Source of the DNA: Candidatus Micrarchaeota archaeon
Lineage (GTDB): Archaea; Micrarchaeota; Micrarchaeia; Norongarragalinales; UBA8480
Reading direction: 5' to 3'
DNA: 13,990 nt
Assembly (NCBI GenBank): GCA_043805855.1
Contig: JAZDHP010000056.1
Span: forward strand, 1-13,990
Shown: one piece after another, positions 1-13,990 of the stretch
Layout: the number at the start of each line of letters is the position of its first letter
Numbering within the stretch: the stretch's first letter is position 1
Translations under genes and position numbers: made by a program
Notes under the pieces: model-generated
What the model was told of the DNA's origin: nothing
Databases searched by the model: none
The model's input: only the letters and a program-made list of their open reading frames with translations

Positions 1-16
1 AACAAAGGTTGACAAA

Positions 17-595
17 ATGGCACAAGATGACACTGAAATTGAAATCAAGCTAGAAGTTGACGAAAATACACTTGCAAAGCTGCGCAAAACACTGGAAGTA
101 AATGGAAAGTTTGAAAAAACCGCAACGCAAGTAGATGAATACTTTACCCCAGCTCACAAAAACTTTATGGACTACGATTTCCCATACGAATGGCTCAGCA
201 TCCGCAAACGCAGCGGGAAAACTATTCTCAATTACAAGCACTTTTACCCCGAGAACAAAAACCCATTCACACATTGCGACGAGTACGACACGTTTACTGA
301 CAATGGAGAACAGCTAAAGAAAACACTCGTGGCGTTGAATTTCCGCAGTTTAACAATAGTGGAGAAGAAACGCGACACTTACATTTACCGCGGTTTTGAA
401 ATCGCTATAGATAGCGTGAAAAACCTCGGGAATTTCGTAGAGATAGAAGCGCTTGACAATTCAAAAGGCGTTACTGAAACGCGGCTAGCGCTTTTTGCAG
501 TTGCAAAAGAACTAGGACTGGATATTACAAAAACTCAAATCCGCGGATACCCTTACTTACTAATGGAAAAACAAGGTTTAATCAAAAAAAGCTAA
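17..595 (+). CDS. cyaB: CYTH-domain protein / class IV adenylate cyclase family
   Basis: N-terminal ExExK motif (EIEIKL), QVDEYF, LSIRKR, KKRDTY, IAIDSVKNLGNFVEIEA and C-terminal GYPYLL, all typical of CYTH proteins. Its stop overlaps the glyS stop by 4 bp. Confidence 0.88.
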   Translation: MAQDDTEIEIKLEVDENTLAKLRKTLEVNGKFEKTATQVDEYFTPAHKNFMDYDFPYEWLSIRKRSGKTILNYKHFYPENKNPFTHCDEYDTFTDNGEQLKKTLVALNFRSLTIVEKKRDTYIYRGFEIAIDSVKNLGNFVEIEALDNSKGVTETRLALFAVAKELGLDITKTQIRGYPYLLMEKQGLIKKS

Positions 596-2133
596 ACGCT
601 AGCTTTACACATTTCAATGCACTTCTGTGCGATTTTGGAAATTTTCACCCGCTCTTGCTCACCGCTGTCCCTAACGCGCAGCGTAACGTCGTCTTTCTCT
701 AGAGAATCATAGTCAATTGTAATGCAAAACGGCGTGCCTATCTCGTCTTGACGCGCGTAACGCTTTCCTATACTTCCACTTTCATCGTATTCAACCGCAA
801 GTCCAGTTGCTTTTAGCTTTTCAAAAACCTCGCGTGCCTTTTCAGCTAAGCCGTCTTTTTTCATCAACGGAAACACTGCAACTTTCACCGGCGCGACAGT
901 TGTAGAAAAGCGCAGCACGTTTTTCACTTCGCCCTTCTCTTCCTTCTGGTAAAACGCGTCGACTAAAACAGTAAATAACAAACGGCCAATTCCAATTGAC
1001 GGCTCGATAACAAACGGCACTAGCCTTTGCTTTGTTGCCTCGTCGAAAACAGTAATTTCTTTTCCACTATGCTTCGCGTGTTGCGTTAAGTCAAAATTAC
1101 CCCGATTTGCAATTCCTTGCAATTCCTTCCAGCCCCACGGATAATTATACTCAATGTCCCAAGTTTCGCTAGAATAGTGACTTAACTCAGTTTTCACGTG
1201 TTGGCGAAAGCGCAAGTTTTCCTTCTTTAAACCAATAACATCCGTTAGCCACTTCATGCTTTCAACAAGCCAATAAGCGTGCCACTTGTTGCCGATAACT
1301 TTTTCTTCAAGTAAATCGCCCACTTTTAGTTCTTTATGTTCTTTTTTCTTCTCCTGCATTTCAGCAGTGTAAAAAATAGCTTTGAAATTCTCGTGCTCTT
1401 TTGCAAAATATTCACACTCGTCCATCTTTTCTGGGTTTACAAAATACTCTATTTCCGCTTGCTCGAACTCGCGGCAACGAAACAAAAAATTACGAGGCGC
1501 AATTTCATTTCTAAACGCTTTACCAACCTGCGCTATACCGTAAGGTAGTTGTTTTCTCGAAACGCCGTGAATTGTTTTAAACGCGGTGAAAATTGATTGA
1601 GCTGTTTCAGGCCGCAAGTAACTCTTACTTTCTTCGTTGTTCAGCACGCCGACTTGCGTTGAGAACATTAAATTAAAAATGCGAACTTCAGTTAACTCGC
1701 CTTTGCACTTTGGACAAACGAGTTTGTGCTTCGCAATTAACTCTTCCAATTGTTTCGGCGCAATACCGTCAACGCTTAGCTTAAGCTCATCTTCAATCAA
1801 CTGGTCAGCACGGTAACGCGTTTTGCACTTCTTGCAGTCAACCAGCGGGTCAGTAAACGAATCCAAGTGCCCGCTCGCCTTCCACACAAGCGGATTTGTA
1901 ATAATCGAACCATCAATCCCAACAACATCTTCTCTTTTAGTAACAAAAGTGCTCCACCAAGAGTTAACGATGTTACGCTTTAGTTCAACTCCAACTGGCC
2001 CGAAGTCAAAAAACCCAGCGAACCCACCGTAAACATCCGCAGTTGGAAACACCAAACCACGACGGGCACACAGCGCAACAACGTTTTCAACAACGTTTAA
2101 CTTCTTTTCAACCTTTGAAACATTTTCAACCAT
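592..2133 (-). CDS. glyS: Glycine--tRNA ligase, alpha2 (archaeal/eukaryal) type
   Basis: RRGLVFP..DVYGG..GFFDFGPVG, VWKASGH, two CxxC pairs, YLRPETAQ, class II motif 2 GKAFRNEI..R.REFEQAEIE, motif 3 VIEPSIGIGR, and anticodon-binding domain GSIGKRYARQDEIGTP. Confidence 0.97.
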   Translation of the reverse strand: MVENVSKVEKKLNVVENVVALCARRGLVFPTADVYGGFAGFFDFGPVGVELKRNIVNSWWSTFVTKREDVVGIDGSIITNPLVWKASGHLDSFTDPLVDCKKCKTRYRADQLIEDELKLSVDGIAPKQLEELIAKHKLVCPKCKGELTEVRIFNLMFSTQVGVLNNEESKSYLRPETAQSIFTAFKTIHGVSRKQLPYGIAQVGKAFRNEIAPRNFLFRCREFEQAEIEYFVNPEKMDECEYFAKEHENFKAIFYTAEMQEKKKEHKELKVGDLLEEKVIGNKWHAYWLVESMKWLTDVIGLKKENLRFRQHVKTELSHYSSETWDIEYNYPWGWKELQGIANRGNFDLTQHAKHSGKEITVFDEATKQRLVPFVIEPSIGIGRLLFTVLVDAFYQKEEKGEVKNVLRFSTTVAPVKVAVFPLMKKDGLAEKAREVFEKLKATGLAVEYDESGSIGKRYARQDEIGTPFCITIDYDSLEKDDVTLRVRDSGEQERVKISKIAQKCIEMCKASV

Positions 2134-2166
2134 ATAAAAACCCTGAACTACATTAGCAAATGCACA

Positions 2167-2175
2167 TTTAAAAAA
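2167..2175. promoter_or_regulatory. Putative TATA box in the 63-bp divergent glyS/tRNA-Leu intergenic region
   Basis: TTTAAAAAA starts 30 nt before the tRNA 5' end (2197). On the minus strand it reads TTTTTTAAA, about 34-42 nt before the glyS ATG. Confidence 0.5.
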
Positions 2176-2234
2176 CTCCGCACACCTAATAAAAATGCGG
2201 GAATAGCAAAGCGGTCAAATGCAGTAGACTCAAG

Positions 2235-2356
2235 ATCTGGCTTTTCTTTTTAGAAAAAAGAAAAGACCAAGGGAATCAGCAAAAACCATAGGTTTTTGTC
2301 TGAGTCACAAATCTATGCGATTTGTGCTCAAAGAAAAACATTACTGCAAATGAGCG
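2235..2356 (+). other. tRNA intron 1, canonical position 37/38, 122 nt
   Basis: Central helix CTCA(2229-2232)/TGAG(2351-2354), 3-nt bulges AG|A and CG|A, and the anticodon stem as outer helix. The inner helix is weak. The intron contains three hairpins. Confidence 0.88.
2275..2330 (+). repeat. Double-hairpin element, copy 1 (inside tRNA intron 1)
   Basis: ATCAGC-AAAAACC-ATA-GGTTTTT-GT-CTGAGTCACAAA-TCTATGCGAT-TTGTGCTCA. It shares three invariant blocks and the fold with 5627-5684. Confidence 0.8.
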
Positions 2357-2381
2357 ATCTACTCTCTTAGGAGTTCGAGGG

Positions 2382-2442
2382 AAATCTTTTTTCTTTTATA
2401 AAAAGAAAAAACATTTATGAAAAAAGAAAAGAGGTTCTCGAA
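2382..2442 (+). other. tRNA intron 2, non-canonical position 53/54, 61 nt
   Basis: Perfect central helix CGAG(2376-2379)/CTCG(2437-2440), 5' bulge GG|A, 3' site AA|T, inner helix AATC/GGTT that can extend. Removal places TTCGAA directly after G53. Confidence 0.85.
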
Positions 2443-2448
2443 TTCGAA

Positions 2449-2477
2449 ACGTTTTTTCACAAGAAAAAACGCAGAAC
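2449..2477 (+). other. tRNA intron 3, non-canonical position 59/60, 29 nt
   Basis: Bulge AA|A is followed directly by the 9-bp hairpin CGTTTTTTC-ACAA-GAAAAAACG. Central helix TTCG/CAGA has one C-A mismatch, the 3' bulge is AC|T, and the T stem is the outer helix. Confidence 0.78.
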
Positions 2478-2620
2478 TCCCTCTTCCCGCACTTCTTCTT
2501 TACCTGAGATCCGCACATATTTGTAAACTCTACCTTCGCATGACTGAAGCACTAGTTCTTTTTAAACTCTGCTTTAGTTTGGCAATCTCCTAAGTGTACT
2601 TTGGTGTTTGTCGTGTTTCC

Positions 2621-2638
2621 GCATTTCCGCGGAAATGC
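2621..2638. repeat. Perfect 18-bp palindrome, possible operator
   Basis: GCATTTCCGCGGAAATGC lies about 15 bp upstream of CTATAAAT (2654-2661). Confidence 0.6.
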
Positions 2639-2687
2639 ACCGTCTGTCCAGAACTATAAATGCCTTTTCTCAATCAAACGTTTTGCA

Positions 2688-2888
2688 ATGGTTGACACTA
2701 ACCTTTTGTTGAATCTCCTCGAACAAATTCCAGCAGAAGATATAACAGTTCGCGGTTTGAGCTACAAAACCAAAATTGATAGAAGAACAGTTAAAAAATA
2801 CATAGAAGTAGCTCTTAAAATTCAAAATATGAAAAAAATTATCAAAAGCCAAACGGGATTACGCTTTTTTATAAAAAAGGAACAATAG
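2688..2888 (+). CDS. Small HTH DNA-binding protein (66 aa)
   Basis: ITVRGLSYKTKIDRRTVKKYI is an HTH-like pattern. ATG 2688 has a TATA box (2654-2661) at suitable spacing and is preferred over TTG 2601. Confidence 0.6.
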   Translation: MVDTNLLLNLLEQIPAEDITVRGLSYKTKIDRRTVKKYIEVALKIQNMKKIIKSQTGLRFFIKKEQ

Positions 2889-2924
2889 CCGCAATTAAAA
2901 AAATAGCTGAACGTAAAATATAAT

Positions 2925-3143
2925 ATGACTTATGACGACTTCAGTAGCGGAAATGCTTGGATTAAAATAAAGGAAACTAATTCAATAAGCGGCACACGAC
3001 TTGATGGTATTTTTGGCGCTCTTGGCATTGGAAGTCCACACGGCCACTATGTTTCTTTTAATGAAAAACAAATTTATGTTCGAAATATTCCAACGTTAAT
3101 TGCCATTCAAGCGGGAAACACTGTAACTATTTTAGAAATTTAG
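2925..3143 (+). CDS. Hypothetical protein (72 aa)
   Basis: ATG-started ORF 36 bp after the HTH gene on the same strand. No motif recognised. Confidence 0.45.
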   Translation: MTYDDFSSGNAWIKIKETNSISGTRLDGIFGALGIGSPHGHYVSFNEKQIYVRNIPTLIAIQAGNTVTILEI

Positions 3144-3268
3144 GTACACTATAGCGTACTCTAGCGGCTGCAATAGCTGCATGGATCCAAATCACCTTTT
3201 AATAATTGGCGATTCTCGCAACATGCAAGAAGTGCCAAACGATTCAGTACAACCGCTTTAGCCAAACC

Positions 3269-3276
3269 CTTAAATA
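3269..3276 (+). promoter_or_regulatory. TATA box of the 3301-5024 operon
   Basis: CTTAAATA lies 25-32 nt upstream of ATG 3301, compatible with a leaderless transcript. Confidence 0.55.
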
Positions 3277-3300
3277 CCAGTTATATGACAATATAATGAC

Positions 3301-3954
3301 ATGACAAGCACATTATATGACAAACTCTCTGAGCGGACAAAGCGAATAGGCAAACTAGTAGCTAATAGCATGCCGCACTTGCCGTTTGCCTTGTGGGACT
3401 TGGCCGAGTTTATGCACACTTTTCACAATGTACGCCGAAATATTGTTTTCATTGAATGTGAAAAAATAGCCCACGAAGAAGTAAAGCGGCTACTAGCAAG
3501 CGATGAAGAGTTTCGCGACTGCATTGTTTATTCTGGAGAGCGTAAGCCAAAAACAGTTAATGAAGAGTGGGCTAGCGCAAAAAGTGCTGAAATTCGCGAT
3601 ATTATAGTGATAATAAGCCGAAGCGACTTCATGGAAACCAACACAGTAGCTGAAAGCAACCTTCGAGTACCCGGAATTGAACGCCGCTTGGTTGACTTAA
3701 TGGCTTACGCGATGCGGGGATACTTACCACTAACAGTTGAAGAGGCACTTGCTGCTTGGACTTGGTTTATTAAAGAAGGCGAACTACGCATTTCGTTTTT
3801 ACAGCGATACGCAACGCGTCGATACCTCGGATGGTTTCTTAGTGTATTCTTGTTTAAACTGAATAAAAACGGAGACTTAGCTAGTGTTGACCCGCGTTAC
3901 ATTGAAAACGGCAGCAAATATTACGAAGCGTTAAAACGAGTTGAGGAAATTTGA
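3301..3954 (+). CDS. AbiEi-like (DUF6577-like) putative type IV antitoxin
   Basis: LRVPGIERRLVDL resembles the AbiEi C-terminal 'v...ErtlvD' motif. PHLPFALW..EFMH..NIVFIECEK resembles DUF6577 proteins as recalled. It is coupled to the next gene by a TTGA overlap. Confidence 0.65.
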   Translation: MTSTLYDKLSERTKRIGKLVANSMPHLPFALWDLAEFMHTFHNVRRNIVFIECEKIAHEEVKRLLASDEEFRDCIVYSGERKPKTVNEEWASAKSAEIRDIIVIISRSDFMETNTVAESNLRVPGIERRLVDLMAYAMRGYLPLTVEEALAAWTWFIKEGELRISFLQRYATRRYLGWFLSVFLFKLNKNGDLASVDPRYIENGSKYYEALKRVEEI

Positions 3955-5024
3955 ACTTAGAATTTCAAAAAAGACAAAATGAAGTGCTGGAAATACTTTC
4001 GACTCTAGCACAAGAAGCAAGAGTAGCAGGAGAAACGCTTGTTTTTATTGGCGGAAGTGCGGTTCAAACCGCGGTATTGAAACAACCTCTGCGGCTTTCA
4101 ATTGACTTAGACTTATATTATTCGGGCGATGCTGAAGCTTTGCTTTCAAAACTTATTGACTATAAAATAGAAAAACGACCAACCAAACAGCAAGACTTAT
4201 TCTCTTTTTACAAAGTAATTAATGACAAAGTAGAAGTAAAAGTAGACATAGCACGTTTTTCATTAGTTAACGCAGGCAAGCCTTTTGGACTCAAGAAGCT
4301 TACTATTGGAAAAAAGTATTTTGAAGCCAACGTTGCAACACCCGATTACTTGCTTGCCTCAAAACTAGCAGCTTTAGCTATTGGCACTGTTGGCCGTTCA
4401 CCTGAAAAAGAAAGTTTTCGTTTGCTTGATTTTCTTAAAGATGTATTTGACGCAAACTGTTTGATTGACGATTTTAGCGCTGGACCGCAAATGTGGAAAT
4501 TCTTTGAACAAGTGTGCCAAATTCAAAACAACATGCGCAATACCAATTTTACATTTAGCCAGGTTATTGAAAGCGCGATGAACGCCTTGCTAGACTCCGC
4601 ATTAACCACTAATAATACAACTAGCATAGGAAAACAACACTTAAGCGAATTTCAAAACGCATATTTGCTAATTGGCGCAATCAACACTAGAGACTACAAA
4701 ATAATGACGTGCCGTTTAGCTGCTTACTTGTCGCTACTCAATCCCGGAAATGAAGAAAATAGGGAGTTCATTAAACAAATGGAACAAACCATTGCTGAAA
4801 AATACACAGACAAGCATTTCATTGAAGCTTGTGAAGCTAAACTTATAGAAATTGATTTTGAACCAAAACAGCTTCACGAACTTAAAGTAGTTGCGCCACA
4901 AGCATTAGCTTACCTTTTTGCTGCAAAGTATCCGCTTGAATTAGACAAAATAACTGATGAAAAACGCGGCTTGACCGAGGGGCTTAAAAACGGATTAAAA
5001 AGTGGGCTAAAAGATGGGCTATAA
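3951..5024 (+). CDS. AbiEii/AbiGii-family nucleotidyltransferase toxin
   Basis: LVFIGGSA...RLSIDLDL is the pol-beta NTase GG[ST]..RxSxDxD motif, followed by LASKLAAL and KDVFD. TTG start overlaps the upstream stop. Confidence 0.82.
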   Translation: MNLEFQKRQNEVLEILSTLAQEARVAGETLVFIGGSAVQTAVLKQPLRLSIDLDLYYSGDAEALLSKLIDYKIEKRPTKQQDLFSFYKVINDKVEVKVDIARFSLVNAGKPFGLKKLTIGKKYFEANVATPDYLLASKLAALAIGTVGRSPEKESFRLLDFLKDVFDANCLIDDFSAGPQMWKFFEQVCQIQNNMRNTNFTFSQVIESAMNALLDSALTTNNTTSIGKQHLSEFQNAYLLIGAINTRDYKIMTCRLAAYLSLLNPGNEENREFIKQMEQTIAEKYTDKHFIEACEAKLIEIDFEPKQLHELKVVAPQALAYLFAAKYPLELDKITDEKRGLTEGLKNGLKSGLKDGL

Positions 5025-5186
5025 TTTCCGCGGAACAAACAAGCTTACACGCAAAGTATCTACATTTACGCAACCTAGAGCAGTAACTTTGACTGCCTTC
5101 TCAGCGTTTTATTTTTCCTAACTACTTTTTTATTAACAACTAGACCATAGCCCAAAAGGCACATCTTAATCGTTTTTAGCAACTTA

Positions 5187-5194
5187 TTTATATA
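5187..5194 (+). promoter_or_regulatory. TATA box of the 5215-6874 operon
   Basis: TTTATATA lies 21-28 nt upstream of ATG 5215. An imperfect inverted repeat TGTTCAA-A-TTGATACA (5200-5215) follows it. Confidence 0.55.
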
Positions 5195-5214
5195 TGAGTT
5201 GTTCAAATTGATAC

Positions 5215-6258
5215 ATGGAACTAAGTCTTGGCAAAACGGAAATAGGGGCTTTTCAAGCACTTTGCACAATGCAAGAAGAGTGCACAGTGAACAAATTAGC
5301 TAAAGAGTTGAACCGGTCAAAGAGTTTTGTGTCGCGAGAGGCTAAATCTTTAGCCGACAAGGGGCTAATAGAAATACAGCGCAGTGGAAAGAAAAAAATA
5401 TTAATAATATCTAGAGGTCAACATGCGGTTGCTTTGAGGGAATTAATGGCAAGCAACTCACACGTACCTTTTACCGAAGTACTTAGCGGTTCAACAATAG
5501 CAGTTTTGACAGGGCTGCTTTACCAACCAGCATCGGTTGATACAATAGCTAGGTTAACTTTTACTCCAAAAATTACAGTTCGGCGCAACTTATTGCGATT
5601 GTTGAACTTAGGGGTTATAACGCGACATCAGCGTAAGGCGCGAAGCCTTACGACTGAGTCACAAAGCCAAAGGCATTGTGCTCACAAACACGAATACGCG
5701 GTAGCTTTGCATGGGTTAAGTGAATTTATACAAAAATATGCGGCGTTTGCAGTTCAAACTAGCCGGGCAAATATAACCGGTTCACTATTCGTACGTCGCA
5801 CGAGTGGCTTAATTAGAACAAATGCAAACAATATACCGAATTTCATGGTTCAAACTGGACTAAGTGTTTTTAACAAATATGGCATTGGAATAGTGCAAAC
5901 TGACTTTAAAGATTATTATTTTAACGTGTTAGAAACGCTGGTAAAAAAATTAACGCTTGAAGAAGTTTTAGTTCATGCGCTTGTAAGGACAACGGTTATT
6001 TCTAGCAGTCGGGAAGTTAGCTACGTATTACTTGTAATTGCAAAGAACCGCAAGAAACTTAACTTGAACCGTTTTCTTGAAATAGCAGGGGATTACGGCG
6101 TTGAAAGTAGTGCTAAGCAGTGTATTGAATTTGTTGACGGCGTTTTATCTGGAAAAGAGATTCCAAAGCCGCTTGTGGACTTTGGCATGAGAGCAGAGGG
6201 GCTTGTTTTTCTGGATCAAAACGAGTTTATGGAGTTGTTAAAGCAATATGACGTCTGA
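5215..6258 (+). CDS. Tandem winged-HTH (MarR/ArsR-like) protein, putative antitoxin/regulator
   Basis: wHTH1 is TVNKLAKELNRSKSFVSREAKSLADKGLIEIQRSGKKK. wHTH2 is SVDTIARL...TVRRNLLRLLNLGVIT. The gene overlaps the downstream NTase gene by 11 bp. Confidence 0.78.
   Translation: MELSLGKTEIGAFQALCTMQEECTVNKLAKELNRSKSFVSREAKSLADKGLIEIQRSGKKKILIISRGQHAVALRELMASNSHVPFTEVLSGSTIAVLTGLLYQPASVDTIARLTFTPKITVRRNLLRLLNLGVITRHQRKARSLTTESQSQRHCAHKHEYAVALHGLSEFIQKYAAFAVQTSRANITGSLFVRRTSGLIRTNANNIPNFMVQTGLSVFNKYGIGIVQTDFKDYYFNVLETLVKKLTLEEVLVHALVRTTVISSSREVSYVLLVIAKNRKKLNLNRFLEIAGDYGVESSAKQCIEFVDGVLSGKEIPKPLVDFGMRAEGLVFLDQNEFMELLKQYDV
5627..5684 (+). repeat. Double-hairpin element, copy 2 (in-frame within CDS)
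   Basis: ATCAGC-GTAAGGC-GCGAA-GCCTTAC-GA-CTGAGTCACAAA-GCCAAAGGCA-TTGTGCTCA. The stretch 5628-5684 is 57 nt, or 19 codons. Confidence 0.8.
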
Positions 6259-6874
6259 AGTTAAAATGTATTCAAACCAAGATATTGACCTGGTGTTACG
6301 AAAAGCAAGCGCGTACTTGAACAAGCAGGTTGAAGCGTTTTTAATTGGCGGCTGCGCGATGACGTTTAGAAACTTAAAGCCAGCTACAAAAGACGCGGAT
6401 TTACTGCTAGAAGATGAGCTAAGCGAACAACGGCTGTTTCAAGCGTTGCGACAAGCTGGTTTAGAAGAACTTTTTCCAGGCTCTTACCAGCAAGATGTAA
6501 AAGCTAAGGATATTTTGATTGCAGAGAATGGCTTGCAGTTTGACTTATTTGCCAAAATAGTAATGGACGGCCTAAATTTATCAAAAGGCATGAAAAGGCG
6601 AGCTGAAAAACACGCAAAGTATGGTAATTTGAAAGTGTTCATTGCTTCTAAAGAAGATATTTTCTTGTTCAAAGCAATTACCAACCGGCCTTACCCGAGA
6701 GACTTTGAAGACATGATCACTTTGCAACAAAGCGGGTTAAAATGGCCTGAAGTAATTAGCGAGTACGAAGCGCAAATCAAAGGCAAACAAATAGAACAAA
6801 ACTTAAAGAAAAAACTCACAGACTTAAAACAAACAGGCTACGTAAACCCACTAATGAAAAAACTGAACATTTAA
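6248..6874 (+). CDS. Nucleotidyltransferase, DUF6036/AbiEii-like
   Basis: FLIGGCAM...KPATKDADL NTase motif, QFDLF, and EDIFLFKAITNR..RDFED. Confidence 0.78.
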   Translation: MTSEVKMYSNQDIDLVLRKASAYLNKQVEAFLIGGCAMTFRNLKPATKDADLLLEDELSEQRLFQALRQAGLEELFPGSYQQDVKAKDILIAENGLQFDLFAKIVMDGLNLSKGMKRRAEKHAKYGNLKVFIASKEDIFLFKAITNRPYPRDFEDMITLQQSGLKWPEVISEYEAQIKGKQIEQNLKKKLTDLKQTGYVNPLMKKLNI

Positions 6875-6916
6875 GTTTTTGCGCTCAGAGGCTCAACCTC
6901 TGCTAACCCTCCCTGC

Positions 6917-6962
6917 ACTTTTTAATTTCCTTTTTTCTTTACTTTTATTTATAGCTTCGTTT
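6917..6962 (+). terminator. T-rich tract between convergent genes, probable terminator
   Basis: CTTTTTAATTTCCTTTTTTCTTTACTTTTATTT follows the 6874 stop. Archaeal termination uses oligo-U tracts. Confidence 0.4.
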
Positions 6963-7640
6963 TTAATTTTCTTCTTTTCTAATAATTCGTAAAAGCATTT
7001 TTATTAAGTGTACAATTCCTGTTAGCTCCTTTACATTTCTAGGTGCATAACTACGTTCAGATGTACGAATAAGAAACGCACTACCGCCGTGTTTTAAAAC
7101 AACTTCAGCTGCCTCCGCGTCGCTGTCATCGTCTCCAAAAAAGTAAACCTCACCCTTAACGCTTTTTAATAATTTTTCAACCGCGCATTTTTTATCATTG
7201 AGTTCAACCGGTAGAATTTCAAACGCTTTCCTGCCAACGAAAACTTTGGCATTTATGGTTTTAGCTAGCTTTTCAACCAACGCTCGGAACGCATTTACTT
7301 TTACGCCACGCGCGTTACGGTAATGCACAACTGCGCCTATTGACGTTTTTTCAATTTCAATTCCCTTTTGCCATTTGAAATTACCAGCAGTTTTCCAAAT
7401 TAGTTTAACCTGCGCTGCTTTTACTCCCACAACGTTTCCTCGGCCAGGCAAGAGCATGACAAAATGCGGCAGTTGTACACGTAAGAATTTTTTCGGTCTA
7501 CCGCTTAAAACAATTACTTTCACCCCTGCAGCGCGTAATTTTTCTAAAACTCTTAGTGTTTTCGTGGCTATTTTTACTTTTTTTGGATCACGCCGTATCG
7601 CAGCCAAGGTACCGTCAAAATCAGCTATTACCGTTTTCAT
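6963..7640 (-). CDS. otsB: Trehalose-6-phosphate phosphatase (HAD IIB)
   Basis: DFDGTL, VLSGR, IEKT..AVVHYR, GRKAFEILP..DK and FGDDDSD motifs. Located directly downstream of otsA. Confidence 0.88.
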   Translation of the reverse strand: MKTVIADFDGTLAAIRRDPKKVKIATKTLRVLEKLRAAGVKVIVLSGRPKKFLRVQLPHFVMLLPGRGNVVGVKAAQVKLIWKTAGNFKWQKGIEIEKTSIGAVVHYRNARGVKVNAFRALVEKLAKTINAKVFVGRKAFEILPVELNDKKCAVEKLLKSVKGEVYFFGDDDSDAEAAEVVLKHGGSAFLIRTSERSYAPRNVKELTGIVHLIKMLLRIIRKEEN

Positions 7641-7651
7641 TTGCTATTCAC

Positions 7652-9091
7652 TTATTGAATTACAAGAGTTTTGATGAAGTTGTCCGCCCAGTTGAAAACC
7701 GTGTTTTGCGCTACTGTTTTTTTCATTTTGTTCATGCGTTGCTTTTTTTCTACTTCTGGCATTTCAAGCGCCTGTTCAATACCTTCGGCTATATTTTCAA
7801 TTAGAAATGGATTTACTTGCACCGCTTGTTCTAATTCCTCGCTAGCACCTGCAAATTGACTTAAAACAAGCATGCCGTTTCCGTCGTTACTTGCAATGAA
7901 CTCTTTAGCAACTAGGTTCATTCCATCGTGAAGCGACGTTACAAGACAAGTATCCGCAGCGCGATATAGAGCAATTATTTCTTTTAGCGGGACAAAATCA
8001 TTTATTAGAATTACTGGTTTCCAGTCTCCAATTGAATATTTCCAGTTAACCGCATCAGTAGCTGCTAACGTGTCTTCAAGTGCTTTTTTATACTCTGGCA
8101 AATTTGTGCGAGTAGGCGCAGCGATTTGCACAAGAGTAATTTTATTAACATAGCCTGGTTTACTAGTGAACAAATAGTCCAGCGCTTTAATTTTTTCACT
8201 TATCCCCTTTGTATAATCCATTCTATCTGCCGCTACGAGCAGTTTACGATCAAGTGCTTGGTAGCGCTTTCTTATTTTTCTCACATCGTCGTCGCTAACA
8301 CTGCGCACTTGTTGTGAAACGCCTTCATAGTCAATTCCAATTGGCAGCGTTTTCACAATACATTTACTATTTTCTTTTACAATTACTTCTCTTTCATTTA
8401 CTTTGCAATCAACTAGCTTTTGAGCTGTGTAAAGGAAGTTTTTCGTGTATTCGTTTGTATGAAAACCAATTAAATCGTTTTGTAGTAGACTTTCCAGCAG
8501 TTCTTTTTTCCACGGAAATATTTTAAACGCTTCAAAGCCAGGCCAAGGTATGTGCCAAAAGAACCCCGTTTTTACAGTTGGTTTTAATTTTTTCAAATAA
8601 GCAGCACATAAACTTAACTGATAGTCATTTATCCAAACAATTGTATTGTCGGTTATTTCCTGCGCTAGGCTCTCAGCCATTTTCTTATTCATTATCTTGT
8701 ACTGTTCCCACGCGTCTTCTTGAAAATGAGGCCGCACGTGGACAACATGAGACAACGGCCACAGCATAGAGTTAGACGCTAGCGCCAAGCCGCTTTCCTC
8801 TTCTTTTTTACTAAGCCAAACGCGTTTCAAAAGGTATTTATTTTCGCCGGGCGGAACGTTTACTTTATTTTTTGAATCAACAACTTCTTTATCCGCAGTG
8901 CCAAGGCCAAGTGCAACCCAAGTTCCACCGTATTTTTTCAAGAGCGAATCAAAAGCAGTTGGAACTCCGCCGGCAGTTCCCCGGCAGTGTATTTCACCGC
9001 CATGATAATAGTGAGCATAAGGTTCGCTTGTCGATGCAAGTAGAATTTTATTGTCCTTTAAAATCTCGTCAATTGTTTTTTCATTTGCCAT
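7652..9091 (-). CDS. otsA: Trehalose-6-phosphate synthase (GT20)
   Basis: AGGV, LWPLSH, WINDYQL, FFWHIPWP, DLIGFHT, DRMDYTKGI, SLHDGMNLVAKEF and LSQFAGA motifs. Confidence 0.95.
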   Translation of the reverse strand: MANEKTIDEILKDNKILLASTSEPYAHYYHGGEIHCRGTAGGVPTAFDSLLKKYGGTWVALGLGTADKEVVDSKNKVNVPPGENKYLLKRVWLSKKEEESGLALASNSMLWPLSHVVHVRPHFQEDAWEQYKIMNKKMAESLAQEITDNTIVWINDYQLSLCAAYLKKLKPTVKTGFFWHIPWPGFEAFKIFPWKKELLESLLQNDLIGFHTNEYTKNFLYTAQKLVDCKVNEREVIVKENSKCIVKTLPIGIDYEGVSQQVRSVSDDDVRKIRKRYQALDRKLLVAADRMDYTKGISEKIKALDYLFTSKPGYVNKITLVQIAAPTRTNLPEYKKALEDTLAATDAVNWKYSIGDWKPVILINDFVPLKEIIALYRAADTCLVTSLHDGMNLVAKEFIASNDGNGMLVLSQFAGASEELEQAVQVNPFLIENIAEGIEQALEMPEVEKKQRMNKMKKTVAQNTVFNWADNFIKTLVIQ

Positions 9092-9093
9092 TT

Positions 9094-10152
9094 TTATTTT
9101 CTCGAGGACTTTTTGTCAATAAAGTGTACTGTGCGTTGTGGGAACGGAATGTTAATACCTGCTTTTTTATAAGCTGTGTGAAGCGCTTTTACAAATTCAT
9201 GGGTAACTAAATACTGGTCAGTGAATTCCTTTACCCGCAAAATTATGGAAAAGTGTATGCCATTATCTCCAAAAGTATTGTAACGTATAAATGGGTCGAA
9301 ATTAGGCACTGCCCCTTTTGTTTTCTTCTGAATTAAACGCGCGGTTTCGATTGTTATTTTTTCAACTTTTTCTAAATCACTATCGTAGGAAACACTACAG
9401 GGAATTACAATAGACATATCCATTGTTGGCGCATAGTAATTAACAATCATAGCTTGCGCCATTTTGGAATTTGGAACAATTATCAAGTTGTTTGACAAAG
9501 TACGTATTTGCGTACTACGCCAGCCTATTGAAACCGCGTAGCCTTTTTGTCCATTTTCTAGTTCAATATAGTCGCCGACTTTTATCGGTCGGTCAACTGT
9601 CAAGTATACTCCCGCAAAGAAGTTAGAAAGCGTATCTTGAAAAGCAAGGGCAATTGCAAGGCCCCCAATTCCCAAAGCGGCGATTATTGGCGTTATTTCA
9701 ATACCCAAAGTACGCAAGATCATCGTTGCAGTTAGTACAATTATTATAACTTGGCCAATTCTGTGAGCGGTTGAAATAACTTCTTCCATTTTGTGCTTGC
9801 TTTTAGCGGCAACTTCTTCATTATACCATGCAACCATTGCATCTAGAAGCTTGGACAAAGTATAAGCAACTAGCAAAATTATAGCTATTTCAAAAATTGT
9901 TGACTTTATTGCAAGGCTCGTCAAACTAGTGTATTCAATCCCAATATGGAGCCCGATTATTATTAATGCAAAGTGAAGTGGATTTTCAATAGCATCTACA
10001 ATTTTGTCATCCAAAATAGTTTTGGTTTTGGAGGTTATTTTCTTCGCGGAAATTATTATTAAATGGTAAATAATCTTCGAAGCTATTAACGAAATCGCTA
10101 TTGTTGCAAATAGAATTACTATATCATCAAACGTAAACGGAATTGAAATCAT
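9094..10152 (-). CDS. mscS: Small-conductance mechanosensitive channel
   Basis: N-terminal TM helices, ALGIGGLAIALAFQDTLSNFFAG, PIKVGDYI, IGWRSTQIRT, VPNS and GINIPFPQR. Confidence 0.95.
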   Translation of the reverse strand: MISIPFTFDDIVILFATIAISLIASKIIYHLIIISAKKITSKTKTILDDKIVDAIENPLHFALIIIGLHIGIEYTSLTSLAIKSTIFEIAIILLVAYTLSKLLDAMVAWYNEEVAAKSKHKMEEVISTAHRIGQVIIIVLTATMILRTLGIEITPIIAALGIGGLAIALAFQDTLSNFFAGVYLTVDRPIKVGDYIELENGQKGYAVSIGWRSTQIRTLSNNLIIVPNSKMAQAMIVNYYAPTMDMSIVIPCSVSYDSDLEKVEKITIETARLIQKKTKGAVPNFDPFIRYNTFGDNGIHFSIILRVKEFTDQYLVTHEFVKALHTAYKKAGINIPFPQRTVHFIDKKSSRK

Positions 10153-10182
10153 TTTAGAAAACGTATATACTTAGTTTGTTTG

Positions 10183-10190
10183 TTAATAAA
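10183..10190 (-). promoter_or_regulatory. TATA box of mscS-otsA-otsB
   Basis: Minus-strand TTTATTAA lies 31-38 nt upstream of the mscS ATG. Confidence 0.45.
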
Positions 10191-10200
10191 GCCTTACACG

Positions 10201-10233
10201 TTCCACGATTGTGGATGTGCTTTTCCACGATTG
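10201..10233. repeat. 11-bp direct repeat TTCCACGATTG x2 in the divergent promoter
   Basis: Copies at 10201-10211 and 10223-10233 (22-bp period). The first is part of the palindrome TCCAC-GATT-GTGGA. Confidence 0.6.
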
Positions 10234-10280
10234 ACGAACCTAGTTGGTTAAATGCTAAGGCACCTTAATGAAATGCACTT

Positions 10281-11651
10281 ATGTCAAAACTTCACCATTA
10301 CGCTGAAATTGTAGGCGAAGAAAAAATTGAAGAAATTGAAAACCTCGGCTCTATTTTAAGCGAAAAATCAATGGCACACGTCAATGCTACTTTTTACGGC
10401 GGAGGAGTTGCAGAGATGCTTAACACCTATATCCCCCTGTTAAACGAAGCTGGTTTAAAAACCGAATGGCGTTTACTTAAGGGTAGCCGGGAGTTTTTTA
10501 ACGTCACGAAAAAAATGCACAACGCACTGCAGAGCGACAAAGTAAGTTTTTCAAAACAAGAACTTGAGTGCTATGAATCTACACTTGAAATGAACTCCTT
10601 AATTTCAAACTTAAATTGGTATGACTGTGTTGTTATTGATGACCCGCAACCGTGCGGATTGATTAACTTATATTCTCGCGAATCCCCCTCACTATGGAAG
10701 CCGCTTCCGGAGTTTTTACGCTTACCCATCCTGCAAAAAAAACAACCATGGGTTTGGCGAGTTCACATTGACTTATCTAACCCCAACCCTGCGCTTTGGC
10801 ATTACTTGAAAAAGTTCATAAAAAATTACGATGCAGTTGTAGTTTCGCACTTAAGCTATGCTACTGATATTTCTCGCCCAATTTTTGTGATGCCACCCGC
10901 AATTGACCCGCTAGCTGACAAAAACCGCTACCTCTCTGAAACCCAGGTTAACAAAATTCTTGAAAAACATGGAATTGACAGCAAGAGTGACGTTCCGCTA
11001 GTTACGCAAGTTTCTCGTTTTGACCCATGGAAAGATCCACTAGGAGTTATACGCGCGTTTAGAAAAGTACGCAAGTCACAAAAGTGCCAGTTGGTGTTAA
11101 TTGGAAGTATGGCGGCTGATGACCCCGAAGGTGGCGAAGTCTTCAACCGAATTTACCGCGCCGCTCAGCAAATGAAAGACGTTACTTTGATAACCGCACA
11201 AGATGACTTGCTGGTAAATGCATTGCAGCGCAAATCCGCCGTTGTAGTGCAAAAATCCATTAGAGAGGGATTTGGGCTAACTGTAAGCGAAGCCCTATGG
11301 AAAGGCACTCCTGTTGTCGGAGGAAACGTGGGCGGCATACCCTTGCAAATTAAAGACGGAGTTAACGGCTTTTTAGTTTCCAGCGATGCCGAATGCGCCG
11401 ATAGAATTGAATACTTGTTGAAAAACCCGAAAAAAGCAAGGGAAATGGGCGCAAATGGACGGGAAAACATTAGAGAAAATTTTTTGATAACGCGATTAGT
11501 TAAAGATGAATTGAACCTCTGTCGCGCAGTTACTGGACTTGCAGGAACTTCAAGTTTAATGAACGCGCCGCAGGACATTTTTAGAAGACTAACTCACGTG
11601 AAAAAGTTATTTCCGTTCAAAAACATTGCAAAGTTCATAAACGACGTTTAA
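10281..11651 (+). CDS. treT: Trehalose glycosyltransferring synthase TreT-like (GT4)
   Basis: HVNATFYGGGVAEML, FFNVTKKMHNALQ, DPQP, WVWRVHIDLS, PAIDPL..KN, QVSRFDPWKDPLGVI and QKSIREGFGLTVSEALWKG. Confidence 0.9.
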   Translation: MSKLHHYAEIVGEEKIEEIENLGSILSEKSMAHVNATFYGGGVAEMLNTYIPLLNEAGLKTEWRLLKGSREFFNVTKKMHNALQSDKVSFSKQELECYESTLEMNSLISNLNWYDCVVIDDPQPCGLINLYSRESPSLWKPLPEFLRLPILQKKQPWVWRVHIDLSNPNPALWHYLKKFIKNYDAVVVSHLSYATDISRPIFVMPPAIDPLADKNRYLSETQVNKILEKHGIDSKSDVPLVTQVSRFDPWKDPLGVIRAFRKVRKSQKCQLVLIGSMAADDPEGGEVFNRIYRAAQQMKDVTLITAQDDLLVNALQRKSAVVVQKSIREGFGLTVSEALWKGTPVVGGNVGGIPLQIKDGVNGFLVSSDAECADRIEYLLKNPKKAREMGANGRENIRENFLITRLVKDELNLCRAVTGLAGTSSLMNAPQDIFRRLTHVKKLFPFKNIAKFINDV

Positions 11652-11719
11652 CAAAGATAAAGCTCTGATTAACGCCGTCGAAAGCAATTAATTCTATGGC
11701 GAGCTAGTAGTTGAAACAC

Positions 11720-13054
11720 ATGATTAAAAAAACAATGCAGAGCGTATCTCCATTTGTCGGTATACTTGTGCTGGGCATTTTTCTACTACTGATAATAACA
11801 ATTATCCAAACTAGCGTTTTTGGAGTTGTCGAAGACGAAAAACACATTTACTTTGAAATAGTATTTTTACTACTACTTGCAATTGCTGGAGAATTAGCAG
11901 TTGTATATACCAAACAACCTAGCGTCATGATTTTAATGATCCTAGGTATTTTCATGAGTTCTAGTTTTCTAAACTTATCTTGGGAGTTTTTACATTCATT
12001 GCGGTTGCCTTTTACAATTCCAGACACTGCGCCTAATGTCCTAAGGCTTGAAAACATTATGCACGTTTTTGCACAACTTGGGGCAATTATTCTTTTGTTC
12101 AAAGTCGGCATGCATAATAAGTTAGAAAAGATATTTGCATTTGACAATCTTATCGTTGCATTAGCGGGGGTTATTTTGCCTTTTGCAGTTGGTTTCTTGT
12201 ACGCTAGCTACGCGGGCGGTAGTTTTGCATATTCAATGTTCATGGCAGCAGCGTTAACTGCAACTTCAGTTGGGGTGACGGTAGCTGTTTTAAAAGAATT
12301 TAAAGTAATGAACGCGCGATTTGCTGAAATAATTATAGGCGCGGCGGTTTTAGATGATATTTTGGGTCTACTTGTTTTATCGTTTGTAATAAACATAACC
12401 GGCGTTAGCGGCGAGGCATCAATTGTTTCTCTAGCGTTAACTCTCGTCACTGCAGTTGTTTTCTTGTTAGGCAGCGTCATGGCTGGAAAGTACTTTTTGA
12501 AGTATCTAGACAAAAAAGAATTGAACCCCAAGCGCTTTTTGTTAGTTTTAGCACTTGTATTTTTCTACGCGTACATGGCCGAGTTCATTAAACTATCTGC
12601 AATAGTCGGTGCGTTTATGGCGGGTATTATTTTAAACCAAAGCAAGCACCGTATTGAAATTGAAGAAAAGACCTACGGGTTAGAAATGCTATTCTTGCCA
12701 ATATTTTTCATTTCTCTTGGAACGTTTATAGACATAAATGCACTGTCGGTGTTTTTTGTTCCAATTTTAATTATAACCATTTTAGCAATTCTTACAAAAG
12801 TAATTGGTTGTGGTGTTGCTGGATTAATTGCGAAGTTAAAACCACTGGAAGCAGCAGCTGTTGGAATTGGAATGATGCCTCGCGGCGAAGTAGCTTTGAT
12901 AATAGCTGCAATTGGCTTGACTACTAAAATACTCACGCCCGCAGAGTATTCTGTAATCGCGTCAATGGCTTTACTAACTACGCTTATTGCGCCGCCGATT
13001 TTACAAACTTTAATTACAAAGATAAAAACAGCTGAACAACATGGTACTAATTGA
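11720..13054 (+). CDS. Cation:proton antiporter (CPA2/NapA-like)
   Basis: Many TM segments, LGAIILLFKVG, ALTATSVGVT, GAAVLDDILGL, PIFFISLG and GMMPRGEVAL. ATG 11720 is preferred; TTG 11711 is possible. Confidence 0.9.
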   Translation: MIKKTMQSVSPFVGILVLGIFLLLIITIIQTSVFGVVEDEKHIYFEIVFLLLLAIAGELAVVYTKQPSVMILMILGIFMSSSFLNLSWEFLHSLRLPFTIPDTAPNVLRLENIMHVFAQLGAIILLFKVGMHNKLEKIFAFDNLIVALAGVILPFAVGFLYASYAGGSFAYSMFMAAALTATSVGVTVAVLKEFKVMNARFAEIIIGAAVLDDILGLLVLSFVINITGVSGEASIVSLALTLVTAVVFLLGSVMAGKYFLKYLDKKELNPKRFLLVLALVFFYAYMAEFIKLSAIVGAFMAGIILNQSKHRIEIEEKTYGLEMLFLPIFFISLGTFIDINALSVFFVPILIITILAILTKVIGCGVAGLIAKLKPLEAAAVGIGMMPRGEVALIIAAIGLTTKILTPAEYSVIASMALLTTLIAPPILQTLITKIKTAEQHGTN

Positions 13055-13990
13055 AGGAATAATACTGCTAGTTTCGCTAACTATACTTGCAAAATCATCA
13101 AGCGTCGTAGTTGAAAACGCGGTTAAACTTTCGAAATTCTTTGGAATAAGTCAGCTTGCAGTTGGGTTTCTTTTGCTTTCGGTTTCAACTTCATTACCTG
13201 AATTGTCAGTTTCCGTTATTTCATCAACTGCGGGCAAGGGTGCAATTGCTGCAGGCAATGTTTTTGGTTCAAACATCGCAAATATATTGTTAATTCTAGG
13301 CGCAGGCGCCTTTCTGTATGGATTAAAAATAAGAAAAGAGACGCTCAAAGATATTTCACTAATACTCGTTTTAACAACGGTAATTTCGCTTTACATTATT
13401 TTTAACAGTTCAATAAGCGGCCAAGCGCTTGGCGCGCTCGAAGGAATTATTTTATTACTATTATTCCTCGGTTATGCCTTTTACGTTCTTAGGAAGCAGC
13501 CAATTAATGAAAATGGCATAAACAACGTCACTAAAAAAGAAGCGCTTTATGCTTTTTTGTATTTTTCAGCTTCAATTGCCATTGTTTTAATAAGCTCTAG
13601 CTTCGTCGTGGATTCCGCGGTGAAACTTGCAAAGATATTCAACATTGCAGAAAGTTTTATCGGCGCAACTATAATCGCAATTGGCACTTCGCTGCCTGAA
13701 TTGTCAATTGACCTCCAGGCAATTAGGAAAAAGCACTTTGGCCTGGCGCTTGGAGACGCTATTGGAAGCAACATGGTGAACTTAACTCTTGTTTTGGGCA
13801 CGGCGGCAATTATAAGTCCAATTCACATTCTCTTGCCGGTATTCATAGCAGCGTTGCTATTTGCAGTGCTTGCAAACATCGTTTTACTTTACTTCGCATC
13901 AGTTAACAAACAACTAGATAAATTCGGCGGAGCGTTATTTTTGTTAATATACGCGCTTTACATAATTGTAATCTTTTATCTTCAAATTCA
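13041..13990 (+). CDS. Calcium/sodium (CaCA family) antiporter, 3' truncated by the window end; absent from the ORF track
   Basis: Manual translation from ATG 13041 gives MVLIEGIILL...STSLPELSVS...GNVFGSNIANI (alpha-1) and later AIGTSLPELSI...GDAIGSNMVNL (alpha-2). It overlaps the upstream gene by 14 bp. Confidence 0.9.
   Translation, partial: MVLIEGIILLVSLTILAKSSSVVVENAVKLSKFFGISQLAVGFLLLSVSTSLPELSVSVISSTAGKGAIAAGNVFGSNIANILLILGAGAFLYGLKIRKETLKDISLILVLTTVISLYIIFNSSISGQALGALEGIILLLLFLGYAFYVLRKQPINENGINNVTKKEALYAFLYFSASIAIVLISSSFVVDSAVKLAKIFNIAESFIGATIIAIGTSLPELSIDLQAIRKKHFGLALGDAIGSNMVNLTLVLGTAAIISPIHILLPVFIAALLFAVLANIVLLYFASVNKQLDKFGGALFLLIYALYIIVIFYLQI

Follow-up and report, generated by a model that had tools for sequence, protein, structure and literature searches.

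The DNA analysed here, called the window throughout (13,990 nt; G+C 37-43%), contains a tRNA-Leu(CAA) gene at positions 2197-2491 of the plus strand. The gene consists of four exons and three introns. The introns account for 212 of its 295 nt, and the joined exons give a product of 83 nt. The features of the locus, in order along the plus strand, are as follows.

2168..2176, plus strand: candidate TATA-like box, TTTAAAAAA, 21-29 nt 5' of the tRNA start, read from the sequence
2197..2234, plus strand: exon 1, 38 nt; 5' strand of the acceptor stem, D arm, 5' strand of the anticodon stem, and anticodon loop through position 37
2235..2356, plus strand: intron 1, 122 nt, at the canonical position 37/38; central helix 2229-2232/2351-2354
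2357..2381, plus strand: exon 2, 25 nt; position 38, 3' strand of the anticodon stem, long variable arm, and 5' strand of the T stem (GAGGG)
2382..2442, plus strand: intron 2, 61 nt, at position 53/54; central helix 2376-2379/2437-2440
2443..2448, plus strand: exon 3, a 6-nt micro-exon (TTCGAA) comprising T-loop positions 54-59
2449..2477, plus strand: intron 3, 29 nt, at position 59/60; central helix 2443-2446/2472-2475, inner helix 2450-2458/2463-2471
2478..2491, plus strand: exon 4, 14 nt; T-loop position 60, 3' strand of the T stem, 3' strand of the acceptor stem, and the discriminator A

The anticodon CAA is carried by exon 1, and exon 4 has no encoded CCA. The box TTTAAAAAA at 2168..2176 is a candidate archaeal TATA-like promoter element, a function suggested by its distance from the tRNA; the usual spacing of archaeal promoters to the gene start fits an A/T-rich box 21-29 nt upstream. 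All four exons are colinear on the plus strand within 295 nt, which rules out a split or permuted tRNA gene. The 5' neighbor, at 592-2133 on the minus strand and thus divergent, is a glycyl-tRNA synthetase (GlyRS) gene recognized by the Pfam domains HGTP_anticodon and tRNA-synt_2b. On the 3' side is a stretch with short, unassigned open reading frames (ORFs) only. There was no ORF of 60 or more amino acids overlapping 2197-2491 on either strand, and no gene for a splicing endonuclease among the 14 window ORFs that we scanned against Pfam.

We used two protein-coding genes in the window to place the host. The best matches to GlyRS reached 78% identity, and those with a named source reached 62%. 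The named matches were mostly Candidatus Micrarchaeota, Micrarchaeia and Norongarragalinales (an order within Micrarchaeia), with single entries from Aenigmarchaeota and Marsarchaeota. The best match to the trehalose-6-phosphate synthase OtsA (7652-9091) was from a Candidatus Micrarchaeota archaeon, at 85% identity. From these two proteins and the names given by the depositors, we place the host among Micrarchaeota-like DPANN archaea, which fits an earlier suggestion that the tRNA gene came from an ARMAN-type lineage.

The joined exons were identified by ARAGORN as tRNA-Leu(caa) over their full length, [1,83]. In the predicted structure, the acceptor, D and T stems have 7, 3 and 5 bp, respectively, and the T loop has 7 nt. 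An anticodon stem and a long variable arm are also present, and all stems are free of mismatches. The minimum-energy fold of the product (-28.9 kcal/mol) contains the acceptor, anticodon, variable and T arms, and its energy was matched by only 2 of 500 mononucleotide shuffles. We also built a profile HMM from 79 unique mature archaeal tRNA-Leu sequences, taken from the 104 of 116 listed archaeal loci at which ARAGORN called a tRNA at the start of our search pattern (see below). The spliced product scored 73.1 bits against this profile with nhmmer, aligning to model positions 1-83 with an E-value of 1e-23. The score rose with each intron removed, from 32.4 bits for the unspliced gene, where exon 1 alone aligns, to 49.4 bits without intron 1, 58.1 bits without introns 1 and 2, and 73.1 bits without all three. 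When three random segments of matching lengths were excised from the 295-nt gene 1000 times, the highest score was 62.9 bits. Because the homologous loci were fetched with a pattern based on exon 1, the 5' half of the profile match is circular as evidence. The 3' half is exempt from this circularity, and scored 43.6 bits against a model of the 3' half alone, compared to a range of 6.6-49.4 bits and a median of 39.0 bits for the training sequences.

The acceptor stem provides further evidence that the exons belong together. In a position-wise comparison limited to the 36 homologs of the same length (the 43 of other lengths were left out), the pairs 6-77 and 7-76 were G-C in 34 and 25 of the 36 homologs, respectively. 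Both pairs are A-T in the window. These pairs join exon 1 to exon 4 over a distance of 283 nt, and both partners have changed. Such compensatory changes are what selection on the spliced molecule predicts.

None of the tools recognized the gene in its unspliced form. ARAGORN found no tRNA in the unspliced window, and none in 2150-2540 when allowed an intron in the anticodon loop. Rfam gave no match at its gathering score on the unspliced DNA. At a relaxed threshold, a search of 2100-2600 gave a partial tRNA match with 15.3 bits, compared to a gathering score of 29; the match spans 2204-2261 and covers exon 1 and the first part of intron 1. The first-pass annotation had proposed that joining these exons yields a complete 83-nt tRNA-Leu(CAA), as we found, and that standard annotation would probably miss the gene or call it a pseudogene. 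The latter expectation was correct for ARAGORN and Rfam, but overstated as a general claim: the archaeal mode of tRNAscan-SE 2.0 includes a procedure that handles two or three non-canonical introns iteratively, as described in PMC8450103.

The Rfam searches bore on two other matters. A self-splicing group I or group II intron was rejected, as there was no match at the gathering score and the sole match to an intron family (group-II-D1D4-1) had 15.4 bits, compared to a gathering score of 35, with an E-value of 2.5. Elsewhere in the window, the relaxed threshold gave a match to snoU2-30 with 27.8 bits, inside an ORF.

We compared each pair of exon-intron junctions to the bulge-helix-bulge motif of archaeal tRNA introns. 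In this motif, each 3-nt bulge is preceded on its 5' side by four bases, and the two sets of four pair to form the central helix. The cut is made after the second base of each bulge, and outer and inner helices flank the motif. Each of the six predicted cuts follows this rule, with the second base of a 3-nt bulge position immediately 5' of it. Intron 1, at 37/38, has a fully paired central helix (CTCA/TGAG, 4/4), an outer helix of 6 bp formed by the anticodon stem, and an inner helix of 1 bp. At 53/54, intron 2 also has a fully paired central helix (CGAG/CTCG, 4/4) and an inner helix of at least 12 bp. It has no outer helix (0 bp), which makes it a relaxed motif of the HBh' form. The central helix of intron 3, at 59/60, is TTCG/CAGA and pairs at three of four positions, with one G.U pair and an internal C.A mismatch, and its inner helix has 9 bp. 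The T stem serves as the outer helix of this intron; it is unavailable while intron 2 is present, and provides 5 bp after intron 2 is removed. With cuts at these sites, loss of introns 2 and 3 restores a T loop of 7 nt.

Helix combinations of this kind were rare among 400000 random cut pairs in the window. A 4/4 central helix with an outer helix of at least 5 bp occurred 85 times, and a 4/4 central helix with an inner helix of at least 9 bp occurred once. A central helix of at least 3/4 with an outer helix of at least 5 bp and an inner helix of at least 9 bp was not found. GATCT is found both at 2234-2238 and at 2356-2360, which makes the boundaries of intron 1 ambiguous in the sequence. If they are shifted by -1 to +3, the score and the tRNA call are unchanged, and bulge geometry alone sets the position to 37/38.

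These results agree with most of what had been claimed for the introns in the first-pass annotation. The intervening segments, 2235-2356, 2382-2442 and 2449-2477, were given there with exact coordinates and lengths, and the arrangement of three introns, two of them in the T arm, stands, with positions at 37/38, 53/54 and 59/60 and bulge-helix-bulge geometry. It had also been claimed that each junction falls after the second nucleotide of a 3-nt bulge next to a 4-bp helix. The predicted cuts agree with this placement at all junctions, and the 4-bp helix is present at introns 1 and 2; at intron 3, the C.A mismatch reduces the helix to three of four pairs. Finally, the proposal that the gene needs an endonuclease of relaxed specificity is supported by the relaxed motifs of introns 2 (HBh') and 3 (mismatch), such an enzyme being predicted from what PMC3239211 and PMC5829648 report.

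We identified homologous tRNA-Leu(CAA) genes by searching contigs with a degenerate exon 1 pattern. The search was not a census, and gave at least 116 loci from many archaeal phyla. Of the 104 listed loci with an ARAGORN call at the pattern start, 77 have no intron and 27 have a canonical intron. The 12 remaining loci comprise four that end at a contig edge (L047, L058, L077 and L103) and eight with an intron in the T loop. Thus, at least eight DPANN loci among the 116 listed have a 59/60 intron, which interrupts the T loop after TTCGAA. Six of these have a 37/38 intron as well (L007, L011, L016, L065, L072 and L086); four of the six are titled Aenigmatarchaeota and L065 is titled 'archaeon'. 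The other two (L017 and L114) are titled Undinarchaeota. In all eight loci the T stem is the outer helix, the spliced T loop is TTCGAAT, and the strand TTCG takes part in the central helix, which is paired 4/4 in seven of them and 3/4 in L011. Their 59/60 introns range from 23 to 170 nt. L028, the only Micrarchaeota-titled locus among the matches listed, is interrupted by one canonical intron. Its T arm is contiguous, with TTCGAAT as the loop, which supports the proposed junction between exons 3 and 4. There was no 53/54 intron among the 116 loci listed, a point against the three-intron reading, and no GlyRS gene beside the tRNA in any of them.

The predicted fold of the 295-nt precursor is very stable, with an energy of -96.8 kcal/mol (z = -7.95) that was reached by none of 200 shuffles. 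Without constraints, the acceptor stem, the intron hairpins and the inner helices of both T-arm introns are kept. The motif of intron 1 is absent. Instead, 2220-2226 pairs with 2342-2348, which counts against a functional gene. Enforcing the motifs gave energies of -91.2 kcal/mol (intron 1), -91.1 kcal/mol (introns 1 and 2) and -84.4 kcal/mol (all three), compared to -96.8 kcal/mol without constraints. When only the acceptor stem, the anticodon stem and the central helix of intron 1 were enforced, the 5' bulge of intron 2 arose unforced; the bases at the 3' splice site of intron 2 paired with exon 2 in this fold, and no bulge formed there. The 5' bulge and inner helix of intron 2 were present in both the unconstrained and the partly constrained folds.

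There are T6 runs at 2387-2392 in intron 2 and at 2452-2457 in intron 3. Oligo-T tracts serve as termination signals in archaea, and these runs might do so. A T6 run does not appear to be an absolute stop here, because eight sense-strand runs of six or more T residues are located within window ORFs (12375 nt).

Based on these analyses, we think it likely that the locus is a functional Micrarchaeota tRNA-Leu(CAA) gene with three bulge-helix-bulge introns, at 37/38, 53/54 and 59/60. In the pathway that we propose, transcription from the A/T box, some 25 nt 5' of the gene, would give a 295-nt precursor, in which the acceptor stem and the intron hairpins would fold. The archaeal splicing endonuclease would then cut after the second base of each 3-nt bulge, using a near-standard motif on the anticodon stem for intron 1 and a relaxed HBh' motif for intron 2. 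Joining of exons 2 and 3, for which an RtcB-type ligase is the presumed enzyme, would allow the T stem to form. We expect intron 3 to be the later of the two T-arm introns to be removed, because its outer helix, the T stem, cannot form while intron 2 is in place. The 83-nt product would then receive CCA and would presumably take part in translation. Because introns 2 and 3 deviate from the strict motif, we expect the enzyme to be of a broad-specificity type, for example the epsilon2 endonuclease described in Candidatus Micrarchaeum. Other types that would suit relaxed motifs are (alpha-beta)2 and loop-bearing alpha4.

It is also conceivable that the gene is dying. A once-normal tRNA-Leu(CAA) gene, perhaps with no intron but the canonical one, might have been invaded in its T arm by A/T-rich hairpins and lost its maturation, with UUG now read by another tRNA-Leu. 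The mismatched central helix of intron 3, the lack of an outer helix at intron 2 and the T6 runs in both would be expected for such a gene, as would the absence of the intron 1 motif from the minimum-energy fold of the precursor and the absence of a T-arm intron from the Micrarchaeota homolog L028. However, the exons are free of defects. All stems pair, the product scores 73.1 bits, and its 3' half is above the median of real genes. The T-arm insertions are at the exact sites that restore a 7-nt T loop, with central helices of 4/4 and 3/4 and inner helices of 12 and 9 bp, combinations found in only zero or one of the 400000 random cut pairs. In addition, 53/54 and 59/60 are both used in the Micrarchaeum tRNA described in PMC3239211, and the central helix of L011 is likewise paired at three of four positions. 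We therefore regard a dying gene as unlikely. A real gene with other boundaries is less likely still. Intron 3 might be cut one to three bases to the left, giving a T loop of TTCGACT or TTCAACT; the shifted products have scores of 64.8-71.5 bits, and ARAGORN continues to recognize them as tRNA-Leu. The proposed cuts give the highest score, 73.1 bits, and the T loop that they produce, TTCGAAT, is uninterrupted in L028 and is also what splicing yields in the eight listed homologs with a 59/60 intron. Alternatives within ±8 nt that have a 4/4 central helix have at most 2 bp of flanking helix, compared to 14 bp for the proposed cuts. A decoy motif might also compete, with cuts at 2440/2441 and 2478/2479 (offsets -8 and +1), a 4/4 central helix and an outer helix of 6 bp. 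Its use would delete the T loop, and one such match in 289 offset pairs is not unexpected given the rate of 85 in 400000 for a 4/4 central helix with an outer helix of at least 5 bp. Together, we consider these other boundaries very improbable.

Because the three deletions could be freely chosen, and because no tool calls the unspliced DNA a tRNA, we also considered that A/T-rich intergenic DNA might resemble a tRNA by chance, and only after hand-picked deletions. This is refuted as far as computation reaches, and we give it almost no weight. The E-value of the product is 1e-23, none of the 1000 random triple excisions reached its score, and the motif geometry is an independent check on the choice of deletions. 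Furthermore, the two A-T pairs of the acceptor stem are compensatory, and the 59/60 intron recurs in at least eight relatives.

The introns of this gene, which we favor as functional, are rich in hairpins. There are three perfect hairpins in intron 1 (2241-2265, 2280-2298 and 2306-2326). Of the six perfect hairpins with a stem of at least 8 bp in the 13.99-kb window, five are in the 212 nt of intron sequence. The three introns resemble one another, with 78-84% identity over 19-27 nt. Hairpins are also enriched approximately 20-fold in the introns of other DPANN tRNA-Leu(CAA) genes (3.69 versus 0.18 per kb). The hairpin of a Nanoarchaeota homolog (L085) begins at gene position 45, as does the intron 1 hairpin, and the alignment of the two introns is convincing over the hairpin alone. 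Two Aenigmatarchaeota loci, L007 and L016, have related elements with T runs and A runs in both introns and in the 3' flank. It is possible, though we think it rather doubtful, that the three introns are built from a single hairpin module, in which a short loop joins a T-run arm to an A-run arm, and that this module spreads between endonuclease-competent sites in DPANN tRNA genes or is retained for a role of the excised, highly structured RNA. Common descent of the introns is not established, because their likeness rests on low-complexity runs of A and T. If there were such a module, then the locus, with its 6-nt micro-exon and predicted obligatory order of removal, would point to intron gain by transposition in DPANN archaea; according to work cited in PMC4033280, intron gain of this kind has so far been proposed for Thermoproteales only. 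A C/D-box guide RNA in intron 1 was rejected. Several of the homologous introns contain a TGATGA box, and intron 1 does not.

The layout of this gene is rare, and several of its elements are already in print. Fujishima et al. 2011 (PMC3239211) described a pre-tRNA-Pro(GGG) of ARMAN-2, Candidatus Micrarchaeum acidiphilum, with introns at 53/54 and 59/60, and reported that the epsilon2 endonuclease cleaves a relaxed 59/60 motif in vitro. A maximum of three introns in an archaeal tRNA gene is given in PMC3239211, PMC8450103 and PMC4033280, and the last of these names Thermoproteales for the three-intron maximum and lists tRNAs with multiple introns for ARMAN-1 and ARMAN-2. We found no description of a three-intron tRNA in Micrarchaeota or other DPANN archaea in the literature searched, a set that did not extend to Supplementary Table S2 of PMC3239211. 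Regarding the enzyme, PMC3239211 and PMC5829648 state that only broad-specificity endonucleases cleave relaxed motifs, and Kaneta et al. 2018 (PMC5829648) assign the epsilon2 type to Micrarchaeum and Mancarchaeum only. The expected dependence of intron 3 removal on prior removal of intron 2 matches the statement in PMC8450103, made for closely spaced archaeal introns, that in some cases the motif of one intron arises only after another has been removed.

The locus does not change the understanding of the mechanism of archaeal tRNA splicing. Its value is more specific. Kaneta et al. 2018 (PMC5829648) attributed the frequent incompleteness of the tRNA sets predicted from DPANN genomes to undetected disrupted tRNA genes, and the locus is a concrete case that bears on this problem, a complete tRNA-Leu(CAA) that is not seen by ARAGORN or Rfam. 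It extends the three-intron layout, named in the literature for Thermoproteales, to a Micrarchaeota-like genome, and combines a canonical intron with the pair of T-arm introns known from ARMAN-2. It would also be a ready substrate for defining the limits of the epsilon2 enzyme, as its features include an HBh' motif, a central helix with a mismatch, an exon of 6 nt and an expected order of removal.

Among known systems, the tRNA-Pro(GGG) gene of ARMAN-2 described in PMC3239211 shares the most with the gene analysed here. The two are from the same phylum-level lineage, as judged by the neighboring proteins in the window, and they have the same 53/54 and 59/60 sites with an exon of 6 nt between them. 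A broad-specificity endonuclease is the expected enzyme for both. They differ in that the present gene encodes a class II tRNA, Leu with the anticodon CAA, and has a third, canonical intron. In addition, the ARMAN-2 pair forms a strict hBHBh' motif according to PMC3239211, whereas intron 2 here is HBh' and intron 3 has a mismatch in its central helix. The eight listed DPANN loci with a 59/60 intron have the same tRNA-Leu(CAA), the same site, the same TTCG strand in the central helix and the T stem as outer helix. In contrast to the present gene, none of them has a 53/54 intron, and their 59/60 introns are 23-170 nt, compared to 29 nt here.

The three-intron tRNA genes of Thermoproteales (Sugahara et al. 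2007/2008, cited in PMC4033280, PMC3239211 and PMC8450103) are similar in having three bulge-helix-bulge introns, some with relaxed motifs, and a nested, order-dependent removal. They belong to the TACK superphylum and are processed by an (alpha-beta)2 endonuclease, whereas the present gene is from a DPANN archaeon. Nuclear tRNA genes of Cyanidioschyzon merolae, as reported in PMC3728597 and PMC9602550, likewise contain up to three ectopic introns, including introns in the T arm. That organism is a eukaryote with a different endonuclease, and its introns are unrelated to the archaeal context of the gene described here.

The introns of the window tRNA-Leu(CAA) gene are rich in self-complementary sequence. 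We counted perfect hairpins (stem of at least 8 bp, loop of 3-6) over the whole window, and five of the six found lie within the three introns of this gene:

2241-2265, perfect hairpin in intron 1
2280-2298, perfect hairpin in intron 1
2306-2326, perfect hairpin in intron 1
2387-2411, perfect hairpin in intron 2
2450-2471, perfect hairpin in intron 3
5632-5652, perfect hairpin outside the three introns

Three of the five intron hairpins are made up of a T-run arm and an A-run arm, and these three are 78-84% similar to one another over 19-27 nt. Among homologous loci, the tRNA-Leu genes of two Aenigmatarchaeota (L007 and L016) carry alike elements in both of their introns and in the DNA directly 3' of the gene. 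In the element that they share, AAAAAGGAGG...CCTTCCA comes after a T-run/A-run hairpin, and most of L016 intron 1, including its C/D-box-like part, recurs in the L016 3' flank. These repeated elements look like duplicated or mobile intron sequence.

Sequence is also repeated around the intron borders of the window gene. Both borders of intron 1 bear GATCT (2234-2238 and 2356-2360), and a Micrarchaeota homolog with one canonical intron (L028) likewise has ATCT at the start of the intron and at the start of exon 2. In addition, intron 2 ends in a stretch that imitates the T stem's 5' strand and that, together with the end of intron 3, generates a second bulge-helix-bulge-like arrangement (2429-2441 with 2473-2485), with a central helix of TTCT/AGAA (4/4), an outer helix of 6 bp, and cuts at 2440/2441 and 2478/2479. 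Cutting at these positions would remove the T loop; the arrangement may be a decoy or due to chance.

Downstream of the tRNA gene there are two overlapping gene pairs:

3301-3954, DUF6577 protein (Pfam)
3951-5024, AbiEii-like nucleotidyltransferase toxin (Pfam)
5215-6258, TrmB/MarR-type HTH protein carrying HVO_2833 as its C-terminal domain (Pfam)
6248-6874, DUF6036 nucleotidyltransferase, weak match (20.3 bits, under the 23.6 cut-off)

The first pair (3301-5024) looks like a type IV toxin-antitoxin or abortive-infection module; the second spans 5215-6874. Pfam matches at 6963-13988 comprise a trehalose-phosphatase, a trehalose-6-phosphate synthase, an MscS-type channel, a TreT-like glycosyltransferase, a Na+/H+ exchanger and a Na+/Ca2+ exchanger, a gene set resembling an osmoadaptation cluster. 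The named relatives of OtsA include a few matches from Micrarchaeota and Diapherotrites; apart from these, the named relatives with 42-45% identity are bacterial (Omnitrophica, Dehalococcoidia), and transfer from bacteria is possible. A weak match to the Rfam C/D-box snoRNA family snoU2-30 within the TreT-like ORF (10532-10598; 27.8 bits, E = 0.076, compared to a gathering score of 60) is probably due to chance.

Many canonical introns of DPANN tRNA-Leu(CAA) genes have a TTGAGTGATGAG-like start (loci L030, L039, L054, L062, L070, L082, L084, L105 and others); window intron 1 (2235-2356) is without such a C-box/anticodon-loop-complementary start. The TTGAGTGATGAG-like start consists of a C-box-like TGATGA adjoining a stretch that is complementary to the anticodon loop; CTGA or TGA occurs further downstream. 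This suggests that these DPANN introns encode a C/D-box guide RNA. Intron-encoded C/D-box guide RNAs are known for tRNA-Trp introns.

Follow-up and report, generated by a model that had tools for sequence, protein, structure and literature searches.

The window, a stretch of 13,990 nt from a Micrarchaeota-type genome (G000, 1.03 Mb, 92% complete), holds two copies of a double-hairpin element, one within a tRNA gene and the other within a protein-coding gene. The features relevant here are the following:

2197..2491, plus strand: tRNA-Leu(CAA) gene with three introns, from in-silico splicing and ARAGORN; intron limits inferred
Exons of this gene: 2197-2234, 2357-2381, 2443-2448 and 2478-2491
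Introns of this gene: 2235-2356 (122 nt, position 37/38, with copy 1), 2382-2442 (61 nt) and 2449-2477 (29 nt)
2235..2356, plus strand: anticodon-loop intron with copy 1, read from the sequence and compared with the G002 orthologue
2239..2268, plus strand: polypyrimidine/polypurine hairpin module in the same intron, a repeat family distinct from the double hairpin
2276..2330, plus strand: copy 1 of the element, 55 nt, 68.8 bits with model R1
Layout of copy 1: TCAG 2276-2279; stem-loop A 2280-2298; bulge T 2299; CTGAG 2300-2304; T 2305; stem-loop B 2306-2326; CTCA 2327-2330
5215..6258, plus strand: gene for a 347-aa protein, TrmB-type winged helix plus HVO_2833_C domain (Pfam)
5628..5684, plus strand: copy 2 of the element, 57 nt (19 codons), in frame and stop-free, 65.7 bits with model R1
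Layout of copy 2: TCAG 5628-5631; stem-loop A 5632-5652; bulge A 5653; CTGAG 5654-5658; T 5659; stem-loop B 5660-5680; CTCA 5681-5684

ARAGORN returned no tRNA from the unspliced window and a tRNA-Leu(caa) of 83 nt from the exons spliced in silico; the orthologue in G002 has the same exons. At the ends of the first intron a bulge-helix-bulge is predicted, in which CTCA (2229-2232) would pair with TGAG (2351-2354), with 3-nt bulges at 2233-2235 and 2355-2357. Copy 1 had been placed inside a tRNA intron by an earlier reading made from the sequence alone, and it does lie in this 122-nt anticodon-loop intron of tRNA-Leu(CAA). The same reading proposed that the element may expand tRNA introns. This holds in part: copy 1 makes up 55 of the 122 bases of the intron, whose G002 orthologue measures 72 nt and has no element, but the two introns differ almost everywhere else too. 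The stretch 2239-2275, upstream of copy 1, matches several contigs of G001 and G003.

Both copies follow a common frame that consists of TCAG, hairpin A, one bulged base, CTGAG, T, hairpin B and CTCA. The three blocks that the sequence-only reading had described as invariant are present in each copy, namely ATCAGC (2275-2280 and 5627-5632), CTGAGTCACAAA (2300-2311 and 5654-5665) and TTGTGCTCA (2322-2330 and 5676-5684), and the last two are separated by 10 nt in copy 1 and in copy 2, as had been claimed. Comparison of the inner arms of hairpin A likewise agreed with it: 4 of 7 positions are changed between the window copies and complementarity is kept. Each hairpin stands on a 4-bp foot (TCAG/CTGA and TGAG/CTCA) with one bulged base, and TGA is common to both feet. 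As for the limits of the element, the ends at 2330 and 5684 were correct and the exact starts, 2276 and 5628, lie one base inside the proposed 2275 and 5627. The core pattern occurred twice in the window and not once in 200 dinucleotide-preserving shuffles.

Copy 2 encodes residues 138-157, approximately, of the 347-aa host protein. All five homologues of this protein that were compared lack 18-19 residues at the position of the insert. In the AF2 model, the insert runs between the strands at residues 135-139 and 159-163, with pLDDT below 50 at residues 144-155. Through copy 2, the wing loop of this winged-helix protein has gained 19 codons, in a region of low model confidence, in line with the suggestion that the element had landed in a tolerant protein loop.

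A dispersed family with variable stems

Throughout G000 we found 25 element loci, and the core pattern occurred 12 times in this genome compared with none for a reversed control pattern. Elements occupy intergenic stretches, introns of tRNA genes and the interior of genes, in either orientation; many copies are near gene starts or ends, and both orientations relative to the neighbouring genes occur. Their length ranges from 51 to 58 nt. The two hairpins always came together, since 60 of 60 foot-plus-hairpin units belonged to double-hairpin loci and none was single, and no such unit appeared in 5 shuffled genomes. We then examined pairing in 13 strict copies. In these, 98.8% of 247 cells were paired, a percentage biased upward because the copies were chosen for both hairpins folding, and both-side changes, which are free of this bias, were seen in 12 of 19 pairs; none of 500 shuffles reached these values. 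Across the stems of 43 copies (667 stem positions) there were 655 Watson-Crick pairs, 3 G:T and 4 A:C. Stems that are almost purely Watson-Crick are the signature of a DNA palindrome and not of an RNA helix. The stems vary widely between copies and yet remain perfect, and the copies are not near-identical as they would be after a recent burst. Simple copy-and-drift does not explain stems of this kind.

Copies were also present in relatives, with a patchy distribution: 6 of 68 genomes of the order had matches, with 25 loci in G000, 14 in G001, 3 in G002, 2 in G003 and one each in G010 and G026. Four further archaeal metagenome-assembled genomes (MAGs) gave 8, 1, 2 and 14 matches, and the invariant frame is kept across these distant MAGs while the stems vary. 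The spread of the element among genomes is patchy, with bursts. A contig scan also gave 11 bacterial matches, which were dropped: their "stems" pair over 2-4 bases only, and a rough estimate of the number expected by chance is about 11. One pair of loci (G000:C9 and G001:C15) was considered as an orthologous copy with different stems and rejected, because the two are not syntenic and their similarity spans about 80 nt made up of the element and an adjoining repeat module.

With cmscan at E up to 1, neither window copy matched an Rfam family, and the sole match in the whole window was a sub-threshold, snoRNA-like one at 10532-10598. All in all, these results bear out the idea of a mini-element family conserved in structure and variable in sequence; the view that would have undone it, namely that only the two window copies exist and that empty sites are lacking, does not apply, given 25 loci in G000 and the two base-exact empty sites described below.

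Empty sites and the sequence around the element

The search for empty-site orthologues in relatives yielded two base-exact cases. In the first, a 54-nt element lies in a Whirly-domain gene of G000 (G000:C10) and is missing from the orthologues in G001, G002 and G003. In the second, a 51-nt element lies in reverse orientation in the MTAP gene of G010 and is missing from G008 (90% amino acid identity) and from G004. The gap at both sites comprises exactly TCAG to CTCA, and no target duplication is seen. These data show that gain or loss involves the whole element as a unit, with TCAG and CTCA as its exact limits and without target duplication. Frame preservation in coding sequences had been proposed as a check, and all three confirmed in-gene copies are 51, 54 or 57 nt long and free of stop codons. 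Two further open frames with a copy (G000:C67 and G000:C9) were tried as in-gene cases and counted as intergenic, since they either match no family or have homologues that align only to the stretch past the element.

The flanks showed no conserved target motif: across the 43 copies the three neighbouring bases on each side vary, and the sequences at the two empty sites differ from each other. Compared with random sites, the flanks show more structure (-16.1 versus -9.4 kcal/mol, p = 3e-10). Several cases suggested that the element inserts into the loops of host hairpins; this was not supported by junction-spanning pairing, which was unenriched (8.3 versus 8.1 pairs, p = 0.39). We also considered whether larger composite units around some copies might be the ends of a gene-carrying mobile element, and rejected it, as the neighbours are FtsZ, histone, aminoacyl-tRNA synthetase, HIT and dCTP-deaminase-like genes.

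The search for a mover and competing explanations

The statement that no mobilising enzyme is visible in the window was correct, as it has no transposase gene. The wider search for a linked Y1/HUH or other transposase gave the same outcome for the families covered: Y1_Tnp (PF01797), the TnpB zinc ribbon, RVT_1, rve and DDE_Tnp_1 each had 0 matches in G000 (92% complete), and Y1_Tnp had none in the four genomes of the genus. Of 41 relatives, 13 have Y1_Tnp genes; G010 and G026 are among them, and these are the two copy carriers outside the genus, with one copy each. The surroundings of nine Y1 genes or fragments of such genes in relatives, 28,978 bases in total, were scanned with model R1, and no match was better than E = 1.

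Taken together, the two window stretches probably represent a mobile DNA mini-element that is non-autonomous, measures 51-58 bp and has a fixed frame with two perfect palindromic hairpins that vary freely. Weighing against this are the negative search for a mobilising enzyme, stems that differ widely and yet stay perfect, and flanks in which no target motif is conserved. Because no mobilising enzyme was found, we infer the mechanism from the anatomy of the element. The element would move as DNA, and an enzyme acting in trans may recognize the invariant frame (two 4-nt feet, two 1-base bulges and the central CTGAG) with the DNA folded as a single strand or extruded as a cruciform. The central pentamer is complementary to each terminal foot, so that folding could gather the two ends of the element at one junction, where cutting and seamless rejoining of the flanks might follow. 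Copies would persist only where harm is small. The tRNA-Leu copy is presumably carried in an intron and eliminated with it by the splicing endonuclease, and in genes only in-frame, stop-free copies would last, to be translated as a predicted surface loop of 17-19 residues rich in Ser, Ala, Gln and Glu. A bolder version, which we hold to be unlikely, is that the fixed frame serves a novel transposition activity as its substrate: a housekeeping nucleic-acid enzyme or one supplied by host or virus would cut both ends at one folded junction, and the donor would be resealed without a scar. If this were true, the transposase-free 1-Mb genome would offer the smallest search space for the mover.

The ends of IS200/IS605 elements resemble the hairpins with an extrahelical base and 4-nt feet described here, and the element could accordingly be a derivative of that group (PATE or REP-like) on which a Y1 HUH transposase or RAYT acts through single-stranded hairpin DNA, the enzyme being unassembled, extrachromosomal or recently lost. 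The lack of target duplication at the empty sites, the one extrahelical base per hairpin with fixed 4-nt feet, the Y1_Tnp genes in relatives that include the copy carriers G010 and G026, and the incompleteness of the genome are all consistent with such an origin. It is nonetheless unlikely, because the genus with most copies has no Y1_Tnp in any of its four genomes, G000 has no TnpB zinc ribbon, model R1 found no similarity near the nine Y1 loci of relatives, and a conserved target tetranucleotide 5′ of the element is absent.

Selection on RNA might instead hold the copies in place, if they were structured transcript motifs acting in stability, termination or protein binding and did not transpose. 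Such a module would fit the strong covariation, the many copies close to gene starts or ends, and a frame that stays invariant in distant MAGs while stems vary. We regard it as very unlikely, since G:U pairs are not favoured (G:T is no more frequent than A:C), copies have both orientations relative to their neighbours, one of them antisense inside MTAP, presence and absence alternate between close relatives within coding sequence, and an Rfam match is absent. Finally, many unusual introns have been reported from Micrarchaeota, as in work on ARMAN endonucleases, and the same element sits in a tRNA intron, but an intron-like element that the archaeal splicing endonuclease and a ligase remove from mRNA and tRNA, so that in-gene copies are never translated, is the least probable reading and a highly improbable one, given that the frame has 1-nt bulges and not two 3-nt bulges 4 bp apart, that the element ends form no bulge-helix-bulge and the predicted one of the tRNA intron lies at the intron's own ends, outside the element, that all three in-gene copies are stop-free multiples of 3, which splicing would not need, and that the MTAP copy is antisense to its host gene.

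With the mobile DNA mini-element as the preferred reading, the case bears on an old open question, that is, what moves the transposase-free palindromic mini-elements found inside genes (RPE, MJRE and SMR). Useful traits for this question are a very small and sharply bounded element, two base-exact empty sites, a frame conserved across distant MAGs, and a host genome of about 1 Mb with no match to the five transposase and reverse-transcriptase families searched; jointly they narrow down where a mover could be sought. A further point is that such inserts add protein loops and, as far as the partial evidence on the intron goes, lengthen tRNA introns in reduced symbiotic archaea.

Comparison with known palindromic elements

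The sequence-only reading did not recognize a described family. This is right for the family itself within Rfam and the literature searched, where nothing on elements of this sort in Micrarchaeota or DPANN came up; the kind, however, has precedents in Rickettsia palindromic elements (RPE), REP/BIME, MJRE and SMR. In bacteria, REP, BIME and REPIN sequences go with RAYT; they are non-autonomous and dispersed, consist of short hairpins that share a conserved foot and often lie in clusters with further hairpin modules. REPs are extragenic and accompanied by a Y1 (RAYT) gene. The present element has the same non-autonomous, dispersed, foot-and-hairpin build and the frequent clustering with other modules, but it lies in frame within three genes and the genus yielded no Y1_Tnp (0 of 4 genomes). 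Mitochondrial genomes, those of fungi among them, contain small mobile double-hairpin elements with a conserved two-hairpin fold, which occur between genes, in introns and in variable gene parts; as described, they have the same two-hairpin build and range of sites, and differ in being organellar. Classical MITEs are set apart by the lack of target duplication here and by the 0 matches to rve and DDE_Tnp_1 in G000.

Among archaeal repeats, the MJRE palindromic elements of Methanocaldococcus jannaschii reportedly have coding potential (Suyama, Lathe and Bork 2005). As cited in PMC2229807, they resemble the present element in being archaeal palindromic repeats that also occur fused into protein genes. 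PATE and IS200/IS605 ends share near-terminal palindromes, no target duplication and a length too short for a transposase (PMC3119063), but G000 has no TnpA or TnpB match, no similarity occurs near the Y1 genes of relatives and the left end has no fixed target. SMR-A of Haloquadratum walsbyi is also archaeal, transposase-free, without target duplication and often nested in other palindromic repeats; it is about 110 bp long, with copies more than 95% identical, targets PATE/IS605 palindromes, is unrelated to any transposon end and has a mobilisation that the authors call 'enigmatic' (PMC3119063). The present element is half that size, its stems vary and loop targeting is unsupported.

Similar behaviour is seen in RPE, which PMC2229807 describes as 105-146 bp long, with one long stem-loop and terminal inverted repeats, in a bacterial genus. 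Both are palindromic mini-elements without a transposase that occur in frame within conserved protein genes, at a tolerated surface segment, and also in RNA genes (PMC2229807). Ours differs in its 51-58 bp, two short perfect hairpins, fixed frame, varying stems and occurrence in archaeal MAGs. Thus, by analogy, the element behaves like RPE, from which relatedness to RPE does not follow, and by kind it is an RPE/REP/MJRE-like element.

Two copies of one palindromic family

The sequence-only reading had drawn attention to two look-alike double-hairpin stretches in the window, and the sequence confirmed both of them.

Window 2276-2330, 55 nt: copy 1, from TCAG to CTCA
Window 5628-5684, 57 nt: copy 2, from TCAG to CTCA

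Both copies contain the same parts in the same order, namely TCAG, stem-loop A, one bulged base (T or A), CTGAG, T, stem-loop B and CTCA. The left foot TCAG is complementary to the central CTGA and the right foot CTCA to the central TGAG; because the basal helices of A and B use the same TGA, the two cannot form simultaneously. The core pattern occurred twice in the window versus zero times in 200 shuffles. Throughout the source genome (G000, whose contig C56 is the window; 1.03 Mb, 67 contigs, 41% G+C, 92% completeness), the exact core was found 12 times, compared to 0 for a reversed control, and a strict structural search returned 13 copies. In these, 98.8% of cells were paired, a percentage biased by selection for folding, and 12 of 19 pairs displayed changes on both sides, a measure that this selection does not bias. 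None of 500 shuffles reached such covariation, and slid controls dropped to 26-43% paired. A covariance model built from the 13 copies (R1) produced 48 matches with E-values no higher than 0.01, which merged across the two strands into 25 loci, in agreement with the earlier proposal of an element family. The element is near-symmetric and R1 also scored the reverse strand, always lower than the forward one. All foot-plus-hairpin units of the genome (60/60) lay within double-hairpin loci and none was solitary; five shuffled genomes gave 0.

Comparison of 43 copies revealed lengths of 50-58 nt, most often 54 (15/43) and divisible by three in 21 cases. One 19-nt hairpin was shared by three copies, at position B in two of G000 and at position A in one of G001, a genome of the same genus, indicating that a given hairpin can occupy either position. 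The stems of these copies, parsed from six genomes, comprised 655 Watson-Crick pairs, 3 G:T, 4 A:C and 5 other mismatches (one of 44 rows, with an unrecognisable centre, was omitted, and a few variant rows were imperfectly parsed). RNA helices normally tolerate G:U but not A:C. Since G:T and A:C were equally rare, both near zero, the pattern is that expected of a DNA palindrome.

Host genes and empty sites

No tRNA was detected in the unspliced window by ARAGORN or Rfam. When positions 2197-2234, 2357-2381, 2443-2448 and 2478-2491 were joined, ARAGORN accepted the 83-nt product as tRNA-Leu(CAA), and hence the gene has three introns.

Window 2197-2491: tRNA-Leu(CAA) gene, introns at positions 37/38, about 53/54 and 59/60

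Copy 1 indeed resides in a tRNA intron, the first one (2235-2356, 122 nt), at the canonical position 37/38. A bulge-helix-bulge is predicted at the intron's own ends (CTCA 2229-2232 / TGAG 2351-2354, flanked by 3-nt bulges). Its 4-bp central helix uses the same tetranucleotides as the foot of hairpin B, probably by chance, because the first tetranucleotide is set by the anticodon loop. The tRNA-Leu orthologue of G002, from the same genus, is likewise interrupted by three introns; the one at 37/38 measures 72 nt and is free of the element. Except at their ends, this intron and that of copy 1 are little alike, so that G002 does not provide a clean empty site. Across the entire G000 assembly, 92% complete, ARAGORN detected no more than 10 tRNA genes even when introns were allowed, and most tRNA genes of G000 therefore appear heavily interrupted.

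Copy 2 lies, as had been claimed, inside a protein-coding gene, where it reads as 19 codons without a stop.

Window 5215-6258: host gene of copy 2, TrmB-type winged helix plus HVO_2833_C domain

All five homologues from relatives (26-40% identity) lacked 18-19 residues exactly at copy 2. An AlphaFold2 model (mean pLDDT 82.5, six-sequence alignment) showed the insert lying between two strands (135-139 and 159-163) of a second winged helix, with pLDDT below 50 at residues 144-155 and about 90 on either side. The insert is thus predicted to be a floppy tip of the wing, consistent with the suggested landing in a protein loop.

Other genes of the window formed the following groups:

Window 3301-5024: adjacent pair of toxin-antitoxin type, DUF6577 and AbiEii nucleotidyltransferase
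Window 5215-6874: pair of toxin-antitoxin type, the copy 2 host gene and a DUF6036 nucleotidyltransferase match (weak, below cut-off)
Window 6963-11651: trehalose cluster (trehalose-phosphatase, GT20 trehalose-phosphate synthase, TreT-type trehalose synthase), with an MscS-type channel gene between the trehalose genes

The mobility proposed for the element was examined at empty sites, and two presence/absence pairs exact to the base were obtained. In a Whirly-domain (Pfam) gene of G000 (C10), the element spans 54 nt from TCAG to CTCA; the G001, G002 and G003 orthologues lacked exactly these, with alignable flanks. In G010, which belongs to another genus within the same family, a 51-nt copy was found in reverse orientation inside an MTAP-type phosphorylase gene; the orthologues of the relatives G008 (90% amino-acid identity) and G004 lacked exactly these 51 nt, the empty site being GGAA^TTCC. 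Neither of the two sites showed a target duplication. The MTAP site has a 1-2-nt ambiguity that is not shared by the other copies, whose flanking bases vary. The element inserts as one block, scar-free and in either orientation, and survives at tolerant places. All three in-gene copies that were confirmed (57, 54 and 51 nt) are stop-free and have a length divisible by three, as needed for translation and not for precise RNA removal, although three cases are no more than suggestive. The Whirly-domain gene of G004 (L092, G004:C22) carries an unrelated 21-nt insert exactly where G000 has the element, which suggests that insertions are repeatedly tolerated at this place in the protein.

Distribution and neighbouring repeat modules

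R1 matches (E up to 1e-4) were patchily distributed, occurring in 6 of 68 genomes of the order: 25 loci in G000, 14 in G001, 3 in G002, 2 in G003 and 1 each in G010 and G026. When each prokaryotic species, represented by one genome, was scanned with the pattern, 31 stretches were returned, 20 from archaeal MAGs and 11 from bacteria. All hairpins but one of the archaeal stretches had real stems of 5-10 bp. The bacterial ones, with only 2-4 paired bases, were discarded; their number fits a rough estimate of ~11 chance matches. Four of these archaeal MAGs, absent from the hits of the order scan (G068, G069, G070 and G071), gave 8, 1, 2 and 14 R1 matches, with an unchanged frame and stems of new types.

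The flanks of copies were more structured than random sites, and many copies adjoined other repeat modules, among them GGCC-stem hairpins with a AGACCTCTGGCC-like motif and polypyrimidine/polypurine hairpins (cttttctttt...aaaagaaaag type), a separate repeat family found in tRNA introns. Window 2371-2451 matched 17 other places in G001-G003.

Repeat modules and composites
Window 2239-2268 and 2380-2432: polypyrimidine/polypurine hairpins in tRNA-Leu introns
G000 C9:21680-21780 and G001:C15:4930-5030: ~80-nt fused unit
G000 C1:2400-2620, C4:7050-7300, C8:43400-43650, C31:2650-2900 and C40:2100-2350: ~150-nt composite
G068 stretches L137, L139, L141, L143, L145, L147 and L149: ~170-nt composite

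The ~80-nt unit consists of the element, a GGCC-stem hairpin and a AGACCTCTGGCC-like module; its presence at non-syntenic places in two genomes indicates that some copies were spread as passengers of larger repeats. Around five G000 copies, a conserved unit of ~150 nt comprised four to five hairpins with similar outer motifs and lay in short spacers adjoining housekeeping genes (ftsZ, histone, aminoacyl-tRNA synthetase, HIT). In G068 the frame forms the core of a different composite of ~170 nt, several copies of which were located at contig ends, as expected of an assembly-breaking repeat; their flanks had no open reading frame in common.

Candidate movers and known systems

In accordance with the sequence-only reading, the window contained no transposase gene. 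A search of the 92%-complete G000 for Y1_Tnp (the HUH transposase domain of IS200/IS605), TnpB zinc-ribbon, RVT_1, rve and DDE_Tnp_1 returned no match, a result to be read as "not found" and not as "absent", given the five families covered and the incomplete genome. Y1_Tnp was present in 13 of 41 relatives, and the four genomes of the genus all came out negative. When R1 was run on 28,978 bases surrounding nine Y1 genes or gene fragments from relatives, no match had an E-value better than 1. In G026, a repeated hairpin close to partial Y1 transposase genes (L083:1641-1687 and 2251-2297; L082:1872-1918) weakly resembled hairpin B and its foot, at a non-significant R1 E-value of about 1.3; we regard it as a hint at a possible connection with IS200/IS605 and not as evidence.

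What stays invariant in the element is its two feet, its two single bulges and its central pentamer. Since each foot is complementary to this pentamer, a folded strand could bring both ends to one junction, and an enzyme reading folded DNA would account for the lack of a duplication and for shape being conserved over sequence. Folded DNA is read in this way by the HUH transposases of IS200/IS605 and of REP elements. The variable stems might stay perfect if one arm were copied from the other during transfer, or through repair within the palindrome.

The mosaic of the element and other modules resembles the arrangement of bacterial BIMEs. Archaeal palindromic repeats with coding potential were reportedly described in M. 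jannaschii in 2005. The SMR-A repeats of Haloquadratum are transposase-free and duplication-free, with a mobilisation that the authors call "enigmatic" (PMC3119063); our element likewise lacks a target duplication and no transposase was found for it. It also resembles the RPEs, which are found both in RNA genes and, in frame, within other genes (PMC2229807), as the element is.
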